Positions 1 through 64,000 of a DNA stretch of 64,000 nucleotides are shown here, piece by piece. Within the stretch, counting starts at the first letter, position 1; each line of letters starts with the position of its first letter. Below the pieces are notes generated by a model. That model ran no database searches. It was not told the DNA's origin and saw only the letters and a program-made list of their open reading frames with translations. The translations under genes were made by a program, and so were the position numbers. Location of the stretch: the sequence record MN850605.1. One strand, 5' to 3'. Source of the DNA: Escherichia phage fjerdesal.

Positions 1-1163
1 TGACTTGACGAATACGGGTAATACCAGTATCATCATAAGTAATCTTACCACCCTTCTGGTTAATTAGCAAGTCTCTCAGAGAAGTTTTCAGGTCTGATTC
101 TAACCAGTCAACACCACGGACGATATCAATCCATTCCCCACCAGAAGTAATCCCTCTACGAACCACTGGAACACCACCATCAAGGTCAATAAAGTTACAG
201 TGACGTACATCTAAAGCAGACTTCTGAATACTTGTCAGAGGTCTCTGATTAGATGGTTGTAGAGAAGCTGCTACACCAGTTAGCTGAGCATTACCCCAAG
301 CAATTGAACCTGCATCATATGGAGCACCATAAGCAATGTATGCCATCTCTGGGTAATCTTCTGCTGCTGCGTGATGCCACAAGCAAACTGTACGAGTGTA
401 CATATTCTTAGCAAGCTGTGCTGGAACATCATTTGCACTGGCTAGTTCTGTGCCTTGCAGTGCTGTTACATCCGAGTTAGCTGTAAAGAAGATTTTCTTG
501 CGAGCCTGAATCTCAGAAGCCATTGCTAAGACAAACTGTTGAGTTCTGTCTTCTGCTGCAATGAAATACCAGTCGGTAGAATAAGCTTCGATAGCTGCCA
601 GAGCAGTTGCTGCTGTATCGGCAGTTGTACTTGCAATATATACAGTCTGTGCTGTGGTTGTTACTTTCACAAAGTCATTATCACCAGCTTTGGTAATAAT
701 CATTGTGGCAGAGCCATTGCTACCAGTTACATTCACAGAAACCTTATCTTTGATTGTTGGGTCAGCTTCAATCTGTGTTTTAAACTGTTGCAACACTACC
801 TCAGCAGTGTCTGAATCTTGTGCTGTGTACTGGTATGGTTGAGAAATTCCACCGCCAACAGCTACAGTAATTGAGTAGTCTGTACTTTCGGTAACGGCAT
901 CAGGAATTGATACAGTGTACTGCATAGCACGTCTACCAATATAAAGCTGAGTTACTTTAGGAGTCTGACTCCAAAGTTGTTTAGCAGCCTTATATGCAGC
1001 AGAGTTTTCATCGAAATCTTCAGCAACTTCAGTTAAGGAAGTGTAACCACGTACTCTTTCTTCAAAGTTATCTGTTGAAGCTAAGAATAGTGGCAAACCA
1101 AAACCTTCTCTTGTAGTTCCTGCGGTGTTCAATGTAATATCTACATTAACAATTGGATTCCAC
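1..1163 (-). CDS. putative tail sheath-like structural protein, N-terminal part (gene runs off window start)
   Basis: Open frame from ATG at 1163 to position 1 without stop (not in ORF track because no stop in window); follows head/neck genes; sheath assignment by position and loose resemblance only. Confidence 0.45.
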
Positions 1164-1165
1164 AT

Positions 1166-1765
1166 TTATTTTACCCCTTTGGAGTCTACATCTAGATGGA
1201 TAGTATATTCTGGTGGCTCTTGTCCTTCTTCATAAACCAACTCACCATCAACAATGACACGCTCAATAATACTTCCGCGTTCATCTTTCAGGACTGAGTT
1301 TTTTACAAGAGTTACAACAAGAGGCGCAGAATTTTCGAAATCTGTATTGAGATAAGTATAGTCATTCGGGATAGCTCCAGTGTCTAGTACTGTAGCTCCT
1401 GTTTCTTCAAGGATTAAATCTCTGACTGAACTCATCTCTAATCGTTGTTTAAGCTCAAGCATAATACTGTGAGCACCTTTACCATTTACCGTAATCAATA
1501 CAGGAATCTGAAAAGCAATTCTGTAGCAAACTACATCATCCTCAACAAACTTATCAAGAACCCAACCATAAGGTGTTGCAGCATCTTGACAATATACGGT
1601 GATAAATGGCTGGTCAGGTTTTAAACCTTTGTCATTTGAGTTATCAGAAGGGTAAGCCCTAATTACGTTTGGCCTATTATTTTTATCACGAGCTAATCTG
1701 TGACCAATAACATCCACTAAGGTTCTAACTAGACCTTTTTCAAGTTCTGCTGTTTCTAACTGCAT
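1166..1765 (-). CDS. hypothetical structural protein (neck/tail completion region)
   Basis: 199-aa ORF in structural operon, tightly packed with neighbours. Confidence 0.55.
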   Translation of the reverse strand: MQLETAELEKGLVRTLVDVIGHRLARDKNNRPNVIRAYPSDNSNDKGLKPDQPFITVYCQDAATPYGWVLDKFVEDDVVCYRIAFQIPVLITVNGKGAHSIMLELKQRLEMSSVRDLILEETGATVLDTGAIPNDYTYLNTDFENSAPLVVTLVKNSVLKDERGSIIERVIVDGELVYEEGQEPPEYTIHLDVDSKGVK

Positions 1766-2141
1766 TCATTTTATCCCTTCTAATAATGATATATTCATAA
1801 TGGGACGTATGGGCTAATTGCTGTGACCAATCCATAGTCATAAATACTTCATACTCATGACCATCAATCATAACAATATCAGACTCATTCCACTCTACAT
1901 CATCTGAAGTTCTAAGCTTATATGTGGTATACAGGATTCTTGTATCGGTAAGTCTAATACCTTCCGGTAAAGCAATCTGTGTACCGTTCTTTACAGAACC
2001 TTTGATATATGGCTGGATATTACCTTTACAGTTAACCTCTACAATATCTTGTGAAGCTACCCAATCACCATCATCATTATAATAACCATCTTCAGAGACT
2101 TTACGCTTTACTACAAAGCTGTGTCTGTTTAAGAGTCTCAT
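1740..2141 (-). CDS. hypothetical structural protein
   Basis: 133-aa ORF, 4-nt overlap with upstream gene. Confidence 0.55.
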   Translation of the reverse strand: MRLLNRHSFVVKRKVSEDGYYNDDGDWVASQDIVEVNCKGNIQPYIKGSVKNGTQIALPEGIRLTDTRILYTTYKLRTSDDVEWNESDIVMIDGHEYEVFMTMDWSQQLAHTSHYEYIIIRRDKMNAVRNSRT

Positions 2142-2620
2142 TTCTTAATACCCTTCTTAGTAGAAATTTTATAAGCAAGGTTATCCCTTAAGTCACCTGT
2201 CTCAACAAGAGGTGCGTTAAAGCCTTTTTTCTTGACTGTGGAAGGTGCGTTAGGAGGGAGGATAGCAGAATTACCAAAACCCCTTTTAATTGCCTTTTGA
2301 GCATTCTTTGCAAATGCTTCTAAGGTATTTGAAGGGTCTGTGTTGAGACTGCTAAGTTGCTTATATAGATTCTTCTTAGTCTGCTCTAACAAGGTCTGTT
2401 TGTTTAGCATCATAGTGATTTCAAACAACCTACGATATACTTTACCAGAAGCTGAAGGAACCCCAATAACTTCTTGTAAATACATTAAAGCAGGATAAGA
2501 AAAACCAGAGCTATGTTGACCTTGTTCTTGAAAATACCCAACTTGAGCATTAGCCGTTTGCAAGTTCTTCATAGCCCCGACTAATTTTGCTCTAGCGGGG
2601 TGAATAACCCTTTTAACCAT
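2138..2620 (-). CDS. hypothetical head-tail joining protein
   Basis: 160-aa ORF, overlapping start/stop coupling in structural operon. Confidence 0.55.
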   Translation of the reverse strand: MVKRVIHPARAKLVGAMKNLQTANAQVGYFQEQGQHSSGFSYPALMYLQEVIGVPSASGKVYRRLFEITMMLNKQTLLEQTKKNLYKQLSSLNTDPSNTLEAFAKNAQKAIKRGFGNSAILPPNAPSTVKKKGFNAPLVETGDLRDNLAYKISTKKGIKK

Positions 2621-3069
2621 TATTCATCTCGCTCGATAATAAATACGCCATTAACACGGTTGCAGTAATCTCTGCCTTCGTATCTGGCAGCATCACCATA
2701 TTCTGTGTATTTCTTGACAGAGCAAGGATTCTGACGACGCATGTCAATATCACACTGATTAATACCACCTGCATAGGGTAGTCCTGAAACAGAGCTTTTA
2801 ACAAGGTCGTCATAAACAGCTTTCAGAGACTTGAATCTGGAAGAGTTACGTAAATAAACACCACCAACCTTCTCATCTCCCATCTTGGCTACTTGAAAGA
2901 GTAAATATTTAAGAGCTTTGATGGCTGCTTTCTTTTCATCCTTTCCAGATTCTAGATAGAACCACTCTAGCACAGACTGCTCAATAAGAATTTCATCATT
3001 ATTAGTGTCTGTGCAGAGGATTCTTACTCTATCAAGAGGGTTATTGGCTGGGTCGCCTGTATAACACAT
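2620..3069 (-). CDS. hypothetical head completion protein
   Basis: 149-aa ORF immediately downstream of major capsid gene. Confidence 0.55.
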   Translation of the reverse strand: MCYTGDPANNPLDRVRILCTDTNNDEILIEQSVLEWFYLESGKDEKKAAIKALKYLLFQVAKMGDEKVGGVYLRNSSRFKSLKAVYDDLVKSSVSGLPYAGGINQCDIDMRRQNPCSVKKYTEYGDAARYEGRDYCNRVNGVFIIERDE

Positions 3070-3091
3070 TCATAACCCTCCTTACCTATCA

Positions 3092-4198
3092 TTACTCAGA
3101 GTCTGAGCGAACGTCAACCAGCAGTTGAGGACGTGTGCAGTATGGCAGCATGTAAGAGTGAGCTTCGAAGTCAATACCTTCATCACGGTCTTTTTCGTAT
3201 TCAAATACGTACAACTCCTGACCCAGAGTATTTGCGTAGCCCATCTTCGGACATGGAGCGTAAGCTACTTCAAAGATGTTGTTTGCTTCACCAAGCATAG
3301 AAACGTTAGGGAAAGCGTGCCCTACACCTACAGTTCCATCCTGAGTAACACCATCGATGCTAACCAGAGTATGGGTCTTGCCGCGCTTGTCTTTGAACTT
3401 ACCGTTGTACTGGACAAACTTAACACCACCGTAGTAGAACGTGTTCATATGAGCCTGAACACCATCAGAACCACCAGTTCTCAGAGAGCCAGTAATCTGT
3501 TGCCATGCCAGCGGAGTCTGCTGTGCAAGGTATGCGTCACGAATCTTCGGATGCTTGGTAAGTTTACTGAAGAAAGTTCTGTCAACAACTACGTGAATCT
3601 CTTCACCGTTGATTACAGTACCAGTCTTAGCTTCGTCTTCCATGTGCATACGTAGGTCTTCGATGTGAGCATCAATATCAGAGTTCGGATTGTCAAGGTC
3701 GAAGTAGATAGTCTTCTTAGTTACATCGAACTGTTTGTACAGGTCTGCGTACAGAACACCATTAGCGTCGATAACTTTACCCTTCAGAGCTTGCATGAAC
3801 AAGAACTCACGAGTAATATCGAACTTGGTGCGAATCTTCATCAGCTTCTTAGCACGAACGATAGCTTCAGTGGTTAGTTCATTTGCAGTACCTGGCTGAC
3901 GTACACCCTGAATCTCATCAGGAGTAATGCTTTCAACTTCCTTGAAGTACATCATTGGGAAGCTGATTTGACGAACACGCTCAGGAGCACTTGTTTCAGC
4001 TTTACGGCTAGTGCGGTCTACAGCATCAAGCAAGCTGATATCCCAATCTGTCAAGTCCATCAGGAAGGTTGTCTGAGTTTGTGGTGCTGAACGGAACAGA
4101 CCTAAGTTGGAAATATACCCATAAGTGTTTGGGATAGACTGGACTTCACGAGTCAGGTCAGCAAGTAAAAATCTGCTTTTTTCAGAATTAGTCAACAT
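3092..4198 (-). CDS. major capsid protein (HK97-fold, lambda gpE-like position)
   Basis: 368-aa ORF following protease and decoration-like gene; size and order typical of a major capsid protein. Confidence 0.8.
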   Translation of the reverse strand: MLTNSEKSRFLLADLTREVQSIPNTYGYISNLGLFRSAPQTQTTFLMDLTDWDISLLDAVDRTSRKAETSAPERVRQISFPMMYFKEVESITPDEIQGVRQPGTANELTTEAIVRAKKLMKIRTKFDITREFLFMQALKGKVIDANGVLYADLYKQFDVTKKTIYFDLDNPNSDIDAHIEDLRMHMEDEAKTGTVINGEEIHVVVDRTFFSKLTKHPKIRDAYLAQQTPLAWQQITGSLRTGGSDGVQAHMNTFYYGGVKFVQYNGKFKDKRGKTHTLVSIDGVTQDGTVGVGHAFPNVSMLGEANNIFEVAYAPCPKMGYANTLGQELYVFEYEKDRDEGIDFEAHSYMLPYCTRPQLLVDVRSDSE

Positions 4199-4231
4199 TG
4201 TAAAATTCTCCAGAATGTCTTATTATTGTTA

Positions 4232-4609
4232 TTACAGGCCAGTTGGTACGAAATCAATACCTTTAGCAGCCAGAGCTTTCTTGACTTCAGCAGCATTAAC
4301 GCTTGATTCAAGAGTCAGCAGGTCTTTTAGTTCTGCATCACGGTGGATACCTACCACTTTCAACTGACCATGATAAGACAGTTGCAGGTCTGCGTAGAAA
4401 TTAACGATACATACAGAGTCTGCTTGGGCTTCTTCTCCAGCTTGTACCTTAGTACCATCTGCTTTCAGAACTTCACCTACACGGTATTCTGTTGAAGCAA
4501 CCGGAGTGTACTCTTTACGAGAGTGGCCTGTTGGGGTAATCTGTTCCCAAAGAATGATATCATTCAGAGGTTCTCTGTTACCTAACTTAGTAAAACCTTG
4601 ATATGCCAT
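4232..4609 (-). CDS. putative head decoration protein (gpD-like position)
   Basis: 125-aa ORF between prohead protease and major capsid gene. Confidence 0.5.
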   Translation of the reverse strand: MAYQGFTKLGNREPLNDIILWEQITPTGHSRKEYTPVASTEYRVGEVLKADGTKVQAGEEAQADSVCIVNFYADLQLSYHGQLKVVGIHRDAELKDLLTLESSVNAAEVKKALAAKGIDFVPTGL

Positions 4610-4620
4610 TATTGTGTTCC

Positions 4621-5967
4621 TTATTTGATAAGAGATTTTAGAGCATTCTGGAGAGCCAGTTTGCGTTGTTCAGCGGTGTCTTCGGAAGCATTCTTAGCTG
4701 GTTCTTTTTCTTCTTCAACCAAATCAGCTTCGCCGTCATTACCCACTTCTTCCATAGCGTTGGAATGTTCAAGAACAGCACCAGCAGTTTCTTTCAGCTT
4801 GGTAATTTCTGATTCTTTTTCTTCCATTGCAGAAGCATGGGACGCGATAGTTTCATTAAGTTTCTGGTTAGCACCTTCCATAGCATTCATAAACAGAACG
4901 CTCAGAGGGTTATCAAGACCAGCACCTAAAATAGCCGTTGCAGCTTCTTTTGCATCAAACCCAAAAGCTTCAGCAGAAGCAGAAATCTTATTAGTCAAAT
5001 CTGACAAAGCAGCTTCCTGTTCTTTAGCTTTCATTTGAGCAACCTGAAGACGCAAAGCTTCTAGTTCTTGCTTTTCTTGTTCAGTCATTTCTTCACCTGA
5101 ATTGTTAACGTTTAAACTTACAGGAGCCTCTTCAGAACCTTGTAAGTAATTTAAGAAATCATCTTGAGACATGATTGAGTTAATTAAACCAAGTTCAAGA
5201 GCTTCCTGAGCAGAATAAACATTCGCCTCAGTATTCTTTACAGCTTCTTCAGAGAGATTACGAGATTCGGCTACAAAACCTGTAAAGGTTGCGTAGGTAT
5301 CATTAATTCTCTTTTGAAGTCTTTCTTTGCTTTCTTCTGAAAGTGCTTGGAATGGTGAACCCATACCTTTAAACTCACCAGCTTTGATGACGTTAATTGT
5401 CACGCCATTCTTTTCAAATGCTTTAGTTAATTCCTGATGAACCATAATTACACCAATAGAACCAACATCTGCATCTGGTGATGCAATAATTTCTTCAGCA
5501 GAAGATGCAAGAGCGTATGCAGCGGAACAAGCGAACTCATCTACATAAGCAATAATTTTCTTTTGGCCTCTTGAAGCCATAATGTGACGTGCTAATTCAA
5601 AGCAACCTGAAGCTTCACCACCACCAGAATCAATGTGCAGAACAATAGTCTTGATTGACTCATCTGCTAAAGCTTCGTCAAAGCCTCTACGCAAACCTTC
5701 ATAAGAGCTTAATCCACCTGTACACATTGCATCAATGAATGTCATACGATGGGTTAAACCACCCATAATAGGGATAATAGCAATGTCATCTTTTACTTTT
5801 AAAAGACTTCTTGCTTCACCTTTGGGTTTATCAAAGTTTACTGCTGCTTGGACATCACCCAGCAATCTGTTATTCACATAAGTTGCTGCTGAGTGAGCTA
5901 ATGATTCAGTGGCTAGTAAAGGTTGGTTGAATAATCTATCAGCAAGTCTGAAGATATTCGAACTCAT
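4621..5967 (-). CDS. prohead protease (S49/ClpP-like) with C-terminal scaffold-like coiled coil
   Basis: N-terminal region with S49 peptidase-like motifs (IPIMGG..., DSGGGE...), C-terminal charged coiled-coil; located between portal and capsid genes. Confidence 0.75.
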   Translation of the reverse strand: MSSNIFRLADRLFNQPLLATESLAHSAATYVNNRLLGDVQAAVNFDKPKGEARSLLKVKDDIAIIPIMGGLTHRMTFIDAMCTGGLSSYEGLRRGFDEALADESIKTIVLHIDSGGGEASGCFELARHIMASRGQKKIIAYVDEFACSAAYALASSAEEIIASPDADVGSIGVIMVHQELTKAFEKNGVTINVIKAGEFKGMGSPFQALSEESKERLQKRINDTYATFTGFVAESRNLSEEAVKNTEANVYSAQEALELGLINSIMSQDDFLNYLQGSEEAPVSLNVNNSGEEMTEQEKQELEALRLQVAQMKAKEQEAALSDLTNKISASAEAFGFDAKEAATAILGAGLDNPLSVLFMNAMEGANQKLNETIASHASAMEEKESEITKLKETAGAVLEHSNAMEEVGNDGEADLVEEEKEPAKNASEDTAEQRKLALQNALKSLIK

Positions 5968-5978
5968 TTTTACTCACC

Positions 5979-6311
5979 CTATTTGTTTAAATCTACAGAG
6001 ACTGAAGAGATAACATAGATACCTTCTTCAGCAAAGAATTGAGGTTTGCTAAGAGCACCAGTTGCCACGCATTTATCGTTAGCATCCCACAAGCTATAGT
6101 GTGAGACCGTTGCAGAAGCTGGAACAGTAATATTAACTGTGTCTTCTGAGGCAATTAAGCCATTATCCGGTTCAGAAAAATAAATAGCCACTGGCTGAGT
6201 AACCTTATTTGCTGTAGGGTCTGCCGTTGGGTCTACATTGTGTAAAATAATAGTCGTTGGGGTTAGCGTGGCGAGGATTTTATTCTTACCATCAATAGTT
6301 AATGTTCCCAT
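5979..6311 (-). CDS. hypothetical protein (head module)
   Basis: 110-aa ORF. Confidence 0.5.
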   Translation of the reverse strand: MGTLTIDGKNKILATLTPTTIILHNVDPTADPTANKVTQPVAIYFSEPDNGLIASEDTVNITVPASATVSHYSLWDANDKCVATGALSKPQFFAEEGIYVISSVSVDLNK

Positions 6312-6811
6312 TAATTAAACCTTACTTTTTGTTTAAGGACTGTTGAATGGTTACCAGATTCATCTACCACATTTACAATCATATCATATACTTTGCCTTT
6401 GACAAGTACTTTGTAATCATTTTGTGAAAAAATGTATTCAAGTCTGTTTGTTTCTTTATTAACTGTCATTGGAGATTGAAATGCAGTGTCGAGGGTAATG
6501 AAAGCGGCTTCAATGCTATTAACATTGATACGTTTATTCTCGCAGTTATATAACTTTACACCCAAAAGGCATGAACTGTCAAATGGAATTTTAACAATTT
6601 CACTACAATTTCCTGAAATAAACGGTTTTCCACTCATTGGTGCATCAAGTAACCTACAAATAGTGAAAACGTCAGAGGCTCCACCATCACTTACATAACC
6701 TGAAAGGCTAACCCTTGAGCCAGCCTCTACAGATAATTTGTCAGTGATAATAAGAACACCTCTATACGAATGCACTCGTGTAGCATTTGAAATAGAGATA
6801 ACTTCAGCCAT
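6311..6811 (-). CDS. hypothetical protein (head module)
   Basis: 166-aa ORF directly downstream of portal. Confidence 0.5.
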   Translation of the reverse strand: MAEVISISNATRVHSYRGVLIITDKLSVEAGSRVSLSGYVSDGGASDVFTICRLLDAPMSGKPFISGNCSEIVKIPFDSSCLLGVKLYNCENKRINVNSIEAAFITLDTAFQSPMTVNKETNRLEYIFSQNDYKVLVKGKVYDMIVNVVDESGNHSTVLKQKVRFN

Positions 6812-8286
6812 TATTTATTTGCCTTATTTGCTGTGCTTGGGTCTTTCGCTGAAGGTGTCTTTGCAGTACCTTCTCCAGCGGTCTTATAACCATCTCCTGA
6901 GCGGCTTTGGCTATTTGGAGAAAGCTTTTCAGATACTGGCTGAGACTCATCAGCAGGAGGAAGACCAATATGCTCTCTAAGCTTGTTAGATAGCTCTTTG
7001 TCAACTTCCAAAGCACCTACTGCAACAGTCTTCTGGATATAAGAACCAATTGCTTCAAGGTCTGGAGTTTCGATATCATCATATGTGATTTGCACATGTT
7101 CTTCATCATCCCACATATTAAGAGCATAAGTCTGAGCAACTAAATCGCGGTTAATTACGTTCTTAATTTGCTTCAGCAGAATATCTACTGACATTGCTAG
7201 TAAGCTTGTCTTAGAATCTGCAAGAGAGAATGAACCATATTTTGACTGACCCATAGCAAGAACATCTGACATAAACGCCATCATAATCTGCTTAGAATAT
7301 CTGTCAATAATAGAACCTGTGTCGTATGCTTTAGCACCCTGTCTAGAAACTAATGAGAACTCAAAAATATCCTCTTTAGTATCTGGGTCGATATATCTAG
7401 GCCAGATTAAACCTGCTCTATCATTAGCAATCATATCGTTAACAACAGTTTTGCAGTATTGTACGAAAGCTTTCTTTTCAGGTTCTGCATTTTCATCCAG
7501 ATAATCTGGTGGTAACCCAATTTTTGGCATACCTACCAAGTCTCTTGAAACGCCAACAGCTTCATACTCTTCAATCTGTACTTTATACTTCCACGGTACA
7601 TAAGCATTAAGTAATGGTGAACGACCTTCTGGGTTTCCATATTCATCATCATACTTAAACAGCATGAATTTAGCTCGTGGAAGTTTTCTTGTTAGTGGTC
7701 TTTCTCCAAGATTAATTGCTCCAGCAATATGTGAAACATTTCTCAGATTCTGTCTAACACCAGTAACTCTTCTAAAGTCTTCGTCAAAATACCACTTATC
7801 AAGTGTTGATTGGTTTCTGATTGGTAATTTAGCCCATCCAATTAGACCATCATCAAATTTTGACTGGTACTTTCCTTTTTTGCCCTGTCGCTTCTTATAA
7901 ACTTTCTCGTTAACACAGAACCCATAAGTGCAGAATGACATTACAGAGTTAATAAAATCTGCCCAATCATGCTCCATGTCATCCATTAAAGAATTAAAGA
8001 AGTCTGCTCTTTCAAGCATTTTAGGGTCTTGCTCTTTTCCCTTTGGAGGTACAAATCTCCAGTTGACTTTTCTGACAAACATCTTAATAATATTTACAGA
8101 TGCTGCTACAGCAGGGTCACGCATCATTAATTGGAAAGTTTTAATACTTTCAGGGAACCTTAGTGCCTGACGAGGTTCTTCATAGATTCTTCCATTCTTA
8201 ACCTTCAGACCCAAAGAACCTACTTCACCCATTCTAAATGGTGGTAAGCTTTCTTGTGTTTCTGTAATATCTGCCATTCTTCTCAC
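6811..8286 (-). CDS. portal protein
   Basis: 491-aa ORF immediately downstream of large terminase; size and position. Confidence 0.8.
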   Translation of the reverse strand: MRRMADITETQESLPPFRMGEVGSLGLKVKNGRIYEEPRQALRFPESIKTFQLMMRDPAVAASVNIIKMFVRKVNWRFVPPKGKEQDPKMLERADFFNSLMDDMEHDWADFINSVMSFCTYGFCVNEKVYKKRQGKKGKYQSKFDDGLIGWAKLPIRNQSTLDKWYFDEDFRRVTGVRQNLRNVSHIAGAINLGERPLTRKLPRAKFMLFKYDDEYGNPEGRSPLLNAYVPWKYKVQIEEYEAVGVSRDLVGMPKIGLPPDYLDENAEPEKKAFVQYCKTVVNDMIANDRAGLIWPRYIDPDTKEDIFEFSLVSRQGAKAYDTGSIIDRYSKQIMMAFMSDVLAMGQSKYGSFSLADSKTSLLAMSVDILLKQIKNVINRDLVAQTYALNMWDDEEHVQITYDDIETPDLEAIGSYIQKTVAVGALEVDKELSNKLREHIGLPPADESQPVSEKLSPNSQSRSGDGYKTAGEGTAKTPSAKDPSTANKANK

Positions 8287-8293
8287 CTAGCTA

Positions 8294-9910
8294 TCAACGT
8301 CTAAGCCCCTCATATGGATTTCCCCTCACTAAGTCTGTGTGAGCACCCATTGATGGTGGCTTGAATAATTTAACTTCGTTAAGACTGTTGAAAGCATCAC
8401 TGGTAGCATCCACTTGGTCATCTTTAGTTTTGCCATCACCACAAAAGCCTTCAAGCTCTTGGAAATAAGCTTCGTTCCAACTACCTCTCAAAACTTTTAC
8501 AAGTCCAGCTTCAGAAGCAGCAGAAAACCCCGCAAATCGGGTAACTTTATCTTTATTTGTTGGTTTAGCTCTTGCACGATAGCCTTTCTCAGCAAGTTTC
8601 CTGATGAGGGATGTTGCGTAGGATTTACCAGCAGCGCCTGGGTCTTGAGGGATAAAAATACCAGTTCGCTTACCGTCACTTTCAGCAGTCAAATTAATTT
8701 GTGTTTCGACTCCAGAGGGTCTATCTCTAAATCTTACTACATCAATGATATAATAGCAACCGTCTTTTTTAGATTTACCCATCTTAACACCTGCTGTCCA
8801 GTCTGGATTAGGGTTAACCTCAGATGGTAAAGTTGCTGCTAAGTCCCATGCTCTAACATCAAATATATCTTCTGGGAGTGAATCAACAATCTCACACCAT
8901 TGTCTTTGCCAGTAGTTTGAACCTTCTGCACGAGCCTTCCAGTTACCGAAACGAAGTCTTGCAACGTTTACAGGGGTGTTGTTTTCAAGCTTACCGCGAT
9001 ACTTTGGTTCTAAGAAGTCAAGAATTGGGTTATCATCAATCGTACCAGAGATGAAGGTGTATGTTTGAGGAATCTCAAGAGGGAACATTTCAAGAATCTT
9101 GTCTCTCTCCCAATCAGAAACCATCACACCATCATTCATTACATACCAACGAATACGACCACACTTTTCAGGGTCTGGGTAACCTTCTTCATCTAAGAAT
9201 GGTTCTACCCAATCGTAAATAAAGTGGTCTCTATCTGGGTTCATGGAAATCTTCATGTATGAATCACCTTCAGCACCAGAACGTAGACGGGTTTGTAGGT
9301 ATGAAATCTGTGAAGCAGAGAAGTGTGTACCTTCGTCAAAGTAAATAGCTGAGTATTCAATACCCTGATGGCCTTCAGCGTGCTTTTCAAGTTCTAGATA
9401 GGTAAACTTGATAGTCGCCCCAGAAGGGAATGTGATAGTCATTTTCTGCTCATGAGGAATCCCACCAAACTTACCAAATAGTTTCTTTGCAGCAGGCCAT
9501 AAACCACCTTGTAACTGTGTTGTATTTCGACGGAAATATACAGCATTATAGTTAGGGTCTTCAATAAATCTTAAAGAGTCCATTAACAATGCAGCAGTTT
9601 TACCAGCACCAGCAGCACCACCATAAAGAACCAAGTCAGCATTAGTGTTTAAAAAGACCTCTTGAGAACCCGGTTGAGGGGCTACATAGTTCTTATCAGT
9701 CATCAATTTAAAGATAAGGCGAACTTGGTCTGGTGTGTATCTTAATAAAGTCAGAATTTGAGTTGGAAGGAATTTAGAGGGGTCTTTACCGAATGATTTG
9801 ATAATTTCTTTTACTTCATCAGAAAGCCCCAACTCTCCAGCTAGGACTTTCCTAACATCTTCCACTCGCTTCTGCTTAACAGCATTTAAGTCCATTAAGC
9901 ACCTCCGCAA
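8294..9910 (-). CDS. terminase large subunit
   Basis: 538 aa with Walker A (GGAAGAGKT) and C-terminal nuclease-like region. Confidence 0.9.
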   Translation of the reverse strand: MRRCLMDLNAVKQKRVEDVRKVLAGELGLSDEVKEIIKSFGKDPSKFLPTQILTLLRYTPDQVRLIFKLMTDKNYVAPQPGSQEVFLNTNADLVLYGGAAGAGKTAALLMDSLRFIEDPNYNAVYFRRNTTQLQGGLWPAAKKLFGKFGGIPHEQKMTITFPSGATIKFTYLELEKHAEGHQGIEYSAIYFDEGTHFSASQISYLQTRLRSGAEGDSYMKISMNPDRDHFIYDWVEPFLDEEGYPDPEKCGRIRWYVMNDGVMVSDWERDKILEMFPLEIPQTYTFISGTIDDNPILDFLEPKYRGKLENNTPVNVARLRFGNWKARAEGSNYWQRQWCEIVDSLPEDIFDVRAWDLAATLPSEVNPNPDWTAGVKMGKSKKDGCYYIIDVVRFRDRPSGVETQINLTAESDGKRTGIFIPQDPGAAGKSYATSLIRKLAEKGYRARAKPTNKDKVTRFAGFSAASEAGLVKVLRGSWNEAYFQELEGFCGDGKTKDDQVDATSDAFNSLNEVKLFKPPSMGAHTDLVRGNPYEGLRR

Positions 9911-9916
9911 ATAGAA

Positions 9917-10117
9917 TTATTCAGAGTCTGTAGCAGTCTCTTCTTTCTTAACTTCGAACTTTGCATCAACAGCATCAAGAAGTGCATCCATAGAGGCTTC
10001 TTTGATATCAATACCTGTTGCTACAGATAATCTATCTGCAATTGCCATGATAGTGTTCTGCATAAATTCTAGCTTTTTGTTAGCTTCATAAAGTTCTTTA
10101 TAAACGGTCTCACTCAT
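9917..10117 (-). CDS. hypothetical small protein upstream of terminase
   Basis: 66-aa ORF with GGAGA Shine-Dalgarno 7 nt upstream of ATG. Confidence 0.5.
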   Translation of the reverse strand: MSETVYKELYEANKKLEFMQNTIMAIADRLSVATGIDIKEASMDALLDAVDAKFEVKKEETATDSE

Positions 10118-10164
10118 TATGTTTTCTCCAAATAATTAACCATGTTTCTCCTTAAAAAAGACGG

Positions 10165-10195
10165 CACAGAGACCGTCAAGGAGAAACCACAATGT
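10165..10195 (-). terminator. putative rho-independent terminator
   Basis: Minus strand GACGGTCTCTGTGCCGTC hairpin followed by TTTTTT. Confidence 0.5.
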
Positions 10196-10339
10196 ACGTC
10201 AGAGACATACTGTATAAGCCTTCTTATAAAGTATAACTCTGTAAAAAAGCCCTGTCTAAAAATACTCTTCGGTAGCGAAAGGAAGAATACTTATAGCAGG
10301 GCATTATTATTATTTTAATTGAGAGAGAGTAAAATAACT

Positions 10340-10415
10340 TGGAGAATCCGAAGGGACTCGAACCCTTATAAACCTGTTTTGCAGACAGGCACATATCCAT
10401 TTCTGTCACGGATTC
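10340..10415 (-). tRNA. tRNA-Cys (anticodon GCA)
   Basis: Perfect 7-bp acceptor stem, T-arm AAGGG/TTCGAGT/CCCTT, anticodon loop CTGCAAA, U73, encoded CCA. Confidence 0.75.
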
Positions 10416-10419
10416 AAAT

Positions 10420-10512
10420 TGGAGGAAGATACCAGACTTGAACTGGTACACCGATTTCTCAGCTACTGGCAGTTTAGCAAACTGCTCCCTTACCTTTTAG
10501 GGTTAATCTTCC
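10420..10512 (-). tRNA. tRNA-Ser (anticodon GCT), type II
   Basis: Acceptor GGAAGAT/ATCTTCC, anticodon stem GCAGT/ACTGC loop TTGCTAA, long variable arm, T-arm ACCAG/TTCAAGT/CTGGT. Confidence 0.7.
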
Positions 10513-10513
10513 A

Positions 10514-11248
10514 TTATTTCTGTAATGCGCTCTTCATTTCTGGTGTTGCAATAGTGTCAATCACACCAGTTTTACAAGCATCGTCAAACCAGTCTGGTAA
10601 GATACCTGCTAAGAACCCATTGATATTCGTTTTAAGGTACTCTGCAATAAGGGCAGCTTCTTCTTCAATCATCTGCACAACTTCATCTGCATAAGCTGTA
10701 ATCTTTGAAATACCTTCATTAATCTTACTGACAGCTTGGTTAGCTAAATCAGAAACAGTATCAAGACCCTTATCAATAGCATCTTGTAAGTCACTTAACA
10801 CACCATTAACACTATCTAGTGTACTGTTCATCATGTCAATAGCTTTTTGACCATACTCTGTAGCAACACCCATGATACCACTGAATGGTTTACAACCAAC
10901 TTGTTCTCCTGCTGCACCCATAACATTGGAATACCCCTTTGCTACCTGCATACGTGATGAAAACTCATCAATAGATTTTTGACCGTAGTCTGTCAGAGTT
11001 TTAGTAGTTGCTGTAGTGCTTGTAAGGCTTGTTGTAAAGCTGTTTAGAAGGACTGTTGTAAGTCCAGCAGCAACAAGTTTCTCCTTCATTGTAGGGTCTG
11101 TTACAGAACTAATAGAGCTTACAAGTGATGTAGAAGCAGCTACGGTTCCACCGAGAACTGCTGCACCAGTAATAAGCGGGTTAGAGAACCCTTTACCAGT
11201 TTTTAAGAGATTAAAAATCTCCTTACCTTGTTCTGTCATCTCTTTCAT
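10514..11248 (-). CDS. hypothetical protein (Ser/Thr-rich)
   Basis: ORF 10514..11311 in track; start trimmed to ATG at 11248 because upstream part overlaps tRNA-Phe; AGGTG SD. Confidence 0.5.
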   Translation of the reverse strand: MKEMTEQGKEIFNLLKTGKGFSNPLITGAAVLGGTVAASTSLVSSISSVTDPTMKEKLVAAGLTTVLLNSFTTSLTSTTATTKTLTDYGQKSIDEFSSRMQVAKGYSNVMGAAGEQVGCKPFSGIMGVATEYGQKAIDMMNSTLDSVNGVLSDLQDAIDKGLDTVSDLANQAVSKINEGISKITAYADEVVQMIEEEAALIAEYLKTNINGFLAGILPDWFDDACKTGVIDTIATPEMKSALQK

Positions 11249-11266
11249 TAAGCACCTTTGAAATTG

Positions 11267-11343
11267 GTAGTCCAGTGGGATTTGAACCCTCTTCTCATGT
11301 TTTTCAGACACGCGCTTTAACCATATAAGCTACTTGGACTATA
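11267..11343 (-). tRNA. tRNA-Phe (anticodon GAA)
   Basis: T-loop TTCAAAT, anticodon stem CGTGT/ACATG loop CTGAAAA, D-stem GCTT/AAGC; 5' region slightly noncanonical. Confidence 0.6.
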
Positions 11344-11348
11344 AATTG

Positions 11349-11424
11349 GGGTGACCTACGGGATTTGAACCCGTATAGACCATGTTCACAGCATGGGTCA
11401 TTACCGTTTATGATAAGGCCACAT
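11349..11424 (-). tRNA. tRNA-His (anticodon GTG)
   Basis: Acceptor GTGGCCT/AGGTCAC, anticodon stem CCATG/CATGG loop CTGTGAA, C73, encoded CCA. Confidence 0.7.
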
Positions 11425-11455
11425 TTAAGGACTCTCGCAAGAATCCTTAGAAGTG

Positions 11456-11531
11456 GCAGCGGCATAAGGATTTGAACCTTAATAGGACAGCTTCAGAGGC
11501 TGCTGCATTGCCAGTTATGCTATACCGCTAA
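11456..11531 (-). tRNA. tRNA-Gln (anticodon CTG)
   Basis: D-stem GCAT/ATGC, anticodon stem GCAGC/GCTGT loop CTCTGAA, T-arm TAAGG/TTCAAAT/CCTTA, G73. Confidence 0.7.
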
Positions 11532-11536
11532 ATTTG

Positions 11537-11615
11537 GTACTCCATATCGGATTCGAACCGATACATAACACAGATTTTAAGTCTGGCCTCTCTGCCAATT
11601 GGAGTAATGGAGCAT
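11537..11615 (-). tRNA. tRNA with anticodon TAA (Leu-type anticodon, short variable arm)
   Basis: Acceptor GCTCCAT/ATGGAGT, T-arm ATCGG/TTCGAAT/CCGAT, anticodon loop CTTAAAA, A73; only 76 nt plus CCA. Confidence 0.6.
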
Positions 11616-11617
11616 TG

Positions 11618-11693
11618 GCGGGGGATGTTGGAATTGAACCAACTTCTTCGATTTCAAAGACCGAGGTTTTAACCTTGTAAACTAATCCCCTTT
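11618..11693 (-). tRNA. tRNA-Gln (anticodon TTG)
   Basis: T-arm GTTGG/TTCAATT/CCAAC, anticodon stem TCGGT/ATCGA loop CTTTGAA, G73, A1-C72 mismatch. Confidence 0.6.
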
Positions 11694-11699
11694 AAATCT

Positions 11700-12257
11700 T
11701 TACTTTCTCAGTGGATGAATAAAGAATGCCAACATAACTCTTTCCCTTGAGAATGCTCTTTCTTCTGGGACAACACTTTTTAGTTTCCATCCAATATAAA
11801 TTCTCCAGTAAAATTGTTTACCAAAGATTTTAATTGATGGGATAAAAGCGAATAATCCCCAAGCATTACTGTTCCACATTAGGAGATAACCTGTCTGATT
11901 ATCTTCGGGGTCAGAACTTACGTTGATATTACCTTTCCACTTAGTAACATCTCTTACATCTCTTCCTAATACATGGTAAGAGAAGTTATAAGCTTTGTTT
12001 CTCCAGAGCCATCCGACTCTTTGCATGTAGACACCTAGTTTACCAATCCATCTAATATTAGCCCATCTTTTAACGTGACCTTCATCACCATCAATTGGGT
12101 TGTCATATGTCTCCATCCATCTGAACCCGAAAGGTAAGTGTCCTTTCTTCTCACTGTAGAATGGAACTACAAAAGGTGCTAAGATAACTGCTAAGATTGC
12201 TGCAAATGGCTCTAACAAAGCTAAGAAAATCCATGAAGCATACTTCAAATATCTCAT
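11700..12257 (-). CDS. hypothetical membrane protein embedded in tRNA cluster
   Basis: 185-aa ORF with hydrophobic N-terminal segments. Confidence 0.55.
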   Translation of the reverse strand: MRYLKYASWIFLALLEPFAAILAVILAPFVVPFYSEKKGHLPFGFRWMETYDNPIDGDEGHVKRWANIRWIGKLGVYMQRVGWLWRNKAYNFSYHVLGRDVRDVTKWKGNINVSSDPEDNQTGYLLMWNSNAWGLFAFIPSIKIFGKQFYWRIYIGWKLKSVVPEERAFSRERVMLAFFIHPLRK

Positions 12258-12276
12258 CTAAATAGCCTCTTTAAAT

Positions 12277-12352
12277 TGGCGCAGGATAAGGGATTCGAAC
12301 CCCTATTAACAGCTTCGTAGACTGTTGCTCTATCCATTTGAACTAATCCTGC
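12277..12352 (-). tRNA. tRNA-Arg (anticodon ACG)
   Basis: Perfect acceptor GCAGGAT/ATCCTGC, anticodon stem ACAGT/GCTGT loop CTACGAA, encoded CCA. Confidence 0.75.
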
Positions 12353-12357
12353 AAAAT

Positions 12358-12435
12358 TGGTGTTCCAAGACGGATTCGAACCGTCACTAATACAAGGTTT
12401 GAGCTTGCATCCTCTGCCAATTGGGATACTGGAAC
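12358..12435 (-). tRNA. tRNA with anticodon CAA (Leu-type anticodon, short variable arm)
   Basis: Acceptor GTTCCAG/TTGGAAC, T-arm GACGG/TTCGAAT/CCGTC, anticodon stem GCAAG/CTTGT loop CTCAAAC, A73. Confidence 0.6.
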
Positions 12436-12436
12436 A

Positions 12437-12511
12437 TGGTACTCACTAAAGGACTTGAACCTTTTTCTTCATCTTGTAAGGGTGATGTTTTACCATATAA
12501 ACTAAGCGAGT
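12437..12511 (-). tRNA. tRNA-Val (anticodon TAC)
   Basis: D-stem GTTT/AAAC, T-arm AAAGG/TTCAAGT/CCTTT, anticodon loop CTTACAA, A73. Confidence 0.7.
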
Positions 12512-12518
12512 ATGAAAG

Positions 12519-12607
12519 AGGTCTGAAGTTGTGCCGCTAACTCAACTTCGTGGAATTTGTTACGGTCTTCAGTTGACTCAAAGCGGTCTTTCACTTGACC
12601 TCTGAAT
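12519..12607 (-). ncRNA. structured non-tRNA spacer element (GAGGTC...GACCTC closing stem, internal GAAGACCG motifs)
   Basis: 89-bp gap in tRNA array; terminal inverted repeat and internal hairpin, no canonical T-loop. Confidence 0.3.
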
Positions 12608-12683
12608 TGGTGCTCCCACAAGGACTCGAACCCTGATAAGTTGCTTACAAGGCAACCATAATAACCAATTATACGATAGGAGC
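12608..12683 (-). tRNA. tRNA-Thr (anticodon TGT)
   Basis: Anticodon stem GTTGC/GCAAC loop CTTGTAA, T-arm CAGGG/TTCGAGT/CCTTG, encoded CCA. Confidence 0.75.
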
Positions 12684-12690
12684 ATTAATT

Positions 12691-12765
12691 TGGAGCATCC
12701 AGAGGGAATCGAACCCTCAACCTCAGTTTGGAAGACTGTAATTTTCCCGTTTAAACTATGGATGC
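12691..12765 (-). tRNA. tRNA-Gly (anticodon TCC)
   Basis: Acceptor GCATCCA/TGGATGC, T-arm GAGGG/TTCGATT/CCCTC, loop CTTCCAA, U73. Confidence 0.75.
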
Positions 12766-12771
12766 ACTAAT

Positions 12772-12846
12772 TGGTGGAGTCACTGAGAATTGAACTCAGT
12801 TCCCAAGTTTGCAAAACTCGAATTTTAACCATATAAACTATGACCC
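12772..12846 (-). tRNA. tRNA-Ala (anticodon TGC)
   Basis: Acceptor with G3-U70 wobble (Ala identity), anticodon loop TTTGCAA, T-arm CTGAG/TTCAATT/CTCAG. Confidence 0.75.
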
Positions 12847-12854
12847 CCATTGTT

Positions 12855-12930
12855 TGGTACAGGTGGAGGGAATTGAACCCATCGTCTTACTGATTAAGAG
12901 TCAGCCGCATAACCATTTTGCTACACCTGC
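12855..12930 (-). tRNA. tRNA-Lys (anticodon CTT)
   Basis: Acceptor GCAGGTG/CACCTGT, anticodon stem GCTGA/TCAGT loop CTCTTAA, T-loop TTCAATT. Confidence 0.65.
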
Positions 12931-12937
12931 ATTAATT

Positions 12938-13014
12938 TGGTACACCTAGAGAGATTCGAACTCACACTGAGCAGATTCTAAGTCTGCTGCCTCTACCAGT
13001 TGGGCTATAGGTGC
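12938..13014 (-). tRNA. tRNA with anticodon TAG (Leu-type anticodon, short variable arm)
   Basis: Canonical D-arm GCC/AACTGGTAGA/GGC, perfect anticodon stem GCAGA/TCTGC loop CTTAGAA, T-loop TTCGAAT, A73. Confidence 0.65.
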
Positions 13015-13020
13015 ATTAAA

Positions 13021-13101
13021 TCTTTTTAGAGAACTTCTAAGAACCTGAGCAACAAGGTTCCACAACAAGCGACTAATAACCTTAGAAGCCCTCTAAAAAG
13101 A
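13021..13101. repeat. long inverted repeat (about 20-bp arms, about 40-nt loop) in tRNA cluster
   Basis: tctttttagagaacttctaag ... cttagaagccctctaaaaaga are reverse complements. Confidence 0.5.
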
Positions 13102-13268
13102 CCTAAATAGGTCTTTGCATAGTCTTGTTTAATCCGGTGACTAGAACCTTTGGAGAGCTTGATATTATCTCTTCTCCGTGACACCTACTAGGTGCTTTGA
13201 CAGTGTACGACAATACACGAGGGATAAACCGACAATGCGAACAAGCATGGACGGAGTAAATCTTATTA

Positions 13269-13358
13269 GGCGGTAAGTAAAGGAGTCGAACCCTCACCGT
13301 ATCTCTACAGTGGCAACAGTTTTCAAGACTGTTTGGCTGCCATTAGCCGCTACCTACC
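13269..13358 (-). tRNA. tRNA-Ser (anticodon TGA), type II
   Basis: Acceptor GGTAGGT/ACTTACC, anticodon stem ACAGT/ACTGT loop CTTGAAA, long variable arm, G73. Confidence 0.7.
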
Positions 13359-13371
13359 CCTAATAAGACTT

Positions 13372-13454
13372 TGGCATGGGACGGAGGAGTTGAACCCCTT
13401 TGAAACGGTTTTGGAGGCCGTTGCTCATGCCTTAGAGTCTTAACATCGTCCCAT
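13372..13454 (-). tRNA. tRNA-like gene, possibly tRNA-Trp (anticodon CCA) with atypical D-arm
   Basis: Perfect acceptor ATGGGAC/GTCCCAT, G73, encoded CCA, T-loop TTCAACT; anticodon stem AACGG/CCGTT enclosing 9-nt loop CCTCCAAAA. Confidence 0.45.
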
Positions 13455-13596
13455 ATTATAATTCGAAGCTTACCCTGTTATCTCAACACTGTCAAGCTTC
13501 TTCTCAGATTATTTACATGTTCTGGAAAACATGAGATACAGACCACCTCCCTACAGGAAGACCCGCTAAGGCCGTCTAAGTAATCTGCTAACTATT

Positions 13597-13673
13597 TGGT
13601 ACACCCTACAGGATTCGAACCTGTAACTAACGATTTAGAAGACCGTTGCTCTATCCAATTGAACTAAGGGTGC
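13597..13673 (-). tRNA. tRNA-Arg (anticodon TCT)
   Basis: D-arm GTTC/AATTGGATA/GAGC, anticodon stem ACGGT/ATCGT loop CTTCTAA, T-arm ACAGG/TTCGAAT/CCTGT. Confidence 0.75.
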
Positions 13674-13875
13674 ATTATCTTTAAAGACTCTCTTAGAAAG
13701 CCCTTAAAGATGCCCACCTTATTAATCATACCGTGGGCGAGTACGCCAAATTCTTTGATGAGGGATTGGAAGACCTCACTGGTGTTTAGCCTATCAAGCT
13801 ACTGCCAGAAAAACATTGTCGTTTGCATTTATTTTAAATTTGCAAAATAGACGCTACGCAACGAAAACTAAGGTT

Positions 13876-13904
13876 ACTATAAAGTAGTCACATCTCAATG
13901 TCAA
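13876..13904 (-). promoter_or_regulatory. sigma70-type promoter inside tRNA cluster (TTGACA-N17-TATAGT)
   Basis: Minus-strand TTGACATTGAGATGTGACTACTTTATAGT; reads toward tRNA-Arg(TCT) sub-cluster. Confidence 0.55.
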
Positions 13905-13919
13905 CAACTTTATTGAAAT

Positions 13920-13995
13920 TGGTACTGGTAGGTGGAATCGAACCACCGATGTTCCCTTATCAGGGGAGTGTTATAACCTTCTTAACTATACCAGC
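13920..13995 (-). tRNA. tRNA-Ile (anticodon GAT)
   Basis: D-arm GTTA/AGAAGGTTA/TAAC, T-arm GGTGG/TTCGATT/CCACC, loop CTGATAA. Confidence 0.7.
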
Positions 13996-13996
13996 T

Positions 13997-14073
13997 TGGA
14001 GGTTCAGATGGGAATCGAACCCACATTCATAGGGCTTATGAGACCCTTGCATTACCTTATCTGCGACTGAACC
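13997..14073 (-). tRNA. tRNA-Met (anticodon CAT)
   Basis: Acceptor GGTTCAG/CTGAACC, anticodon stem AGGGT/GCCCT loop CTCATAA. Confidence 0.7.
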
Positions 14074-14077
14074 ATAT

Positions 14078-14153
14078 TGGTAGAAGTGGAGGGATTCGAA
14101 CCCATCGCCTGTCAGATTAAAAGTCTGCCGCATCACCATTCTGCTACACTTCC
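14078..14153 (-). tRNA. tRNA-Lys (anticodon TTT)
   Basis: Acceptor GGAAGTG/CACTTCT, loop CTTTTAA, T-loop TTCGAAT. Confidence 0.65.
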
Positions 14154-14163
14154 ATTAAATTAT

Positions 14164-14297
14164 CTTTGTAGATAAGCTACCCAGACTTGCTTAAGGTCTG
14201 TAGCGATGTGCCTTTTTTGGGTTTAAATCTAGAATTTACCCATTCACCCTTTGTGGTCGCATACTCACAAGTAAGCTTAATAACTTATCTACAAAGG
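14164..14297. repeat. 13-bp perfect inverted repeat (ctttgtagataag / cttatctacaaag) separated by about 108 bp
   Basis: Exact reverse-complement arms at 14164-14176 and 14285-14297. Confidence 0.5.
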
Positions 14298-14299
14298 TA

Positions 14300-14440
14300 A
14301 TTACCAGACCGTTGTTTATCATCTTAAGTGCTACCATTACACCAACTCGACATCTGCCGAGTGAAGGAATCGAACCTTCGCCTTTTCTTTACCGGAGAAA
14401 TAGATTGTTTAAGTTTTGCTGTAAACGGCCTTCTGTAAAT
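14300..14440 (-). ncRNA. candidate Y-RNA-like element containing a circularly permuted tRNA-like module
   Basis: Minus strand order: T-arm GAAGG/TTCGATT/CCTTC (14363-14379), closed acceptor-like hairpin ACTCGGC-AGAT-GTCGAGT (14345-14362), D-arm-like GTG/TAATGGTAG/CAC (14328-14343); flanked by AGGCCGTT / AACGGTCT complementary segments; no anticodon arm. Confidence 0.35.
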
Positions 14441-14586
14441 TTGTTGAGCCAGACCAAGTTTTAAATTTTCAAAATTAAATTGGCTTGAAAATATCATACG
14501 TTCTTGCTGAATTTGGTCTTCTGCTCCTTTAAAGAATACTCGTAAGAACTCTTTAAGGGAGGGGCTAAATAGCCCTCTCAAAATTG

Positions 14587-14661
14587 GCGGCTACGATGAG
14601 ACTTGAACTCACATCATCTCCCGTGACAGGGGAGTATTTTCTCCAGTTAAACTACATAGCC
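14587..14661 (-). tRNA. tRNA-Asp (anticodon GTC)
   Basis: Acceptor GGCTATG/CGTAGCC, perfect anticodon stem CTCCC/GGGAG loop CTGTCAC, G73, encoded CCA. Confidence 0.75.
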
Positions 14662-14666
14662 TTTAT

Positions 14667-14754
14667 TGGTGTGCCGTGTAGGAGTCGAACCTACCGAGTC
14701 TCAATGACAAGGGATTTACAGTCCCCACCGCTACCATCTACGGGATAACGACAC
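14667..14754 (-). tRNA. tRNA-Tyr (anticodon GTA), type II
   Basis: T-arm GTAGG/TTCGACT/CCTAC, anticodon loop CTGTAAA, long variable arm. Confidence 0.7.
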
Positions 14755-14762
14755 ATTTAATT

Positions 14763-14839
14763 TGGCGGTTAGTCAGGGATTCGAACCCTGTGCCATTCGC
14801 TTAACAGGCGACCGCACATACCTTATGTGCTTCCTAACC
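14763..14839 (-). tRNA. tRNA-Asn (anticodon GTT)
   Basis: T-arm CAGGG/TTCGAAT/CCCTG, anticodon loop CTGTTAA, G73. Confidence 0.65.
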
Positions 14840-14917
14840 TTAATACATTGCCAGACCGTGTTTTTTCTTTTATCCGCAAAAAAGTATTTTGTTGCTGAAT
14901 ACGGTCTTCTGCAAAAT

Positions 14918-14994
14918 TGGAGGCGGGTGCAGGAGTCGAACCTGCCGATACCATGCTAATGAGACATGTGAGACGCCCTTTCTCTATACCCGCA
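14918..14994 (-). tRNA. tRNA with anticodon CAT (Met or lysidine-type Ile2)
   Basis: T-arm GCAGG/TTCGACT/CCTGC, anticodon stem CATGT/GCATG loop CTCATTA. Confidence 0.6.
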
Positions 14995-15085
14995 ATTCTT
15001 AATGACCAGACCAAATCTCTTCTTTGTCCGATTTACCTTCAGATGAATAAGATTAAGTTTGCTGTAATTGGTCTTCTGTCAAAAC

Positions 15086-15163
15086 TGGCGTTCCAGAAGG
15101 GATTTGAACCCTCAGATATCCACTTTGAAAGAGTGGTGACTATACCATTTTGTCTACTGGAAC
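15086..15163 (-). tRNA. tRNA-Glu (anticodon TTC)
   Basis: Acceptor GTTCCAG/CTGGAAC, perfect anticodon stem CCACT/AGTGG loop CTTTCAA, G73. Confidence 0.75.
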
Positions 15164-15170
15164 ATTAATT

Positions 15171-15247
15171 TGGTCTCTGTTGGAGGACTTGAACCTCCGG
15201 CCTTACCGCCCCAAACGGAACGCTCTACCAATCTGAGCTAAACAGAG
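15171..15247 (-). tRNA. tRNA-Pro (anticodon TGG)
   Basis: Perfect acceptor CTCTGTT/AACAGAG, D-arm GCTC/AGATTGGTA/GAGC, loop TTTGGGG, T-arm GGAGG/TTCAAGT/CCTCC. Confidence 0.75.
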
Positions 15248-15365
15248 ATAAACTTTTCAAACTCTATGTAACCACTTTAACATTATTTTTTAGTGGTTGT
15301 CAAGAACTTTTTTAAAATATTTTTCAGTATCTTAGAAAAGCTCTCATTTCGCTTCTATGTAGAAC

Positions 15366-15394
15366 ATATTAAAGGGTATTAAACACATTGTCAA
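15366..15394 (-). promoter_or_regulatory. sigma70-type promoter embedded in hairpin (TTGACA-N17-TAATAT), heading the tRNA cluster
   Basis: Minus strand AGGGTATTGACAATGTGTTTAATACCCTTTAATAT; hairpin arms AGGGTATT/AATACCCT flank the -35. Confidence 0.5.
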
Positions 15395-15412
15395 TACCCT
15401 TTTTAAAACTTT

Positions 15413-16828
15413 TTACCAGATATAACGGTCAATCATTACTGCTTTGAGCATTACACTGATTGGGTCAAACTTCTCACCACCAAGCAGAGCTTTTAAAGTG
15501 GCTGGAGAGAACCCTGATACCATTGCTACACCGTTATCCTTAACAGATACTTCGCAAGTACCATTACGGTTTGCTAAGTACCAGAATACCAGTTGTGGCA
15601 TCTCATATCCAGCTTTTTTGTACTTACTCTGAATTGCTTCAAAGTTTGTACGACCGTTAGCTCCATCAACCTGATTGAACTCCATATCGGAGAAGATGAT
15701 AAGCTTACTTGGCATATCTTTCTGAGTCAAGTTGTTTCTTTTACCTGTTTCAAGAATGCGGTCAAAAGCTGCTTGTAAGTTAGTTGAGCCATATTCAACG
15801 TGTCGCATCACCTGACGATGACGGTTTCGTAAATCACCACTCAGTTCGATGAAGTGAGGGTTTGTTGAATAAACCATTAACTCATTCTTAAAGCAACCTG
15901 TATTGCGTTCTGCTACATACAAGGCAAGTGATACACCAATATCCAGAGCAGTAATGGAGCCAAAATTCACCCAAGACATTGAACTTGATACATCAGACAT
16001 ACACAAGATGTTTTCACCTTCTGCCATCCAGTTTGGTAGTGCTTTCCACTGCTCATTAGCAACATCTGCATTACCATACTTGACAGATTTAATCACATCG
16101 TATGGGTAAACAGCACCAGCGTTAATCTTAGTCTCACCTTTTGATAAGGACTCGATGTAAGCTTTGTAACGCTCTCCATCTTTACGGTTAAACAGTTTTT
16201 GGTAACGTGCAGCAGCAAGTGAAGGAATCTTACTGTAGTCAATCTTACCAAACTCATTAGCAGAGATTTTTTGCTCAACTGTATCAGATAGTGCAGACAA
16301 CAGTGTGCGGTACTCTTTCTCACTCAAGTTGGCAAACTTGCAGAAACGTTTTACAAACTGCTTATGACGTGGTTTGACTCGTGGTAACCACTTAGCCGCC
16401 AAACCTGCTGTTGCAGGGTCTAGTAATGCTGCTTCTAAATGTTTGAAGGCATCTGTCTCGAAACGAGTACCTACGAAGATTTTGAAGTCATCAAAACGAC
16501 CAAGTTCTGCAATCTTATCCATAATGCGAAGAACCTGCGTAGACTCTAAAACTTTGTCTTCAATTGCTTGAAGCAAAACAGTTCTGAAGGCTTTACGCTC
16601 ACCCATACCTTCTCGTACATCTCGCATATGAAGCAAAATACGAACTGCAACATCAACATCCTCACGCAAAGCTTTGTAGAACAGGTCTGGTAAGATTTCT
16701 ACGTTGCTACGGCTTGAACCAGCAGCTTTGTAAAAGTCTACAAGAGCAGACATTGATGAAGTATGGTTTACAGCACCATTTTCAGTTCGACCTGCATGAA
16801 GGTGCGCATGTTTAAATAATTCGCTCAT
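15413..16828 (-). CDS. vWA-domain protein, possibly Ro60/TROVE-like (Rsr-like)
   Basis: 471 aa; MIDAS motif DVSSS (CMSDVSSSMSW) and downstream beta-strand LIIFSDMEF typical of vWA; N-terminal ~280 aa helical region with loose resemblance to Ro60 motifs (LVDFYKAAGSS, YPYDVIKSVKYG); no adjacent AAA+ partner. Confidence 0.6.
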   Translation of the reverse strand: MSELFKHAHLHAGRTENGAVNHTSSMSALVDFYKAAGSSRSNVEILPDLFYKALREDVDVAVRILLHMRDVREGMGERKAFRTVLLQAIEDKVLESTQVLRIMDKIAELGRFDDFKIFVGTRFETDAFKHLEAALLDPATAGLAAKWLPRVKPRHKQFVKRFCKFANLSEKEYRTLLSALSDTVEQKISANEFGKIDYSKIPSLAAARYQKLFNRKDGERYKAYIESLSKGETKINAGAVYPYDVIKSVKYGNADVANEQWKALPNWMAEGENILCMSDVSSSMSWVNFGSITALDIGVSLALYVAERNTGCFKNELMVYSTNPHFIELSGDLRNRHRQVMRHVEYGSTNLQAAFDRILETGKRNNLTQKDMPSKLIIFSDMEFNQVDGANGRTNFEAIQSKYKKAGYEMPQLVFWYLANRNGTCEVSVKDNGVAMVSGFSPATLKALLGGEKFDPISVMLKAVMIDRYIW

Positions 16829-16861
16829 ATTTTACTCTCTTCTCTCATTTGTTTGTTGATG

Positions 16862-16892
16862 TGACAGACTTTAGAGCAACTTTGTAGAGTCT
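16862..16892 (-). promoter_or_regulatory. putative promoter (TTGACA-N18-TAAAGT) within hairpin, upstream of vWA gene
   Basis: Minus strand TTGACAGACTCTACAAAGTTGCTCTAAAGTCTGTC; 8-bp arms GACAGACT/AGTCTGTC. Confidence 0.4.
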
Positions 16893-16909
16893 GTCAACAC
16901 CTTTTAAAA

Positions 16910-17281
16910 TTATTTTTTGAGGGTTGCAACAGCAGAGAACGTTGGTTTGTTATCTGTCTGTTGTTGACCACCATTATCAGGAGTCTTCTTAGTGTCTGCT
17001 GCAAGTGCTTTCATCTCACCTGCTGAGTGAGTAAAGATAGTTTTACCTACCTCAATCATGCTCTTGATGGTTACGTCGTCTGTGTTTAACCCGAACTCTG
17101 CAAGCTTAGCAGCGTCCCTTGTAACAATCGCCTCAAACAACTTTGCAGCAAACTCAGCAGAATTATCAATGGTCAGTTGAGCTTTTACAAGTGAGCTTTT
17201 GTTACGAGAGCCTTTTGGTCTTCCAGATGGGTTTCCAGATTGGCCTTTTTTAAACTGGCCTTTGTTTGTTCTGTTTTTCAT
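16910..17281 (-). CDS. hypothetical protein with basic Gly/Ser-rich N-terminus
   Basis: 123-aa ORF, first gene of the minus-strand block after the divergent promoter region. Confidence 0.55.
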   Translation of the reverse strand: MKNRTNKGQFKKGQSGNPSGRPKGSRNKSSLVKAQLTIDNSAEFAAKLFEAIVTRDAAKLAEFGLNTDDVTIKSMIEVGKTIFTHSAGEMKALAADTKKTPDNGGQQQTDNKPTFSAVATLKK

Positions 17282-17402
17282 TGGTATGCCTCTTATAAGA
17301 CCTCTTAAAAGGCTTTTAAGATAAAAGATAGATATCCAGAAAGATATCTGTTTAAATAGCCTTTTTAGAGGAACCTTTTAAGTTATCTTCTAAGTATTTA
17401 TA

Positions 17403-17431
17403 AGCCTACACCTTGTCAAGTACTTTGTCAA
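17403..17431 (-). promoter_or_regulatory. putative minus-strand promoter (TTGACA-N17-TAGGCT) in divergent control region
   Basis: Overlaps conserved motif CCTTGTCAAGTACTTTGTCAAC. Confidence 0.35.
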
Positions 17432-17456
17432 CAACTTTTTTAACTTGCAATAGTTC

Positions 17457-17485
17457 TTGACTTGTTGTATGGATTACTGTACCAT
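17457..17485 (+). promoter_or_regulatory. putative plus-strand promoter (TTGACT-N17-TACCAT)
   Basis: Precedes AAGGAGA SD and ATG at 17531. Confidence 0.4.
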
Positions 17486-17530
17486 CTTACTTAAAGCTGT
17501 AGGTCTGCCTTGTTCTACAAAGGAGACTTA

Positions 17531-17692
17531 ATGAGAAAATCAAATAAACCGAAGAAAGGTAAGAATACCAATCACTGTAAGGAATCAAAAAGGGTAGAAT
17601 TAATCTACTATTCGTCCTCTGAAATTGGTCTGTACCTGTTCTTTCAAAATTACAGAAGACAAGAGGATTATCTATGTGTAGTTCCCAATTAG
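17531..17692 (+). CDS. hypothetical small basic protein
   Basis: Internal ATG of track ORF 17510..17692 with strong SD AAGGAGA 5 nt upstream. Confidence 0.45.
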   Translation: MRKSNKPKKGKNTNHCKESKRVELIYYSSSEIGLYLFFQNYRRQEDYLCVVPN

Positions 17693-17907
17693 AAATCGCA
17701 GATATTATAGATTTATATCAAACTGCAAAGAGTCATGGCTATATAACCTCAATTGGAAAGAATAGTCACTATGATGCTTTGACTGGAATGTATTTCAGGG
17801 CAATGGCTCAATCTAGTGAACAACACTTAATGGTTTCTTCCAGTGAGTTTACTTCGTTTCTCTATTGCAGCAAAATTATAAACCGCAGGAGAACTGAAAA
17901 ATGTTAA
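17674..17907 (+). CDS. hypothetical protein
   Basis: 77-aa ORF, GAGGA SD. Confidence 0.45.
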   Translation: MCSSQLEIADIIDLYQTAKSHGYITSIGKNSHYDALTGMYFRAMAQSSEQHLMVSSSEFTSFLYCSKIINRRRTEKC

Positions 17908-18491
17908 CAGTAAGTTTTAATTACAATAGTGATGGCTCTGTATCAATTAATTCACCATATGCAAATGACCTACTTAAAGAGCTAGTAAACCAGTGTGAAA
18001 GAGGTCTTCACTATGTTCAAAATTCTTTTAAACAGAAAACTATTGCTAATAACTTGATGCGTGTAACAGTGACGGCATCGAATCCAAATTATGACTTTGA
18101 TAGTGAAAGTCCGTACTCATTAGTTGCGCTTGGAGAGAGCAGCCAATTCAAACTTGTTTGCCACGACTCAGAAACATTCCTTAAGGTATTTTCAAACCTT
18201 ATCCATAATAATAAGTACAGCTACGTTGATGGTAGTGTAAACTTCTATCCAGCAAATTATACATGTTTGTTGGTTGATAATATGAGAAAAAGTAAGCAAG
18301 AGCCTACGGAAATTTCATTTGATGTGAACTCTAGTCCAGACGCAGAAACAAGTAAGAACTTTGATATGAGTTACGCATTGTCACTTAGTAAGAAATCCGA
18401 GTTCATTGATTATGTCAATGGATTTGGTTTTAAGTTTGATGAGAGTATGAATCTTAAAAAACTTAAGAACCTACTTAAGACCAAAGCTTAA
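17901..18491 (+). CDS. hypothetical protein
   Basis: 196-aa ORF followed by terminator hairpin. Confidence 0.55.
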   Translation: MLTVSFNYNSDGSVSINSPYANDLLKELVNQCERGLHYVQNSFKQKTIANNLMRVTVTASNPNYDFDSESPYSLVALGESSQFKLVCHDSETFLKVFSNLIHNNKYSYVDGSVNFYPANYTCLLVDNMRKSKQEPTEISFDVNSSPDAETSKNFDMSYALSLSKKSEFIDYVNGFGFKFDESMNLKKLKNLLKTKA

Positions 18492-18502
18492 GTGTGAATA
18501 GG

Positions 18503-18528
18503 GGCTGATGCCCCTTTAACTATTTATA
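18503..18528 (+). terminator. putative rho-independent terminator
   Basis: GGGGCTGATGCCCC hairpin followed by TTTAACTATTT. Confidence 0.45.
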
Positions 18529-18538
18529 AGGATATTTA

Positions 18539-18910
18539 ATGAAAGCTAAGAGTGCAAAAGACTTTTATTGCTTCCTACAATCCTATGTCAATTCCGTGCA
18601 AAATGGTGAAAGGTACAGCCTTAATGATGTTATCCCAACACCTTTGACATGGAGACTCAGCAAATGGCCTGAAGAAGATATTACACCAACAATCGAACAT
18701 CGTACCTACAAACCCGAAATCAATATTCCAGACTCTGAGAATCTATTATATCCAATGTTCCATATTGTTGGTCTTGGAAGATTCCTTATGGATATCCAGT
18801 ATGTAATTGGTAAAGGTTATAAGGTTAAAGGTATTGTTGTTGGTGACGTATCTCCGCATCACAAAGGTTATTTTAGACTAAACGCACATTTAGAGGCTAA
18901 AAAGAAATGA
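18539..18910 (+). CDS. hypothetical protein, paralog of N-terminal domain of next gene
   Basis: 123 aa; shares motifs (KxGxRYxxxxxxxxxLP...YKP...FFMDLQY) with 18907..20040. Confidence 0.55.
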   Translation: MKAKSAKDFYCFLQSYVNSVQNGERYSLNDVIPTPLTWRLSKWPEEDITPTIEHRTYKPEINIPDSENLLYPMFHIVGLGRFLMDIQYVIGKGYKVKGIVVGDVSPHHKGYFRLNAHLEAKKK

Positions 18911-20040
18911 TTAAAGCAAAGACTTACCCAGACTTCAAAGAGTTTGTGAAGGGCTTCATTGCAAACGTAAAGGCTGGTAAGAGATATGATTTTAGAACAT
19001 ATCAAGAGGCTATTTTACCGCTTACCTACAGTTCGTATTGGCCTGAAGCTGATATTGCAGAAGTCGATGAGTTTGACTACAAACCAGACTACAAAGTTCC
19101 ATTTAGTGATGAGTTGCTTTACAGCATTGGTGCTCAAATGAGAACTTCTGACTTCTTCATGGACTTACAATATGCAATTATCAATGGTAAAGACGTTGAC
19201 ACAATTTATTGTGAATGGCTGGCAAGAGTTAAACCATTCTCAATGTTGAATGCTAAGTTGAAGGATGCTATCAAGCCACCAGCAATCACTCAGCAACCAA
19301 CCAATCAAACAGTAAATGAAGGTGGTACGCTTACCCTAAGTGTTATTGCAACGAATGCCACTGGATATCAATGGAAAAAGGATGGAGAGGATATTCCTAG
19401 TGCCACCTCTGCAACTTATACAAAACAGTCCGTAGTACCTTCTGATGCTGGCTCATACACTTGTGTTGTATCTGGAGAGGCTGGAACAAGTGTTACCTCA
19501 GATGCGGCAACAGTTGCTGTTAATGCACTGCCTGTGATTACACAGCAGCCTTCTGGTCAGACTGTCAATGAGGGTGGAAGCATTAACTTGGAAGTGACTG
19601 CAACAGGTGCGACAGGTTACCAGTGGAAGAAAGATGGCTCTGACATTCCTTCAGCTACAAATGCTACCTATAGCAAGTCTGGTGCTCTGCCAGCAGATGC
19701 AGGCTCATATACTTGCGTTGTAACAGGTGCGGGTGGTGCAGTGACATCTAATGCTGCTGTAGTAACTGTGAACGCACTTCCAGTAATTACTCAACAGCCA
19801 ACCAATCAAGAAATCAATGAAGGTGAGACCTTAACGCTGAATGTTGTGGCAACAGGTGCGACAGGTTACCAGTGGAAGAAAGGTGAGGAAGACATCCTCG
19901 ATGCAACTACTGCAACTTACACCAAAGAAGGTGCGACCGCTGCTGATGCAGGAAGCTACACCTGTGTAGTTACTGGTGCAGGTGGCTCTGTAACATCTAA
20001 TGCAGCAACAGTTACAGTTAACCCAGCAGGGGAGGCGTAA
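18907..20040 (+). CDS. protein with N-terminal paralogous domain and three tandem Ig-like domains
   Basis: 377 aa; three ~80-aa repeats (ITQQPTNQTVNEGG...ATGYQWKKDG...DAGSYTCVV) resembling Ig-like/I-set domains. Confidence 0.6.
   Translation: MIKAKTYPDFKEFVKGFIANVKAGKRYDFRTYQEAILPLTYSSYWPEADIAEVDEFDYKPDYKVPFSDELLYSIGAQMRTSDFFMDLQYAIINGKDVDTIYCEWLARVKPFSMLNAKLKDAIKPPAITQQPTNQTVNEGGTLTLSVIATNATGYQWKKDGEDIPSATSATYTKQSVVPSDAGSYTCVVSGEAGTSVTSDAATVAVNALPVITQQPSGQTVNEGGSINLEVTATGATGYQWKKDGSDIPSATNATYSKSGALPADAGSYTCVVTGAGGAVTSNAAVVTVNALPVITQQPTNQEINEGETLTLNVVATGATGYQWKKGEEDILDATTATYTKEGATAADAGSYTCVVTGAGGSVTSNAATVTVNPAGEA
19276..20030 (+). repeat. three tandem ~250-bp direct repeats encoding the Ig-like domains
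   Basis: Nucleotide-level repetition visible (cagtggaagaaag..., tcatacacttg...). Confidence 0.6.
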
Positions 20041-20504
20041 TGCAACTCTCAAGAAAAGGTTTAGATGCTATTAAGTTCTTCGAAGGTCTGGAGTTAGAGG
20101 CTTACGAAGATTCTGCCGGAATCCCAACAATCGGGTATGGGACAATCCGTATTGACGGAAAACCTGTTAAGATGGGTATGAAGATTACCGCTGAACAAGC
20201 TGAACAGTATCTTCTCGCAGATGTTGAAAAGTTTGTTGCAGCAGTGAACAAAGCCGTCAATGTTCCAACTTCTCAGAATGAGTTTGACGCACTTGTAAGT
20301 GAAACATACAACATTGGTATCACAGCTATGCAGGATTCCACATTTATCAAGCGCCACAATGCTGGTAATAAGGTGGGTTGTGCAGAAGCTATGCAGTGGT
20401 GGAACAAGGTTACAGTCAAAGGTAAGAAGGTCACTTCAAACGGACTGAAAAACAGACGTAGAATGGAAGCTGACATTTATCTTGACAGTGTATACCCAAA
20501 GTAA
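20040..20504 (+). CDS. endolysin, GH24-type lysozyme
   Basis: 154 aa; N-terminal EGxxLxAYxDxxGxxTIGYG motif typical of phage lysozymes. Confidence 0.8.
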   Translation: MQLSRKGLDAIKFFEGLELEAYEDSAGIPTIGYGTIRIDGKPVKMGMKITAEQAEQYLLADVEKFVAAVNKAVNVPTSQNEFDALVSETYNIGITAMQDSTFIKRHNAGNKVGCAEAMQWWNKVTVKGKKVTSNGLKNRRRMEADIYLDSVYPK

Positions 20505-20514
20505 TATCTTCATA

Positions 20515-20540
20515 GGCTCCTTCGGGAGCCTTTTTTATTT
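20515..20540 (+). terminator. rho-independent terminator
   Basis: GGCTCC-TTCG-GGAGCC hairpin followed by TTTTTTATTTT. Confidence 0.6.
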
Positions 20541-20555
20541 TCTAAGGAGAAAACT

Positions 20556-20954
20556 ATGAAACTTTGGGCTAGTGACTTTGGGACTTTTAAGTACACTCGT
20601 AATGGCTCGCTTGTACGCATTGTCGGGAACAATGTGGTTTCAAGAGGTGACAAGGTATATACACGGTTTACTGTAGAGCTTGTTGAACTGTCACCTATTG
20701 AGTCTGTGAACAATGGCCTGTTCAAGTTTGAGACTTACAATGTCAACGAACATGGACAATTCAACCCTCTCGGTGAAAGTGGACTTGATATTATTTCAGA
20801 GCACCCATTGACAAAAGAGCAACTTGCAAGTTATTATAAAACTGTTCTGGAAAGGCAGTTAGCAACACATGAACAAGAAGCTAACTATCATTTACAACAT
20901 TGCGAAGCTTTAAGAGCAAAAATCGAACAAGCAGAGAGAGGTTTCTATGAATAA
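20556..20954 (+). CDS. hypothetical protein
   Basis: 132-aa ORF with SD AAGGAGA. Confidence 0.55.
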   Translation: MKLWASDFGTFKYTRNGSLVRIVGNNVVSRGDKVYTRFTVELVELSPIESVNNGLFKFETYNVNEHGQFNPLGESGLDIISEHPLTKEQLASYYKTVLERQLATHEQEANYHLQHCEALRAKIEQAERGFYE

Positions 20955-21336
20955 AGAGATTCAAGTAAAAGTTGACACTTTTGGCCATGATGGCCGTGAA
21001 GACGCTGGTCTTGCTGATGCAGTAATTTTTGAGTGTAATGGTAATATCAGCCTTCGTTTTACAGGCTCAGGTAGCACACTACGTAGGATGCGAGATGATG
21101 CAGATGGCTGCCCTGTATTTGGTTGGTATGACATGGAGTTCCCACTTTATGCAATCCATTATCCAGATGGTGGGGAAGATTGGACAACTCAATCAATCCG
21201 TGATGAGCTTAACGGTATTCCAGTTGAGCAAGAAGAGCAAGAGCCTGTTGAACTCACCTTCACTTTTATCAAAGAAGAGAAAGTTGGTGATTTGTCTGTA
21301 ACTGAAGCAATTCAAGTCTCACAGGTTATTCGTTAA
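20947..21336 (+). CDS. hypothetical protein
   Basis: 129-aa ORF, overlapping coupling. Confidence 0.5.
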   Translation: MNKEIQVKVDTFGHDGREDAGLADAVIFECNGNISLRFTGSGSTLRRMRDDADGCPVFGWYDMEFPLYAIHYPDGGEDWTTQSIRDELNGIPVEQEEQEPVELTFTFIKEEKVGDLSVTEAIQVSQVIR

Positions 21337-21629
21337 TGAGTAAAGTACAGGTTGTTTTCCCTATTTGTGACTTCTCACTAGAGCGTGAACTTGACCTGTA
21401 CGAAGAAATTACTGACGAAATCATCTGGTCTGTTGTAGAAGAGGCTATCAAGAAGCTGTATGGTGGCCTCTTAAACCCATCAAGTAAAAAGCTCAACACT
21501 AAACAAGTAGCTGATACGTACACTGCATACGATGCCTACAACAAGCCTTTTGAAAATACCTGCTTTGACCTTATGGTAGGTAATAATAAAGTCAACTATT
21601 TCTTCGTCAGAGAGTTTAACGATGAGTAA
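21336..21629 (+). CDS. hypothetical protein
   Basis: 97-aa ORF. Confidence 0.5.
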   Translation: MSKVQVVFPICDFSLERELDLYEEITDEIIWSVVEEAIKKLYGGLLNPSSKKLNTKQVADTYTAYDAYNKPFENTCFDLMVGNNKVNYFFVREFNDE

Positions 21630-21966
21630 GCTCCATGTCACAGTGTACAAAAACTTCTCAGATATCAAAGAGTCTTTAACAAATAAGCTTGACTTACAAC
21701 GTAAAAGACTCTTTTTAATGTACGATATAGACAACTACAACCATCCTAAAGAGTTCAACTACAAAGATGGTACAAAGGTTGTTGAGTTTGAAGATTCTGT
21801 GACGGTGTATGTCAAATATGACTTACCAGCAAAGTACATAGGGATGTTAGAGTATTACATATTCAAACATACAGGTATGCGTGGTGAAGCTGTCAAGATA
21901 TCTTCTATAGAAGTTTTTGAGAAACCTAACACACAACTTAAAAAGTATTTAATGAGGAAACTGTAA
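21622..21966 (+). CDS. hypothetical protein
   Basis: 114-aa ORF. Confidence 0.5.
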   Translation: MSKLHVTVYKNFSDIKESLTNKLDLQRKRLFLMYDIDNYNHPKEFNYKDGTKVVEFEDSVTVYVKYDLPAKYIGMLEYYIFKHTGMRGEAVKISSIEVFEKPNTQLKKYLMRKL

Positions 21967-22547
21967 TGTCCGAAGAGCAACAGGATATCATTCCACAAGT
22001 AACATTAGTCCAACATTTTGGAAACATTGAAGGGTGTGTTGCACTTTTTCAACCGAGTATCAATTCCCCTGCAAAAGTTTGCAAGTTGACTATGAATGTT
22101 AATAACATTAGTGTCTGCCTTGTTGATGAAGTCCAGTACTTCAAGTTTAATGACAGAGAGGTTGATGCTGCACTATTGAAGTACCGAGCAAGCCTAGAAA
22201 AAGACATCGACCACAAAGAACTTGTAACACTGTTTGGTGACCTTCACAAGCTTCTTGAAAAGGTTATTAAGCGCACATATTACATGAACAATGGTTCAAT
22301 CATCACCACTTTGATTTCACCATGTATTTCAGAGCCAATTTTAACTGATGATGGTGGATACTACGTGGTAGCATCAGCAGATTCTGATTGGTGGATGAAG
22401 AACACAGCACTTAAAACAGTGATTGATGCTATCCGTGAACACATCCCTTCATTCAGCCCGTGGAAAGGTAAAAGTGATGATTTCATTGCACTATTGAGTG
22501 AAGAGAGTAACAAGCGCAGTGCATTACTGCCTAAAAAATACTCTTGA
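21966..22547 (+). CDS. hypothetical protein
   Basis: 193-aa ORF. Confidence 0.5.
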   Translation: MSEEQQDIIPQVTLVQHFGNIEGCVALFQPSINSPAKVCKLTMNVNNISVCLVDEVQYFKFNDREVDAALLKYRASLEKDIDHKELVTLFGDLHKLLEKVIKRTYYMNNGSIITTLISPCISEPILTDDGGYYVVASADSDWWMKNTALKTVIDAIREHIPSFSPWKGKSDDFIALLSEESNKRSALLPKKYS

Positions 22548-22630
22548 CCGAGTATACAAAACTGATTATGATGGGAGCTATCGAGAGGTAGTTCCCTTTT
22601 TAGTTTCTAGAGAAGAGACATGGTAAAAGA

Positions 22631-22849
22631 ATGAAAAAGTTAACTACAGTTGAAGATTACTACAAACTTTCCCTGTTAGAACAGTATCGCAGAAGCCAGA
22701 ATATCAGAAAATGCTATGGTAAGTACGCTGAAGGCGATTTTTACCATTGCTATGATGCAGATTTAAAAGGCGTAACACCTAGAGGGAAAGTTCTGCAAAG
22801 ATTTGTTGACCTTGAATGGAACAAACGATTGAGAGGGGTTGGGAAATGA
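22631..22849 (+). CDS. hypothetical protein
   Basis: 72-aa ORF. Confidence 0.45.
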   Translation: MKKLTTVEDYYKLSLLEQYRRSQNIRKCYGKYAEGDFYHCYDADLKGVTPRGKVLQRFVDLEWNKRLRGVGK

Positions 22850-23349
22850 TTTACGAAGAAAGATACAAAATAGATTACCAGAAGACTGGTCATCATGTCT
22901 CCCTAAGAGTAACAAAACCAAATGGAGATACCGGTATCATAGCACATTTTGGTGGTGATTACTGGTACGGTACAGGTTGCTTTGAAGGCTACAGTCAAGA
23001 ATACTTGAAAGCTTTCTACAGAGACTTTACAAACGACTACAATAGGGTTGTTGACGAAAAGAACAAGTGTATTAAGCATGAATACCATGCCAGAGGTTGT
23101 CTAAATATTGTTATGATACTAGTGTTCTTCTTAGCAACGTTACTAGCTGTATCAGCAATCAGCTACATAGCTCAAGACTTGACCATTACACAGATTACTG
23201 CAAAGTTGCATGATGTCTGGTACTTGTATGTTGTTCCTTTAGCTGGTATCATCATCTCACTAATGAGGTTCAGAGTTCATAAGAAACGACTTAAGGATTC
23301 TGAGGTTAAACTTGAAGAGGTAAGTAAAGAATGCAACCTACAATTATAG
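22846..23349 (+). CDS. hypothetical membrane protein (two C-terminal TM segments)
   Basis: Start at internal ATG with GAGAGGGG SD (ATGA overlap with upstream stop); hydrophobic segments LNIVMILVFFLATLLAV and YLYVVPLAGIIISL. Confidence 0.5.
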   Translation: MIYEERYKIDYQKTGHHVSLRVTKPNGDTGIIAHFGGDYWYGTGCFEGYSQEYLKAFYRDFTNDYNRVVDEKNKCIKHEYHARGCLNIVMILVFFLATLLAVSAISYIAQDLTITQITAKLHDVWYLYVVPLAGIIISLMRFRVHKKRLKDSEVKLEEVSKECNLQL

Positions 23350-23425
23350 CTGTATGTGTTCGTTTTGCAATCGCTGAAATGATTAACAAGGTAATCTTAA
23401 AAGATGCCTATGGAGAGACTAAGTA

Positions 23426-23650
23426 ATGATTAAGACACCTGTACCAATTTTTGGATTTCCTTCTATAGAAGAGTTCAAAGTTTATCTTGACAAAAACTTC
23501 TATAATGAGCAACCTGTAACGCTTCTGAAGAGTGACTTATCAGAACTTCTTGATATGGTTATCAAGGCAACTTCTGAGAAGGAACCTGAGCAGAAAGCTG
23601 AGAAGAAGACTAGCAAGAAATCCGATAAGAAGACTGAAAAGTCTGAGTAG
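23426..23650 (+). CDS. hypothetical protein with Lys/Glu-rich C-terminus
   Basis: 74-aa ORF. Confidence 0.45.
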   Translation: MIKTPVPIFGFPSIEEFKVYLDKNFYNEQPVTLLKSDLSELLDMVIKATSEKEPEQKAEKKTSKKSDKKTEKSE

Positions 23651-23704
23651 TAACTTGAGGGGGTTACTCGATAGCCCCTTTGTAGAAACTTAGAAGGTAG
23701 CGAA

Positions 23705-24133
23705 ATGAAAGAGCATGTAGGTAAAGAGCTTGACATTGTAGATGCAAAGACACAGAGGTATATAGCTACTGTTAAGTTTCTTGGAATTAGTGATATGAGT
23801 GATGGTTATCCTCTCAACTGCATAGTACTAGACAAATTTAAGGTTTGTGGTATTAATTTTAATGAGGATAACTTTATAAGCTTTGATAAGGACGGTTTCT
23901 GGCGTGGTAAGAGCCACCCTCAGGCAAATGAGTTTGATATGCGTCTAGTAATACCACAAAAAGGTAACCCACAAAACGTAAAAGATATCCTTGTAGAAGC
24001 CTATGAAGAAGGTATAATTGATATTGTGCATGATGTTGAAAAAGCTTTAAAGCTTGTTATGCCACATTTAGAATCTGGAAAGCTGACTTTAGAGATGCTT
24101 AATAGGGTTATTCGGAGAGCTTATGAAGGTTAA
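23705..24133 (+). CDS. hypothetical protein
   Basis: 142-aa ORF. Confidence 0.5.
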   Translation: MKEHVGKELDIVDAKTQRYIATVKFLGISDMSDGYPLNCIVLDKFKVCGINFNEDNFISFDKDGFWRGKSHPQANEFDMRLVIPQKGNPQNVKDILVEAYEEGIIDIVHDVEKALKLVMPHLESGKLTLEMLNRVIRRAYEG

Positions 24134-24587
24134 AGAGATAGTACAAAGAGCAATGCTTGACAACTCGACTAAAGATGAGATGTACACAGAAATCTGTGAT
24201 AAGTTGAACTGTTCAAGACATGCTGCTAAGATTCTTGTACATTGTTTTATTTGGGAATGTTCAGAAGCTTATATGAAACACGTAGCTTTTGAGAGTTCTC
24301 ATTTACTCGGTGATGCAAAAATAGGTGTAGCACTAAAAGAGCCTGAGATGAAAACAGTACCTAAAGTTGGTAATGTGTATAAACTAAAAAATTTTATTAC
24401 AGGCGAGATTGTTGCAGAAGGTGAAGTGCAACAGGTTTATCATGATGGTAAATATCTGTTTAAGATATTCGAGTATGATAGTCGTTACAGACACTTATGT
24501 GGGATTACATTTTTAGTTTCAGAAGATGACCTCATCAAGAACAATAGTAATAAATTCGCAGTACCAGAATATCAAGTTTTACGATAA
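24123..24587 (+). CDS. hypothetical protein
   Basis: 154-aa ORF. Confidence 0.5.
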   Translation: MKVKEIVQRAMLDNSTKDEMYTEICDKLNCSRHAAKILVHCFIWECSEAYMKHVAFESSHLLGDAKIGVALKEPEMKTVPKVGNVYKLKNFITGEIVAEGEVQQVYHDGKYLFKIFEYDSRYRHLCGITFLVSEDDLIKNNSNKFAVPEYQVLR

Positions 24588-24600
24588 TGGTGTGATAGAT

Positions 24601-25149
24601 ATGGAAAAAGATAACTTAAAAGATGTTGAAGGTAACTATCTAGTACTTGACTGGAGTGATGTTCGAGAAGCACTCTCCGAAGAAAATCTTGACTGGTTCG
24701 AACAAATTATCTTTGCAGTACGGCATAACAGAGAAGTTGAAAATGGTAAAGAGCCACTTGAAGGAATCTTTGTAGAAAGGTCTTATCCGTTCTATGAAGA
24801 CACTTTGCAGAAAGTTAAAATGTACTTTAGACAGAAGAACCGTAAAGTGGTCACTATGGTATCTCTTGGTGGACAGAGTATGTCTGTGATGGAAGATATC
24901 AACCCTAAGAGACCGAGTAAAGGCGTTTGTATAAAAATCACAGGACATGAAGAGTATATCTCAGTTGATGACTTTAGTGCATTCTGTAATGGCTCTTGTG
25001 TCTTTAATGGTTTTCACTATGATATCCGAGTTTACCCAATCAAGGGTGATGATATCATGATGCAGGTATTCGATAATAACAATGGATTTACTCATTTTTA
25101 TCAGACAACCAAGTCATCATTGAAAACAGTTCTGGAAACACTGATTTAA
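24601..25149 (+). CDS. hypothetical protein
   Basis: Track ORF 24526..25149 trimmed to internal ATG to avoid 62-nt overlap with upstream gene; start uncertain. Confidence 0.45.
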   Translation: MEKDNLKDVEGNYLVLDWSDVREALSEENLDWFEQIIFAVRHNREVENGKEPLEGIFVERSYPFYEDTLQKVKMYFRQKNRKVVTMVSLGGQSMSVMEDINPKRPSKGVCIKITGHEEYISVDDFSAFCNGSCVFNGFHYDIRVYPIKGDDIMMQVFDNNNGFTHFYQTTKSSLKTVLETLI

Positions 25150-25160
25150 AATATCTTAAG

Positions 25161-25186
25161 AGCCTCCTTAATTGGGGGCTTTTTAA
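25161..25186 (+). terminator. rho-independent terminator ending the plus-strand block
   Basis: AGCCTCC-TTAATTG-GGGGCT hairpin followed by TTTTT. Confidence 0.55.
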
Positions 25187-26744
25187 TTTTTATAAAATTT
25201 TATCGGTTGTCCCAACCTCTGGGTCACCATCATATGTGAATAAAATATCTATCCTTCTTAACAACCTTCTTAATCTTACTCTCTATATAGTTATATAGTA
25301 CTATATAGTATCTTAGTAACTATCTAGTGGTCTTAATAGCCCTCTGTATAGCCCTTCTAAATAGCCATCTAAACACTCTTCTAACAAGCCTTCTAAACAA
25401 CCTATACAATCATCTTAACCATCTCTCTATATCCTCTTAGAAGCTCCTATACACCTCTTAATCTCTAGGTTAGCTATGTTACTCTCTATAGGTGTTCACT
25501 AGGTACTACTAAGCCTCTATATAGACTGTTTTAACAAACTTAACAGGAATATCTTCACAGACCTTATCTCACAAGGTCTAACACGGTACTAACAAGGTAT
25601 CTTATAAGCCTGTTATTACCTGTATTTTTAAAAGGCTGTATAGGTAATTATTCAGAATCTTAAAATTTTTATAAAATAGGGCTATCAAGTCATTTTTTAG
25701 GGTCTTTGAAGGAACTGAAAAATATCTGATTAGGATGTATATCTGCTTGGTAGCCCTTAACAGCCCCTTAACACCCCCTTTGCAAAATTTTAAAATATCC
25801 TTAACAATCTCTTAACAGTTCTCACATCTTCTTAACAACCCTTCAAAGGTCTTAACAGATTCTTAACAGAACTAACAAGGCTGTAACAGTTTTCTAACAA
25901 GTGCTGAATAGGCTTTACAGAATCTTAACAGATGACTAACAAGAGCTAACAAGTTAATTTTAAAGAGTTATTTTGTTAAGATAATTAACAAGTTCCTAAC
26001 AAGTGTTTAATCTTTTTAACAAGCTATTAACATGGTCACTATCTCTTGGTCTATAGTTCCCTTTCCCTCTTAGTGATTCTTTAAACATACCTCTTAAAAG
26101 CTCTCTATAGCTCTTTATAAGCTCTTTTAAGTCTCTTCCTAGTAGTTACACCCCAACTATACAGAAAGCTTTTTATAGGGCTTTACAGGAGCTTTTAAGG
26201 CTATGTCAAAGGCTCTTACAAGGCTTTTACATGGTCTTAACAGAGATTTAACAAGGGGCTAACAAGTCTCTAACAAGTGCCTTAAAAGCATAACTATGTA
26301 GGGATTGTTAAGAAATTGTTAAGAAAATGTTAAGGGGGCTAGCATTTACGTAACTTTTAAGCTACTTTATATCCCCTATAACATACTTTTAAGACACTAA
26401 CAAGCCCTTTTTAGATATTCACAAGATAGCTAACGAGATGATAAAGCTTACACCCTTATAAGATTCTTTTAAGGCTGTAGGAAGCTTTATAAAGAGCTTT
26501 TAAGGGTGAGTTAATGCAATCCCTTAAGTTAGGTTGATAAGGCTGTTATAGAGCTTTATAGAGCGTTTAAACGGTTGCCCTTCCCTTTCGGGTTATGGGC
26601 TTTTATTTAAGTTGATTTGATAAGAGATTATAGAGTAGACTATAGAGTTATTGCTTTTAAGGTCTGGTAAGATTCTATCGAATCAGTAGGGTAGATTCTG
26701 GAAAGGAAAGGAAAGGGATTGTATAGAGGTTATTACATAGACGT
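25187..26744. repeat. 1.6-kb ORF-free motif-dense region (CTTAACAR / CTAACAAG array; GCTTTATAAAGAGCTTTTAAGG family)
   Basis: No ORF of 60 aa or more on any strand; many short direct repeats; lies between convergent plus- and minus-strand gene blocks. Confidence 0.6.
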
Positions 26745-26790
26745 AAAAAAGCCCCTATGAGAAGGAGCTTTGCAGGTATCTGGGGCTATT
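26745..26790 (-). terminator. putative terminator for minus-strand early array
   Basis: Minus strand GCCCC...GGGGC hairpin followed by TTTTTT. Confidence 0.35.
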
Positions 26791-26807
26791 TAGCCCCGTT
26801 GCGTCGA

Positions 26808-27056
26808 TTAGTTGTAACCTTGTTTATTGTAGTACAGTGAGATAATCAAGTCACCCCAGTAATGATAGTGATGCTCGTCGTTTAATGCCTCTTTTACAGC
26901 GTCTTTCCAGAAGTCATCAGTAGGGTTATAATCTGGGATAACTTGCTTGATAACTGTCTTCACTAATGAAAAGCATTCATCAGTTCCACCGATATCAAAT
27001 TTAACGTCCAGAGTATAACAGCCATAAGCATTGACAGTTGCGCGGATAGTTGCCAT
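26808..27056 (-). CDS. hypothetical early protein
   Basis: 82-aa ORF preceded by conserved promoter-hairpin-SD cassette. Confidence 0.55.
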   Translation of the reverse strand: MATIRATVNAYGCYTLDVKFDIGGTDECFSLVKTVIKQVIPDYNPTDDFWKDAVKEALNDEHHYHYWGDLIISLYYNKQGYN

Positions 27057-27122
27057 TTTTTGAATCTCCTAGTTTAAGGACTTTACTTAGTGGGGAAGGT
27101 CATTCCCTCCCCGTTGATTAGT

Positions 27123-27151
27123 AATTTACTGCATGTTGGCGTATGTTGCAA
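27123..27151 (-). promoter_or_regulatory. early promoter cassette type A (TTGCAA-N17-TAAATT) followed by 5' hairpin and SD
   Basis: -10 overlaps stop codon of upstream gene; hairpin GGGGAGGG/CCTTCCCC then AGGAGA SD. Confidence 0.55.
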
Positions 27152-27389
27152 GCCTTTTTTCGTTGTATTTTGTCAGAATCTCACAAGATAAAACATCATA
27201 TTTTGTAACCGCTTTGCCTTTGTCGAGGTCAAAGAATCCGAACGCTTTACCATCTTTGAATCCGACAACTTCGTAAGATTCTTTGATGATTTCACCATTG
27301 AACAAATCACTTTCGATACGGTGAAATAATGCTACATCTTCTTTGTCGGTTGCAATTTGTAAAAGTGTGGTTAATTCTACGTTTTCCAT
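27126..27389 (-). CDS. hypothetical early protein
   Basis: 87-aa ORF. Confidence 0.55.
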   Translation of the reverse strand: MENVELTTLLQIATDKEDVALFHRIESDLFNGEIIKESYEVVGFKDGKAFGFFDLDKGKAVTKYDVLSCEILTKYNEKRLATYANMQ

Positions 27390-27449
27390 CTTGATGCCCC
27401 TAGTTTAAGGATTTTATTGAGTGGGGGAGGTCATCCCCCGTTAATGAGT

Positions 27450-27478
27450 AATTTACAGATTTTTGATTGTCTCGTCAA
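27450..27478 (-). promoter_or_regulatory. early promoter cassette type A (TTGACG-N17-TAAATT)
   Basis: Conserved GTAAATTAC -10 region followed by hairpin and SD. Confidence 0.55.
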
Positions 27479-27983
27479 TGTCTTTTTCAATAGCTTTTAA
27501 AGTTTTTTCTAAGTTCTTGATATTGAAAGATAAACCCTCTCCCAATGTTTTGCTGTAACCACTAGGGCGCAAGTCATGCAGTTCGATTTCTTCCACTTCG
27601 AAGAGACTAACCAACTCACCGCTTACACTGTAAGCCATTGAAACAGTATTTACAGGGGCTTTATAGAACTTGTTTAAGGACTTGATAGAACGCTCATAAG
27701 CCATTTTATAACCGTTTAAAAGGTCTTTAACGTGGTTGCGAACGTTTTTACACTCATCTAAGTAAATCCCTAAGAATAGCGGTAATAACTCTGCTACAGC
27801 TTGCATAAAGTGAGAGACTACAACGGTTGCAACATTACGACGATGTACATAATAAGCCCCATTTTCTGATTTAGTGATGGTTGCAAAGTGTACCCCATTG
27901 CAGCGAAATTCGTAGGTATCTTTAACAGGCTTAGCCATTACAGCATTTGAACGAATGTAGTTGATAGCTTGAAATTTGTTCAT
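27453..27983 (-). CDS. hypothetical early protein
   Basis: Track ORF 27453..28028 trimmed to ATG positioned by conserved cassette SD. Confidence 0.5.
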   Translation of the reverse strand: MNKFQAINYIRSNAVMAKPVKDTYEFRCNGVHFATITKSENGAYYVHRRNVATVVVSHFMQAVAELLPLFLGIYLDECKNVRNHVKDLLNGYKMAYERSIKSLNKFYKAPVNTVSMAYSVSGELVSLFEVEEIELHDLRPSGYSKTLGEGLSFNIKNLEKTLKAIEKDIDETIKNL

Positions 27984-28046
27984 TTTTGAATCTCCTAGTT
28001 TAAGGACTTTATTTAGTGGGGAGGTCATTACCTCCCGTTGATTAGT

Positions 28047-28075
28047 AATTTACTTGTTTTGATATCTGATTGCAA
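28047..28075 (-). promoter_or_regulatory. early promoter cassette type A (TTGCAA-N17-TAAATT)
   Basis: Same architecture as other cassettes. Confidence 0.55.
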
Positions 28076-28203
28076 GCAATTTTTTAAGTTTATCTATAAA
28101 GAATCTTTTAAGTTAATCCCTTTTAGATAAACCCCCTCGAACAAATCTACCAATGTCAAGGGGCGTTGTCAATACTTTTTGAAAGTTTTTTGTAAGTTAT
28201 TGA

Positions 28204-28545
28204 TTAACTGATGAATATTTTTTCAGGTTTTACATAGCTGATACGCTGACTTTTTAGCAGGTCATCCCAGATTAACGCGGCGATATGGGCATAACCGGAT
28301 TCACGTAAAAGCTTCATTGTTTTACTTCTCGTTTCAAAACGGCTTGCGTAGTACTCACTATTTAAAACCGTTTTATTCCCTTCGTTATCTACATGGATAA
28401 TCTGCATCACTTGAAAGGGGCTTGTGTCCTCGCCTTTGTTCCACTGTTCAAAGTATTTTAGGCACTGCATAGGTGACATCTTATCACTTACTTGAGTTGA
28501 CCAAGATGAATTTTCTTTATCGGTAATTACGGTTACATAAGCCAT
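28204..28545 (-). CDS. hypothetical early protein
   Basis: 113-aa ORF. Confidence 0.55.
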   Translation of the reverse strand: MAYVTVITDKENSSWSTQVSDKMSPMQCLKYFEQWNKGEDTSPFQVMQIIHVDNEGNKTVLNSEYYASRFETRSKTMKLLRESGYAHIAALIWDDLLKSQRISYVKPEKIFIS

Positions 28546-28610
28546 TTTTGAATCTCCTAGTTTAAGGATTGTACTTAGTGGGGAAGGTCATTCCCTCCCC
28601 GTTGATTGAC

Positions 28611-28639
28611 AATTTACAGATTTTTATCAGGCTTGTCTA
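28611..28639 (-). promoter_or_regulatory. early promoter cassette type A (TAGACA-N17-TAAATT)
   Basis: Same architecture. Confidence 0.5.
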
Positions 28640-28870
28640 GTCTTTTTCAATGATAATTTCATACTGACCATCTACGCTGTCAAAATAGATACCGTCTTCA
28701 TCTTCTGTCTTAAAGTAACATTGTATATCATCACTAGCGGGATAGTCTTGTCTTGCTATCTGACAGACCTGAACAGCATTTTCTTTACTTCCTGTAAACT
28801 CCTCAAGCCCTTTAAAATCACATGAATGACCATTACAAATAGAAAGGATAAGATAAACGGTTGTAAGCAT
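28637..28870 (-). CDS. hypothetical small secreted/membrane protein (Cys-containing)
   Basis: 77 aa with N-terminal hydrophobic segment MLTTVYLILSICNGHSC. Confidence 0.5.
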   Translation of the reverse strand: MLTTVYLILSICNGHSCDFKGLEEFTGSKENAVQVCQIARQDYPASDDIQCYFKTEDEDGIYFDSVDGQYEIIIEKD

Positions 28871-28936
28871 GATTTAAGCCTCTTAAAAGCCCCTGTGAGG
28901 GGCTAATCAGTGTTTATAAGGTGATTGCATAGGTTT

Positions 28937-29479
28937 TTAGAAAAAGCTCTTTAAATCTCTCTCTGTGATGTTTCCCGCTAGTGTATCCATGATGTCACAA
29001 AAAACCTGAATACTATCCGACTGTTGAATACTTTTAGCAAGAAGCTCCAGAGACTCATCAAGATAATTTAAATTTGGGTTATCCAATGAAGGAAGACAAA
29101 AAGGCGAAAACATCGCATTAAACTCGGTTACGTAAACCTTTTTAATCCAATTTAAATCGAAGTATTCTGTAAAACTTGCTACGCCAGACATATTATCACA
29201 AGAATAATCATCATTCAGGTCATCCTCTGGGATATCAAGTTCTAAGATAACAATATTTTGGGTTTTCATCTGGAAAGCGGCCGTAATAGTGGCATTACCT
29301 AACGCTTGCTGGATGCCTTCGGCTGTTATCTCTTCCTCATCGTCGCCATAGATTTTATTTTCTGGATACACGTAAAAATTGCCGTCCATGTCCGAACAAT
29401 TCCATGCACCTGATGGCTTGTCACCGTTATTAATCAGGTTGAGGAAATTTTCTTGAGTAGTACCGTGAAAGCATTTCAT
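28937..29479 (-). CDS. hypothetical early protein, possible ADP-ribosyltransferase fold (HGT motif)
   Basis: 180 aa; N-terminal FHGTTQENFLNLINNG resembles the H-G-[ST]...N...I...G NAD-binding motif of H-Y-E class ARTs (PARP/diphtheria-toxin/Tpt1-like), followed by GNFYVYPE; unverified. Confidence 0.5.
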   Translation of the reverse strand: MKCFHGTTQENFLNLINNGDKPSGAWNCSDMDGNFYVYPENKIYGDDEEEITAEGIQQALGNATITAAFQMKTQNIVILELDIPEDDLNDDYSCDNMSGVASFTEYFDLNWIKKVYVTEFNAMFSPFCLPSLDNPNLNYLDESLELLAKSIQQSDSIQVFCDIMDTLAGNITERDLKSFF

Positions 29480-29530
29480 TTTTGAATCTCCAGTTTAGGA
29501 TTTAGTGGTAAAGCTCTTTATCTGGGGCTT

Positions 29531-29559
29531 ACTTTATCGAACTATAAGCCCCTTGTAAA
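29531..29559 (-). promoter_or_regulatory. early promoter cassette type B (TTTACA-N17-TAAAGT) with GGGGCTTA/TAAGCCCC hairpin
   Basis: Near-identical cassette copies at about 30333, 31404 and 31751. Confidence 0.5.
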
Positions 29560-29564
29560 GTACT

Positions 29565-29768
29565 TTATTTGTTATTTTTTACTACTTTTAAAACCGCACG
29601 ATAGCCTAAGCAATAGGAATCACCGAAGAGCGACCGACCCATGAAGGAGTCCTCTGTAATATCTTTCGCCGTGACGGTTTTTTCTACGCCGTGAAAGAGA
29701 ACTACATCACCGACTTTAATATCTTTGATGTGTGTAGTTTCAATGGTTAAACCGTTAATAATAGCCAT
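29565..29768 (-). CDS. hypothetical early protein
   Basis: 67-aa ORF. Confidence 0.5.
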   Translation of the reverse strand: MAIINGLTIETTHIKDIKVGDVVLFHGVEKTVTAKDITEDSFMGRSLFGDSYCLGYRAVLKVVKNNK

Positions 29769-29831
29769 TTTTGAATCTCCAGTTTAGGACTTTATTTAGT
29801 GGGGAAGGTCATTCCCGCCCCGTTGATGTGT

Positions 29832-29860
29832 AATTTAATCTATCTGAAAACCAATGTCAA
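29832..29860 (-). promoter_or_regulatory. early promoter cassette type A (TTGACA-N17-TAAATT)
   Basis: Consensus -35; preceded on plus strand by T14 tract. Confidence 0.55.
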
Positions 29861-29875
29861 CAATTTTTTTTTTTT

Positions 29876-30280
29876 TTAGAGTTCTGCATAAATTGCATCA
29901 CAGATACCACGAAAATCATGATTTGTCAAATTACGTTGTAACCAAGTGGCGAAAAAGTCAGCGATTGCAAAGTTAGCGTCATACTCGACAGATAGCCACA
30001 CTTTAACAGCAAACCGAAACATTTTCAAATCAAGCTCTTTATTCATTACCTTAGATTTGCCTAACATGTCGGACATTTCATATTGTGCACCGTCTAGCGT
30101 GATACCTGCTGCAACGTCAGCCAATGAGTTTTTTACGTTTTCAACGTCTAAGATAACGCTTTGAATCTTCCCAATAATGTTGTGCAATGTTTCGTCCGGT
30201 GCTGATGACGTAATAACATTAATCCGGTTAACGGTCAAACGTGCTTTTAAGATTGATAACTCGCGATTATTAATAGCCAT
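29876..30280 (-). CDS. hypothetical early protein
   Basis: Track ORF 29876..30295 trimmed: upstream MENLK codons are part of conserved cassette; SD-positioned ATG gives MAINNRE... Confidence 0.5.
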   Translation of the reverse strand: MAINNRELSILKARLTVNRINVITSSAPDETLHNIIGKIQSVILDVENVKNSLADVAAGITLDGAQYEMSDMLGKSKVMNKELDLKMFRFAVKVWLSVEYDANFAIADFFATWLQRNLTNHDFRGICDAIYAEL

Positions 30281-30332
30281 TTTTAAGTTCTCCAATTTAG
30301 GATTTAGTGGTAAAGCTCTTTATCTGGGGCTT

Positions 30333-30361
30333 ACTTTATCGAACTATAAGCCCCTTGTAAA
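30333..30361 (-). promoter_or_regulatory. early promoter cassette type B (TTTACA-N17-TAAAGT)
   Basis: Cassette copy. Confidence 0.5.
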
Positions 30362-30366
30362 GTACT

Positions 30367-30639
30367 TTATACTAAATGCAGCTTTTTACCTTTTACTATG
30401 ATGTAACTCGATGCGCTATTGCTTTGCACATCCTGATAAATTCTGCGCAAACGGCCTTCGTAGTATACTTTCCAACTGGTTGGAATCTTTTTCCCGTATC
30501 CTGTAGCAGTTTTTTGTAGTCCTGCAAGTTGCCAATCTAAGATATGTTGTTCGGCTTGTAAATCCTCGAAGTGCATTACACCGTTCACATAGTGACGAAG
30601 GGTTACGTTTAAGGTGCGACCGTTGTTAGTAGTATACAT
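30367..30639 (-). CDS. hypothetical early protein
   Basis: 90-aa ORF. Confidence 0.5.
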   Translation of the reverse strand: MYTTNNGRTLNVTLRHYVNGVMHFEDLQAEQHILDWQLAGLQKTATGYGKKIPTSWKVYYEGRLRRIYQDVQSNSASSYIIVKGKKLHLV

Positions 30640-30701
30640 TTTGAATCTCCTAGTTTAAGGACTTTGTTTAGTGGGGAGGTCATTACCTCCCGTTGATTAG
30701 T

Positions 30702-30730
30702 AATTTACTTGTTTTAAAAACCAAAATCAA
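30702..30730 (-). promoter_or_regulatory. early promoter cassette type A (TTGATT-N17-TAAATT)
   Basis: Cassette copy. Confidence 0.5.
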
Positions 30731-31059
30731 GAGAAATTTTTTCGTTTGCTCAATTCTTGAACAATTACAGCGTAGTAGTCTTTTAAGTCACTGACATTTA
30801 AAGCATTTATCAGAGAATTATAATCATCGACTAACTGAAAATCATCTTTGAAAATGTCGCTGATTTGATAAGTTTTTGATTGAAATCTGAAGCTCATTTC
30901 TAACCGTTTTATTTGTTCATCACTTAAACGCTCCAGAAAGCTCATTACAAGGCTATTATTGACCTGTTGCGTGATTGCCTTATTTGCTAGATTATAGGCT
31001 TTATATGCCTTATATAGCGCGAAAATGGCAATGATTGCAGTGATACCAGTCATTAACAT
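30727..31059 (-). CDS. hypothetical membrane protein
   Basis: 110 aa with N-terminal TM segment. Confidence 0.5.
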   Translation of the reverse strand: MLMTGITAIIAIFALYKAYKAYNLANKAITQQVNNSLVMSFLERLSDEQIKRLEMSFRFQSKTYQISDIFKDDFQLVDDYNSLINALNVSDLKDYYAVIVQELSKRKNFS

Positions 31060-31349
31060 GGTGTTTCCTCTTTACGTGATACTTTGCCATTTACAGTTAT
31101 CTCATAAGAATCTAGTAAGTCACTTTTAGATTTTACTGGACTTTTAAAAGTATCATCATAAATATTTACTTGCAATACAGGTTTTTTATACTCCCTGCAA
31201 CTATTCCATAAACAAATCACTACACGACGGCCTTTTATTTTACCGTGCAACCATTCCATAACATCATGATTATTTCTTGATGTCTCGATAAAATCAATTT
31301 TGTTGAGTAACTTGCTTAGATTTTCACGAACTTTATTGGATAATTTCAT
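31053..31349 (-). CDS. hypothetical early protein
   Basis: 98-aa ORF. Confidence 0.5.
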   Translation of the reverse strand: MKLSNKVRENLSKLLNKIDFIETSRNNHDVMEWLHGKIKGRRVVICLWNSCREYKKPVLQVNIYDDTFKSPVKSKSDLLDSYEITVNGKVSRKEETPC

Positions 31350-31403
31350 TTTTGAGTCTCCTAGTTTAAGGGTTAATTTGATAAAGCTCTTTATCTGGGG
31401 CTT

Positions 31404-31432
31404 AAGATATCAACTTTTAAGCCCCTTGTAAA
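31404..31432 (-). promoter_or_regulatory. early promoter cassette type B variant (TTTACA-N17-TATCTT)
   Basis: Cassette copy. Confidence 0.45.
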
Positions 31433-31440
31433 GTACTTTA

Positions 31441-31698
31441 TCAGATTAAATTGCCAGTTAATGATAAGTGCATTTTGTAACCTTGTTTAGTGAATACGTT
31501 CACTTTACCGAGTGTTTTTACACCTTTAAAAAGGTTATTTGAACTGCGTTTTAAGGTTAAATGTTTATCAGCCTTCACGCCCCACCTTACATTAGATTGT
31601 TTTCCGTTGTCAACCACTTTCCCGCATAACTTTTTAGCCATAACGCGAGCGTCATCACGAGTTTTTGCAGCAATTACAACGTTTTTGATAATAGCCAT
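31441..31698 (-). CDS. hypothetical early basic protein
   Basis: Track ORF 31441..31713 trimmed to cassette-positioned ATG (MAIIKNV...). Confidence 0.5.
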   Translation of the reverse strand: MAIIKNVVIAAKTRDDARVMAKKLCGKVVDNGKQSNVRWGVKADKHLTLKRSSNNLFKGVKTLGKVNVFTKQGYKMHLSLTGNLI

Positions 31699-31750
31699 TT
31701 TTAAGTTCTCCAATTTAGGATTTAGTGGTAAAGCTCTTTATCTGGGGCTT

Positions 31751-31779
31751 ACTTTATCGAACTATAAGCCCCTTGTAAA
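31751..31779 (-). promoter_or_regulatory. early promoter cassette type B (TTTACA-N17-TAAAGT)
   Basis: Cassette copy. Confidence 0.5.
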
Positions 31780-31784
31780 GTACT

Positions 31785-32165
31785 TTATTTAATTTTGAAG
31801 ATAGTTACGTAACCATCACTACCGATTATTTGAGACACTCCAGCTTTTTCTACTTGATAGCCCATATTTTCAAGATGATAAACAGCATCATCATAACCAT
31901 ATGCGCCACCCTGATAACGTCTCTTATCGCATTTTATCAGGTTTTTACCACGTCCCGCAAGTGCATGCAAAATGGCTTTTTCACTTGAAAGAGTACCATC
32001 TAGCATTGTCGCCGTGTAATGGTTGATTTTATTCCCGTTAATATCATACTTGAAATTGAACGAGTGAACAACAATAACGTTACCTTTAAAATTCTCATCA
32101 AGTGACTTCTCCAGTACGCTACGAAAGTTGTCTTTGTTGATGAATTTAGGTGCACGATATTTCAT
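31785..32165 (-). CDS. hypothetical early protein (first gene of array)
   Basis: 126-aa ORF. Confidence 0.55.
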   Translation of the reverse strand: MKYRAPKFINKDNFRSVLEKSLDENFKGNVIVVHSFNFKYDINGNKINHYTATMLDGTLSSEKAILHALAGRGKNLIKCDKRRYQGGAYGYDDAVYHLENMGYQVEKAGVSQIIGSDGYVTIFKIK

Positions 32166-32214
32166 TTTTGAATCTCCTAGTTTAAGGACTTTAATTTTTG
32201 GGGTCCGGCATTTC

Positions 32215-32227
32215 CCCCCCCCCCCCG
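32215..32227. repeat. homopolymeric C13 (G13 on minus strand) in 5' leader hairpin position
   Basis: 13 consecutive C at 32215-32227, replacing the GGGGAGGG arm seen in other cassettes. Confidence 0.7.
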
Positions 32228-32236
32228 TTGATGCAA

Positions 32237-32265
32237 ATACTAGATAACCCCGTTCAAAGAGTCAA
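32237..32265 (-). promoter_or_regulatory. strong sigma70-type promoter (TTGACT-N17-TAGTAT) heading the early gene array
   Basis: Minus strand TTGACTCTTTGAACGGGGTTATCTAGTAT followed by CAACGGGG leader. Confidence 0.6.
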
Positions 32266-32385
32266 GAAAATTTTAAAAATATTTTTGGGAAAACTGTAAT
32301 GAAACGTGCGCACACGACTACCACAAAACAGAACACAAATCAAGAATTATTTTTCAATCCGCTACAAATTTTTCTCTTGACTTTT

Positions 32386-32416
32386 GGGGAGAGGGGGAGT
32401 AAGAGGGGGAGAGGGG
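32386..32416 (+). other. G-quadruplex-forming motif (G4-N3-G5-N7-G5-N3-G4)
   Basis: GGGGAGAGGGGGAGTAAGAGGGGGAGAGGGG on plus strand. Confidence 0.5.
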
Positions 32417-32440
32417 TTGGTCTGGCTCTCTATAAAAACC

Positions 32441-32624
32441 TACCTGCACAATTCTAAAATGATTTTTCTTGCCCGACCTGAGCGGGGTCTGCACGTTTTG
32501 AAAATGAAAAAGCTCTTTGGAGATTACCTGCACAGTTTGAAAATGAATTTTTCTCTTTGGAGTTCAAAATACTCTCTACAGATTTCTCTATAGAGATATA
32601 CCTGCACAATTCTGAAATGAAAAA
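32441..32624. promoter_or_regulatory. iteron-like direct repeats (TACCTGCACARTTYTRAAATGAA, 3 copies plus 1 degenerate)
   Basis: Copies at about 32441, 32488 (degenerate), 32524, 32598. Confidence 0.5.
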
Positions 32625-32693
32625 GCCCTCCTTACCTGAAAAATTTACCAGATAAGAAAGGCTTAGTCTATTGTGAATATCCTACGAAGTTTC

Positions 32694-33479
32694 TTAGTTC
32701 TTTGCGGCTAAGAAGGTAACTTCTGGCGAAGAGAAAACTGTCTCGATATCCTCATCAGTTCTTGCATAGATGTAAGTATCTGCATCACTGCCAAATGTTA
32801 CTGCAATCCTGTGATTGCTCTTCGACAGGTGGGTAACTAGAGCGTTACTTAGAGACATCTTTTCAACCGGAGGGTTACTTTGATGTATCTTACCTTTTCT
32901 TCGTCTGAAGAGGGTAACTGCATTATCCGTGAACACAACTACACCTGCGAAGTATTCTGGTTCACAGTAGTTCTTCCAACCTGAGCGTAACTTGTGGTAC
33001 ATCTCTCCTTCATAGACATATAGATAAACATCTACGCTCTTCATTACCTGATTGATGATAACTGTGACGGCTTGAGGGTCCAACCCACCGATACCTGCAC
33101 CAATCATAGGTAAACCAACTTTCTTCAACTGATTAACTTCACAGTATCTGTTAAGTTGCTTCAAAGATGACTCTAAAGCACTGTATCGGGCATCTTTACC
33201 AGTCTTAAGCTGAGTGTAAAGGTTAGCTATACGACCTTGTTTTAAACGTGCTACGGAGAAATTACCTAGTAAATTTTCACAGGGTTTGTGGCCTATACCA
33301 CCTGCATATAGATAAACTTCTGTATCGGTCTCATATGCTTCTGGGTAAAGTTTAGAAATCTTGTCAGCGATACCTGCACCCATTAAATTCATACAGTTGC
33401 AACCGTGACCAATGATGTCAAACTTACCTTTATCAAATGCAGCAAAGATGTCACCATTGATGATTTTTACAATACCCAT
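32694..33479 (-). CDS. macro-domain protein (ADP-ribose binding/processing) with C-terminal extension
   Basis: 261 aa; N-terminal INGDIFAA...FDIIGHGCNCMNLMGAGIADKI and VGLPMIGAGIGGL match macro-domain glycine-rich motifs. Confidence 0.6.
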   Translation of the reverse strand: MGIVKIINGDIFAAFDKGKFDIIGHGCNCMNLMGAGIADKISKLYPEAYETDTEVYLYAGGIGHKPCENLLGNFSVARLKQGRIANLYTQLKTGKDARYSALESSLKQLNRYCEVNQLKKVGLPMIGAGIGGLDPQAVTVIINQVMKSVDVYLYVYEGEMYHKLRSGWKNYCEPEYFAGVVVFTDNAVTLFRRRKGKIHQSNPPVEKMSLSNALVTHLSKSNHRIAVTFGSDADTYIYARTDEDIETVFSSPEVTFLAAKN

Positions 33480-33680
33480 TTAACATCTCTCCCAAGATTC
33501 TTTATCTTCTGAAGGTTTTACACGTTGCCCTTCATGGTCTACCCAGATGCACCCACAACCTTCACAGATTACTGGCATTGCATAACCAGCTTTAAAGTCA
33601 TCTTCAGTGATGAGACCTTTTAAGTCACCTGTATCACGTCCGAACATTTCGATAGAACAATCTTTGCAGAAGTCAGCCAT
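33480..33680 (-). CDS. hypothetical small Cys-rich (zinc-ribbon-like) protein
   Basis: CKDC...CEGCGC motifs; start chosen at internal ATG, uncertain (track ORF 33480..33758). Confidence 0.35.
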   Translation of the reverse strand: MADFCKDCSIEMFGRDTGDLKGLITEDDFKAGYAMPVICEGCGCIWVDHEGQRVKPSEDKESWERC

Positions 33681-33900
33681 TGATAATTGCCTCTTGAATG
33701 ATGATACCTTTACCACAACGACTTTTAAAGTCTTCCAATGGCTGGGAGATAAAGCCACGTAAGCAATAACTGAATGCTAATTTTTTCCTGTAGATTATCA
33801 CATCATTTGCTGTAAAAGGAATCACTTCATTTCTTCCAATGGATACTGCTGACCGGATAATTTTCCGTGTCTTTTTATCTCTGGCTAGTATTACTTTCAT
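33673..33900 (-). CDS. hypothetical protein
   Basis: 75-aa ORF. Confidence 0.4.
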   Translation of the reverse strand: MKVILARDKKTRKIIRSAVSIGRNEVIPFTANDVIIYRKKLAFSYCLRGFISQPLEDFKSRCGKGIIIQEAIING

Positions 33901-34240
33901 AGTTTACCTTCTCAGTTAGTTCATATAAATCAACATGCTCAATACTATCAATGTTGATACCAATCTTTTTGAAGCGTTCTATCACTTCGTTGTCAGTCAT
34001 CCATATCAGACACCAATGATTGTGGATGGATTCTTCAAGAAGGTCAACACAATCTTTAAAAGTTTTTGTATCACTTCTTGTTCCAACTACTGCGATTGTT
34101 CCATATAACCACTTACCATTACCATAAGTTACTTGTGCTACACCAACTTCTTTATCGTTCTCGTAGTAAACGGCTACAAAGTCTCTTCCATTAAGCTGCA
34201 TTTGTAAGTTCCTCTGTTGGTAATTCACCATTTTCAGCAA
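33875..34240 (-). CDS. hypothetical protein
   Basis: 121-aa ORF. Confidence 0.5.
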   Translation of the reverse strand: MLKMVNYQQRNLQMQLNGRDFVAVYYENDKEVGVAQVTYGNGKWLYGTIAVVGTRSDTKTFKDCVDLLEESIHNHWCLIWMTDNEVIERFKKIGINIDSIEHVDLYELTEKVNYESNTSQR

Positions 34241-34505
34241 AGTATTGAAGGTACGGCAACAGTTCTTTTACCTGTTCTTGATTGAGTTTCATTCTTTGGT
34301 TACCTACAAAATCTTTGCCTACTAATGCTGGGATATCAAGTGTTTTCCAGCCACCATCTAGGTACTGAACAGAGACCTCTTTAGCGCCTAACCAGATACA
34401 TGGTTCATATGATGAACTTTCTTGTAAAGTACAAATCTCTCCTTTAGCATCTTTAAATTCTGCATAAGAAAATCCACGATTTGTTGGCTGGAATTGCATA
34501 ATCAT
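34191..34505 (-). CDS. hypothetical protein
   Basis: 104-aa ORF. Confidence 0.5.
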   Translation of the reverse strand: MIMQFQPTNRGFSYAEFKDAKGEICTLQESSSYEPCIWLGAKEVSVQYLDGGWKTLDIPALVGKDFVGNQRMKLNQEQVKELLPYLQYFAENGELPTEELTNAA

Positions 34506-34771
34506 TTCCTCGTTTTTAGAACTGCTAAGATTTCTTTAGAGTCTGGTAAGAACCATGTGTAGTGATTCTCTTTGATTTCTGGATGAGTGTCAACCTTTAT
34601 TTTGCACTCTTTACCAACATGCTTAAGTTGTGCTGTGACACCTTGCATAAAGATATGACACATCACGTTATCCATAATGGTTGGTGAGAAATCAACCCGC
34701 ATATAAGTTTCTTTTGGTCGTGGTAGCAGTAAGTACCCTTCTACATAGAAAGTATCTTCGTTCTCTGTCAT
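34502..34771 (-). CDS. hypothetical protein
   Basis: 89-aa ORF. Confidence 0.5.
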   Translation of the reverse strand: MTENEDTFYVEGYLLLPRPKETYMRVDFSPTIMDNVMCHIFMQGVTAQLKHVGKECKIKVDTHPEIKENHYTWFLPDSKEILAVLKTRK

Positions 34772-35037
34772 TGCTGCTTATTCCCTAATAAAATCATGTC
34801 AATAAGGTTATTAGCTTTGATTGTACACTGGTAAAATCCGTCACGGTAGAACTCAAGTGCTGCTGCTACATCACTACCTGTGTTGCCTTTGATGATATAC
34901 CGTGATTCTTCTTGAGTGTACTTATCACTCTCACTTACTTGGGAGTTTTTGAATGTACTGCTCACTTTGTTCGTTGAACACCCTGACATAATTATCAGTA
35001 ACACAAACATTATAAAACTCTGGCTTAGTTTTTTCAT
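34768..35037 (-). CDS. putative lipoprotein, possible o-spanin (Rz1-like) overlapping next gene
   Basis: Signal peptide with lipobox-like IIMSGC; 3' part overlaps 34931..35278 in another frame. Confidence 0.4.
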   Translation of the reverse strand: MKKLSQSFIMFVLLIIMSGCSTNKVSSTFKNSQVSESDKYTQEESRYIIKGNTGSDVAAALEFYRDGFYQCTIKANNLIDMILLGNKQQ

Positions 35038-35278
35038 ATGTTAGTACCTCTTTTGTGTGCTTATTCTTAGCAAGCACATCTTTCAAATCATTTTTGTAAT
35101 TGGTGCTCAGTGTAGCTAATCCTTCCTGATAAGCGTCTTTAGCTACACTTATCAGCTTCTCATTGTTTAGCTCAGTTTCAGCAACTTGGTAGTCTCTGTA
35201 AGAGTATCCTCCCCAGACACCTGCCCCAACTAAGAAAACAATTATGAAAGTAGCTTGACAGAACTCTTTAAATGTCAT
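34931..35278 (-). CDS. putative i-spanin-like protein (N-terminal TM, periplasmic coiled coil)
   Basis: 115 aa; TM segment FIIVFLVGAGVWGG then charged helical region. Confidence 0.4.
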   Translation of the reverse strand: MTFKEFCQATFIIVFLVGAGVWGGYSYRDYQVAETELNNEKLISVAKDAYQEGLATLSTNYKNDLKDVLAKNKHTKEVLTYEKTKPEFYNVCVTDNYVRVFNEQSEQYIQKLPSK

Positions 35279-35299
35279 TTAACAATCTCCTAAAATGAA

Positions 35300-35326
35300 A
35301 AAGGCTCCCGAAGGAGCCTGTATCTT
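35300..35326 (-). terminator. rho-independent terminator
   Basis: Minus strand GGCTCC-TTCG-GGAGCC hairpin followed by TTTTT. Confidence 0.55.
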
Positions 35327-35330
35327 AACC

Positions 35331-35810
35331 TTAACCGAGGACTTTAGCAAGGATATTCGCAGCCATCGAAGAAGCTTTTGCAGCAGCAACTACGCCAGCT
35401 TTGACAGTGCTATCCTTAATAGCAGATACCGTTGCAGCATCAGTAAAGAGATAAGTGATTGTTTTGGAACCACTTGTAAAGGAAAGCATAAGAGTAGTTT
35501 CCAGATTGAAAGAGCGATACGGAGCACCTTCTTTAACGATACCTTCAGCACCTAACTCTGAAGCCTTACCCATATCATAGATAGTCATCAGGTTTTCTTT
35601 GTGTGCAGTCGTTGAACCAACACCTTTTACGTGCTTCTTAACGTTCAACAATGCACGATATTCACGAATGCTACCATCAGCTTTTACATTAACAGCACGG
35701 AAAATTTTACCTTCAAAGTTGCCTTGAATCATTTTACGAACTACTTCAGATTTGTTTGCCGTATCGTCCAGTGCTACCGTAATGATATTGTTCATAAGTT
35801 CTTCTCTCAA
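35331..35810 (-). CDS. hypothetical protein
   Basis: 159-aa ORF. Confidence 0.55.
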   Translation of the reverse strand: MREELMNNIITVALDDTANKSEVVRKMIQGNFEGKIFRAVNVKADGSIREYRALLNVKKHVKGVGSTTAHKENLMTIYDMGKASELGAEGIVKEGAPYRSFNLETTLMLSFTSGSKTITYLFTDAATVSAIKDSTVKAGVVAAAKASSMAANILAKVLG

Positions 35811-36502
35811 TGTTTAACTAACATAGTTTTAATGTGTGGAAGGATTCTGTTTACCTTCTGAACATTATTCTCTGTATCTTCTATAAAGCATACTATATTA
35901 AAGTAAGGAAGAATGCAAGACTGAATCATCCTCACTTTCAAACTTTCTGCACTTATAGAGTTAGTTCCAAAACCACGCATAAAAAGCAAGTAATCATGCT
36001 CTATATTGTGCCTTAAAAACATCTCAGTAGGTATTCTCTGAGATTCACCTCTTGCTGTCAAGAGTCCAACTGCTGCATGATTTGCAATTGCATCAATAAT
36101 GTTGAAAACATATGTTGGCTTTGCTCTTACAGAATCAAGAAGATTAGTGTACTGTGAGAATGACCCATCAGTCAATTCCGTTGAGCAATCTTCGTGATTA
36201 AAATTTGTAAGAACACCATCAATATCTGCTAAGATGAGGTTACCTTTTTCTACAAGCTCTTTATTGACTATGACTAAACTATCACGCCTTACACCTATAG
36301 TTTGTCCAGTCTCTTTGTCCACAACGTTCACAATTGGTTCTGCTGTGTGGAACTCTTCCAGTGAACATACAACTTCTCTTGCAGTGTCTTCAAAATCCCT
36401 GAACTGTTCTGGAGTCCATACACAGGAATCAAGACCTAACTCATGAGGATGCAAGTCATAAGCGTGGCACAGGACTTCATCAGACTTTCTTAATTTTTTC
36501 AT
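35807..36502 (-). CDS. HAD-superfamily phosphatase-like protein (putative nucleotidase)
   Basis: 231 aa; LILADIDGVLTNF matches HAD motif I (DxDGx). Confidence 0.5.
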   Translation of the reverse strand: MKKLRKSDEVLCHAYDLHPHELGLDSCVWTPEQFRDFEDTAREVVCSLEEFHTAEPIVNVVDKETGQTIGVRRDSLVIVNKELVEKGNLILADIDGVLTNFNHEDCSTELTDGSFSQYTNLLDSVRAKPTYVFNIIDAIANHAAVGLLTARGESQRIPTEMFLRHNIEHDYLLFMRGFGTNSISAESLKVRMIQSCILPYFNIVCFIEDTENNVQKVNRILPHIKTMLVKH

Positions 36503-37028
36503 GATTTACCTTAGAAATGTTTGTTGCAAATTCACATTGAGCGATAACTTTCATATTGTTATAGACATCTTGAGAGTATTTCTTAGCTTTAGGGATTCTG
36601 TACGAATACCCAGCATTATATGATGCTAAAACTTTTTGTAAAGTCTTCTTTGACTTTGGGTGACCATGTACCTTCGTCCAAAACTCAAGCTCTTTATGTG
36701 TTTCTTTTGCGGCATAGTCAAAATCTTTTAAGAGTTTCTTTTTAGCAACATTAGGACTAATTTTGTTACGCTTTACAACAGTCTTCAAGTGATTCTGGAA
36801 GATACCGTAGTCATGGGTCTTTTTATTTTCTACCTTCAGACCTAACTCTGACTCTTGTAAGGCTATAGCTGCTAGAGTGATACCCCAACCTTTACCCATG
36901 TTATTCTCACCATACTGGTAAGCTTTTAACATGTTCACTTTTTGGCTAATTGATAGCTCTGGGCAGTCAACTGCATAAGATAAGTGTGCTGTAAACATTA
37001 AGCACAAACCTAGAATCAATTTCTTCAT
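36480..37028 (-). CDS. secreted lytic transglycosylase (SLT-domain) with signal peptide
   Basis: Signal peptide MKKLILGLCLMFTAHLSYA; SLT-like motifs QESELG, GIFQ, YNAGYS. Confidence 0.55.
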   Translation of the reverse strand: MKKLILGLCLMFTAHLSYAVDCPELSISQKVNMLKAYQYGENNMGKGWGITLAAIALQESELGLKVENKKTHDYGIFQNHLKTVVKRNKISPNVAKKKLLKDFDYAAKETHKELEFWTKVHGHPKSKKTLQKVLASYNAGYSYRIPKAKKYSQDVYNNMKVIAQCEFATNISKVNHEKIKKV

Positions 37029-37095
37029 TGGTTCTCCTGTTTAGTTTATCGTGACAACAATTATACAGCACTCTGCACAAAATACAAATAAAAAA

Positions 37096-37122
37096 GGCCG
37101 CCGAAGCAGCCTTTTAAGAAAT
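37096..37122 (-). terminator. putative rho-independent terminator after rIIB
   Basis: Minus strand GC-rich hairpin followed by TTTTTTT. Confidence 0.45.
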
Positions 37123-37128
37123 TACTTA

Positions 37129-38238
37129 TTAGATTTCACGTTTACGTTGAGAGATAAGTTCACCAGCAGTGCCAACGATGACATGCAAAGCTTCAGTCTT
37201 ACCGTCCCATGCTTCCAGCACTTTACGTTGATTATCAACGATTGCTGCAACTTCATAACGAGAGGAACGCATCTTCATATCGTTGTAATCAGTTGGAACA
37301 GATACAACATCTCGTGGGTGGACACGAACTTTCAGGATTGTATCACCTGAGAAGCTGCGAACATAATCCCAAGCACCAACATGAAGACCTTGAGAGCAAG
37401 TCACGTTACGGTTATTATCAACCATCCAACGTGGCATCTCTACAATGTTACCCAAATCGTTAGGAACTTTGTAGGTGTGGGAGTCAACCAGCTTACCTTC
37501 ACGAGTAGAGACTTTCTTCCAACCAATGATGTAGCCTTCTTCATCAATCTCAACATCGAGATGAGATATGAATCCCCAAAGCTGTTCTACAGAGTCTTTT
37601 GATGGGTTTTCCATCAGTTTTTCGAAGAACATTACAAGTCGTTCAAAACCTTTATCACCAGTCTTCATCATGTGAAGAATACGGTCAACCAGAGTAGAAC
37701 GCATCTCAACAGCACCGTAGAAGAGCTTGTCACCTTTGATTGTGATAGCACCCTGAGTGAAGTTTTCGATAGACTTACGAATGTTCATCAGTTCAAATGC
37801 TTTCTTGAACTCACCTTTCACAACATGAACTACAATCTCTTGATAGTTTGGATGAGTAGACTCAACAATTTCAGATTCTGAACCATAAGTCATAATTACA
37901 GAATCACCAGTAATCATGTACTCAATCTTGTCATCTTTCTGCATAGCTTCGTGCAGTTTATTTACTGGAGCTTGCTGTACAGTGTCTTTAACGACCTTTT
38001 CAACTGGTTTGCCAGCTTTCTTTTTAAAAGTCTTAGCAACTTGTTTCAAAGTCTTCGTAGCTGGTGTAGAAGTTACCTTTTTATTCCCTTTTAGGGTTGC
38101 TTCATGACGCTCTACAGCACGACCAACTGAACGGGTTGAAGTGTTAAATTTCTGTGCAATAGCTGTTTTGGTCAGCTTACCTTCTTTAACCAGTTTGTAA
38201 ATTTCTGCGTCAATCTGTGCTTTAGTTTTAGTAGTCAT
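37129..38238 (-). CDS. rIIB: rIIB-like protein
   Basis: 369-aa ORF immediately downstream of rIIA homolog; size and position as in T4-type rII locus. Confidence 0.6.
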   Translation of the reverse strand: MTTKTKAQIDAEIYKLVKEGKLTKTAIAQKFNTSTRSVGRAVERHEATLKGNKKVTSTPATKTLKQVAKTFKKKAGKPVEKVVKDTVQQAPVNKLHEAMQKDDKIEYMITGDSVIMTYGSESEIVESTHPNYQEIVVHVVKGEFKKAFELMNIRKSIENFTQGAITIKGDKLFYGAVEMRSTLVDRILHMMKTGDKGFERLVMFFEKLMENPSKDSVEQLWGFISHLDVEIDEEGYIIGWKKVSTREGKLVDSHTYKVPNDLGNIVEMPRWMVDNNRNVTCSQGLHVGAWDYVRSFSGDTILKVRVHPRDVVSVPTDYNDMKMRSSRYEVAAIVDNQRKVLEAWDGKTEALHVIVGTAGELISQRKREI

Positions 38239-38282
38239 CTTATTACTCTCTCTTGTTAGTTAATCAATCAATTTGTGAGGCT

Positions 38283-38312
38283 ATTTTAAGGGGCTTTGAA
38301 GCCCCTTGTCAA
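38283..38312 (-). promoter_or_regulatory. promoter with hairpin in spacer (TTGACA-N18-TAAAAT)
   Basis: Minus strand TTGACAAGGGGCTTCAAAGCCCCTTAAAAT; perfect GGGGCTT/AAGCCCC hairpin between -35 and -10. Confidence 0.45.
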
Positions 38313-38317
38313 ACACT

Positions 38318-40684
38318 TTAATCGTAAATTGTAGTCCCTTCTGGAACACACTTCACATCAAAGCCTAAAAACTTACTCACTTCGATAGGTGATACTTTAT
38401 TCCAATCTAAGTGTGAAAGCAAGAAGTTTTCTTGTTTTCTTTTTGAAAGATAGTTTGTCAGCTTAATAACCATGCGGTCACCCGCTTTCTTAATCTTTTT
38501 GTACAGTTTTGTGTCATTATCAAGGCATGACTTCAAATCCTGAAGAACACTGATAGTGTAAGTGTATGCAAACGGTGCAGCCACATACTGAATCTTACCA
38601 AACATTGCCTCAACAGCATCTTCATTCCCTTCTAAGAAGATTGTCTTAATAGTATCCCTTGAATAACAATACCCGCGAGAAATCTTCCTGTTATTAAACG
38701 TAAAGTTTCTGGCAATAATCCAACTGCTTGTAAGGTCAAGGACACCATTCATATAGATACGTGTCATATATCTGTTATGGTTAATCCAGTGAACATCAGT
38801 TAAGCTGTCGTTCAAGAGTTTCTCATCTACTTCAATCCAATCTTCTGGTATCTTTTTCCAATTTGCTTTTCGGAAAACATAGACTGTCTTACCTGTAACA
38901 TTAGCAACTGACTTAGCTACATCTTCTGGAGATGAGCAAAAACATCTACCATCAACTGTGTCACCAACTGCCTTAATATAAAGCTGAGGTTCTTCAATTG
39001 TGTCTAAGTCCTCTGAAACCTCTTTATAGGAAGCTACAGATTCTGCTGGAACAGCTTTCCAGAGTTTTACAACACCTCTCACAGCCTCTTTACGCTGATA
39101 ATGATGCTCCTTATCAGACATTTTCACAATCTTTAACAAGCTTTTATCAAGTTTGTGTAGATTGATTAAATCATCTAACTCTTTTTCAGTCGAGAATACA
39201 AACACAATACCATTGTATCTGTGGAACAGGCCTGACTCGTTAGCGTAGTCTCGACATGCACCACGCAAGATTTGATTTCGTCCTACAGTCTTCTCAGTAC
39301 CGTTTTTATTGCGACGGTCATTAATCACGAACAAAAACTGTTCAATTTGGCTTTTACGCATTGCACCAAAGATATTGAACATACTTGCCTCTTGAGTGTA
39401 GGAAAGTGCTGTTGCACGAATCTTACTCTCTAAAGAGTTGAACTTGACATAAGCAACTGGGTCATAAAGGTAATCTACTTTAGGGATGTTGTTTCCGTTC
39501 CTATCAACCTTAATATTACCTTTACCGTCACGTTCATAAATGACTGAGCCGTCTTCTGCGTAGATAATCCCACGACGAATGTTTAGCAATTCTTCTTCCA
39601 GAGAATCAAGCTTAACGCCTCCCCACTCTAGCTTTGGACACACAGCATTAAACATCTCTCGTGAGTTCAAACGTAACTCAGCATAAGCCTGTGCAGCATC
39701 CATGAGTGTAGGTTGGCTATTAACTTTCTTGATAACATCCTTTGTAATGGCTTCAGTTATCTTTTTAGTAGCCTCAATGATAACATTTTTTGTCGTGTCA
39801 TTCATCTGCAATGCTTCACGAGAAGCTGCAATAGCAACTGAACCAATAGGCATGTAGATGTTTACAAGGTCTACGCTCCTACGGAAAAATTCTGGCAATA
39901 CTTTGAAGAAATCATCACCAAGTAATGCTTCCATATTAACAGGGTAGGCAATGTTACCCATCACCACATTAAACTCTGTCCTGTTACCACTAGAACGCCA
40001 GCTTTGCTTATGAATCATGGCATCATAAACACCTTCTTCACGGGCAATGACGTTCATATCTGCTAATACATCGTCGTACTCAATATTACTTTCTGGTTTT
40101 ACAGTGAAGTATGAGTACACATTCCCAGCTTCTTCAAAGAACTTTGAGATACGGTGGTCAGCAACTGCCACACGTACAGCTAAACCATTAGGTTCTTTTG
40201 TTGGGTTAGTTGTCAGCTTAGTTACTTGAGGGATACCATTCTCAAGATAAACAGAGTACTTATTAACAACACCGTCAACATAGCTAGATACTGTGAATGA
40301 CTGAGCAATTGCAAATGGTGACTTTGAGCCGATACCCATTGCACCAATGTAGTCATTAGAGTCATTCTTCGTAGAAGCTCCATAGTTTAGGTACAAACTC
40401 ATAACTTTATCATGAGTCAATCCAGTTCCAAAATCACGAACTTCGAAGTAAGGCTCAAAACGAGTAGGTAAATGCACATGGAATGGAATGTTCTCTTTTC
40501 CAGCTTCTTTCTGAGCATCTACTGCGTTACATGACAGTTCACGAATCACTGCCCTTTCTTTAAAGGTGTATACACCAGAACTCAAAAGGCTGAACATCTC
40601 AGGTGTCATTGTAATCTGTGCTTGAGACGTCTCTAAAGAAGTTGAACTCTTAATCACTTCTGCGTGGTCATTTACCATGCGCAT
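38318..40684 (-). CDS. rIIA: rIIA-like protein
   Basis: 788 aa; N-terminal FSLLSSGVYTFKERAVIRELSCNAVDA closely matches T4 rIIA N-terminus as recalled. Confidence 0.75.
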   Translation of the reverse strand: MRMVNDHAEVIKSSTSLETSQAQITMTPEMFSLLSSGVYTFKERAVIRELSCNAVDAQKEAGKENIPFHVHLPTRFEPYFEVRDFGTGLTHDKVMSLYLNYGASTKNDSNDYIGAMGIGSKSPFAIAQSFTVSSYVDGVVNKYSVYLENGIPQVTKLTTNPTKEPNGLAVRVAVADHRISKFFEEAGNVYSYFTVKPESNIEYDDVLADMNVIAREEGVYDAMIHKQSWRSSGNRTEFNVVMGNIAYPVNMEALLGDDFFKVLPEFFRRSVDLVNIYMPIGSVAIAASREALQMNDTTKNVIIEATKKITEAITKDVIKKVNSQPTLMDAAQAYAELRLNSREMFNAVCPKLEWGGVKLDSLEEELLNIRRGIIYAEDGSVIYERDGKGNIKVDRNGNNIPKVDYLYDPVAYVKFNSLESKIRATALSYTQEASMFNIFGAMRKSQIEQFLFVINDRRNKNGTEKTVGRNQILRGACRDYANESGLFHRYNGIVFVFSTEKELDDLINLHKLDKSLLKIVKMSDKEHHYQRKEAVRGVVKLWKAVPAESVASYKEVSEDLDTIEEPQLYIKAVGDTVDGRCFCSSPEDVAKSVANVTGKTVYVFRKANWKKIPEDWIEVDEKLLNDSLTDVHWINHNRYMTRIYMNGVLDLTSSWIIARNFTFNNRKISRGYCYSRDTIKTIFLEGNEDAVEAMFGKIQYVAAPFAYTYTISVLQDLKSCLDNDTKLYKKIKKAGDRMVIKLTNYLSKRKQENFLLSHLDWNKVSPIEVSKFLGFDVKCVPEGTTIYD

Positions 40685-40870
40685 AATACTTTCCTCTTAG
40701 TTTACTGTTAAATTACTTATTAAACATTTTACCAGAACCACCACACACAGGGCAACAACCTGCTCTTGTATACCCTTCCCCATTGCAGTAGTCACACTTC
40801 TTGTGTTCTGCAAAGTACTTGCAAAGAAGGTAAACAAATACTGCTACGCTACCGAGTGACAGTAAAATTT

Positions 40871-41224
40871 CTATCCAATATGCTTGCATGACTCACCTCT
40901 CATATTTTTGTAAAGGATAAAGCTTCTGTCATGAACGATACTTGTAGATACTGCAAAGTTACTTTCAAGCATCTGTTTGTTTGGATTGTAGAAGCTTTTT
41001 TTAAACTCGTCAAGTGCAAATTGGTGATTATCTGGAAGACCTTTTACGCAAACCTTTATCGTGATTGCTGCTGCGACCTTGCCAGTCAGTTCTTCTTTAG
41101 CTGCTACTAAAATTTTGTTAAGGAATTTATGACCATCTTCCGGCTTCTTAATGTTCTCCCAACGTTCTTCTAAGACAATGTTGATGTTCATCTCTTTGAT
41201 TTTCATAGTATTCACCAAGTCCAA
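40871..41224 (-). CDS. hypothetical protein
   Basis: 117-aa ORF. Confidence 0.5.
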   Translation of the reverse strand: MDLVNTMKIKEMNINIVLEERWENIKKPEDGHKFLNKILVAAKEELTGKVAAAITIKVCVKGLPDNHQFALDEFKKSFYNPNKQMLESNFAVSTSIVHDRSFILYKNMRGESCKHIG

Positions 41225-41556
41225 TTAACTAATATGCCATCAAAACCTTTTGCTAAAGGTACACCCTCGTGTTCATAAAATTCAGGGTTAACTTCGAATC
41301 CACGATTTTCAATATATTCTATCATGTATTTCATCACAAAGCTAACCTCTTCATAGTTATCTGGGTCTCGACCAAAGAACTGCTCTATGACAAACATGCC
41401 TTCTTTTGTAGCAAATTGGCAGTGGTGGTTATAGATGCCTTCACAAAACTTTTCAAACTTTTCTTTACCTAAAACTTCTAAGATGTCTGTGTAGGCAACT
41501 TGTAAGTATTTAGGTTGGGTAGGTTTCTTATTAAACCATATAGAAAGGTTATCCAT
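41212..41556 (-). CDS. hypothetical protein
   Basis: 114-aa ORF. Confidence 0.5.
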   Translation of the reverse strand: MDNLSIWFNKKPTQPKYLQVAYTDILEVLGKEKFEKFCEGIYNHHCQFATKEGMFVIEQFFGRDPDNYEEVSFVMKYMIEYIENRGFEVNPEFYEHEGVPLAKGFDGILVNWTW

Positions 41557-41580
41557 AGCATTCTCCAGAAATTAAAAAGG

Positions 41581-41606
41581 CTCCCGTAGGAGCCTCTTAT
41601 CATATA
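41581..41606 (-). terminator. rho-independent terminator
   Basis: Minus strand GGCTCC-TACG-GGAGCC hairpin followed by TTTTT. Confidence 0.55.
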
Positions 41607-41609
41607 CTT

Positions 41610-43391
41610 TTAAAGCTGCTTGTCAATATTATTTCGAATATCACCAAGAGTTGTGTAACCGTACTGCTCAGAGTCGCTAAAGACTAAACGTAAAGCACAA
41701 GCTGGATGTTCAAGTGCATCTGCAAAGCTCTGGAATCCATAGCCATCTACAGCTTTCAAATTCTCACCATCCCACATAGGTGCTACACCACCAAAGGCAG
41801 ATTTCTTAACACCACTATCTGTTTTAGGGTCTTTTGCAAGCATAATCTCTTTGCCACCAATGCTTGCAAGAGTTGCTTTGACAGCAAATGCAAAGGTGTC
41901 ACGAGTCATGTACTGGTAAGTGTAAGAGCCTACACCAAACACCACGTTAGAGCTTGCAAACCCCATTTCATACAGACGCTTTAGGATTTCGTTTGCACGT
42001 TCCAACGTGATAGAGTCACCATAGATAAGTCCAATGTGCTCATCCAGTACCTTAAAACCTTTAGAGTTGATAGTTCCTCCAAAGATGTTATACAATGTCT
42101 TAATAGCTCCATCAATCTCTGCTACAGGGCGTGTTACAACGTTTGCAGAGCCAACCATATAAGCGTTCTTCAACATCACTGTGTCAGCAACTTCAAAGTC
42201 TTCTCTGTCAACAACCATTTCGTAGCCTTCTGACAGTAGCCATCCAGCAATACCATAGCTGACGTTTTCAAGCTTCATGTTCAGAACAGCATTCAGCATT
42301 GTGTCACTGGCTTCCAGCTTACTAAGGTGCTCATAATAAGCCTTTTTAGCGCACTCTAAGTGGATTGCTTTATAACCTGTGACAATGTGTACAGGGTCTC
42401 CAGAGTCAGGACGAATTACCAGTTTGCCATCACGTTCCATAATTTCTTTACGGAGTGCTGGTAAGATTTCTGACACAGTTCTCCAGAAGTTATAAGTATC
42501 TGAAACAATACTTGCAATACCCGTTGGGTAAGTTTCTGTTAAGAAACGACGGAAGGTTTGTAACTCACCTTTAAAGCGTCTTTCTTCTTCAATCAACTCA
42601 TTGCCACCTTCCCAAGCAATGTTTGCACACATTACAGAGTGCTCAGTGGCTGGTACAGAGCTACCAATATCAGAGATTGGGTAGGACTGTCCATAGATTC
42701 GTTTAGCCGTATACACAGCAGGGAAGCTATCAGTTCCTTTAAAGCTGGTTAAGTGACCTACAGCGTTAAATGCGTCATCAGTAAAGCCGGACATACCACG
42801 CATAGCAAAATCATGGCACTGATAAGGTAAATGTAAGTCATTGTCACAAGTAAGGTCAGCCCACTTCTTACAGATGCGTTTGTAATGCAATGCAATAGTT
42901 GCAATGGTGCAAGCCTTCCAAATTTCAGCAGAGAAAGCATCTTCCAGATAACCTGCTACCCAATGAAAACCTGAAACAGTGTTCTGAAAGACAATCATCG
43001 GGACACGCATTGGAACAACTGTGCCTTCTTCTACAGCGTATACTTCAACTGGTAGATAACCTAAGTCGTGAAGTGCTTCCCAATGCTCTCGACCGATAGC
43101 ATCTTTACCCAGAACACCATTCATGACTTCTAAGATTTCATCAATGGCTTCTTTTTTATCACGTTCAAAGAAAGTGGCATTCCAGTGGTCTATCAAGTAA
43201 TCTTTAACAAAACGTTGAATACCAAAAGCCACTACACCGTCAATTGCTAAAGGGCTGTTAAACCATTTATCACTACGTGGTGTTAGGTTGAACATCAAGT
43301 ACTCTGTTGCGCTAGGATACTGGTAAACATGACCAGATTTGTAAGCATCTGCATTTAAACCTGCTGGTACTGCATAAAGTGATTTAGTCAT
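41610..43391 (-). CDS. nicotinamide phosphoribosyltransferase family protein (NAMPT/NadV-like; possible NARP1 Namat)
   Basis: 593 aa; N-terminal NADAYKSGH... and overall NAPRTase-family look; adjacent to Prs-like gene. Confidence 0.7.
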   Translation of the reverse strand: MTKSLYAVPAGLNADAYKSGHVYQYPSATEYLMFNLTPRSDKWFNSPLAIDGVVAFGIQRFVKDYLIDHWNATFFERDKKEAIDEILEVMNGVLGKDAIGREHWEALHDLGYLPVEVYAVEEGTVVPMRVPMIVFQNTVSGFHWVAGYLEDAFSAEIWKACTIATIALHYKRICKKWADLTCDNDLHLPYQCHDFAMRGMSGFTDDAFNAVGHLTSFKGTDSFPAVYTAKRIYGQSYPISDIGSSVPATEHSVMCANIAWEGGNELIEEERRFKGELQTFRRFLTETYPTGIASIVSDTYNFWRTVSEILPALRKEIMERDGKLVIRPDSGDPVHIVTGYKAIHLECAKKAYYEHLSKLEASDTMLNAVLNMKLENVSYGIAGWLLSEGYEMVVDREDFEVADTVMLKNAYMVGSANVVTRPVAEIDGAIKTLYNIFGGTINSKGFKVLDEHIGLIYGDSITLERANEILKRLYEMGFASSNVVFGVGSYTYQYMTRDTFAFAVKATLASIGGKEIMLAKDPKTDSGVKKSAFGGVAPMWDGENLKAVDGYGFQSFADALEHPACALRLVFSDSEQYGYTTLGDIRNNIDKQL

Positions 43392-43436
43392 CTTTTAATC
43401 TCTCTCAAAATGGGGCTTGGAAGCCCCTATAAAGTT

Positions 43437-44318
43437 TTAATCAAGGTTTGCTACAGTAACTTGGCTATAATGTGTTAAGCCACGGTCTTTAGCTTCTCCT
43501 AAAGAGTTTGTAGTGTAGATATGGTCAATACCATTGTCAAGCAAGTTTTCAACATCTTTAGAGAAGATACCATGTGTTACATAGAGTTCCACACGTTTTG
43601 CACCTGCTTCACGAAGATGCTTAGCTGCTTCTATGAAGGTTCGACCACCATCACAGATATCATCCAGAATCATGACTGTTTTATCTGTCAAATCAACATC
43701 ATCAAGGATTCGCATACCAGTAATTTCACCAGTCTTAAGGTTACGCACCTTAGACATTGTGATATATGGTTTATCCACCTCTTTAGCGGTCTCTGCAACC
43801 TTCTTAGCAGCACCTGCATCTGGGGCTACTAAGTAATCAACCAGTGGGTCATTTGCATAGTGGACTGCAATCTCCTTTTGAGGAATACTCTGGAAGCAGT
43901 TAAACAGGTTATCTGGAACGTAACTGTGAGGGTCAACTGCACAGACTGCACCAAACCCCATTGCATTTATCTGTTTAGCAAAAACCTTTAAAGCTGCTGC
44001 GTCGCCTTTAAACATGTGACGGTCATAACGTGCATTTGGTAAGTAGTAAAAGATGACAGTCTTTAAAGCATAATCATGAGGAATTAAATCATCAATTGCT
44101 TCTTTAGCAAGTGCCACAGCAAACAATGTATCCTTATCATAACCTTTTACAATCATAATCACATTGTTGATGGATGATGCTGCATAAGCAGTGAAATCAA
44201 CAAACTCTGGCGAAAAGTGTCCACCAATCTCACCAGAAGGAAATTGGATGATGTTAAACTCATCTTCATGAGTTCCTTTAGTTGGTGAATGAACTGTAAC
44301 ACGGATAGATGTTTTCAT
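43437..44318 (-). CDS. ribose-phosphate pyrophosphokinase family protein (Prs-like; possible NARP1 Adps)
   Basis: PRPP-binding motif VMILDDICDGGRT; start set at SD-preceded ATG (track ORF extends to 44333). Confidence 0.7.
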   Translation of the reverse strand: MKTSIRVTVHSPTKGTHEDEFNIIQFPSGEIGGHFSPEFVDFTAYAASSINNVIMIVKGYDKDTLFAVALAKEAIDDLIPHDYALKTVIFYYLPNARYDRHMFKGDAAALKVFAKQINAMGFGAVCAVDPHSYVPDNLFNCFQSIPQKEIAVHYANDPLVDYLVAPDAGAAKKVAETAKEVDKPYITMSKVRNLKTGEITGMRILDDVDLTDKTVMILDDICDGGRTFIEAAKHLREAGAKRVELYVTHGIFSKDVENLLDNGIDHIYTTNSLGEAKDRGLTHYSQVTVANLD

Positions 44319-44329
44319 AGTTTTCTCTC

Positions 44330-44608
44330 TCAATCAAAAGTTACGTTTGTTACTGCCATTGCAGATTTGCATTTTGCAGGGTCTACAACGTGATAAAGTA
44401 CACTACAGTTACCTGTGCTGTCTGGTACAGGTTTAACCCATTGTTGCTTGACAGTTGGTTCGCCTAAGTCTTTGTAAGAACCATCTGTAAAGTTGTTTAC
44501 CATCTCAAGTGCAATTGGCTCTGGAACATGACCACGTATCATGTACATTTCACAACCATTACCTCCTTCACTGACTAATGGTAAAATCTCCCACTTTTCT
44601 TTAGCCAT
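44330..44608 (-). CDS. hypothetical protein
   Basis: 92-aa ORF. Confidence 0.5.
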   Translation of the reverse strand: MAKEKWEILPLVSEGGNGCEMYMIRGHVPEPIALEMVNNFTDGSYKDLGEPTVKQQWVKPVPDSTGNCSVLYHVVDPAKCKSAMAVTNVTFD

Positions 44609-45116
44609 TATAAGTTGCCCTATAAACTGTCTCGAACTTCAACAGGAGAGATATTGCCAAATCTGTATAGTTGTTGTCAAGCACATCTGGCATATTATTT
44701 TTGATATATCTCTCTTGCTCTTCATAGGTCATCTTAGGGGCACTTAAAAGGCTATCTCCTTGCTTCTGGTTATCAGCTTTAGTCTGAATAAACCAGTTTG
44801 CACAGTGATGTTCACCACCTTTTGTAACAGGTTTGTGGTGGCCTAATGTGAAGGATTGACTGCCTGTGTATCTGCAAAGTTTATTGAGTACTGTAATGGT
44901 GTTCTTCACAACAAAACATTCATACAGGTTGTCTATGGTGTAGTATGGATAATATCGAAATAATGCTCTTTCACGAGTACTCTCACGATTCCAGAGAATC
45001 ATGTGATTGGAGTTGGAAGGGTCGTATTGGTGGGAGTCAATGAACTCTTGACGTTCCTCAAAACTGAGTCTTAACACTGACATTGCAGCAGAACGTTTCA
45101 GATTTGACAGATACAT
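44601..45116 (-). CDS. HNH homing endonuclease
   Basis: 171 aa; HNH motif LGHHKPVTKGGEHHCANWFIQTKADNQKQG. Confidence 0.65.
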   Translation of the reverse strand: MYLSNLKRSAAMSVLRLSFEERQEFIDSHQYDPSNSNHMILWNRESTRERALFRYYPYYTIDNLYECFVVKNTITVLNKLCRYTGSQSFTLGHHKPVTKGGEHHCANWFIQTKADNQKQGDSLLSAPKMTYEEQERYIKNNMPDVLDNNYTDLAISLLLKFETVYRATYNG

Positions 45117-45167
45117 ATTATCTCCAAAATAAAAAGGGAACCTTTACAGTTCCCTTATAGTATCTGC

Positions 45168-45488
45168 TTACTGAGCTACTTTCAAGATTCTTGTGAATGG
45201 AATTTCACTTTCTTCCATTAACTCTTTAGTTTCTTTGGTAACTTTCACAAAGTTATCTAGGCAGATAATCTTCTTATCTTTCTTACTATAGGTTAATTTA
45301 ACCTTTTCAATATCTTTCTCAGAGCTTTTCTCTTCATTGAAGAGTTTTACAGCCTCTTTGAATGGGAGATATGAGCCATCATTATCACTAATGAATCCTG
45401 TACCACAATAGTAGGAGTTATGCTCTCTAGCCATAAACTGGCACAGTAAGAAAATCTGTAATTTACGAGTGTTATAAACTTTGCTCAT
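45168..45488 (-). CDS. hypothetical protein
   Basis: 106-aa ORF. Confidence 0.5.
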   Translation of the reverse strand: MSKVYNTRKLQIFLLCQFMAREHNSYYCGTGFISDNDGSYLPFKEAVKLFNEEKSSEKDIEKVKLTYSKKDKKIICLDNFVKVTKETKELMEESEIPFTRILKVAQ

Positions 45489-45490
45489 GA

Positions 45491-45775
45491 TTATTTAGCC
45501 TTCTTATTACGTTTACGGTTACGAGCTTTCTTAGCTGCTCGTTTAATAGCTGCTGCACCAGACGGACGGTGGGCTTGTTTCTTACCACCTTTGCCACGGC
45601 CTACATAGATGTAAGGCTGCTGTTCAATTTGGCTTGTAATAACCTGTGCAACCGCTGAAGCATCTACACCGACCTGCTTTCCAGTCATAGAAACAATTGC
45701 TGCTGCTTTTGCCAGTGCCTTCAAGAATCCAGCTTTCATATTACCTAAAATTCCCATTTTTAGTCTCTCTCTCAT
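45491..45775 (-). CDS. hypothetical protein with highly basic C-terminus
   Basis: 94 aa ending KRAAKKARNRKRNKKAK. Confidence 0.5.
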   Translation of the reverse strand: MRERLKMGILGNMKAGFLKALAKAAAIVSMTGKQVGVDASAVAQVITSQIEQQPYIYVGRGKGGKKQAHRPSGAAAIKRAAKKARNRKRNKKAK

Positions 45776-45855
45776 TAAAGTTTAATACAGGGCTTATGAA
45801 GTTCTTCTTCAGTGATACCAATTGGAGTTATACCTTAGTCCATTTGCCAGAATAA

Positions 45856-46341
45856 TCACTCTGCTCTCCACTGGCAATCACCTTGCCACCCATACTCTTT
45901 TCTCCAGAGGTTTTGGTTATCAGAACCACGATATGGTTTAACTGTTGGTTTAGATGAATCATACTTACCATCAATCACCACGTCAACATATTTCATCACA
46001 TCAAGGTGAATTTTTTCATGTAACTGAAAACCTGTCCATAGCCAGATAGATTTCTCTGGATAGATTGATTTAACCTTCTGACAAATCTTAGTGACTTCTC
46101 CAATGTTACGGTCATCCAATGGTTCTCCACCGAGGATAGACAGCCCACTTAAAGAGTCATCTTCCAAAAGTCTTAGAATGCCATAAAGGTTTGCATAAGT
46201 GAACTCTTTACCAGCATTAAACTTCCAAGACTCCCTGTTAAAGCAACCTTCACAGTGATGTTTGCAGCCAGCTACGAAGAGACTTACACGGACCCCTTCA
46301 CCATTAGCTGTGTCAAATGGCCTAATCTCCATGTAATTCAT
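45856..46341 (-). CDS. nrdG: anaerobic ribonucleotide reductase activating protein (radical SAM)
   Basis: CxxxCxxC radical-SAM motif (CKHHCEGC); start at SD-preceded ATG. Confidence 0.8.
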   Translation of the reverse strand: MNYMEIRPFDTANGEGVRVSLFVAGCKHHCEGCFNRESWKFNAGKEFTYANLYGILRLLEDDSLSGLSILGGEPLDDRNIGEVTKICQKVKSIYPEKSIWLWTGFQLHEKIHLDVMKYVDVVIDGKYDSSKPTVKPYRGSDNQNLWRKEYGWQGDCQWRAE

Positions 46342-46463
46342 TAGTTTAACCTCCAAATCAAAGGGTTTGGTAATCCAATTACTGACGCTACTAATGTATA
46401 TACAAATGCCACCATTAAGAAAATGACAAACGCACCTATAACCCTATACATTCACAAATTACC

Positions 46464-46763
46464 TCACCAATACATATAAGTGTTCTTAGCGGCTTTCTTT
46501 GGAGACTTGCTATCAATATCAAAATCTTCATCTAAGAAGGATGTCTTAGAAAGCTGCCTTATTTGTGTTCTTGTAAGACGTTTAGTGGCCTTCTTAATCT
46601 CTCTACAAGGCTGACTTGTAAAGTCATAAGAGCCACCTTTTCTGGACATCATATCAGAATGGAAGTAGACATCTGAAGCATTTTCTCTGTTACGTACCTC
46701 ATTCCTCCACTCATAGAGTCCGTGAACGTTCTTTAAACCTTTTCTTCGAATTGTTTTACTCAT
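46464..46763 (-). CDS. hypothetical protein
   Basis: 99-aa ORF. Confidence 0.5.
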   Translation of the reverse strand: MSKTIRRKGLKNVHGLYEWRNEVRNRENASDVYFHSDMMSRKGGSYDFTSQPCREIKKATKRLTRTQIRQLSKTSFLDEDFDIDSKSPKKAAKNTYMYW

Positions 46764-47155
46764 TCAAACACCACCTGACAAGGAACCTGTTTAGTAATAA
46801 ACTCTTCACAATGCTCTTTAATGAAGTTTTGTAATGGTACACAGTCTTGTGCACAAGTCATTAGCATAATGTACTCTGGATTCATAATATTTTCAAGACT
46901 GTAGAAGACAACATCGTCAGATAGCTCGTGACCATCTTCTTCAGACCAAGTTCCAGTGACTACAGCTAATTTGTCAAGTAATTCATTAGGCAAAGCTACA
47001 CCATCTTCTACGGAATCACTCAGAACATTGTCGCCAATATACAATGTGAAGGTCGTATGGAATGTTGAATATCTTACGTGATTCTTTTCGCAAGAGCCAC
47101 ACTCTGAGGCATAATCTTTAATCCACTCTAACTGTTTTTTGTTCAACTTAATCAT
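46760..47155 (-). CDS. hypothetical protein
   Basis: 131-aa ORF. Confidence 0.5.
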   Translation of the reverse strand: MIKLNKKQLEWIKDYASECGSCEKNHVRYSTFHTTFTLYIGDNVLSDSVEDGVALPNELLDKLAVVTGTWSEEDGHELSDDVVFYSLENIMNPEYIMLMTCAQDCVPLQNFIKEHCEEFITKQVPCQVVFE

Positions 47156-47352
47156 AATTTCACCTTAGTTGGCAATGCACTGAATGCTATGACTAACCCT
47201 AAAAATGGTTTGAAGCATGACCATAAATCCATCTGACCCTGATATGCGAAACTCCATTGTGGGTCTGAAAAACCCCATACCATAACACTAACCCCAAAGA
47301 AGAAGATTAGAATGTGGAGAATGTATATCAACGCTTTTGATATTTTAAACAT
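47152..47352 (-). CDS. hypothetical small membrane protein
   Basis: 66 aa, two hydrophobic segments. Confidence 0.45.
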   Translation of the reverse strand: MFKISKALIYILHILIFFFGVSVMVWGFSDPQWSFAYQGQMDLWSCFKPFLGLVIAFSALPTKVKL

Positions 47353-47506
47353 TTTAACTTGCCTCTTAATTCACAATAAGAGAGTCCTAAAAAGAACCCT
47401 AGTAAGACAGAACCTATGAACAACCCAATAATACTCTCTGCCATATCTAACATCCAATAAAAAAGGTGATGTAAGCCTATCAAGACTCACATCACCATGT
47501 CAAGTT

Positions 47507-49651
47507 TTACATAGAAACTCTGTCACGAATCTCAGCGATTTTTGCATCGTTCATTCGGGATTCACCTTTAATCTTAGTCCATCCAAGATACCCACACACC
47601 CTGTTAATCACAGAGATATCATGTGAGTGACAAACTTCACACTCTTCAATATCTGATTTTGGTCTGTTACCACAATGCTCACAGATTGCTAAGTCAAAGT
47701 TAAGTCCCTGATAGAAACCTTTCAACATCCCTCTTGTAATACAACTTTTAAGTGCTGATAAGTTTTCTGGGTTAGCTACTCTTACATACTGGATTCTACC
47801 GCCTCTACAGATATGGAAGAATGGTTCTTCTAAGTCCTGCTTCTCAAATGGTGAGATGTCTGCTGCAACATTCATATGGAAACTGTTTGTAAAGTATTCC
47901 TTATCAGAAACGCCTTTGATAACGCCAAACATATCTCTGAACTGTTTTAGTTGAGTTCCGCAAAGTGATTCTGCTGGAGTACCATAGACGGCATATAAGA
48001 AGCCATCTTCATTTTTAAACTCTTCGGTTTTCATGTTGATGTATGCCAGAACATCATATGCAAAACTATAGCTTCCAACTTCATGAAGTCGTTTACCTTC
48101 AGCAAGAACAGACAACTCATCAAGCGCAGTAACACCAAAAGAAGCTGTGAAGGACTTCACAATATCCCAACCAACCTTGTCAGTAGGTTTCTTAGTTCCT
48201 TTGTACAGACCACCTTGTGTGAATGCAAGAGGGTTAGAACTTGCTGGCATATTAGCAATCATTTCGTAGCGTTTCTTATGGAAACTACGAATCATCTCTA
48301 GGTACTTATCAAGCTCTTTCCAGAAATCTAAACCATTCTCTTTAGAATACTGGTAAATCATTGGTAAGTTCAAAGATACAGCACCAATGTTAGCACGACC
48401 AACGTAGAACTCTTCTCCACCCTCATTAAGATATGGAGATAAGAAAGCTCTACAACCCATCGGTGAAATTACCTTACCAGAACGCTCAAAAGCCTCTGCT
48501 ACAGCACCATGACCAGACACACTTAAGAAATCTGGGTACATTGCTTTAGAGCAACACTCAATAGCTTTACTGTACAGTTGACCTTGACAGATATTCTCAT
48601 CATGTCTCTTCTGGTCATAAATATAAACCAGTTTAGGGAATACAACAGGTTTTTTGCTCTTGCCTTGTCCATTCATACGAACATCTAGGAGAGTACTTGC
48701 AATCATGTATTGGAGTCGATTATCCTCATTAGACATATCTGAGTCAAGTAAACCAAATGTTAAAGTTGTGAATGCAAAATCACCACGGCTACAAGGTACG
48801 GTATTTAGTTTCATCTCAAGTGACTGAAAACCTTGAGTCAGTTCAATTTGTAACTGCTCCATTACATAATTGTGGTAATGCTCTTTAGGAATACCATAAG
48901 ATGATGCTTTCTCAGCATGATAGCGTAGAGACTTCTTAGCATACGGTACAAGTACCTTATCAATCTCTGCTAAAGTAAAACCACCAAATTGCTGTGCAGT
49001 TGCTGAAAGTACTACGTCACCAATAACCTGCAACGCTGACAGTACAGATTTAGGTTCACAGTACTCAATGCCGGACATTTCAAAGCCACCTTTTAGTACT
49101 TTACCAATGTCAAACAGGCAACAGTTAATACCACCAAAAATCAGGTCTCTCAAATCGTGGATATAGATAAAGCCTTTCTCAATGGCTTCAAGTTCCTCTG
49201 GTGTTAGATGATACTGTTTAAAGATTTCTTTAGTCAGGTAACCACGGATAATTGAACCTTTCGTAGAAATTAAACTGCTGTCAAAGTTAGCATTTTCACG
49301 GTCACCTAAGAAGAGTGTGTCTCTAGTCTTTTGGTAAAGTTCATCCCAATTTTGAGCAACCTCTTTACGGTAATTTCTGTATGTTGAGTAAGACTCGTAA
49401 ATCTCGTGATTAACTTCTGCCAAAGCACCCTCAACAATACTGTGAATATCATTTACTGAAATGAGCAAATTATTCTGCTTAGTGGACTTTACCAGAATCC
49501 TCATGAATGCTGACTCAAGAGCTTGGGTAACATCTGGTGGCAGTTCTTTATATCCAACCCTGTTAGCTGACTTTGTTACTGCCGCTAAAACTTTTTTGAT
49601 ATCAGGTTCTTCAAGTGAGCCATTCTTTTTAATAATCTGTACTTTGTTCAT
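47507..49651 (-). CDS. nrdD: anaerobic ribonucleoside-triphosphate reductase
   Basis: 714 aa; C-terminal Cys cluster and glycyl-radical motif RVCGYLG. Confidence 0.85.
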   Translation of the reverse strand: MNKVQIIKKNGSLEEPDIKKVLAAVTKSANRVGYKELPPDVTQALESAFMRILVKSTKQNNLLISVNDIHSIVEGALAEVNHEIYESYSTYRNYRKEVAQNWDELYQKTRDTLFLGDRENANFDSSLISTKGSIIRGYLTKEIFKQYHLTPEELEAIEKGFIYIHDLRDLIFGGINCCLFDIGKVLKGGFEMSGIEYCEPKSVLSALQVIGDVVLSATAQQFGGFTLAEIDKVLVPYAKKSLRYHAEKASSYGIPKEHYHNYVMEQLQIELTQGFQSLEMKLNTVPCSRGDFAFTTLTFGLLDSDMSNEDNRLQYMIASTLLDVRMNGQGKSKKPVVFPKLVYIYDQKRHDENICQGQLYSKAIECCSKAMYPDFLSVSGHGAVAEAFERSGKVISPMGCRAFLSPYLNEGGEEFYVGRANIGAVSLNLPMIYQYSKENGLDFWKELDKYLEMIRSFHKKRYEMIANMPASSNPLAFTQGGLYKGTKKPTDKVGWDIVKSFTASFGVTALDELSVLAEGKRLHEVGSYSFAYDVLAYINMKTEEFKNEDGFLYAVYGTPAESLCGTQLKQFRDMFGVIKGVSDKEYFTNSFHMNVAADISPFEKQDLEEPFFHICRGGRIQYVRVANPENLSALKSCITRGMLKGFYQGLNFDLAICEHCGNRPKSDIEECEVCHSHDISVINRVCGYLGWTKIKGESRMNDAKIAEIRDRVSM

Positions 49652-49670
49652 TATTGCCCCTTTACATGCT

Positions 49671-49696
49671 AAAAAGGTCTCCGAAGAGACCCTTTC
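49671..49696 (-). terminator. rho-independent terminator
   Basis: Minus strand GGTCTC-TTCG-GAGACC hairpin followed by TTTTT. Confidence 0.5.
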
Positions 49697-49699
49697 ATT

Positions 49700-49906
49700 T
49701 TAAATCTTTTTAGAAAACTTCGAAACGAGTTTTCTTAGTTTTTCAGTGATGCCTAACTGTATCTCTAATATTTCAAAGATAACCCATAGTAACATGGCCC
49801 CAAACAATGAACCTTGTTCAAAATCAGTAAATAGGTTAACAATCAGCATACCAATCACAATAGCTGGTGCATCAACAACCAAACCTTCCCAAATGCGTTT
49901 AAGCAT
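49700..49906 (-). CDS. hypothetical small membrane protein
   Basis: 68 aa, hydrophobic. Confidence 0.45.
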   Translation of the reverse strand: MLKRIWEGLVVDAPAIVIGMLIVNLFTDFEQGSLFGAMLLWVIFEILEIQLGITEKLRKLVSKFSKKI

Positions 49907-50141
49907 TATTCACCTCTGCCATAAAATTCTGTAGCGTCCCAACAGGCCTTAGGTTTTGTCCATCAGTTTTCATGATGAATGGCATCTGACGAACTGGCAT
50001 CTGTGCAATATCCATCAGGTCTGACAGTTCATAATCCTGCCCTAACATTCTCACAACATGGTCAATACCACGAGCTTTTGCAAAATTCTTTGCAGTCTCA
50101 CACTGAGGGCATCCAGTTTTGGAGTAAATCACATAAGTCAT
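49899..50141 (-). CDS. glutaredoxin-like protein (NrdH/NrdC-like)
   Basis: 80 aa with CPQC redox motif near N-terminus. Confidence 0.7.
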   Translation of the reverse strand: MTYVIYSKTGCPQCETAKNFAKARGIDHVVRMLGQDYELSDLMDIAQMPVRQMPFIMKTDGQNLRPVGTLQNFMAEVNNA

Positions 50142-51214
50142 TAAGGAACCTCTAAAAATCCACTATTCAAATCATCTACAACAGTATTCAATAGGTACGC
50201 ACCGTTCTGTTGCTCCTGATTAGCATTCTGCTCTTTATCAATTTCCATCTTCTTAATCATGTACTTCAAAGGTGGTTCTTTAGGAGCTACAAAATCTCTG
50301 GGAATGCCAAACATATCATACAGTGGGGCAGCATTATAGTAAACCCACTCATGAAGAAGCTTTGTATTTAAGCCAACTACAGCACGTCCTTCGGAGAAGA
50401 TATAATACGACCATTTCTCTTCACTTTCAACTACTTCATCTAAGATTACTTTAATCTCTGGAAGAATTTGTTGAAAAGCTTTCTGCCACTCATCATCTCT
50501 TAAAGTTTCTTTTAAAACTTCAATATCAATTTTAGTGTGAAGGATTTCATCAAGCATAATCTTCTGCACAGCTTGAGCAATACCCTGAAATTTATCTTGA
50601 GCATCAAGTGCAAAAGTACATGCAAAGGATGCCATAAAAGATATACCTTCAAGTGCAGTCACTGCAAATAGCCCTTTCAGAATCACTTTATGGAAGTGTA
50701 AAGGGTCTTTGTCCAGAAGTGAATCACGCACATAACTCAGACGATAGTTTATACCTTCATCCAGTAATTCTTCAAGAACACGATTCACAGTTTTTAATCG
50801 GTCTTGCACAGCAACATTCTGGTTAATCTCATCTAAGATTGTTTCAGGGTTTTTAATACATTGCCTTACAATCTCTGAGTAAGTAAGGGCATGTAGGTTT
50901 TCAATCTCAGACTGCTTCATAATTGCAGTTGCATAGATGTCATCAGAGATAAATGGTGCAAAGGCAAATGCCAAGCTCTTAGCAACTTGAGTATCCGCTT
51001 CCCATTGCCACTTAAGAATCTCAAGCATTACACCTGACATTGATGCTGGGACACTCTCAAAATCAAGACGTGATTGTTCAAAAGGGAACTCATCTTCTGA
51101 CCAGTCTTGTGCTTTTTGTTGTTTATAAAGTTCAAAGATTTTTGGGTAGTGCTTGTTAAGTGAGTCAAAAGTTTTTCTCTCGCCACCTAAAAAGATTGGG
51201 TGCTGGTTAATCAT
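50141..51214 (-). CDS. nrdB: ribonucleotide reductase small (beta) subunit
   Basis: Di-iron RNR small subunit look; start set at ATG with AGGAGA SD (track ORF extends to 51274). Confidence 0.8.
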   Translation of the reverse strand: MINQHPIFLGGERKTFDSLNKHYPKIFELYKQQKAQDWSEDEFPFEQSRLDFESVPASMSGVMLEILKWQWEADTQVAKSLAFAFAPFISDDIYATAIMKQSEIENLHALTYSEIVRQCIKNPETILDEINQNVAVQDRLKTVNRVLEELLDEGINYRLSYVRDSLLDKDPLHFHKVILKGLFAVTALEGISFMASFACTFALDAQDKFQGIAQAVQKIMLDEILHTKIDIEVLKETLRDDEWQKAFQQILPEIKVILDEVVESEEKWSYYIFSEGRAVVGLNTKLLHEWVYYNAAPLYDMFGIPRDFVAPKEPPLKYMIKKMEIDKEQNANQEQQNGAYLLNTVVDDLNSGFLEVP

Positions 51215-51468
51215 AGTGTGATTTCTCCTTTCTTTATCATTTCTAAGGCTTGTTTTCTGTCTAAAACTTCCCAATTTTCTTTGTTAAACATCTCATAAGG
51301 TCTTGCGTAGATTTTACCATCTGCTGTAGAGATGTAAGAGGCTCCAGTGACCCATAAGTCATCATTCTGCTTTATCATGATACCTGTGCTACTCACATAG
51401 TACAATGTTTTGCGGGGTTTGTAGAGCAAGTATATTGGTCGCTCATGTTTTTCTATTAAATCTTTCAT
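51211..51468 (-). CDS. hypothetical small protein between nrdA and nrdB
   Basis: Start chosen at SD-preceded internal ATG of track ORF 51211..51552. Confidence 0.4.
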   Translation of the reverse strand: MKDLIEKHERPIYLLYKPRKTLYYVSSTGIMIKQNDDLWVTGASYISTADGKIYARPYEMFNKENWEVLDRKQALEMIKKGEITL

Positions 51469-51523
51469 GGTCTCTCCAAAGTTATTTTTAGAGGGTCTTT
51501 TACGACCCTCATAGTTGTTAAAA

Positions 51524-53758
51524 CTAAACACCACAACCCTCGCAATAAGCATCTTGCAGTGCAGATTTACCTACACCAATGCGACTGTTAAGGTAGTACA
51601 TGGTTTTCATACCTACCGAGTTGGCATAAATCATGTACTTCAAAGCTTGAGACAATGATACCTTCTTAGCTTTTGCGTAGTCAACATAGAAATCTGAAGA
51701 GATAGCTTGACCAGTGAACTTTTGAACAATTGCATAACAATCAATCATATCAAAGGTGTCAATATCCCAAGCAATTTCATAGACATACTTCAACTCTTCA
51801 TAATCTGGAACAATAAACAGTACGTTACCAGTTGCAGACTTTTTAGTTAAAATAAAGTCACGAATTGGATACAAGCCATTTGTCGTATTAGTTGCTAGTG
51901 AAGAACTCTCATTAGGCATGTAAGCTTCTAATACAGAGTTTCGGATTCCACCATTTTCTTTGATACGTTGTGCTAAGTCATCCCAATCATATCGTAGTTT
52001 TGCATCATGCTTTTCATCAATCTTCTTGTTAGCTGTCTTTGGAGGAACCCAGCCTTCAGGATACTTAGTGAACTTCATGTATTCTGGAACACCACGCTCT
52101 TTAGCAAGTCTCAGAGAGGCTTCATGCAGATAGTAAGAGTGCATTTCAGCAAGCGCATGAAGCTTCGTTTTACCTGCTCGTGAAGAGTAGTTCACGTAGT
52201 TCTTCGCAAGGTAATGAGCCACATTTGTAAGGCCAATCCCAACAGAACGACGCTTCTGAACATGGTTACGCATCGACGGATACGGATAATCCATAAGGTC
52301 AATAACGGAGTCAACCATTGCAAGAGCATAATAAGCAACGTCAGCGTATTCATCTTCTGAAATTCTCCCTGCAACCAAACTAGCTAGGAAGCAAAGAGCC
52401 ACCTCACCATCCTCTTTCACAGCATCGTCTCTGTAAAGGTCTGTCTCTTTCTCAAAACCATACACTGGCAATACAATTTCCATACAAAGATTTGACATCT
52501 TCAATGGTTCTTTAAATGGTGTATGTGTGTTTGCATTGTTAGTGAAGAATGGGTACACACGACCTGTAGCATAACGCTGTTGAATAAACAGCTTAGCAAT
52601 TTCACGAGCCTTTACCCGTCTGTGCTTAACACCTGAATGTACTGCATGACCAACTGCCATAGCAAACTCATCAGCAGATGCTGTGTAGAACATGTCATAG
52701 AGTTTTGGTGCATCTTTGTAAGAGAATAGCAACCAATCTGTATCATACTGAACGCACTGCCAGAAATAATCGTTTGTGCCGAATGAGTAGTCCATCTCGT
52801 TAATACGTTTAGAAGGAACCGTTGTAGGGTGCTTCAAACGCAGTAAATCTTCAATCTGCGGGTCTAGAGCAGTGTAGAAGTTATTAGCTGAACCACCACG
52901 ACTCTTCTGTTTGTTTGCCTCTACAGATGAACGTACAAGCTTGTAATAAGGTAGCTTACCCATGTGCTCAATAGTATTTTGACGGATACCATCACCAATA
53001 GTGCGAGTCTCCATCAGCATACCAATACCAGCTTGCTTTGTAGTCATATCATAAGCAACCTTTGCAGCAATACCAAGAGATTCAGCAGTATCATTTGCCT
53101 TAATCAAACAGCATGACGCATAACCCGATTTAGTTGCTCTTAAACCGTTTAAATAAGGCGTAGGAGCGTTAATCTTCAGGTCAGATAGGTAAGTGTACAG
53201 TTTGATAACATCTTGCAGTCTACGGTGCTTTGGTTGCTTCTCAAAGGCTTTCATAGCCATACCCATAAACATAAATTGTGGTGACTCAAACAGTCTTCCC
53301 GTTTTAATATCACGGATGCCGTACTTGTCTCTGAACTGTTTCAAGACTGCATAACCGTAAGAGATATCTTTTGAGTGCACGATGTAACCTTGCAGGTATT
53401 CAAGCTCTTCCTGTGAATAATCCATCTTCTCCCAAAGTCCTGCTCTCTCCATATTTTTAACGAAGGTAATCAGCGTAGGAACCTTAGTAAAGCCTCCAAA
53501 GGCTTCTTTGTAGATAATCCCTAGAAGTAGCCGCCCAGCCATATCTGAGTACTCTTGAGTTTGTTTGTCAACACAAACATCAATCATGGCTTGGTGCATC
53601 TCTTTTGTGGTACAACCTTCATAGACACGTTTCATAGCTTCCATAGTGACTTCTGACCAGATAATTCCACGCTTATCTGCCCATGATGCCCATTTATTCA
53701 ATCTTTCTGGGTCAAAGCTTACTACTGTACCGTTTGATTTTTTAATTGTCTTAATCAT
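51524..53758 (-). CDS. nrdA: ribonucleotide reductase large (alpha) subunit
   Basis: 744 aa; class I RNR large subunit look with C-terminal CEGCGV-type tail. Confidence 0.85.
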   Translation of the reverse strand: MIKTIKKSNGTVVSFDPERLNKWASWADKRGIIWSEVTMEAMKRVYEGCTTKEMHQAMIDVCVDKQTQEYSDMAGRLLLGIIYKEAFGGFTKVPTLITFVKNMERAGLWEKMDYSQEELEYLQGYIVHSKDISYGYAVLKQFRDKYGIRDIKTGRLFESPQFMFMGMAMKAFEKQPKHRRLQDVIKLYTYLSDLKINAPTPYLNGLRATKSGYASCCLIKANDTAESLGIAAKVAYDMTTKQAGIGMLMETRTIGDGIRQNTIEHMGKLPYYKLVRSSVEANKQKSRGGSANNFYTALDPQIEDLLRLKHPTTVPSKRINEMDYSFGTNDYFWQCVQYDTDWLLFSYKDAPKLYDMFYTASADEFAMAVGHAVHSGVKHRRVKAREIAKLFIQQRYATGRVYPFFTNNANTHTPFKEPLKMSNLCMEIVLPVYGFEKETDLYRDDAVKEDGEVALCFLASLVAGRISEDEYADVAYYALAMVDSVIDLMDYPYPSMRNHVQKRRSVGIGLTNVAHYLAKNYVNYSSRAGKTKLHALAEMHSYYLHEASLRLAKERGVPEYMKFTKYPEGWVPPKTANKKIDEKHDAKLRYDWDDLAQRIKENGGIRNSVLEAYMPNESSSLATNTTNGLYPIRDFILTKKSATGNVLFIVPDYEELKYVYEIAWDIDTFDMIDCYAIVQKFTGQAISSDFYVDYAKAKKVSLSQALKYMIYANSVGMKTMYYLNSRIGVGKSALQDAYCEGCGV

Positions 53759-53777
53759 TTTTGAATCCTACAGATGA

Positions 53778-53800
53778 AAAGAGCCTCCGAAGAGGCTCCC
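53778..53800 (-). terminator. rho-independent terminator
   Basis: Minus strand GGAGCCTC-TTCG-GAGGCTC hairpin followed by TTTT. Confidence 0.5.
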
Positions 53801-53804
53801 TAGT

Positions 53805-54143
53805 TTAAATCTTGAAAATTTGCTCATTCTGCCACATATCGTAAAACTTATCACTTACTTTTGTGACTGAAGAAGTGTGCATACAGTTCAGGGAGAACCA
53901 TGATGATGTATTATCATCCATAATTGTTTCAAGTTTTTGTGTAACGTTCACATCCATGTCTGCAACAACGTAATTACCTCGCATCTTGCAAACAATTCTT
54001 CCAAACAAGATTGCACTTCTCCCTCTTCGGTCATCACAGTACATAACTGTGTCTCCGTGCTTAACGTCTTGTCCGATGCTGTCAACACCTAACTTAGCAC
54101 CTGAGATAATGTCATCATAAGATAGCTTTTTTGCTTTAGACAC
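53805..54143 (-). CDS. hypothetical protein
   Basis: 112-aa ORF. Confidence 0.5.
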   Translation of the reverse strand: MSKAKKLSYDDIISGAKLGVDSIGQDVKHGDTVMYCDDRRGRSAILFGRIVCKMRGNYVVADMDVNVTQKLETIMDDNTSSWFSLNCMHTSSVTKVSDKFYDMWQNEQIFKI

Positions 54144-54468
54144 GGTATTTCTCCAAGTTTCTTTTTAGATATAACCAACCGTAGTCAGTCCTTTCTACAC
54201 CCATAAAGAGTGGAGCCATCACAACTTTACCGAAAGTATTCCTGTGTTGGCAGATTTCAAAGGAATACTCTTTCTCAATATCAATCCCGTATTTGTACAG
54301 GACTGCTTTTAAAACTTGTTCATTGTCCAGAAGAGTATCTGGAGTCTCACCATACTTTTCTAGTAACGGGTCATTCATAAACACCGTCATAGAAATATTG
54401 TAGTTTGAGAAGTGGCTCTTCTGAGCCACACCCTCTTTATTAATGTTCTGTGAATCCATTATAACCAA
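54136..54468 (-). CDS. hypothetical protein
   Basis: 110-aa ORF. Confidence 0.5.
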   Translation of the reverse strand: MVIMDSQNINKEGVAQKSHFSNYNISMTVFMNDPLLEKYGETPDTLLDNEQVLKAVLYKYGIDIEKEYSFEICQHRNTFGKVVMAPLFMGVERTDYGWLYLKRNLEKYRV

Positions 54469-55195
54469 CCCCTTTTAACCAACACTTCAGGTTATTAGCA
54501 TCATAATTCAGTTTCGGGTATGAGGTTACATGGAGCTGCTCACCATCATAGTAGATAATATCTGCAATCCATAGTCCATTCTCTTTACAGAAGTCTTTAT
54601 CTGCTTTAGAGGTAATTGGATTAACTTCTACAAAACCATCTACACCCAAATCCTTTAAGCTATCTACAATACCTTTGCAGATAACGCATGTCTCAGATAC
54701 TACCACAAAAAGTTCTTGGCTTTCAAGTTCTACAATGTATTCACCAAGCTGTACTTTAGGGAGATTTGATTGCTTTATAATCTTCCCATCGGCTGCACGG
54801 ACAATCGCATACCACTCTTTACCATCAACTACTGACATTCTGATAACACACTCTTGACCAGTACGCTTTTCAATGTCTGCAAGACGTTTTAAAGCTTCTT
54901 CATAGTCATCTGTGTACTTCAGGTCATTATTATGGCAAACAGCTTCCATAGCACCGTTATGGTCATGTTGTGACAGGTAAATCAAACCGTCAAGAACATA
55001 TTGTAAATCTGCCTGAGCATCCAGTGTCTCAATGGGGTCTTTCTCTTCAATTGCTTTTACAAGCTCTTTTGCTTCTTCAAGCATACACAGAGATTGAGAT
55101 TTTAAAGATTCCCAATACTCATCACTGTAAGGTTGCTTTTGAGTGTTTCCACAACGAAGGTTCCAGTTTTTTACTGATTCTCTTGAGTTAAACAT
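54440..55195 (-). CDS. hypothetical protein, possible MazG-like NTP pyrophosphohydrolase N-domain with C-terminal CxxC thioredoxin-like region
   Basis: N-terminal EEAKELVKAIEEKDPIETLDAQADLQYVLDGL; C-terminal CVIC motif; weak. Confidence 0.45.
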   Translation of the reverse strand: MFNSRESVKNWNLRCGNTQKQPYSDEYWESLKSQSLCMLEEAKELVKAIEEKDPIETLDAQADLQYVLDGLIYLSQHDHNGAMEAVCHNNDLKYTDDYEEALKRLADIEKRTGQECVIRMSVVDGKEWYAIVRAADGKIIKQSNLPKVQLGEYIVELESQELFVVVSETCVICKGIVDSLKDLGVDGFVEVNPITSKADKDFCKENGLWIADIIYYDGEQLHVTSYPKLNYDANNLKCWLKGVGYNGFTEH

Positions 55196-55434
55196 TCGGA
55201 CTCCTTAAAATATTTGTTAACCTTTAGCTCTCGTGTTTCAATATACTCTAGATGCTCACGTAGCTCTTGACGTTTAAGCATTAGGTGCTGCATTTGAGAT
55301 TCAACAGCTTCAACTTCTTTAATTATTGACTCTCTAGCATTTGCAAGAACGCGCTCAAGTTCTTCAATCTTGCTGTCAACTTTTGCTACATGACTCACAG
55401 CTTTACTTTTGTTAAACATTTTATTCTCTCTCAA
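55171..55434 (-). CDS. hypothetical coiled-coil protein
   Basis: 87-aa ORF. Confidence 0.45.
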   Translation of the reverse strand: MRENKMFNKSKAVSHVAKVDSKIEELERVLANARESIIKEVEAVESQMQHLMLKRQELREHLEYIETRELKVNKYFKESECLTQENQ

Positions 55435-55440
55435 TAGTTA

Positions 55441-55941
55441 TCAAGCACAATTTGCTTTCATGACCTTATGGATTCTTTTTTCAGCATCTTCATAAGTTTC
55501 TTTAGTAATAAACTTAATTGCTGCAATATTGGCATTGTAGAAGAGTCTGAGCTTCGAGTCAATCCTTTTTGTCATTACATCGAATTTATGTTGAAGGTTT
55601 GCTTCACCATAGACTAGGCCACCTTTTGTGTAGTAGGTCTGAATAATGTAAAAGTCAAAAAATTCTTTTCCAAAGCTTTCAATATCTTTTTTAATATACT
55701 CAGAAGAAGTCTCATAAGTCATCCAATCACTTTCCTTAGTGACTACCTTCTTCCGAGTCTTGCCAGCAACTTTTCTTTTGGTCACACTGTTAAGCTGTTT
55801 CTTACCCAAATAGTACTGTCCAGTCTTTTTGCAGTACACTAGGTAGACAAAACCAAAGTGCTTTGCTGGGTCAACTTCACCACATAGTGAAACCCAATGT
55901 CCATATTCAGGACAATTGCCAAAACCTTTTATTTTTCTCAT
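55441..55941 (-). CDS. hypothetical protein, possible GIY-YIG-like endonuclease
   Basis: FGFVYLVYCKKTGQYYLGKK loosely resembles GIY...YIG; weak. Confidence 0.45.
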   Translation of the reverse strand: MRKIKGFGNCPEYGHWVSLCGEVDPAKHFGFVYLVYCKKTGQYYLGKKQLNSVTKRKVAGKTRKKVVTKESDWMTYETSSEYIKKDIESFGKEFFDFYIIQTYYTKGGLVYGEANLQHKFDVMTKRIDSKLRLFYNANIAAIKFITKETYEDAEKRIHKVMKANCA

Positions 55942-56462
55942 TCATAAGCTTCTCCGTGATTTGTAAACTCTTTATGGAGTTCTTCTCTTTTCTTTTTGAC
56001 AACTAATTCAGCCTCAGCGATAGAGTCAAATAAACCTAGATGATAGCAAACTTTATTATGCTTGACTTGTGCAGCCCATCTACCTCTTTGCTTATGGTAA
56101 TATACACCCTTCACACCAGATTTATTATCTCTTCTTTTGGCTGCATTACAGTTATTATCTGACCTGCTACACTCTCTCAAATTGTCGAACCAGTTGTCGT
56201 GCCTGATACCATTCTTATGGTCAACAAATTTTGGTAGGTATCCTTTCATATACAAGAATGCCAGTCTGTGTGCTGCATATCTTTTCCCGAAGAGTTTTAT
56301 GTAGATATAACCACTATGATGTTTAAGACCCGCTACTGAGCCAGCTTTGGCCTTACCTTTTCTATTAACTAACCAAGTAAAGACCCCTGTTTCGGGGTCA
56401 TAGTGCAGGTATTCTTTAAGAGTTTGTTGGGTTAACATTTGGTGTCCATCCATACTTATCAA
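55938..56462 (-). CDS. HNH homing endonuclease with AP2-like DNA-binding domain
   Basis: HNH motif VDHKNGIRHDNWFDNL...N; AP2-like SGVKGVYYHKQRGRWAAQV. Confidence 0.65.
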   Translation of the reverse strand: MISMDGHQMLTQQTLKEYLHYDPETGVFTWLVNRKGKAKAGSVAGLKHHSGYIYIKLFGKRYAAHRLAFLYMKGYLPKFVDHKNGIRHDNWFDNLRECSRSDNNCNAAKRRDNKSGVKGVYYHKQRGRWAAQVKHNKVCYHLGLFDSIAEAELVVKKKREELHKEFTNHGEAYE

Positions 56463-57462
56463 AAGTGAAATCGTCTTTCTTATTTCTTTCCTGATAAGCT
56501 AAGAAAAAGTGTTGCTGCATTAACTCTAAAGGTGTTCTGGTAATTGTTTGACCATCCCACGAGACATAAGTGTATGACTCTTTCTTAGCATAAAGCTCAT
56601 AAATTGCATCAAGACACTCTTTGTAAGTGGTTTTACCTTCAAGGGCTTTCATTATAGTAACCTTACCAACACCCTTTAAACCGAAATAATTATCCGCATT
56701 ATCACCAGCCACGGCTTGATAGCAAAGAAATTTAAAACCTACCCCAACTGTCTTCTTAGCTTTGGGTGTCGATTTTATTGGGCAATCCCAAATTTCACCA
56801 ACGTTGTTATCAGCAATGAAAATCAAAGGTGACTTTTCATAGGTCATATCAATGCAGTAAGTCCCTTCAGCTTGGCGAAGGTCTTTATCAATACTCATCA
56901 AGGCAGCCTTTTTACCCATCTTTTCAGCTTTAGCAATAACGATAGAGTCAGCTTCGAATCCATCAAGAATTAGCTTGAACTCTGGCCTTGACAGAAGATA
57001 CTCGCGACAAGCAACTAAGTGTGTTGGTGTGACAGCATCTTTACGGTTACCTTGATATTGGTGCTCAAGACCTTTAATGTCTTTATGTTTATGCACACCT
57101 TTCTCTGTTAAATAACCTACCCAAGTTCTTTCTTTACCAACAACCTTAAGCCATTCCTGAAGCACCTGTTGAGTAGCCATGATAGCTTCTTTTTCACTCT
57201 TAGCTTCTTTCCAAGTCTGTCTTTCCCATTCATCTTCATCAAATGTCAGGCCAAGCTCTTCCACAAGGATTCTCTGGTCTGCTAACCATCTTGCAGCATC
57301 TTTCGCATTATCAAACGAATCAGATTCTTCTGCTGTGAGTTTATTGACATATTTATATTTTGCTTTCTCAACTACACAAGCACCTTTATAGGCAATACTG
57401 TCAGAGTCAATAAAAACATGTGTAACTGAATCGGGAAGTTTTGTTAATGTGTACTTCTCCAT
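56416..57462 (-). CDS. 5'-3' exonuclease / RNase H (FEN family)
   Basis: 348 aa; acidic active-site clusters (FIDSDS..., FEADSIV..., SIDKD) as in T4 RNase H-type flap endonucleases. Confidence 0.65.
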   Translation of the reverse strand: MEKYTLTKLPDSVTHVFIDSDSIAYKGACVVEKAKYKYVNKLTAEESDSFDNAKDAARWLADQRILVEELGLTFDEDEWERQTWKEAKSEKEAIMATQQVLQEWLKVVGKERTWVGYLTEKGVHKHKDIKGLEHQYQGNRKDAVTPTHLVACREYLLSRPEFKLILDGFEADSIVIAKAEKMGKKAALMSIDKDLRQAEGTYCIDMTYEKSPLIFIADNNVGEIWDCPIKSTPKAKKTVGVGFKFLCYQAVAGDNADNYFGLKGVGKVTIMKALEGKTTYKECLDAIYELYAKKESYTYVSWDGQTITRTPLELMQQHFFLAYQERNKKDDFTFDKYGWTPNVNPTNS

Positions 57463-57482
57463 TATGGCTCTCCATATGAAAA

Positions 57483-57510
57483 AGCCCCATACTAAGTACA
57501 GGGCTTTAAA
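57483..57510 (-). terminator. rho-independent terminator
   Basis: Minus strand AGCCC...GGGCT hairpin followed by TTTTT. Confidence 0.5.
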
Positions 57511-57524
57511 GTAACTTTTAGAGA

Positions 57525-58382
57525 TTAGTCTTCTGTGTCGAAGTCTTCATCTTCTTCGTCATCTGGGTCTGGCAAATCTTCATCATCACCATCATCAGAA
57601 GTATTCGAAGATTTATGGTCTGTTGCGTCTTCTTCAGTGATTTCACCGTTATCTTCAACACCATCAAGACCAAGCATAGCCAGTTCATCTTCATCCAGTT
57701 CAGGTTCACCATTAGCACCGTTACCACCAGTGTAAGGTACAAGGGTATCAATGATAAACTGTTCCTGAATAGGTTTTGTCAGAACATTGTTCTCAAAAGT
57801 GTAGAAGTGAGTAGAAAGAATCACACTACCAAAAGAACCGTTACCAACTGCGATATCTGGATGAATTACATCATAGTTCTTGTCATCTTCATGTTTATCA
57901 GATGCTTGAGCTTTGATTTTCTTCATCGGCTGCTTAACAGCTACACGCTTACCATTTACTTCTTCAATCAGCATTACAGGGAATGACTGTTTAGCTGTCC
58001 ATACAGCACCATCTTTATAAGCTGCTGCACGACTTACTTTCAAGATGTAGTAGGTGTCTGCTTCAAAAGGTGGTTTACAACCAAACTTCTCTTCGAAGTC
58101 ATCTGCATCAACTGCTTCAGTAGTAACTTTGTCCCAGCCTTCTGGGTTTTTCTTAGACTTAGTAAACTCTTTAAACAGCTTGTTACCATCTTCTGCCAGA
58201 ATTGACACACTGTAGTTACAGTCTTTGCCTGGGAATTTCTTATCAATAGACTTACCTTTCCCCGGACGTGGTGAAGTATTCAGGTAATAAAACCAGACAT
58301 CTTTCAGCAGGTAACGCAGAGTTTGACGTTCAGTACCGTTGTATTTCTCTACCGGAGCTTTCATTTTAACAACTTTAGACAT
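57525..58382 (-). CDS. single-stranded DNA-binding protein with acidic C-terminal tail
   Basis: 285 aa ending DDGDDEDLPDPDDEEDEDFDTED; position next to primase-helicase. Confidence 0.55.
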   Translation of the reverse strand: MSKVVKMKAPVEKYNGTERQTLRYLLKDVWFYYLNTSPRPGKGKSIDKKFPGKDCNYSVSILAEDGNKLFKEFTKSKKNPEGWDKVTTEAVDADDFEEKFGCKPPFEADTYYILKVSRAAAYKDGAVWTAKQSFPVMLIEEVNGKRVAVKQPMKKIKAQASDKHEDDKNYDVIHPDIAVGNGSFGSVILSTHFYTFENNVLTKPIQEQFIIDTLVPYTGGNGANGEPELDEDELAMLGLDGVEDNGEITEEDATDHKSSNTSDDGDDEDLPDPDDEEDEDFDTED

Positions 58383-58454
58383 TATTTAAACCTCTATCTC
58401 AATTTATGAAGAGTACCAATTCTAATTTGTTGATACTCTATTGTCAAATACTAA

Positions 58455-58604
58455 TTACTGGAAGTTGTGCTTATCTTTAGAAGCTGCTTTACGTGCAGTT
58501 TTTCCAGTTCTTACACGTTTCTCTTCATAGTATTTTGCTGGTTTTCCAGCAGTGGCTTTTAAGGAATCCCCAAAAACTTTTTCAAATGCTTTAGAGTGTT
58601 TCAT
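58455..58604 (-). CDS. hypothetical small basic protein (below 60-aa ORF-track threshold)
   Basis: 49 codons MKHSKAFEKVFGDSLKATAGKPAKYYEEKRVRTGKTARKAASKDKHNFQ with GGAGA SD 6 nt upstream. Confidence 0.35.
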   Translation of the reverse strand: MKHSKAFEKVFGDSLKATAGKPAKYYEEKRVRTGKTARKAASKDKHNFQ

Positions 58605-58855
58605 GATATTCTCCGATATACTTGATATTCAAACACATTTTCTTTAATTATAAACAGCCAGCTAATATTATGCTGAGGCAGCGCAATGATGACTGTAATC
58701 ATGCTCTGGTGGAAATCTTGTTTTATCTCAACTTCCCCATCGCATTTCATGTGGAGCATTCTATAGAACCTATCAATCTTTGTCAAACACTCTTCCTGAA
58801 ATTTATTTAAACTTTTTCTTCAAAGAAGGGTGTGAACCCCTCTCTTTTATAACTA

Positions 58856-60847
58856 TCACTCAGTTTCAAACGGGCAGTCATCTGCATCCTCACTTAATAC
58901 AGGTGGAATCGTTGAGCTTTGACGTTGTTCTTCAGTATAGACTTCACCAGTCTCACGGTCAAACACTTCATCCTCATAATGAGGCAAAGAGTCATCATAA
59001 TGGTCTTCAGCTTCACCAATACCAAACTGTTGACGAATATTTTCTGCTGCGCCATCAATGTCAACACCACATCCAGAAGCTTTAATAAGACGTCCTGTAT
59101 CTGGATTATACCAAGTATGGCCAGCAATACCTGTTGACTTACCATGACGACGACACTTAGTTAACTTGATTTTTGTCAAGTTTTTCTTAACTGGGTCTGG
59201 GTCAACCTTGTTACGCATTAACAGAATGTTATTCATAGAAATCTGAAAATACGCACCAGAACCTTTGATATCCTCTTCAGAGATATCTCCACCTTCAGAG
59301 TTAGCTTTCTGACCACCTGCACTCTTACGAACGTGACATACGTTTACCTGCGCATACTGGTAGCGTTTGCAACGACGCAATAGCTCAGACAAAACTTCTT
59401 CTTCATCCGTATCAGAACGTGACAGGGCTAACGTGATAGGGTCAAGAATGATAATCTTACAGTCTAAACTGTTAACAAGATAGTCAACAAACTCTAGCAG
59501 GTTATCTTGGTCAATTGCCCCTTGATGGTCAACGATATGGATACGACGGCCTTTAGATAGTTCTGCGTGTGCTCCTTTTAATTCATCCCAATCCCGTTCA
59601 TCATAAGGAATCTCAGAAATCTGCTTGCTCAGGTGGATTGCACAGAGCATCTCCATCAACTCTTCATAGGTATCTTCTACAGGAATTACACCGATATTAT
59701 AATCAGTTTCTTTCCAAGCTGAGTAAATCATCTCACGAGTGTAAGCTGACTTACCTACTGAAGATGGTGCTGCAATAGTTGTAATCTCACCTAGACCATA
59801 ACCACCATAAGTCAGCCTGTTCAAATCTCCGAAAGATTCTGGGAAAGGAATCAATGGAATCTGACCACGATTCTTCATTGCCTCAAAACCATCTGCAAAG
59901 TTCTTGATACCAGCAGGACAGTAACGAGGTGCATTGTAGATACGCTGCTTAAATCCTTCCAGAACTGTATCTTTCTCTTTATAGAACTTTGTCCACCACT
60001 CGTTAAGGTCTTTTACGCCTTCTGGATACTGGAATAAGCGAACCTTCTCAATAGGTAGGATACCAGCAGCCTCTTTGGTAGCTTTAGCACCTGCTTCATC
60101 GTTATCAAAGCACAAGTAAATCTCATCAAATGATGTGATGTACTGATAGTTGTCTTTGATAGACTTAATGTTTGCACCTGATGGAACAGATACGTGACAG
60201 TAATTCTTACGACGAGACTTGTCCTTAATCGCAAGAGAAGTCATATAGATTGCTGTCGCACATTCCATCTCACCTTCCCAGATGAATAGACGGTTACCAC
60301 CTTCTGGAGCAATCCATGAACCGAACATTGCTAGTTCACCTTTAATGTCTCCAACACCACCAGAAAAGTCTTTTAGCTTACCACGTAGGTGCTCTTTTGG
60401 ATGGTCTTCTGGGTAACGGTGACGAACACGGTAGCCAACATGTTCTAGCTTACCATCTTCATTACGTTTGTAAGTTGGATAGAAGTGCGCATCAATTTCA
60501 CCGTCACTGTCAATGTCAACCTTGATACCTAAGCGTTCAAGGACTTTTGCAGGAATCTTCCTATCCTTTAAGTCCATTGCTTCAAGGTTTTCTTTCACAT
60601 CGTCTAAATCCATTCCACGGAAAGTACGGTTTTTATTGTCTGAACCAGTAGAATAAGTGCTCACGATTTGTCCTTTATCAAAATCCCACTCTGGGAAACC
60701 TTTGTTACAACTAAAGCAAGTCATTGAATAAGAATCATCGTCATGATGATAGATTGAACCAGCATCTGATGAACCACAACGTGGACATGCGCAATGACCA
60801 ACAAACTGACCAGCCTCTTTCAATTTACGACCTTTAGACATTAGCAC
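58856..60847 (-). CDS. DNA primase-helicase (T7 gp4-like: zinc ribbon, TOPRIM, DnaB-like helicase)
   Basis: CPRC...CFSC zinc motif, TOPRIM acidic motifs (WEGEMEC, FDNDEAG), Walker A APSSVGKS. Confidence 0.85.
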   Translation of the reverse strand: MLMSKGRKLKEAGQFVGHCACPRCGSSDAGSIYHHDDDSYSMTCFSCNKGFPEWDFDKGQIVSTYSTGSDNKNRTFRGMDLDDVKENLEAMDLKDRKIPAKVLERLGIKVDIDSDGEIDAHFYPTYKRNEDGKLEHVGYRVRHRYPEDHPKEHLRGKLKDFSGGVGDIKGELAMFGSWIAPEGGNRLFIWEGEMECATAIYMTSLAIKDKSRRKNYCHVSVPSGANIKSIKDNYQYITSFDEIYLCFDNDEAGAKATKEAAGILPIEKVRLFQYPEGVKDLNEWWTKFYKEKDTVLEGFKQRIYNAPRYCPAGIKNFADGFEAMKNRGQIPLIPFPESFGDLNRLTYGGYGLGEITTIAAPSSVGKSAYTREMIYSAWKETDYNIGVIPVEDTYEELMEMLCAIHLSKQISEIPYDERDWDELKGAHAELSKGRRIHIVDHQGAIDQDNLLEFVDYLVNSLDCKIIILDPITLALSRSDTDEEEVLSELLRRCKRYQYAQVNVCHVRKSAGGQKANSEGGDISEEDIKGSGAYFQISMNNILLMRNKVDPDPVKKNLTKIKLTKCRRHGKSTGIAGHTWYNPDTGRLIKASGCGVDIDGAAENIRQQFGIGEAEDHYDDSLPHYEDEVFDRETGEVYTEEQRQSSTIPPVLSEDADDCPFETE

Positions 60848-61034
60848 CTCTTCGTTGTAGTTCTGCCTTCAATCCATTTTCAATCTTGTCCAGTTCATGA
60901 ATTTCATCTGCAATCTCTTTCCTTCGTGATTCAACTCTCTTAAGACGTTCAATCATTACCTCATTGGAAAGAGATGAGAGTTCCACTAAACGGTGGTCAA
61001 TAACTTTAAAATTGTCTTTTACTCTCATCTTCAT
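60834..61034 (-). CDS. hypothetical coiled-coil protein
   Basis: 66-aa ORF. Confidence 0.45.
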   Translation of the reverse strand: MKMRVKDNFKVIDHRLVELSSLSNEVMIERLKRVESRRKEIADEIHELDKIENGLKAELQRRGANV

Positions 61035-61042
61035 TCTCTCTT

Positions 61043-61786
61043 TTAAACTTTAATGATGGCTCTTAGCTTGTTCTCAAGGTCTGCAAGAGTACCATTATTA
61101 TGAATAATGTCACGCTCATATTTTGTAGAAATCCCATTTTCTGAAACATGTGATGAAACTTTGTCCACATTGTCTCTTTTTACTTCAATAGTTTGGTGTG
61201 CAAATCTACTCAGCCATTCAGCTTCAGAGTCAAATCTTAAATCACTGATTAAGACAAAACCATATTGGTTTCTAAGTGAGCACATTTCATGGAATCTAAC
61301 CATTCTTTTTTCAAGGTCTTTAGACCAGAACTTGTCGCCCATTACTTTACGGACAACTTCAGTACCCCAAATCTGTTGAATTTGTCTTGATGAGAATTTA
61401 TACTTTTTACTAAACCCCAGACGTGTCAATAGAGTCGGTTTAGCAACCTTCTTAAGCTCCATGATTAATCGTCCGGTTAACTCTGACATAAGCTTGAAGT
61501 CCATATGGTAACGTTCATCTCTGAAGGTGAACTCCATAGCTTCCGTAACTTTAAACATCAGTTCAGAGTATGATAAGTCAAAAACCTGTGGAGTCTCTTT
61601 AGTTTCACCGTACAGGTCATTCCAAGTCAAGTCAAATATCTTTGATGCAGATAGTTTAAGGTTGTCTGCAAAGGCCATTACAGCAACATTGTAGCCATAC
61701 TCATCCTCTAAGATGTTCTTCACAATAGAACATGAGGTGTCTTTTCCAGAACGTGCCTTTCCAGTAAATGCGATAATATTACTCAT
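61043..61786 (-). CDS. deoxynucleoside monophosphate kinase
   Basis: N-terminal IIAFTGKARSGKDT P-loop matches T4 gene 1 dNMP kinase N-terminus as recalled. Confidence 0.7.
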   Translation of the reverse strand: MSNIIAFTGKARSGKDTSCSIVKNILEDEYGYNVAVMAFADNLKLSASKIFDLTWNDLYGETKETPQVFDLSYSELMFKVTEAMEFTFRDERYHMDFKLMSELTGRLIMELKKVAKPTLLTRLGFSKKYKFSSRQIQQIWGTEVVRKVMGDKFWSKDLEKRMVRFHEMCSLRNQYGFVLISDLRFDSEAEWLSRFAHQTIEVKRDNVDKVSSHVSENGISTKYERDIIHNNGTLADLENKLRAIIKV

Positions 61787-61804
61787 TTTATCTCCCTTAA
61801 TTAC

Positions 61805-61831
61805 TAAAAAGCCCCCAACTAAGGAGGCTTG
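61805..61831 (-). terminator. putative rho-independent terminator
   Basis: Minus strand AGCCTCC...GGGGGCT hairpin followed by TTTTT. Confidence 0.45.
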
Positions 61832-61847
61832 TAAGATTTATAAAGAC

Positions 61848-62648
61848 TTAGTGCAGTTGCTCAGCAGACTCTTTTTCAGCCATAGCTGAGATTTGCTTCA
61901 CAAAATCATCACCGAAGTTAATGCGTAGTTTTTCTTCAATGATTGAAGCACCAATGTTCACCAAAACATCATTGATGGCTTGCATACTAACGCCACCAGT
62001 CATCTCCTCAATGAACTCAATACTTACACCCATCATCTGTGAAAGTTGGATTAGTGCAACGATATTCATCATCGTAGAGATAGCTGGAATCATCAGTGCA
62101 ACTTTCACCTGAAGTGGTTCTATATCAGCTACAGAGTCATTTTCAACAGCTTCTTCCAAAGAATCTTTGGTTTGCTGGATAATTTCTTGGATTCGTGGGT
62201 TTAGTTCTTCTACCCCCCAATCAAGTTTTTCATATCGTGACAGCTTCTCTTCCATTCGCTTCTCAAGAGCAGCCATAACAGCACTTGTTGATGAAATTAT
62301 CATGGAAATTAACTCATTATTACCTAATGACAGTAATAAGTCCTTTTCTTCAGAGTTAAGGGAGATATAGTCATTTTTCTGCATCTCCTTAAAAATGAAC
62401 TCTGCAAGAGCATCAACACCTACGACTATAGATGCTAAAGCAAGTGTAGTGTCTGTCAACATCATGTTAACCTGTTCTGCAAAAGCACCGTTATCAGACT
62501 TGTCTTCAGGCAAGTTATAGCTTGAAGGCATAAACTGTTCTGTGTAGTTGTTCCCACGAAGAATCATAGCCATGCTTTCTACGGCATTGATTAAAAATGC
62601 TTCGTCAATACCTTTTTCTTCAAGCATCTTTTCTACATCGATATTCAT
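61848..62648 (-). CDS. hypothetical protein
   Basis: 266-aa ORF. Confidence 0.55.
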   Translation of the reverse strand: MNIDVEKMLEEKGIDEAFLINAVESMAMILRGNNYTEQFMPSSYNLPEDKSDNGAFAEQVNMMLTDTTLALASIVVGVDALAEFIFKEMQKNDYISLNSEEKDLLLSLGNNELISMIISSTSAVMAALEKRMEEKLSRYEKLDWGVEELNPRIQEIIQQTKDSLEEAVENDSVADIEPLQVKVALMIPAISTMMNIVALIQLSQMMGVSIEFIEEMTGGVSMQAINDVLVNIGASIIEEKLRINFGDDFVKQISAMAEKESAEQLH

Positions 62649-62649
62649 A

Positions 62650-63072
62650 TTATTTCTCTCTCAGTTGGTTAAGTTTCTTTCTAGAACATTTTAAGTTTTC
62701 GGATGAAGAAAAGTCAAGTGTCTTTTCAGAACGTGGATAATAGTGCCTATCCCAAGAAGTTTCAACATCGTTAATCAGTGACGCTAGATTACACAGGTCT
62801 GTACCACTTTGCAACCTCTTTTTAAGAGAATCTAGTAAAGCAACTGTGTCTTTAGCTTTACGTCTCGCTGTAGCAACATCTTTCATATGCTCAAATACAG
62901 AGCATTTTAAGTCATCTTCATAGTTTTCAGACAACTCTATTTCATGTTGTATATCAACCATTCTCCTGTGATGGTGAGCATATTCCCGCTGAGCAGCAAT
63001 GTCAAGTTCTTCCAACTTCTGCAAAGCTCTAACAAAGTCAGCTATGTCTGGGTGAACAAACATTTTCTGCAT
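62650..63072 (-). CDS. hypothetical protein
   Basis: 140-aa ORF. Confidence 0.55.
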   Translation of the reverse strand: MQKMFVHPDIADFVRALQKLEELDIAAQREYAHHHRRMVDIQHEIELSENYEDDLKCSVFEHMKDVATARRKAKDTVALLDSLKKRLQSGTDLCNLASLINDVETSWDRHYYPRSEKTLDFSSSENLKCSRKKLNQLREK

Positions 63073-63248
63073 GTAAGCCTCTTTTAAGTAACTATTAAGT
63101 TTTAATCTTTTATCTTAACGTATTCTATACGTTATACTTTAAAGCTTTTTAAAAGCTATTAAATAATCTTTTAAGAGTTTTAAAGTATCTGTATAGTTAA
63201 ACTGTTAAGTAACCTTTTAAGTAAAACCCACTTCGCAAAGATTAACAC

Positions 63249-63269
63249 CTTGTCAAGTACATTGTCAAC
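63249..63269. promoter_or_regulatory. conserved 21-bp motif CCTTGTCAAGTACATTGTCAAC in divergent promoter region
   Basis: Near-identical to CCTTGTCAAGTACTTTGTCAAC at 17411-17431, also in a divergent intergenic region. Confidence 0.45.
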
Positions 63270-63328
63270 TTGCTTTTTATAATTTTTTGCAGTAATGTAT
63301 GAGGTTAATGATTTTAGAGGGAGTAAAA

Positions 63329-64000
63329 ATGGAAAACGTAGATTTTAAAAACTTACATTTGGTTGGTGATACAGAAACTGATGGTTTACTCCTTGAGTTC
63401 ACTAAAGTTCACGTAATGGCCTTTGCAGACTATAAATCTGACGATGAAGAGCCACCTGTATGGGTCTTTACAGATGAGCCTATCCTCGGTCACAAGTACA
63501 CTAAGTACATTAAGGGTGGCTTACGAGAAGGTATTGAGTTTGCGTTAAAGGCAAAACGTCTTTGCATCCATAATGGTCTCGGTTATGACTGGTGGGTTTT
63601 CAATCACATTGCACCTGATTTATGGAACTTTGATAATCCAAAGTGTAAACCGTGGAGTAATTTCTTTCAGGACTCTCTTATCCAGTCTCGTGTTCAGTGG
63701 ATGGATAGACCAACTCCAAAGGGTTATAAAGGTGCTCATGGTTTGGCTGCATGGGGTGCTCGTGTCGGTGTTCGTAAACCAGAGATTGAGCATTGGGGTG
63801 TGTGGAATGCAGAAATCTTCACGCGTGTTGTAGAAGATATTCGTATTAACGCCAAAACTAAACGGGCACTTGATAATGAGTATCTCAAGCTTAAGAAGTG
63901 TGGCATAGACACTTATGAAACCTACATGCGAGCTAAAGAAACATCTTTCTGGATGAGTCAACAAGCTATCAATGGTTGGAAAGCTGATAAAGAGCTTATG
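63329..64000 (+). CDS. DNA polymerase (family A), N-terminal 3'-5' exonuclease domain; partial, continues beyond window
   Basis: ATG at 63329 with GAGGGAG SD; Exo I motif LVGDTETDGL and Exo II-like IHNGLGYDWWVF; no stop within window. Confidence 0.7.
   Translation, partial: MENVDFKNLHLVGDTETDGLLLEFTKVHVMAFADYKSDDEEPPVWVFTDEPILGHKYTKYIKGGLREGIEFALKAKRLCIHNGLGYDWWVFNHIAPDLWNFDNPKCKPWSNFFQDSLIQSRVQWMDRPTPKGYKGAHGLAAWGARVGVRKPEIEHWGVWNAEIFTRVVEDIRINAKTKRALDNEYLKLKKCGIDTYETYMRAKETSFWMSQQAINGWKADKELM

Follow-up and report, generated by a model that had tools for sequence, protein, structure and literature searches.

A tRNA-Trp-like gene of non-canonical architecture in Felix O1-like phages, probably a functional tryptophan tRNA

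In textbook tRNAs, two bases connect the acceptor stem to the D arm, and a functional tRNA in which 7 nt occupy this site is not known to us. Departures from the standard fold have been described elsewhere in the molecule. The (8/4) tRNAs of Mukai et al. 2017 have a 12-bp acceptor branch to which the acceptor stem contributes 8 bp and the T stem 4 bp; the group includes phage and bacterial tRNA-Ser, tRNA-His, and allo-tRNAs, some of them encoded in phage tRNA clusters (PMC5389517). An unpaired position 31/39 at the end of the anticodon stem was reported for 267 bacterial tRNA-Trp genes, which were counted but set aside from the study concerned, with no report of a remodelled connector/D region or an 8/4 branch (PMC13092985). 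Recognition by bacterial, including E. coli, TrpRS depends on the anticodon CCA, on G73 as the major determinant, and on A1:U72 and G5:C68 as minor elements (PMC12135181).

Here, we describe an element that resembles these systems in part. It lies on the minus strand of the window, the 64,000-nt stretch of Escherichia phage fjerdesal that was analysed, within a 26-gene tRNA cluster of a Felixounavirus (Felix O1-like phage). The minus strand of 13372-13454 reads AUGGGACGAUGUUAAGACUCUAAGGCAUGAGCAACGGCCUCCAAAACCGUUUCAAAGGGGUUCAACUCCUCCGUCCCAUGCCA, and its parts are as follows.

13372..13454, minus strand: whole tRNA-Trp-like gene, 83 nt as mature RNA with encoded CCA, scoring 111.8 bits with R1, a covariance model built on the element
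13447..13454, minus strand: 5' strand of the acceptor stem, RNA positions 1-8, AUGGGACG; G8 can lengthen the stem to 8 bp
13440..13446, minus strand: expanded connector AUGUUAA, RNA positions 9-15, within the invariant block GGACGAUGUUAAGA
13423..13439, minus strand: D hairpin, RNA positions 16-32, G(A)CUC-UAAGGCAU-GAGC, with a G18G19-like GG in the loop
13404..13422, minus strand: anticodon arm, RNA positions 33-51, 5-bp helix AACGG/CCGUU around C-CUCCAAA-A
13412..13414, minus strand: anticodon CCA, reading UGG (Trp); UCCAA is invariant in 17/17 variants
13399..13403, minus strand: variable region UCAAA, RNA positions 52-56, 5 nt, invariant
13384..13398, minus strand: T arm, RNA positions 57-71, 4-bp stem GGGG/CCUC and 7-nt loop UUCAACU
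13376..13383, minus strand: 3' strand of the acceptor stem, RNA positions 72-79, CGUCCCAU
13372..13375, minus strand: discriminator G73 followed by the encoded CCA-3', with GCCA identical in 17/17 variants
13876..13904, minus strand: candidate sigma-70-like promoter, TTGACA-17-TATAGT, a consensus match only (11/12), upstream of the element and in the same orientation

The candidate promoter might start a transcript with tRNA-Arg(tct), the element, and tRNA-Ser(tga); the stretch from the promoter to the element showed no terminator-like site. A tRNA relic is located near the element at 14362-14412. Directly upstream of the tRNA cluster lies a 471-aa open reading frame with DUF2828 and DUF7788 domains, assigned to PHROG 850 ('RNA-binding protein'). 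For its product, no PDB sequence match and no NCBIfam name were found, and the single-sequence AlphaFold model was poor (pLDDT 44).

Standard gene finders miss the element, most likely because its unusual shape hides it. ARAGORN in bacterial mode made no call at its default setting, with -ps lowered to 80%, or with introns allowed, and at 70% returned only overlapping Pyl and Gly calls, which were judged spurious. ARAGORN, one of the checks proposed in the sequence-only reading, calls the element in its metazoan-mitochondrial mode only, as Trp(cca). At gathering thresholds no Rfam family, including RF00005 (gathering score 29), matched the element; the best sub-threshold match within the tRNA clan was tRNA-Sec RF01852 with 23 bits against a cutoff of 47. 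No tRNA annotation of the element was present among the database matches listed, a 'hypothetical protein' is annotated across it in a few GenBank records, and literature searches retrieved no paper describing it. The energy of its single-sequence fold is unremarkable (z = -1.39).

Conservation in related phages, named as a further check in the same reading, was borne out, as the element is kept in 235 phage records. Structural comparison covered the 17 distinct variants of the element, which share one fold, and R1 scored homologs at 87-112 bits, while ordinary tRNAs reached no more than about 38 bits. Without a supplied structure, RNAalifold returned a cloverleaf with an 8th acceptor pair and with 3 bp in the D hairpin, 5 bp in the anticodon helix, and 4 bp in the T stem. 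In the model-fitted alignment, 98.9% of pair cells were paired, compensatory changes occurred at 9 of the 21 pairs, and all four helices covaried. The covariation score was 0.321 compared to 0.120 in shuffles, none of 500 reaching the observed value, and slid controls attained at most 0.046. The element is thus well beyond chance. Scans with an unconstrained anticodon found the scaffold with CCA only. Several database matches were discarded as chance or coding sequence lacking a tRNA-like fold, namely two from IMG/VR (L007, L009), five from metagenomes, and all nine from genomes (Rothia genes and MAG contigs). Another collection match (L058) resembles the end of a bacterial tmRNA.

These data bear on two readings in which the element would not be a working RNA gene. 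A decaying tRNA-Trp pseudogene, carrying a 7-nt insertion and persisting only through the conserved cluster, would agree with rejection by tRNA finders, with the relic nearby and the probable decayed homolog in Erwinia phage Coenus, and with weakened helices in a few variants: three loci have a U.U in the T stem, one has a G.G, and the acceptor stem of one metagenome contig contains two mismatches. Such decay is very improbable given 34 compensatory versus 4 unpaired cells out of 357. Moreover, the anticodon loop, the 7-nt insertion, and the T loop stay invariant between genera whose flanking spacers no longer align, and the element diverges to the same degree as functional tRNAs do, with 73-77% identity to its Yersinia, Pectobacterium, and metagenome versions, compared to 55-91% for true tRNA orthologs and 37-52% for the upstream spacer. 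A short protein-coding or DNA-level element with no RNA gene could be proposed from overlapping ORFs of 36 aa (plus strand) and 22 aa (minus strand) and from the few 'hypothetical protein' annotations, but the substitutions follow helix pairing and not a codon pattern, and the element is in phase with the tRNA array, lies 13 nt away from the next tRNA, and has a GCCA 3' end, which makes this proposal hardly credible.

The acceptor and T arm had been described as perfect from sequence inspection. This holds for the acceptor, where AUGGGAC/GUCCCAU forms a perfect 7-bp stem followed by G73 and the encoded CCA, but not for the T arm. The T stem comprises 4 bp including one G.U, rather than the canonical 5 bp, and a fifth pair, A49.C65, would be A.C in 17/17 variants. 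Its loop is canonical, fits the UUCRA (UUCRANY) motif, and is invariant across genera. Compensatory changes in the 17-variant alignment were found in the acceptor stem at 1-72 (AU/GU/GC) and 2-71 (UA/CG), and a T-stem G-C pair is replaced by U-A in two Mooglevirus (Moogle-type) variants. G8 and C65 can pair in 17/17 variants, which would give 8+4 instead of the usual 7+5 bp and keep 12 stacked pairs; both RNAalifold and ARAGORN -mt draw this form. Since G8-C65 and the connector are invariant, covariation is uninformative on the 8/4 reading and on tertiary contacts.

A further structural departure is the connector, which comprises 7 unpaired nucleotides after G8 compared to 2 nt (positions 8-9) in canonical tRNAs. 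It is identical in 17/17 variants, even in the divergent forms from Yersinia, Pectobacterium, and metagenomes, and in comparison with E. coli tRNA-Trp all 7 extra nucleotides map 5' of the D loop. The sequence-only reading had found no canonical D-arm. The D hairpin is indeed displaced, being 7 nt farther from the acceptor stem than normal, but it is not absent. It has a stem of 3-4 bp with one bulged A and an 8-nt loop with the invariant GG equivalent to G18G19, and its inner pairs occur as CUC/GAG, CAC/GUG, and CGU/ACG, with compensatory changes at two of three. For the connector, pairing was considered to the D loop through UUA/UAA, to the T loop through GUU/AAC, to the variable region, and to the 3' trailer through UAAGA/UCUUA; all of these were dropped because none is conserved in the Yersinia, Pectobacterium, SUSP2, and metagenome variants. 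An alternative D pairing, UGUU/AGCA, was rejected as it clashes with the covarying CWC/GWG pairs and the covarying A33-U51. The invariant connector may form part of a rebuilt tertiary core or serve as a recognition site.

In the anticodon arm, AACGG/CCGUU encloses CCUCCAAAA. Counted formally, the loop has 9 nt because 31/39 is C.A in most variants, C.C in two, and a standard pair in none of the 17. The 9-nt count given from the sequence is therefore literally correct, but the arm is colinear with that of E. coli tRNA-Trp: CUCCAAA, the 7-nt core, matches the E. coli loop at every position, and from the 3' strand of the D stem to the CCA end both molecules span 55 nt without an indel, with 38/55 identical residues (E. 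coli positions 22-76). Judged from this alignment, the apparent 9-nt loop is the 7-nt loop of E. coli tRNA-Trp plus an unpaired C31.A39, and not an insertion. A Watson-Crick pair of the 26:44 type brings the anticodon helix back to five pairs, at four of which compensatory changes occurred. The D stem runs straight into this 26:44-equivalent pair and the 4-bp anticodon stem, next to the unpaired 31/39, so that 10 layers are kept. U33, the anticodon CCA, and A37 are invariant, as is the entire loop across genera.

This geometry speaks against the suggestion, made with the loop count, of a frameshift-prone tRNA. The anticodon arm contains no inserted base, and thus the classic frameshift-suppressor mechanism does not apply; the class of enlarged-loop frameshift-suppressor tRNAs, defined by an extra nucleotide, was likewise rejected. 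A functional tRNA-Trp with altered decoding, that is, reading UGA by near-cognate pairing or frameshifting for programmed readthrough, deserves separate consideration. The D-arm changes A9C and G24A, or loss of a terminal anticodon-stem pair, let tRNA-Trp(CCA) read UGA (PMC13092985). In the element, the 8-26 region is rebuilt and 31/39 is unpaired, and the tRNA-Trp genes of related phages described below also deviate in the D arm or the anticodon stem. However, the readthrough variants tested in PMC13092985 were unpaired at the top of the stem (27:43) and not at its bottom. Stop codon usage among ORFs of at least 100 aa is ordinary (TAA 48, TGA 18, TAG 5), which led us to reject UGA recoding in the phage, and only one ORF has an in-frame extension of at least 40 codons after TGA. 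We consider altered decoding quite unlikely.

The identity elements and the genomic context point to tryptophan. The anticodon C34-C35-A36 and the discriminator G73 are invariant in 17/17 variants, and so is G5:C68, while position 1:72 is A:U in 10, G.U in 4, and G:C in 3 variants, with A1:U72 in the window copy. According to standard calls, the 26 tRNAs of the window cover 19 amino acids and none is for Trp; no tRNA was found in the remainder of the closest genome. Yersinia phage P778 (26 tRNAs) and Pectobacterium phage Arno18 (24 tRNAs) likewise cover the other 19 amino acids and contain the element, and a second Trp tRNA was found in none of the three phage lineages checked. The Trp assignment suggested in the sequence-only reading is strengthened, since the element is the only Trp candidate in these 19-amino-acid sets and is exchanged at the same locus for another tRNA-Trp in some relatives.

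This exchange was seen in 23 Felixounavirus, Suspvirus, and Shigella-phage records, in which the exact segment is swapped for a tRNA-Trp(cca) of 71 nt accompanied by an HNH endonuclease gene and the 83-nt element is absent. The 71-nt allele, found in wV8, phiSUSP1, and the O157 typing phages 8/11/12/15, has its locus and flanks in common with the element, as well as the anticodon CCA, G73-CCA, A1:U72, G5:C68, and a similar D-loop core, CUAWGGCA. Unlike the element, this allele combines 7/5 stems with a 1-nt connector; its anticodon stem of 5 bp closes a 7-nt loop, its D stem of 3 bp carries a loop of 5 nt, and its length is less by 12 nt. ARAGORN detects the allele in wV8 and Seyj1-1 and misses it in phiSUSP1, and GenBank labels it tRNA-Trp, tRNA-OTHER, or pseudo. 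Distribution is also complementary in Kolesnikvirus phages, which possess a canonical tRNA-Trp and no intact element. In the Erwinia phages phiEa21-4, Coenus, and Ea_Tu10, this tRNA-Trp shares with the element the 15-nt core CGGCCUCCAAAACCG, including the C31.A39 mismatch; position 31/39 is C.C in the Ea_Tu10 gene, just as it is in the element's Yersinia and Pectobacterium variants. In contrast to the element, the Kolesnikvirus tRNA-Trp folds as an ordinary 7/5 cloverleaf of 73-76 nt, in which the connector has 2 nt, and resides at a different position in the cluster, between tRNA-Gly and tRNA-Thr. A probable decayed homolog of the element was noted in Coenus.

We therefore favour the reading, to which we assign a probability of roughly 0.7, that the element is a phage tryptophan tRNA with the anticodon CCA and a non-canonical architecture, probably functional and representing a new structural variant. 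This reading draws on sequence, conservation, covariation, geometry, the complement of the tRNA set, and allele replacement. A functional non-canonical Trp tRNA had been listed as a possibility from the sequence, and the invariant CCA, U33, A37, and G73-CCA, the covarying helices, and the canonical lengths of the L arms favour it. We infer that the element would be co-transcribed with its neighbours in the minus-strand tRNA cluster, that RNase P would cut its 5' end, the 3' CCA being already encoded, and that host TrpRS would charge it via C34-C35-A36, G73, A1:U72, and G5:C68. On the ribosome it would then decode UGG, in which case the phage would be equipped with tRNAs for all 20 amino acids.

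The rival we took most seriously, while regarding it as unlikely, is a tRNA-Trp look-alike that the phage produces for a purpose other than decoding. A tRNA mimic had also been suggested from the sequence, and keeps some probability. The look-alike might act as a decoy for a host nuclease or other factor targeting tRNA-Trp, a ligand of the phage 'RNA-binding protein', or a TrpRS-binding sensor or regulator. A 10-nt single-stranded block, GAUGUUAAGA, is invariant even where helices have diverged, which suggests sequence-specific recognition beyond the needs of a tRNA; in addition, the core departs from every bacterial tRNA model, and the 471-aa 'RNA-binding protein' ORF adjoins the cluster upstream. 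Phage tRNAs are known to counter tRNA-targeting defences, according to references cited in PMC12916289. Yet a decoy would not need the 12-layer acceptor/T and 10-layer D/anticodon stacks, U33, A37, the elbow partners G18G19 and T loop, and the full set of TrpRS identity elements all at once, and a look-alike leaves unexplained why the element occurs precisely where a Trp tRNA is otherwise lacking and why a plain tRNA-Trp takes its place at the same locus. A further reading, which we regard as improbable, is that the rebuilt core (7-nt connector, 8/4 branch, unpaired 31/39) makes a tRNA still charged by host TrpRS behave unlike host tRNA-Trp: it might escape a host factor that targets tRNA-Trp, or read UGA in addition to UGG like the Hirsh suppressor or a tRNA-Trp with a 4-bp stem, with low-level programmed readthrough. 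The connector would then be the functional novelty, and the 71-nt allele with its HNH endonuclease a competing solution spreading by homing.

Felix O1-type phages are classic typing and biocontrol phages of Salmonella and E. coli. If the element is charged and used as a tRNA-Trp, these phages carry a 20-amino-acid rather than a 19-amino-acid tRNA set, and a missing annotation would be mended in roughly 235 database genomes with the element. It would also expose a blind spot of tRNAscan-type and ARAGORN-type finders in phage genomes, and provide a natural tRNA that works with a 7-nt connector and an 8/4 Trp acceptor branch. This would imply that RNase P, TrpRS, EF-Tu, and the ribosome accept more structural variation than is known, and it would offer a new scaffold for engineered or orthogonal tRNAs. 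The mutually exclusive Trp alleles, one of them accompanied by an HNH endonuclease, make the locus a tractable case of homing-driven tRNA gene replacement.

Among known RNA classes, the element does not match the tRNA-like domain of tmRNA and other mimics, as defined by the alanine identity pair G3.U70, the lack of an anticodon arm, and an appended mRNA-like or other domain: position 3:70 is G-C, the anticodon arm is complete, and the RNA is self-contained at 83 nt. The longer acceptor and 4-bp T stem of the tRNA-Sec model RF01852 fit the element better than the general tRNA model does, but its 5-nt variable region, D stem of 3-4 bp, score of 23 bits, and anticodon CCA instead of UCA exclude it from the tRNA-Sec-like and allo-tRNA types. 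With the (8/4) tRNAs the element may share the 12-bp acceptor branch of 8-bp acceptor and 4-bp T stem, but it possesses neither a long variable arm nor the Sec-like 6-bp D stem with tetraloop; PMC5389517 describes no Trp member, and an expanded acceptor-to-D connector is not among the features noted from it. Like the bacterial tRNA-Trp genes with unpaired 31:39 (PMC13092985), it combines a formal 9-nt loop with an intact CCA anticodon. Compared with E. coli trpT, it has the same CUCCAAA loop, G73, A1:U72, G5:C68, and D-stem 3' strand GAGC, and differs by a probable 8+4 instead of 7+5 pairs, C.A instead of U-A at 31/39, and a Watson-Crick pair at 26:44.

A tRNA-like gene is confirmed at 13372-13454 on the minus strand of the window. 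The phage belongs to Felixounavirus, and E. coli O157 typing phage 1 (KP869100) matches the surroundings of this 83-nt element at 99.9% identity. On the minus strand of the window at 10340-15247, ARAGORN detects 26 tRNA genes spanning 19 amino acids, with Trp the sole one absent. The element lies within this array, with tRNA-Arg(tct) 142 nt upstream and tRNA-Ser(tga) 13 nt downstream, and its RNA reads AUGGGACGAUGUUAAGACUCUAAGGCAUGAGCAACGGCCUCCAAAACCGUUUCAAAGGGGUUCAACUCCUCCGUCCCAUGCCA. The segment was found in 235 phage records; none of the matches listed annotates it as a tRNA, the entries being 'none' or 'hypothetical protein'. Conservation in related phages, which the sequence-only reading had proposed to check, is borne out by 17 distinct variants with a shared fold, collected from IMG/VR, metagenomes, and GenBank phages (Felixounavirus, Mooglevirus, Suspvirus, Yersinia phage P778, and Pectobacterium phage Arno18).

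Features of the element RNA (minus strand, RNA positions)
1-8 with 72-79: acceptor stem, 8 bp, G8-C in 17/17 variants
9-15: connector AUGUUAA, unpaired, invariant
16-32: D hairpin G(A)CUC-UAAGGCAU-GAGC, loop GG invariant, pair types CUC/GAG, CAC/GUG, and CGU/ACG
33-37 with 47-51: anticodon helix, 4/5 pairs covary
38-46: anticodon loop C-CUCCAAA-A
52-56: variable region UCAAA, invariant
57-60 with 68-71: T stem, 4 bp, one pair changing from G-C to U-A; T loop UUCAACU
80: G73; 81-83: CCA

The perfect 7-bp acceptor, G73, and encoded CCA of the sequence-only reading are correct, as is AACGG/CCGUU enclosing CCUCCAAAA. Its claim that a canonical D arm is absent needs revision: a D hairpin is present, its inner pairs vary together, its GG is invariant, and G16(A)CUC/GAGC resembles the canonical G10-C25 D stem. 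The T arm, described as perfect, has a canonical-type loop but a stem of 4 bp, the fifth pair of a 7/5 reading being A.C in every variant. ARAGORN, named earlier as a check, made no call in bacterial mode, even with relaxed thresholds and introns allowed; only its metazoan-mitochondrial mode reports the element, as an 83-nt Trp(cca) whose acceptor stem has 8 bp and whose T stem has 4 bp. At Rfam gathering thresholds the element is likewise uncalled, the top sub-threshold match being tRNA-Sec (23 bits versus a cutoff of 47).

RNAalifold, with no structure supplied, recovered an acceptor stem in which G8-C is paired, D and anticodon helices of 3 and 5 bp, the latter closing a 9-nt loop, and the 4-bp T stem, with double changes in 7 pairs. 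Under a covariance model of the fold, all homologs reach 87-112 bits, and no ordinary tRNA exceeds about 38 bits. In the model alignment of the 17 variants, which is fitted to the model and hence biased toward structure but agrees with the independent RNAalifold fold, 98.9% of 357 cells are paired and 9/21 pairs show compensatory changes (34 cells). The covariation score of 0.321 was reached by none of 500 shuffles (0.120 +/- 0.016) and fell to at most 0.046 with partners slid. A few variants carry single helix mismatches, and the block GGACGAUGUUAAGA, UCCAA, UCAAA, GGUUC, and GCCA are invariant. The window copy is 73-77% identical to the Yersinia, Pectobacterium, and metagenome copies, compared with 55-91% for bona fide tRNA orthologs and 37-52% for the upstream spacer. 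Covariation, together with tRNA-like divergence beside a poorly kept spacer, rules out a chance origin, makes a non-RNA element scarcely credible, and argues against a decaying pseudogene.

Since G8-C65 and the connector never vary, covariation is uninformative on tertiary contacts and on the 8/4 reading, that is, an 8-bp acceptor with a 4-bp T stem. The stacked layers add up to 8+4 = 12 in the acceptor/T arm and 4+5+1 = 10 in the D/anticodon arm, the same totals as the 7+5 and 4+1+5 of canonical tRNAs. The L thus has both arms at standard length, a requirement for a translating tRNA but not for a relic. With compensatory changes and tRNA-like divergence, these arm lengths leave a pseudogene very improbable. 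Candidate partners of the connector in the D and T loops, the variable region, and the trailer were rejected because these pairings are not conserved. The connector may rebuild the tertiary core, with U13-A14 in place of U8-A9; alternatively, it could be a recognition site.

From GAGC, the 3' strand of the D stem, to the CCA end, the element aligns with E. coli tRNA-Trp (sequence verified in 5426 genomes) over 55 nt each without indels (38/55 identical), so that its loop is the normal C32-U33-C34-C35-A36-A37-A38. The 7 nt by which it exceeds E. coli tRNA-Trp all fall after the 5' strand of the acceptor and before the D loop. Position 31/39 does not pair (C.A, or C.C in the forms from Yersinia and Pectobacterium phages), and the outermost covarying pair of the anticodon helix sits at 26:44. 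The 9-nt anticodon loop noticed earlier therefore stands formally, as in the RNAalifold fold, but not as an inserted base, and frameshift-type recoding loses its ground. UGA is read by tRNA-Trp whose D arm is altered (A9C, G24A) or whose top stem pair is not formed (PMC13092985), which makes altered decoding a possible minority reading; stop codon use in the window is ordinary (TAA 48, TGA 18, TAG 5), and we regard a recoding tRNA as improbable. Among the window's ORFs of 100 aa or more that end in TGA, a single one, at 57615-57986 on the plus strand, has a long extension in frame beyond the stop (72 codons).

Bacterial TrpRS contacts only the anticodon and acceptor arm, with anticodon CCA and G73 as major and A1:U72 and G5:C68 as minor determinants (PMC12135181); the window copy has all four. 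No tRNA was found in the other 24.5 kb of the closest genome. Yersinia phage P778 (26 tRNAs) and Pectobacterium phage Arno18 (24 tRNAs) likewise cover 19 amino acids, Trp excluded, and have the element in the equivalent position. The Kolesnikvirus phages of Erwinia belong to the same subfamily; they encode a canonical tRNA-Trp, flanked by tRNA-Gly and tRNA-Thr, and no intact element was found in them. Both RNAs share the core CGGCCUCCAAAACCG, including the C31.A39 mismatch, so the unpaired 31/39 is a trait of the Ounavirinae tRNA-Trp lineage rather than a peculiarity of the element. Anticodon-free scans found the scaffold with CCA only.

The Kolesnikvirus tRNA-Trp genes (L062 3286-3358, L066 2287-2362) have mismatches at both ends of the anticodon stem (27/43 U.C or U.U, 31/39 C.A or C.C), leaving only 3 Watson-Crick pairs, which bears on work on short-stem tRNA-Trp and UGA reading (PMC13092985). 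Erwinia phage Coenus also has an odd tRNA-like sequence directly after tRNA-Arg(tct) (L062 2667-2752, possibly from 2586), absent from Ea_Tu10. Its acceptor and T stems are arranged in the 8/4 manner, it has G73-CCA, and its connector, U-UGUGAAGCC, resembles GAUGUUAAGAC. Its loop, GCGACAAUA, has G at position 33 and no CCA anticodon, and 1:72 is A.C. A 19.9-bit match and synteny make this sequence a probable decayed homolog of the element, here in a lineage with canonical tRNA-Trp.

In 23 records (Salmonella phage Seyj1-1, phage wV8, phiSUSP1, and 20 others), a different gene, a tRNA-Trp(cca) of 71 nt, lies between the same flanks (upstream ...GGTAAGCTTCGAATTATAG..., downstream ...AGTCTTATTAGGGGTAGG...). 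An HNH endonuclease ORF comes after it, and the breakpoints coincide with the element borders.

Alternative allele and HNH genes at and beside the locus
L069 800-1310 (Seyj1-1), L070 and L071 2506-2995 (wV8, phiSUSP1): alternative allele
L067 619-1017 (tootiki), L068 758-1105 (CRP22): weak HNH-domain ORFs at the place of tRNA-Arg(tct)

In the 71-nt tRNA the acceptor and T stems are 7/5 and the anticodon stem is 5 bp; it carries loop CUCCAAA, G73-CCA, A1:U72, G5:C68, and a compact D arm (1-nt connector, 3-bp stem, 5-nt loop); its GenBank labels vary between tRNA-Trp, tRNA-OTHER, and pseudo. A covariance model search found no 83-nt element in these genomes, and together the 235 and 23 records come roughly to the number of Felix O1-like records matching the region. 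That the locus always has a CCA-anticodon tRNA-like gene, in either structure, is strong evidence for a tRNA-Trp job of the element; we consider a mimic of tRNA-Trp that does not decode unlikely. The alternative allele looks like a homing cassette carrying its own tRNA-Trp. In tootiki and CRP22, an HNH gene replaces the neighboring tRNA-Arg(tct) and the element is retained; these tRNA clusters appear to be hot spots of endonuclease gene insertion. Where tRNA-Arg(tct) is usual, Seyj1-1 has an 82-nt tRNA-like sequence (L069 574-655), uncalled by ARAGORN, with a UCU anticodon arm, G3.U70 acceptor, A73-CCA, and a long extra region; G3.U70 and A73-CCA are alanine- or tmRNA-like identity marks.

Other features around the cluster (window, minus strand)
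13455-13596: spacer between tRNA-Arg(tct) and the element, with block GUAGGGAGGUGGUCUGUAUCUC (recognizable as GGUAGGAGGUGAUCUGUAUCUCC in the divergent metagenome contig L046) and hairpin CAUGUU-UUCCAG-AACAUG
13826-13794, within 13700-13850: tmRNA-like tag frame, UUUAAAAUAAAU then GCA AAC GAC AAU GUU UUU CUG GCA GUA GCU UGA, encoding ANDNVFLAVA-stop
14362-14412: tRNA fragment, probably a relic, 22 bits on RF00005 (model positions 7-64), with a perfect T arm GAAGG-UUCGAUU-CCUUC, anticodon-like loop CCGGUAA (C at position 33), and no acceptor stem
15413-16828: 471-aa ORF adjoining the tRNA cluster upstream

The tag frame agrees with the Rfam tmRNA consensus near the resume codon; both tmRNA models score its block below gathering (29.2 bits versus a cutoff of 47), and no tRNA-like domain was identified in it. 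The unannotated block of about 125 nt occurs in 592 phage records of unrelated groups: Ounavirinae, Salmonella, Klebsiella, and Escherichia phages of about 157 kb, Klebsiella phages of 46-57 kb, and Salmonella FSL SP-058/076. The equivalent Coenus block, read from sequence, encodes ANDAQFLAVA-stop-stop, and a downstream hairpin appears to covary (UGAGG/CCUCA versus UAGGG/CCCUA). The 471-aa ORF matches DUF2828, DUF7788, and PHROG 850 'RNA-binding protein', a label also used in wV8, phiSUSP1, and P778; a sequence search of the PDB gave no match, and its single-sequence AlphaFold model is poor (pLDDT 44), with a helical N-terminal and an alpha/beta C-terminal part.

At 13904-13876, in the element's orientation, is a sigma-70-like site (TTGACA-17-TATAGT), and no terminator-like site was found between it and the element. 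The element would probably be transcribed together with tRNA-Arg(tct) and tRNA-Ser(tga), released by RNase P, trimmed at the 3' end to its encoded CCA, charged by host TrpRS, and read UGG; we found no literature on its expression or charging. Covariation, the Trp identity set, the tRNA complement, and the allele replacement support the functional noncanonical tRNA-Trp suggested earlier, and we put the probability that the element is an aberrant but functional tRNA-Trp at about 0.7.

Because it departs from the standard cloverleaf in its connector, T-stem length, and family-model score, we file the element, a tRNA-Trp by predicted function and identity set, as a new structural variant. tRNA-Trp(CCA) whose lowest anticodon-stem pair is not formed is encoded by 267 bacterial genes, which were counted though not studied (PMC13092985). 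Allo-tRNAs have a long variable arm and a Sec-like D stem, both of which the element lacks. 8/4 tRNAs have been described before, Ser and His types from phage clusters among them; that work describes no Trp member, and an expanded connector is not among the features noted in it (PMC5389517), whereas the element is of Trp type with a 7-nt connector in place of the canonical 2 nt.

Follow-up and report, generated by a model that had tools for sequence, protein, structure and literature searches.

Inside the tRNA array of Escherichia phage fjerdesal (MN850605.1; "the window" is the whole 64,000-nt stretch analyzed here), the pieces of a tRNA lie on the minus strand in permuted order, and the question is whether this locus encodes a tRNA, what remains of one, or an RNA of another kind. 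An initial annotation of positions 14300 to 14440 had proposed a circularly permuted tRNA-like module arranged like the bacterial Y RNAs (YrlA). In ~250 GenBank genomes, annotators have left the same locus empty, entered it as a hypothetical protein, or mistaken it for a 131-nt tRNA-Thr, the last as in record REP5 ('tRNA-Thr_GGT'). We considered an intron-containing tRNA-Thr, as in REP5, and rejected it: on inspection, few good pairs form with the 5' acceptor strand that it assumes, and all 7/7 form with the downstream strand. The reading that we consider probable is that the locus gives rise to a stable small RNA of ~138 nt that does not decode, here called M2, which follows the Y-RNA principle of a protein-binding handle joined to an effector-binding cargo.

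A permuted tRNA-like unit with a sealed acceptor

The T-arm, the 7-bp hairpin with a 4-nt loop, and the D-arm-like segment described in the initial annotation are all present on the minus strand, and they follow one another in the order T-arm, closed acceptor, D-arm (Table 1). Re-joined in tRNA order, the pieces form a complete cloverleaf that ARAGORN calls tRNA-Thr(GGU); on the native M2 sequence ARAGORN finds nothing, with introns allowed or in tmRNA mode. The flanks, said earlier to pair into a longer stem, do so as the inner helix of a bulged terminal structure, the handle. One earlier statement needs correction: the anticodon arm was said to be missing, and a 5-bp/7-nt hairpin (V) stands just upstream of the T-arm, in a region where the Rfam tRNA model aligns an anticodon arm, variable loop, and T-arm at 22 bits. 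The minimum free energy (MFE) fold of M2 recovers every helix, at a thermodynamic stability that is unexceptional (z = -0.95) and lends no support to significance. At its 5' end the unit reads ...GAAG followed by GCCGU, and at its 3' end ACGGU followed by CUGG.

A detector for the succession T-arm, hairpin, D-arm returned M2 as its single match on both strands of the window, and in 550 kb of other phage DNA it gave six matches on the gene strand and none on the non-gene strand; the arrangement exceeds chance. Covariance model (CM) R1 finds M2 at full length (14436-14300, 138 bits).

TABLE 1 Position of M2, its parts, its sibling units, and the neighboring gene for a protein of predicted Ro60 fold in the window
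Feature	Position	Strand	Description
Gene for 471-aa protein of predicted Ro60 fold, presumed partner	15413..16828	-	DUF2828 + DUF7788; PHROG 850 'RNA-binding protein'
Handle-only unit alpha	15003..15081	-	Fills tRNA-Glu/tRNA-Met spacer; R1 39.9 bits, E = 3e-4
Handle-only unit beta	14848..14914	-	Fills tRNA-Met/tRNA-Asn spacer; R1 32.9 bits
Handle-only unit M1	14447..14525	-	AGC-AGA-AGACCAA-AU-UCAGCAA...UUGGUCU-G-GCU
Complete tRNA-like unit M2 (handle + tRNA-like cargo)	14301..14438	-	138 nt
Handle, 5' side	14425..14438	-	Outer helix UUAC 14438-14435; internal loop AGA 14434-14432; inner helix AGGCCGU 14431-14425
Single-stranded motif UU-ACAGCAA	14416..14424	-	Directly 3' of the handle's 5' strand
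Anticodon-stem-like helix, 5' strand CUUAA	14409..14413	-	Partner UUAAG 14327-14323; in MFE fold
V hairpin UUUCU-CCGGUAA-AGAAA	14384..14400	-	5 bp/7 nt, anticodon-arm-like; just upstream of T-arm
T-arm GAAGG-UUCGAUU-CCUUC	14363..14379	-	
Closed acceptor-like hairpin (AS) ACUCGGC-AGAU-GUCGAGU	14345..14362	-	7 bp including one G.U
U8-G9, then D-arm GUGU-AAUGGUA-GCAC	14328..14344	-	U8-G9 14344-14343; D-arm 14342-14328
Anticodon-stem-like helix, 3' strand UUAAG	14323..14327	-	In MFE fold
Handle, 3' side	14301..14312	-	Inner helix ACGGUCU 14312-14306; bulged G 14305; outer helix GUAA 14304-14301

Conservation of helices and divergence of the anticodon-like loop

M2 is conserved in ~250 Ounavirinae records, in the genera Felixounavirus, Suspvirus, and Mooglevirus. 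Covariation across related phages bears out the fold, with compensatory changes keeping all helices paired in these three genera and in six other phage lineages. When 25 units from 7 lineages are aligned with MAFFT, blind to structure, 89.7% of cells are paired, compared with 40 to 47% when partners are slid, and double changes occur at 26 of 33 pairs versus 12 to 18 when slid, a result equaled by none of 500 shuffles. The double changes fall on 6/7 pairs of the handle's inner helix, 7/7 of AS, 3/5 of the T stem, and 2/4 of the D stem. The anticodon-stem-like helix is the weakest, with 74% of its cells paired; both of its strands are co-deleted in the Moogle group, and by inspection there are equivalent helices in phages Lolly9, LeBron, FBKp34, and FADO.

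Among individual elements, CAGC-A is invariant in 25/25 aligned units, and the T-loop UUCGAUU, the D-loop AAUGGUA with G18 and G19, and U8 are invariant in 23 Ounavirinae sequences. The T-arm as a whole is near-invariant within the Ounavirinae and covaries across lineages. At the Levitt pair 15:48 in Ounavirinae, A15 is invariant and position 48 is C, A, or U without a matching change. AS differs wholly in sequence between genera with its pairing kept (for example, ACACGU-UACG-GCGUGU and ACCCUUC-GCCAAACA-GAAGGGU). In Suspvirus and Sf13 this acceptor has 6 bp, a UACG tetraloop, and no discriminator base, and in other phages AS is closed by GAAA or GUAA tetraloops; the recurrence of such tetraloops indicates selection for the sealed form.

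The loop of V reads CCGGUAA here, CGGUAA (6 nt) in FelixO1, CUGGUAA in Suspvirus and Sf13, CUAUAAA in ESh22, and differently again in Moogle; the hairpin itself has a counterpart in Bacillus phage FADO and is absent from Lolly9, LeBron, and FBKp34. Because this "anticodon" loop is unconserved, M2 is not a tRNA that decodes, nor is it a pseudogene. The comparison of relatives could have favored an ordinary tRNA or a pseudogene, the outcome that the initial annotation named as fatal to its proposal, and it does not do so: the helices covary and the loop drifts.

Three sibling handles in the same array

M2 is one of four paralogous handles in the window, all in the same tRNA array; the other three (alpha, beta, and M1; 67 to 79 nt) are handle-only units. 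The outer helix covaries among the four, as UGAC/GUCA, UUGC/GCAA, AGC/GCU, and UUAC/GUAA. Alpha is kept in all three Ounavirinae genera and in deletion phages. Two Ounavirinae isolates, ESCO45 and FG1m, have lost the tRNA-like unit and kept the Ro-like gene, alpha, and beta, and the phages can thus do without the tRNA-like cargo, at least under laboratory conditions.

Promoter-like sites lie upstream of the array and upstream of the Ro-like gene, and a terminator-like site follows the last tRNA; no promoter-like site was seen directly before M2. Beside the array, we saw no RNA-repair genes in this window and no gene for an RRM protein, the neighbors being terminase, portal, and DUF proteins.

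A neighboring gene of predicted Ro60 fold

On the same strand, 975 nt upstream of M2, lies a gene for a 471-aa protein (Table 1). Its AlphaFold (AF2) model (pLDDT 85, pTM 0.86) aligns at full length to PDB entries 2i91, 1yvp, 2nvo, 9kop, and 9l5y, and the best 11 Foldseek matches in the PDB are all full-length Ro60/TROVE structures, with E down to 1e-7 and TM up to 0.66. The DxSxS MIDAS motif is invariant. The protein is thus predicted, on its modeled structure, to have the Ro60/TROVE pattern of a HEAT-repeat ring and a vWA domain with MIDAS. In sequence it is divergent: Pfam gives DUF2828 and DUF7788 and no significant TROVE match, a phmmer search of the PDB returns nothing, and a profile search of the PDB reaches Ro60 (1yvp) only at E = 0.38. 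This sequence-divergent Ro60-fold branch occurs in >700 phage genomes, and its mycobacteriophage members are annotated 'Ro-like RNA binding protein'. A homologue, Bas63 gp130, is reported to be Ro60-like and to counter the ppl defense; on Y RNAs, that work goes no further than to guess that certain tRNA genes might be such RNAs.

The same unit beside Ro-like genes of other phages

A unit of the form stem-N-ACAGCAA-...-T-AS-D-...-stem, 127 to 138 nt long, adjoins the Ro-like gene in mycobacteriophages Lolly9 and LeBron, Klebsiella phage FBKp34, Bacillus phage FADO, and IMG/VR phages (L083 and L126). In Lolly9 and LeBron it lies in an unannotated gap after the Ro-like gene and without a tRNA array. 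A search of 689 kb with CM R1 gave 43 matches at E < 0.1, none of them off the gene strand, and recovered full-length units outside its training set (L073, L103, L097, and L091). In many IMG/VR phages, handle units begin 22 to 28 nt past the stop of the Ro-like gene. Within the first 500 nt past the gene's stop, closed 'stem + CAGCAA' units number 38 on the gene strand and 2 on the opposite strand, a positional statistic that is inflated to some degree by the phylogenetic non-independence of the IMG/VR loci.

Looser and stricter searches delimit what such counts can say. The loose pattern NCAGCA[AT] has no strand bias (392 matches on the gene strand, 404 on the opposite), and chance alone often yields 6-bp closing stems within 230 nt; the informative measures are a strict unit definition and position relative to the gene. 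At the other extreme, an exact scan of IMG/VR for the T...D signature found Ounavirinae only, so sequence alone misses the other lineages. The arrangement detector produced one false positive in FADO, a dimeric-tRNA arrangement; dimeric tRNAs have been flagged as a source of false YrlA-like matches (Chen et al. 2014, PMC4201824).

Comparison with YrlA and with the Y-like RNAs of phage phiLo

YrlA has the architecture stem / V / T / closed acceptor (AS) / D / stem (Chen et al. 2014, PMC4201824). The module order of M2 is identical, including terminal stems at both ends, and the size is similar. In both RNAs, T and D are conserved, AS is kept as a helix only, and V, which in M2 corresponds to the hairpin at 14400-14384, is less conserved. 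YrlA genes are recognized by a Ro60 gene that shares their strand and lies no more than 4 kb away, and M2 has such a neighbor in a gene that is Ro60-like by predicted fold only. YrlA also occurs in phages, accompanied by a second, non-tRNA-like Y RNA (YrlB), as alpha, beta, and M1 stand beside M2.

The differences concern recognition. The Ro-binding motif of YrlA, GNCGAA(N0-1)G, is not conserved in M2: its sole match to GNCGAA(N)G is GGCGAAG at 14382-14376, which shares bases with the T stem and in which relatives have A or U in place of the C. In the window as a whole, GNCGAA occurs at chance level (49 observed, 52.7 expected). Instead, M2 has UUACAGCAA and AAG...CUG ends, which give the handle the formula AAG-stem-UUACAGCAA...stem-CUG. 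Whereas YrlA partners Ro60/Rsr, the neighbor of M2 is a DUF2828/DUF7788 protein without a TROVE domain recognizable by sequence, and M2, unlike YrlA, is embedded in a tRNA array with four handle-bearing paralogues. No Rfam Y-RNA model matched M2 at gathering score or at E <= 10, a negative of little weight since the Lolly9 and LeBron modules are missed as well. The YrlA-like reading of the initial annotation is thus supported in architecture and genomic context, through the module order and the same-strand gene of predicted Ro60 fold; M2 departs from YrlA in the Ro-binding motif, which is replaced.

The Ro60 of Thermus phage phiLo binds both the Y-like RNAs of the phage and the PNPase of its host (PMC12135203). 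The M2 system resembles that of phiLo in pairing a phage protein of (here predicted) Ro60 fold with adjacent phage RNAs (Yrl1 and Yrl2 in phiLo) and in its proposed role of subverting host RNA metabolism or defense. It differs in that the phiLo Yrls carry a CGAA motif and are not tRNA-like and in that the phiLo protein is a recognizable Ro60 homologue.

The handle resembles Dictyostelium Class I RNAs

The Class I RNAs of Dictyostelium (Rfam RF01414; Aspegren 2004, Avesson 2011, Kjellin 2021 PMC7919456) are abundant, free-standing small RNAs, hitherto thought to be confined to Dictyostelia. [quoted passage not shown] The phage handle shares these features point by point: an (A)AG start, a 6- to 7-bp terminal stem that is variable in sequence and paired, (C)CUUACAGCAA directly after the 5' strand, and a variable interior. 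The UU-ACAGCAA of M2 is identical to the core of the 11-nt motif; M2 has GU-UUACAGCAA, and many IMG/VR units have exactly CCUUACAGCAA. Class I RNAs start with AAG and end with CUGU, as M2 and the AAAG...CUGA/U of other phages match, the ...CU-G ending being common to all three. The stem covaries in the phages across lineages and paralogues, and both groups of RNA occur in multiple clustered copies. In contrast to Class I RNAs (42 to 65 nt), M2 is phage-encoded, has 138 nt, and carries a tRNA-like cargo; Dictyostelium DdR-66 and DdR-67 have large inserts and reach 104 to 141 nt. The DUSE promoter ~60 nt upstream, a further Class I trait, is a eukaryotic element not expected in a phage.

Covariance searches give intermediate scores. 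The Rfam Class I model aligns to phage units at full length but at 18 to 27 bits, below its gathering score of 41.5; beta is matched at full length with 26.7 bits (E = 0.001 to 0.007) and alpha with 19.7 bits. CM R2, trained on Dictyostelium sequences only, scores 11 to 23 bits on phage DNA (alpha, 12.6 bits), with 37 matches on the gene strand versus 7 on the opposite strand. Twenty-nine of those 37 fall in the 11% of sequence beside Ro-like genes (p ~5e-21, with the kinship of the loci ignored).

It is possible, though we hold the idea tentatively and would not give it even chances, that phage handle RNAs and Class I RNAs are one family whose cognate protein has the DUF2828/DUF7788 Ro60 fold. 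In Dictyostelium, the only direct Class I RNA binder shown is the RRM protein Rnp1A/CIBP. A signature-peptide search of the Dictyostelium proteome gave, among the entries listed, only an unrelated Ras/vWA protein, and a literature search with the motif returned primers only. If the idea is true, Class I RNAs would be the Y RNAs of a second, unrecognized Ro lineage spanning phages and eukaryotes, in which the handle docks the protein and an interior that can be swapped (empty, a tRNA mimic, or another fold) selects the effector. The DdR-21 pull-down protein DDB_G0281243, for which we found no mention in other papers or supplement files, would then be a candidate Dictyostelium partner.

A proposed function and its alternatives

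We propose that M2 exists in cells as a discrete RNA whose handle, comprising the bulged end helix (outer 4 bp, AGA/G internal loop, inner 7 bp), the UU-ACAGCAA motif, and the ...CU-G end, would be where the Ro60-fold protein encoded by the phage itself docks; the linkage of the two is genomic. The cargo is a tRNA look-alike, with an anticodon-stem-like helix, a V arm, canonical T- and D-arms, and a sealed acceptor, which should adopt the tRNA L-shape with aminoacylation and decoding made impossible. By analogy with bacterial YrlA/Rsr/PNPase particles, the mimic may recruit a tRNA-recognizing factor to the Ro-like ring, candidates being PNPase or another exoribonuclease, enzymes that modify or process tRNAs, or a host defense nuclease directed at tRNAs. 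Such recruitment would fit the counterdefense phenotype of the homologous gene in Bas63. M2 is probably cotranscribed with the tRNA array and freed by excision of the flanking tRNAs, and alpha, beta, and M1 would present the same handle with a short unstructured cargo.

The foremost competing explanation is that the structure acts in cis, as an element of the tRNA precursor or as a 3'-UTR/autoregulatory structure, with no role for a Ro-like protein; it could, for example, be a processing, stability, or folding signal for RNase P, RNase E, or tRNA enzymes. M2 does lie inside the tRNA array without a promoter of its own, the IMG/VR handle units begin close behind the Ro-like stop in a 3'-UTR-like position, and ESCO45 and FG1m survive without the tRNA-like unit. 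However, Lolly9 and LeBron have the unit and the Ro-like gene with no tRNA array, and four dispersed paralogues carry a sequence-specific handle where a generic hairpin could have been expected. The handle also equals that of abundant free-standing RNAs in Dictyostelium, and a sealed acceptor is unfit as an ordinary RNase P/Z punctuation mark. We judge a cis-acting role unlikely.

Also quite unlikely, in our estimate, is a real small RNA whose direct partner is another protein, such as an Rnp1A-type RRM protein, a tRNA-binding enzyme, or a host factor, with the Ro-like gene a mere related neighbor. Rnp1A/CIBP is the precedent here, as the one demonstrated Class I binder, and the handle does lack the Ro-binding motif of canonical Y RNAs. 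Against this, phage families that differ widely have the unit immediately and tightly beside the Ro-like gene in a strand-specific way, the same genomic signature that revealed genuine YrlA RNAs, and no RRM gene was seen beside the array.

Circularly permuted tRNA genes were reportedly described by Soma and colleagues in 2007 in Cyanidioschyzon merolae. M2 resembles them in having the 3' tRNA portion, made of T-arm and acceptor 3' strand, upstream of the 5' portion, made of acceptor 5' strand and D-arm, with a short linker between, and the question arises whether it is a functional permuted tRNA-Thr(GGU) whose acceptor loop is cut, supplied with CCA, and re-joined or used in two pieces. The ARAGORN call on the un-permuted sequence, the REP5 annotation, and the canonical CUGGUAA loop of Suspvirus and Sf13 speak for it; we nevertheless consider it very improbable. 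Where a functional anticodon loop has 7 nt, U33, and a purine at 37, the loop has C33 here, is shortened to 6 nt in FelixO1, and is otherwise altered in ESh22 and Moogle; the acceptor in Suspvirus and Sf13 is a UACG-closed 6-bp helix without a discriminator base; and an anticodon-like hairpin is altogether missing from homologous units in other phages. The conserved parts, the handle and UUACAGCAA, are needless for a tRNA, and the termini form an ordinary bulged helix with no bulge-helix-bulge junction. ARAGORN, moreover, is blank on the native sequence. In contrast to the C. merolae genes, M2 has a tetraloop as linker, no removable spacer, and no conserved anticodon, and the features under selection are the handle and the sealed acceptor.

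Scarcely credible, finally, is a decaying remnant, such as a recombination scar joining one tRNA's 3' half to the next tRNA's 5' half: a dense tandem array is prone to false YrlA-like 'dimeric tRNA' matches and deletions do occur in the region, but compensatory substitutions hold every helix in three genera and six further lineages, length is constant at 127 to 138 nt, and the acceptor strands pair and covary, as those of two unrelated tRNA halves would not.

With M2 read as a probable Y-RNA-like molecule, FelixO1-like phages gain a concrete candidate RNA partner, together with three siblings, for their Ro60-like counterdefense protein. More broadly, a large and divergent Ro60-fold branch appears to own a Y-RNA class with a different recognition motif and modular cargo, which widens the Ro/Y-RNA paradigm and supplies a simple search rule for such RNAs. 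The identity of the handle with that of Class I RNAs opens the binding and function of these abundant amoeba RNAs to direct testing, and it brings up the idea that genes may have moved between amoebae and phages or bacteria.

A permuted tRNA-like domain in the tRNA array

Within an array of 26 tRNA genes on the minus strand, the spacer that separates tRNA-Asp from tRNA-Lys (431 nt) houses a 138-nt tRNA-like unit consisting of a handle (a bulged terminal helix and an ACAGCAA motif) and a tRNA-like cargo. Neither ARAGORN nor Rfam calls a tRNA in the interval 14300-14440. The T-arm, 7-bp acceptor-like hairpin (AS), and D-arm lie on the minus strand in the order and place proposed in the initial annotation, and the flanking segments it expected to pair form the terminal stem. 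It had held that no anticodon arm is present, but a hairpin (V) precedes the T-arm and aligns as the anticodon arm of the Rfam tRNA model. When a 5′ piece (acceptor 5′ strand and D-arm) and a 3′ piece (hairpin, T-arm, and acceptor 3′ strand) were re-joined in silico, ARAGORN returned a complete tRNA-Thr(GGU); the anatomy is therefore formally that of a circularly permuted tRNA, as first proposed. Mechanical ORFs, among them one of 85 aa, overlap the unit (window 14324-14581, minus, and in relatives), and a number of GenBank entries place short "hypothetical proteins" there; structured RNA has probably been mistaken for genes in these cases.

Coordinates of features (in the window unless a compared locus, L, is named)
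Feature	Position	Strand	Description
Ro-like gene	15413-16828	minus	471 aa; 975 nt upstream of the tRNA-like unit; Pfam DUF2828 and DUF7788; PHROG 850 "RNA-binding protein"
alpha	15081-15003	minus	handle paralogue filling tRNA spacer; short AU-rich interior
beta	14914-14848	minus	as alpha
M1	14525-14447	minus	as alpha
Two conserved hairpins	~14505-14578	minus	directly after tRNA-Asp; GAGAGGGC-UAUUUA-GCCCCUC; CCUUAAAGA...UCUUUAAAGG
tRNA-like unit	14438-14301	minus	handle and tRNA-like cargo
Terminal stem	14431-14425 / 14312-14306	minus	AGGCCGU / ACGGUCU; complementary strands
V hairpin	14400-14384	minus	UUUCU-CCGGUAA-AGAAA, 5 bp/7 nt; Rfam tRNA model, 22 bits, sub-threshold
T-arm	14379-14363	minus	GAAGG-UUCGAUU-CCUUC; sequence inspection
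AS hairpin	14362-14345	minus	ACUCGGC-AGAU-GUCGAGU, 7 bp; sequence inspection
D-arm	14342-14328	minus	GUGU-AAUGGUA-GCAC, preceded by U-G; sequence inspection
M3	~14163-14297	minus	third structured RNA, directly after the tRNA-like unit; long terminal stem CUUUGUAGAUAAGUUAU/...CUUAUCUACAAAG
Over-long tRNAs	L043 6895-7015, 7025-7137; L040 7003-7113; L049 7787-7905; L042 2494-2610		full Rfam tRNA model, 41-57 bits
RF01414 matches	14852-14906, 15007-15073; L076 5410-5467; L082 1535-1592; L090 2118-2175; L079 2931-2987		Dictyostelium Class I RNA

The window belongs to Felixounavirus and is 99.8% identical to Escherichia phage dune in this region. About 250 Ounavirinae records carry the unit, which GenBank leaves unlabeled, calls a hypothetical protein, or (REP5-type records) lists as a 131-nt tRNA-Thr. 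The T- and D-arms do not vary among Felixounavirus, Suspvirus, and Mooglevirus, and the AS sequence is replaced with its pairing kept (ACUCGGC-AGAU-GUCGAGU, ACACGU-UACG-GCGUGU, and ACCCUUC-GCCAAACA-GAAGGGU); covariation among related phages was one of the checks named in the initial annotation. The anticodon-like loop is variable: CCGGUAA in the window, a 6-nt CGGUAA in FelixO1, CUGGUAA or CUAUAAA elsewhere, and unrelated in Moogle. Taken together, the invariant T- and D-arms, the rewritten yet paired AS, and the unconserved anticodon-like loop exclude a decoding tRNA and a decaying pseudogene. A functional permuted tRNA is less consistent with the evidence than a Y-RNA-like RNA. In Suspvirus and Sf13 (L003-L005) the V loop, CUGGUAA, matches a tRNA-Thr(GGU) anticodon loop perfectly, and GGUA also occurs in the corresponding hairpin of Bacillus phage FADO (L048 ~1505-1525). 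The V hairpin may mimic a tRNA-Thr anticodon arm; CUGGUAA is unconserved in ESh22 or Moogle.

Modular handles and recurrence beside Ro-like genes

Three handle-only siblings, alpha, beta, and M1, have the unit's bulged-helix handle and (U/A)U-(A/U)CAGCAA motif, and the outer helix covaries among the four paralogous handles. We searched 60 distinct IMG/VR loci with a Ro-like gene for a 7-bp stem, UU, ACAGCAA, an interior, a 7-bp stem, and G. Within the first 500 nt past the Ro-like stop, 38 such units lie on the gene strand versus 2 on the other, in loci that are not phylogenetically independent; the interior is a short AU-rich loop, a tRNA-like domain, or another fold of 120-230 nt. Deletions in the Ounavirinae isolates ESCO45 (L012) and FG1m (L013) take the tRNA-like unit and several tRNAs and leave the Ro-like gene, alpha, and beta. 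Since their break points lie within repeated handle sequences, recombination between paralogous handles is suggested; the unit itself is less consistent with a recombination scar.

A detector scan for T-arm, hairpin, and D-arm in succession found modules in Klebsiella phage FBKp34, mycobacteriophages Lolly9 and LeBron, and Bacillus phage FADO, each adjoining the Ro-like gene. With the window's unit they share a length of 127-138 nt and a layout of stem 5′ strand, N-ACAGCAA, linker (with or without V), T, AS, D, linker, and stem 3′ strand. Terminal stems are unlike between phages and complementary within each (AGGCCGU/ACGGUCU, AGAAGCU/AGCUUCU, GGACCCC/GGGGUCC, GGACUC/GAGUCC, and AGACACA/UGUGUCU). 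When 25 units were aligned with MAFFT, 89.7% of cells were paired versus 40 to 47% in slid controls, with double changes at 26 of 33 pairs (terminal stem, 6/7; AS, 7/7). A covariance model (R1) run over 689 kb gave 43 matches with E < 0.1, every one of them on the strand of the gene, among them full-length units in loci outside its training set; the acceptor is closed by GNRA tetraloops in several of these and by UNCG (UACG) in Suspvirus/Sf13. The earlier likening to YrlA, the tRNA-like Y RNA bound by Ro60 (Chen et al. 2014, PMC4201824), holds for architecture and genomic signature, which the phage units share, but not for YrlA's GNCGAA(N)G motif, which is unconserved in them.

Four lineages have over-long "tRNAs" (111-121 nt) whose acceptor ends are normal and whose anticodon loop contains the same hairpin and UUACAGCA; they are the unpermuted topology of this module. 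They encode CCA, and ~40-48 nt (a hairpin, U(U)ACAGCA(A), and a second hairpin) replace the anticodon loop; GenBank names them tRNA-Ser, tRNA-Asp, or tRNA-OTHER. Four of the five are located 3′ of the Ro-like gene; in L042 it is ~2.4 kb upstream.

In Suspvirus and Mooglevirus the terminal stem of M3 has changed in a compensatory way (GUAG/CUAC to GCAG/CUGC), and the M3 interior is swapped between genera except for the conserved GAUUCUAGAUU. Promoter-like sites were predicted at 16897, 15394, and 15303, none directly upstream of the tRNA-like unit, and a terminator-like site at 10177. The unit is probably co-transcribed with the tRNAs, and tRNA processing would release it; a cis-acting element is a less consistent reading.

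A predicted Ro60-fold protein

The DxSxS MIDAS motif is invariant in the Ro-like protein, whose relation to Ro60 is undetectable by sequence comparison. Its AlphaFold model (pLDDT 85, pTM 0.86) retrieves Ro60/TROVE structures, full-length, at PDB ranks 1 to 11 (E down to 1e-7, TM up to 0.66), including Xenopus, human, Deinococcus Rsr, and Thermus phage phiLo. Over 700 phage genomes encode the family, those of mycobacteriophages under the annotation "Ro-like RNA binding protein." A 2024 preprint noted the resemblance of gp130, the Bas63 homologue, to Ro60 and its action against the ppl defence, with Y RNAs raised only as speculation ("some tRNA genes are possibly Y RNAs"). A different protein partner for the unit is less consistent with the evidence.

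In Listeria phage List-36 (L047 3959-8021), genes for an HD phosphohydrolase and a "tRNA splicing ligase" (RtcB-like) are found in the neighbourhood of the Ro-like gene, which recalls the rsr-yrlA-rtcBA layout of bacteria; the tRNA array in the window has none of these genes beside it. In FBKp34 (L040 579-3658), the Ro-like gene and tRNA array are immediately preceded by NAD-salvage genes (ribose-phosphate pyrophosphokinase and nicotinamide phosphoribosyltransferase), which may form a counter-defence neighbourhood.

Resemblance to Dictyostelium Class I RNA

In permissive mode, no Rfam family other than Class I RNA aligns full length to handle units; alignments in the window and four unrelated IMG/VR loci score 18-27 bits, below the 41.5 threshold. 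The handle agrees with the published Class I definition at each listed point: start AAG, a variable 6-bp terminal stem, the 11-nt motif CCUUACAGCAA adjoining its 5′ strand, a variable interior, and end CUGU. A covariance model from 21 D. discoideum sequences only (R2) gave 37 gene-strand matches in phage loci versus 7 on the opposite strand; 29 of the 37 lie around the Ro-like gene, in flanking sequence that makes up 11% of the total (p about 5e-21, inflated by non-independence of the loci). A partial R2 match outside the tRNA array (window 27499-27558, minus, 11.5 bits, E = 6.7) is probably noise. Class I RNAs have been reported as unique to Dictyostelia, and the searchable literature yielded no mention of a link to phage handle RNAs. 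One of four pull-down proteins for Class I RNA is the uncharacterised DDB_G0281243.

Interpretation

The best-supported reading of the tRNA-like unit is a phage Y-RNA-like RNA. The sequence data demonstrate its anatomy, covariation, paralogy, and linkage to the Ro-like gene, and we infer that it is expressed and bound by protein: the conserved handle would dock the phage Ro60-fold protein and carry a sealed tRNA mimic, which would recruit a tRNA-recognising factor as effector. Already known are tRNA-like Y RNAs adjoining Ro60 genes, phages included. New here are the recognition motif, the divergence in sequence of the Ro60-fold partner family, the modular cargo, the presence of several paralogues within one tRNA array, and the link to the Class I RNAs of amoebae.

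Follow-up and report, generated by a model that had tools for sequence, protein, structure and literature searches.

The window, by which we mean the whole 64,000-nucleotide stretch of Escherichia phage fjerdesal (MN850605.1) that was analyzed, contains on its minus strand an open reading frame (15413–16828) that starts with ATG and encodes 471 amino acids. The product is 100% identical to TRIB_026 of phage vB_Eco_Tribble, and the gene is conserved in 251 phage records at the DNA level and in 709 at the protein level, with the family profile matching 8,943 clusters (50% identity). Because of this identity and the wide conservation in phages, the ORF cannot be regarded as a chance one. An earlier note on this DNA had placed the gene directly upstream of a tRNA array, and indeed only 165 nt separate its stop codon from tRNA-Pro (15171–15247), with ARAGORN predicting 26 tRNA genes at 10340–15247, every one on the minus strand. 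That note had also reported the lack of an adjacent AAA+ gene. We likewise found no AAA+/MoxR/CobS gene beside this one; the neighbors are DUF5681 (upstream), DUF7338, Ig-domain and Pfam-unmatched ORFs. The main features of the locus, apart from its small RNAs, are as follows.

16868–16897, minus strand: promoter-like site upstream of the gene, TTGACA-18-TAAAGT (consensus scan only)
15413–16828, minus strand: predicted Ro60-like ring protein gene (TRIB_026, DUF2828/DUF7788; ORF, Pfam, PHROG, AF2, Foldseek)
16034–16828, minus strand: N-terminal alpha-helical repeat region, residues ~1–265, TROVE-like by fold only
15464–16009, minus strand: C-terminal vWA domain, residues 274–455, with complete MIDAS motif (DUF7788 span)
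15980–15994, minus strand: MIDAS DxSxS codons, D279–S283 (direct sequence reading; invariant alignment columns)
15274–15394, minus strand: two promoter-like sites between the gene and tRNA-Pro (15394–15366 and 15303–15274; consensus scan)
10340–15247, minus strand: array of 26 co-oriented tRNA genes with elements E1–E5 embedded (ARAGORN; Rfam tRNA matches; Tribble GenBank annotation)

Judged from sequence, transcription of the tRNA/small-RNA array could start from the two promoter-like sites at 15274–15394. Genes for RtcB, RNA ligase or CCA-adding enzyme are found near the family gene in Listeria, Aeromonas and Serratia phages. Further members of the DUF2828/DUF7788 family are present in giant viruses of protists and in plants.

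The encoded protein is predicted to fold like Ro60

The 471-aa protein matches the Pfam families DUF7788 (1.7e-43) and DUF2828 (3.9e-29) and PHROG 850, 'RNA-binding protein' (5e-184), and its mycobacteriophage homologues (E 1e-58 to 1e-76) carry the annotation 'Ro-like RNA binding protein'. The motifs previously quoted as resembling Ro60-type proteins are all present in the translation (LVDFYKAAGSS, residues 29–39; YPYDVIKSVKYG, residues 241–252), as are those of the C-terminal vWA/MIDAS domain (DVSSSM, 279–284; LIIFSDMEF, 376–384). MIDAS residues D279, S281, S283, T349 and D381 are invariant in an alignment of 24 members reaching down to 30% identity.

An AF2 model of the protein (pLDDT 86.8, pTM 0.87) predicts that its overall fold is a closed ring of HEAT-like helical repeats plus vWA domain, as in Ro60/Rsr. 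When this model was searched against the PDB with Foldseek, the ten best matches were all Ro60, over the full length. Ro60 is the top full-length structural match, and the suggestion of a Ro60-like protein is supported at the level of fold; RNA binding and function we infer.

The TROVE domain suggested earlier was not recovered by profile search, as Pfam TROVE (PF05731) matched neither the window protein nor any of 27 homologues at E ≤ 10. Pfam vWA_Ro60 weakly matched 6 of 27 members, the window protein not being among them, and Ro60 in the PDB was found neither by phmmer with the single protein nor by hmmsearch with profile A1. A broader, diverse family profile (A6) gave marginal matches to the Ro60 vWA domain (E 0.07–0.2), aligned at the start of the MIDAS motif. 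Nothing relevant came from an NCBIfam scan of the 471-aa protein. Identity to Ro60 is 12–15%, and the protein is shorter (471 aa versus about 500–540).

We also considered a MoxR/CobS-associated vWA protein of the CobT, ViaA or NorD type and rejected this assignment: structural matches to such proteins are confined to the vWA domain, and there is no AAA+ partner nearby.

Small RNA elements lie among the tRNA genes

The earlier note had mentioned a tRNA-mimic element in the array. This element was confirmed (E4 below), and four further RNA elements (E1–E3 and E5) were found beside it. Several were scored with R1, a covariance model built from elements consisting of a stem and an adjacent UUACAGCAA box.

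14999–15081, minus strand: E1, short Y-like/Class I-like RNA between tRNA-Glu and tRNA-Met (sequence; R1; Rfam)
14844–14913, minus strand: E2, short Y-like/Class I-like RNA between tRNA-Met and tRNA-Asn (R1; Rfam)
14443–14526, minus strand: E3, short Y-like/Class I-like RNA after tRNA-Asp (R1; sequence)
14296–14441, minus strand: E4, long YrlA-like RNA with permuted tRNA-like domain (MFE fold; RNAalifold; R1; Rfam tRNA)
14154–14302, minus strand: E5, highly structured RNA directly 3' of E4 (MFE −43.9 kcal/mol, z = −4.96)

E1–E4, located 330–1100 nt downstream of the gene and on the same strand, are four paralogues with a common layout. The terminal stem begins with a G:C pair and is followed at once by the single-stranded UUACAGCAA box; all four share C-AGAAG-ACC and then this box, and a comparison of the copies shows covariation in stems I and II. 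E1 comprises stem I (GAC/GUC), an internal loop (AGA/G), stem II (AGACCAA/UUGGUCU) and then the box, and scores 44.4 bits with R1 (15005–15076) and 19.7 bits with Rfam Dicty_Class_I_RNA. For E2 (stem I UUGC/GCAA, box AUUCAGCAA), the corresponding scores are 43.3 bits (14850–14909) and 26.7 bits (E 0.004, local scan). E3 has stem I GAGC/GCUC, the box AUUCAGCAA and an R1 score of 41.6 bits (14448–14521). These short copies are 55–74 nt long, end in CUGG and contain an extra outer stem and internal loop.

In E4, terminal stems of the E1–E3 type and the UUACAGCAA box surround a circularly permuted tRNA-like domain. The order in the MFE fold is anticodon-like hairpin, T arm (GAAGG-UUCGAUU-CCUUC), closed acceptor-like hairpin and D arm, and the RNAalifold consensus of six Ounavirinae orthologues shows three compensatory pairs in the acceptor-like hairpin. 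E4 scores 26.1 bits with R1 (filters off) and partially matches the Rfam tRNA model (22.6 bits); its fold energy alone is no better than that of shuffles (z = −1.1). One caveat with YrlA assignments is that the T arm of one tRNA and the D arm of the next can mimic such an RNA (PMC4201824). We rejected a tandem-tRNA artefact for E4, as the strands between the two arms pair into a closed hairpin that covaries, and the other tRNA parts are absent from the flanks. E5 includes the hairpin CAGAC-CUUAAGCAA-GUCUG, and whether it belongs to the protein/RNA system is uncertain.

The stem and box recur near the gene across phages

In the first 17 sources, R1 matched 38 times, always on the strand of the gene. 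As an independent test set, we used 59 IMG/VR viral loci whose proteins are 40–48% identical. Here, 55 of 56 matches were co-oriented with the gene; 38 of the 59 loci had a gene-strand match no more than 600 nt from the gene and 22 had one within 150 nt, with 19 loci giving no match. About half of the scanned test loci lack tRNA genes within 4 kb, yet the element is present in many of these. R1 gave no match in a 49-kb stretch of phage T5 that covers the tRNA region (25 tRNAs).

Stem columns are 97.5–98.5% paired, versus ~60% in shuffles, and seven of seven pairs vary on both sides, with the first pair being G:C in 47 of 49 sequences; covariation in alignments derived from the covariance model is partly circular, since pairing had entered into the choice or scoring of elements. 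In a non-circular test, 26 of the 74 boxes on the gene strand had an adjacent Watson–Crick stem of at least 7 bp, compared to 1 of 53 on the opposite strand and 1.2% of random anchor positions.

The position of the element relative to the gene varies. In the window, Sf14, FBKp34, LeBron, Staphylococcus and many IMG/VR loci, there are several elements, placed after the stop codon or among the tRNAs and away from start codons. In KVP40-like phages, the 5' UTR is formed by the element, within which lie the gene's Shine–Dalgarno (SD) sequence and AUG, and in other Straboviridae-like loci it ends 10–15 nt before the AUG, adjoining the SD. Most elements (E1–E3 and the majority in other loci) have no tRNA-like part. 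We found no description of stem-and-UUACAGCAA RNAs in phages in the literature that we searched.

Comparison with known RNPs and RNAs

The closest known systems pair Ro60/Rsr with Y RNAs (YrlA, YrlB, Yrn1) and include the phage proteins Ro60 of Thermus phage phiLo and Ro of mycobacteriophages. Ro60 binds Y RNA on its outer surface, takes up the ends of misfolded RNAs in the central cavity and associates with PNPase. As is characteristic of such systems, E1–E4 are encoded near the protein gene and on its strand. In bacteria, YrlA RNAs share a strand with Ro60 and lie no more than 4 kb from it, and the Ro-binding motif of Y RNAs is GGUCCGA / GNCGAA(N)G in the terminal stem (PMC4201824). E1–E4 differ in that they have no canonical Ro-binding motif and no CGAA box, with the UUACAGCAA box after the 5' stem instead. 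E4 resembles YrlA in having a terminal stem that encloses first a T arm, then a closed acceptor-like hairpin and last a D arm, but it retains an anticodon-like hairpin. The Rfam Y_RNA and YrlA models gave no match in the window at E ≤ 1 or E ≤ 10, including a 166-nt scan of E4. YrlA-like matches occur directly downstream of the gene, in the place equivalent to E4, in LeBron (39.8 bits) and FBKp34 (39.6 bits); the YrlA (RF02553) gathering score of 69 bits was unreached in every locus tested.

Dictyostelium Class I RNA (RF01414) is the only non-tRNA Rfam family that repeatedly matches the phage elements. Class I RNAs are defined by a 5'/3' stem whose first base is G, the 11-nt CCUUACAGCAA next to it, a length of ~42–65 nt and a 3' CUGU (PMC7919456). 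Both groups have a ~6-bp 5'/3' stem with a conserved starting G, a box directly after the 5' stem (CCUUACAGCAA in Dictyostelium and UUACAGCAA in phages, the first two box positions differing in the phage elements), a variable A/U-rich interior, a total length of ~55–75 nt and a 3' end of C-UG(U). The Rfam gathering score of 41.5 bits was unreached, with phage elements scoring 20–30 bits and those of Aeromonas phages 28–30. The phage RNAs also differ from Class I RNAs in occurring in phages rather than amoebae, in the absence of the DUSE promoter and in the extra outer stem and internal loop of the window copies, and the likeness could be convergent. To our knowledge, Class I RNAs have so far been reported only from social amoebae, and their core function is not known. 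Their known binder is the RRM protein Rnp1A.

Two other systems invite comparison. TEP1, with vault RNA or telomerase RNA, likewise joins a TROVE-like plus vWA module to small non-coding RNAs, but TEP1 is very large and has TIR-like, NACHT and WD40 domains; such domains and vault components are absent here. The stable RNAs of T5 (RNAI, RNAIII, RNA1, RNA2 and others) are also small, sometimes tRNA-like and interleaved with phage tRNA genes, but the T5 region, as noted above, contains nothing that the stem-and-box model matches.

Discussion

We consider it probable (roughly 70%) that the locus encodes a Ro60-like ring protein, composed of TROVE-like helical repeats and a metal-binding vWA domain, with E1–E4 as its likely partner RNAs, and that protein and RNAs act jointly on structured RNAs. 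The predicted model is similar to Ro60 in fold, the RNA elements exist and covary, and they co-localize with the gene family across phage lineages. By itself, co-localization could also reflect a cis-regulatory element, or some partner other than the 471-aa protein. The locus appears to be a variant of the Ro60/Y-RNA system not described before, with binding and function presumed. E1–E4 would be released from the tRNA precursor by processing of the flanking tRNAs. The protein would recognize the stem and box, the latter lying at the position of the 5'-strand Ro-binding motif of Y RNAs. By analogy with Rsr–Y RNA–PNPase and with the Ro60 of phage phiLo, which binds adjacent Y-like RNAs and host PNPase (PMC12135203), the complex may act on structured RNAs during infection, with possible roles in tRNA surveillance or repair, or in modulation of a host exoribonuclease. 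The tRNA-like module of E4 may tether a tRNA-binding enzyme. In KVP40-like phages, the element would also control translation of the mRNA for the protein itself, as an operator.

The stem and box might instead be mainly cis-acting, as a translational operator or 5' mRNA stabilizer, with the protein binding for autoregulation only, or not at all, and with no trans-acting particle of the Ro60/Y-RNA type. The arrangements around or just before the AUG in KVP40-like and Straboviridae-like loci favor such a role. We nevertheless think this account unlikely: the loci with multiple copies away from start codons, together with the tRNA-like domains of some elements, are better explained by stable RNAs than by operators, and the two roles can coexist.

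Another reading is that the RNAs serve as decoys or sponges for host tRNA-targeting defense nucleases or tRNA-modifying enzymes, the Ro60-like protein merely protecting or chaperoning them with no part in RNA surveillance. E4 and its relatives do mimic tRNA, the family is found alongside tRNA arrays and RNA-repair genes, and in the Thermus phage phiLo, Ro60/Yrl attenuates host PNPase (PMC12135203). Against this, most elements have no tRNA-like part and no defense target was identified here, making this explanation quite improbable. Least credible is a generic vWA/MIDAS protein–protein adaptor, such as an assembly cochaperone or anti-defense factor, with the elements as unrelated spacers or processing signals of a tRNA operon, given that no AAA+ partner lies nearby, the full-length fold match is to Ro60 and not to CobT, ViaA or MoxR partners, and the elements accompany the gene also at loci that lack a tRNA within 4 kb and are missing from the tRNA region of T5.

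Ro60, a major autoantigen in humans, has a cellular role that is only partly understood, and its bacterial and phage versions are tractable models. Returning to the Ro60-like reading, it is conceivable, if speculative, that DUF2828/DUF7788 proteins form a third TROVE-like RNP branch beside Ro60/Y RNA and TEP1/vault RNA, with the stem-and-UUACAGCAA RNA as ligand, and that Dictyostelia Class I RNAs belong to the same ancient class, with a eukaryotic DUF2828 homologue as partner. Our results offer a concrete lead to that protein partner and to the origin of Class I RNAs. They suggest a reason for the stable RNAs without known function in phage tRNA arrays, and they reveal candidate RNAs that have escaped annotation in hundreds of well-studied phages (Felix O1-like, KVP40-like, Listeria, Staphylococcus and Campylobacter). 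The locus lends itself to testing, with one protein and four RNAs that are defined and a box of 9 nt. More broadly, these data indicate that a very large family filed as a 'domain of unknown function' is a Ro60-like RNP, apparently with its own RNA code.

The DUF2828-family protein

The 471-aa ORF at 15413-16828 (minus strand, ATG start) contains all four peptide motifs quoted in the earlier note, which described it correctly. The surrounding region (15200-17300) matches Escherichia phage vB_Eco_Tribble (Ounavirinae, Felixounavirus) at 100% identity, and there the counterpart of the ORF, TRIB_026, is annotated "Phage conserved protein"; 250 other phage records share 60-99% identity with the region. 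As the earlier note had it, the gene sits directly upstream of a tRNA array and has no AAA+ partner nearby: 165 nt separate its stop codon from the first of 26 co-oriented tRNA genes (10340-15247, all minus strand; ARAGORN). Promoter-like sites are seen ahead of the gene and between it and the first tRNA.

Other features of the window were noted in passing. Two minus-strand coding stretches within the array (11700-12257 and 10513-11264) encode a DUF7338 protein (1.3e-61) and, in a 752-nt gap, an ORF with a phage Sf14 homologue labelled a putative membrane protein. A 238-nt gap holds a weak tRNA-Sec-like match (~13378-13452, minus strand; Rfam, 23 bits), which looks like a degenerate tRNA ending in CCA and is not called by ARAGORN; further long gaps lie at 13015-13268 and 13674-13919. 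Outside the array, a 377-aa "putative tail protein" with three tandem Ig-like domains (18907-20040, plus strand; Ig_3, 1.7e-33) is encoded next to a lysozyme gene (20040-20504).

Pfam assigns the protein to DUF2828 (3.9e-29) and residues 274-455 to DUF7788 (1.7e-43), and PHROGs to phrog_850, "RNA-binding protein" (5e-184); NCBIfam returned nothing. This family comprises 8,943 clusters at 50% identity, with homologues in 709 phage records and in giant viruses. The proposed C-terminal vWA/MIDAS domain is borne out, with MIDAS residues D279, S281, S283, T349 and D381 invariant in 24 members at identities down to 30%; several basic N-terminal motifs are also conserved.

The suggested Ro60/TROVE architecture held at the level of predicted fold. 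Pfam TROVE matches neither the window protein nor any of 27 homologues, and vWA_Ro60 weakly matches 6 of the 27. Sequence searches of the PDB with the single protein and with a first profile did not find Ro60. A more diverse profile gave marginal matches to the Ro60 proteins of Xenopus, phage phiLo and human (E 0.07-0.2), in each case aligning where the MIDAS of the vWA domain begins. AlphaFold2, given a 27-sequence alignment, produced a confident model (pLDDT 86.8, pTM 0.87), for which the best ten Foldseek matches in the PDB are all full-length matches to Ro60 (E 1e-8 to 3e-7, TM 0.50-0.67); isolated vWA domains rank next (E >= 1e-3). A Ro60-like architecture is thus supported by the predicted fold and not by sequence-family membership. 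Existing annotation largely anticipates this half of the system: the protein goes by "RNA-binding protein" in RefSeq and PHROGs, "Ro-like RNA binding protein" is the label of mycobacteriophage homologues (31-34% identity, E 1e-58 to 1e-76), and a jumbo-phage survey mentions ROT/TROVE proteins in some phages (PMC7824862).

Structured RNAs within the tRNA array

Reading the minus strand of the array spacers, we found four paralogous elements, each with a stem followed, directly after its 5' strand, by a short conserved single-stranded box:

14999-15081, minus strand: E1, shared stem+box layout
14844-14913, minus strand: E2, shared stem+box layout
14443-14526, minus strand: E3, shared stem+box layout
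14296-14441, minus strand: E4, stem+box layout plus permuted tRNA-like domain

The outer stem I varies in sequence while keeping complementarity (GAC/GUC, UUGC/GCAA, GAGC/GCUC, UUAC/GUAA). It is followed by a common small internal loop (AGA opposite G) and by stem II (AGACC.../...GGUCU), whose inner pairs covary (AA/UU versus G/C). The box reads UUACAGCAA in the window elements, with AUUCAGCAA in E2 and E3.

The tRNA mimic proposed in the earlier note corresponds to E4. Its interior runs from an anticodon-like hairpin through a T arm (GAAGG-UUCGAUU-CCUUC) and a closed acceptor-like hairpin to a D arm, and as folded is a circularly permuted tRNA-like domain like that of YrlA Y RNAs. Both the MFE fold and the RNAalifold consensus of six Ounavirinae orthologues reproduce this layout. 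Chen et al. (PMC4201824) caution that tandem tRNAs can yield such structures artefactually; this can be ruled out for E4, because its acceptor-like hairpin occurs among the six orthologues in three differing, fully complementary versions, amounting to three compensatory pairs. Rfam makes no YrlA or Y_RNA call in the window, gives E4 a partial tRNA match (22.6 bits), and places E2 (26.7 bits) and E1 (19.7 bits) below threshold in Dicty_Class_I_RNA.

Right after E4, 14154-14302 (minus strand) folds into a very stable multibranched RNA with a 17-bp closing stem (-43.9 kcal/mol, z = -4.96; 0/200 shuffles equally stable). One inner hairpin, CAGAC-CUUAAGCAA-GUCUG, resembles the stem+box element in collapsed form.

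Coupling of the element to the gene family

Klebsiella phage FBKp34 and mycobacteriophage LeBron carry YrlA matches (~40 bits, E ~1e-5; Rfam gathering score 69) immediately 3' of the DUF2828-family gene and on its strand, with short stem+box elements on either side. The LeBron locus (L002 6426-6725, 3' of gp53) contains in tandem a stem+box element, a YrlA-like RNA whose true outer stem (UGGACUC/GAGUCCA) directly precedes UAGCAGCAA, and another stem+box element, then a terminator hairpin; one protein and three RNAs thus seem to be laid out as an operon.

A simple descriptor, the box with a stem directly before it, finds elements on the gene strand, a few hundred nucleotides at most from the gene, in phages of Shigella, Vibrio, Aeromonas, Campylobacter, Listeria, Bacillus and Staphylococcus. 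When boxes were taken without assuming a stem, a Watson-Crick stem of at least 7 bp adjoined 26 of 74 boxes on the gene strand, 1 of 53 on the opposite strand and 1.2% of random anchor positions. We then trained a covariance model, R1, on 24 short elements; in the window and 16 loci, 38/38 matches fell on the gene strand. Among 59 independent IMG/VR loci (homologues 40-48% identical, none from training), 55 of 56 matches at E <= 0.5 were co-oriented with the gene. These came from 40 loci, in 38 of which a match lay within 600 nt of the gene and in 22 within 150 nt. Stem columns were paired at 97.5-98.5%, compared to ~60% when shuffled and 34-60% for slid controls, a partly circular measure since the model rewards pairing; in alignments from the same model, 7/7 stem pairs vary on both sides. 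The elements form a conserved RNA family with covarying stems, and their coupling to the gene is tight and strand-specific across phages of Proteobacteria, Campylobacterota, Firmicutes, Actinobacteria and Fusobacteria.

A tRNA lies within 4 kb in only 22 of the 42 test loci scanned, always co-oriented. The element is independent of tRNA arrays, as many tRNA-less loci retain it. R1 found no match in 49 kb of phage T5 containing 25 tRNAs and eight annotated stable RNAs; the latter, in the T5 tRNA region (28-42 kb of the record), are described as "stable RNAs with unknown functions", and some are tRNA-like. A rival reading makes the protein a generic vWA adaptor and the small elements unrelated spacers; we consider it much less probable, given the lack of a nearby AAA+ gene, the full-length fold match to Ro60, the elements in tRNA-less loci and their absence from the T5 tRNA region.

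In several phages, RNA-repair genes (RtcB, RNA ligases, CCA-adding enzyme) lie near the family gene, which recalls bacterial Ro60 and its association with genes of this kind. Listeria phage List-36 has a ROOL RNA match (L009 3426-3977; 91.5 bits, gathering score 99.1) ~1 kb upstream of the DUF2828 gene and, on the downstream side, genes for an RtcB-type "tRNA splicing ligase" and for an RNA ligase.

Variants in 5' UTRs and tRNA genes

In KVP40-like phages, the DUF2828 gene has a compact copy of the element as its 5' UTR; the loop of this copy holds the Shine-Dalgarno, and the 3' stem the AUG. The copies of related loci stop 10-15 nt short of the AUG. The copies, each enclosing or abutting the Shine-Dalgarno and start codon, are:

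L004 4966-5005: compact 5' UTR element, KVP40-like or related
L040 and L041 3962-4009: compact 5' UTR element, KVP40-like or related
L044, L063 and L084 ~3944-3989: compact 5' UTR element, KVP40-like or related

This placement suggests translational autoregulation by a protein that would recognize the element. One could argue that the element is purely cis-regulatory, an account to be weighed against E1-E4 in their array spacers and one that we also regard as much less probable.

Over-long tRNA genes of FBKp34 (L003 7003-7116) and Cronobacter phage S13 (L005 6896-7016 and 7026-7138) contain an insertion between the D and T arms (in FBKp34, between the D and anticodon arms), consisting of a closed hairpin and then a UUACAGCA / AUUCAGCA box. 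These genes are topologically circular permutations of an E4-type RNA.

A proposed Ro60-like RNP with its own RNA recognition element

These data support a Ro60-like RNP that would recognize its RNAs by a different element. The Ro60/Y-RNA module suggested by the earlier note gains a Ro60-like predicted fold and coupled RNAs, while the protein lacks a Pfam TROVE match and the RNAs the canonical Ro-binding motif. By analogy, the system may work as Ro60 and Y RNAs do; E4 shares the YrlA architecture without reaching the Rfam YrlA score. We put the probability that this is a Ro60-like protein whose partners are these RNAs at about 0.7, and that of any particular downstream function far lower.

Processing of the flanking tRNAs would free E1-E4 from the tRNA precursor, and the protein would bind the terminal stem and the box, which occupies the place of the 5'-strand Ro-binding motif in Y RNAs. 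The particle may then act on structured RNAs during infection, in tRNA surveillance or repair or by modulating a host exoribonuclease. Rsr-Y RNA-PNPase offers a precedent (PMC4201824), and Ro60 of phage phiLo binds neighbouring Y-like RNAs and attenuates host PNPase (PMC12135203). Through its tRNA-like module, E4 would probably tether a tRNA-binding enzyme. This module would also suit a decoy role against defences that target tRNA, but E1-E3 and most elements elsewhere have no tRNA-like part, and we regard such a role as much less probable than a Ro60-like particle.

From Rfam comparison, our alignments and PMC7919456, the short phage elements and Dictyostelium Class I RNAs appear to have in common a ~6-bp 5'/3' stem opening with an almost invariant G:C pair, an adjacent UUACAGCAA (part of the 11-nt CCUUACAGCAA motif of Class I RNAs), an A-rich variable interior, a ~60-nt length and a 3' C-UG(U) end, with Rfam scores of 20-30 bits, under threshold. 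The window copies span 55-74 nt and end in CUGG, and the motif's first two positions differ. Class I RNAs are reported to be unique to Dictyostelia, with Rnp1A the only named binder (PMC7919456). Possible kinship is a lead rather than a finding.

No description of stem+box RNAs in phages turned up in the literature searched, and GenBank records of relatives show at these sites tRNAs only, occasionally "tRNA-Thr" or pseudo-tRNA, or hypothetical ORFs. The RNA half of the system appears to be new. The protein family is huge, its RNAs are unannotated in many model phages, and the hypothesis is directly testable; the unexpected link to an unexplained class of eukaryotic RNA is, for now, a lead.
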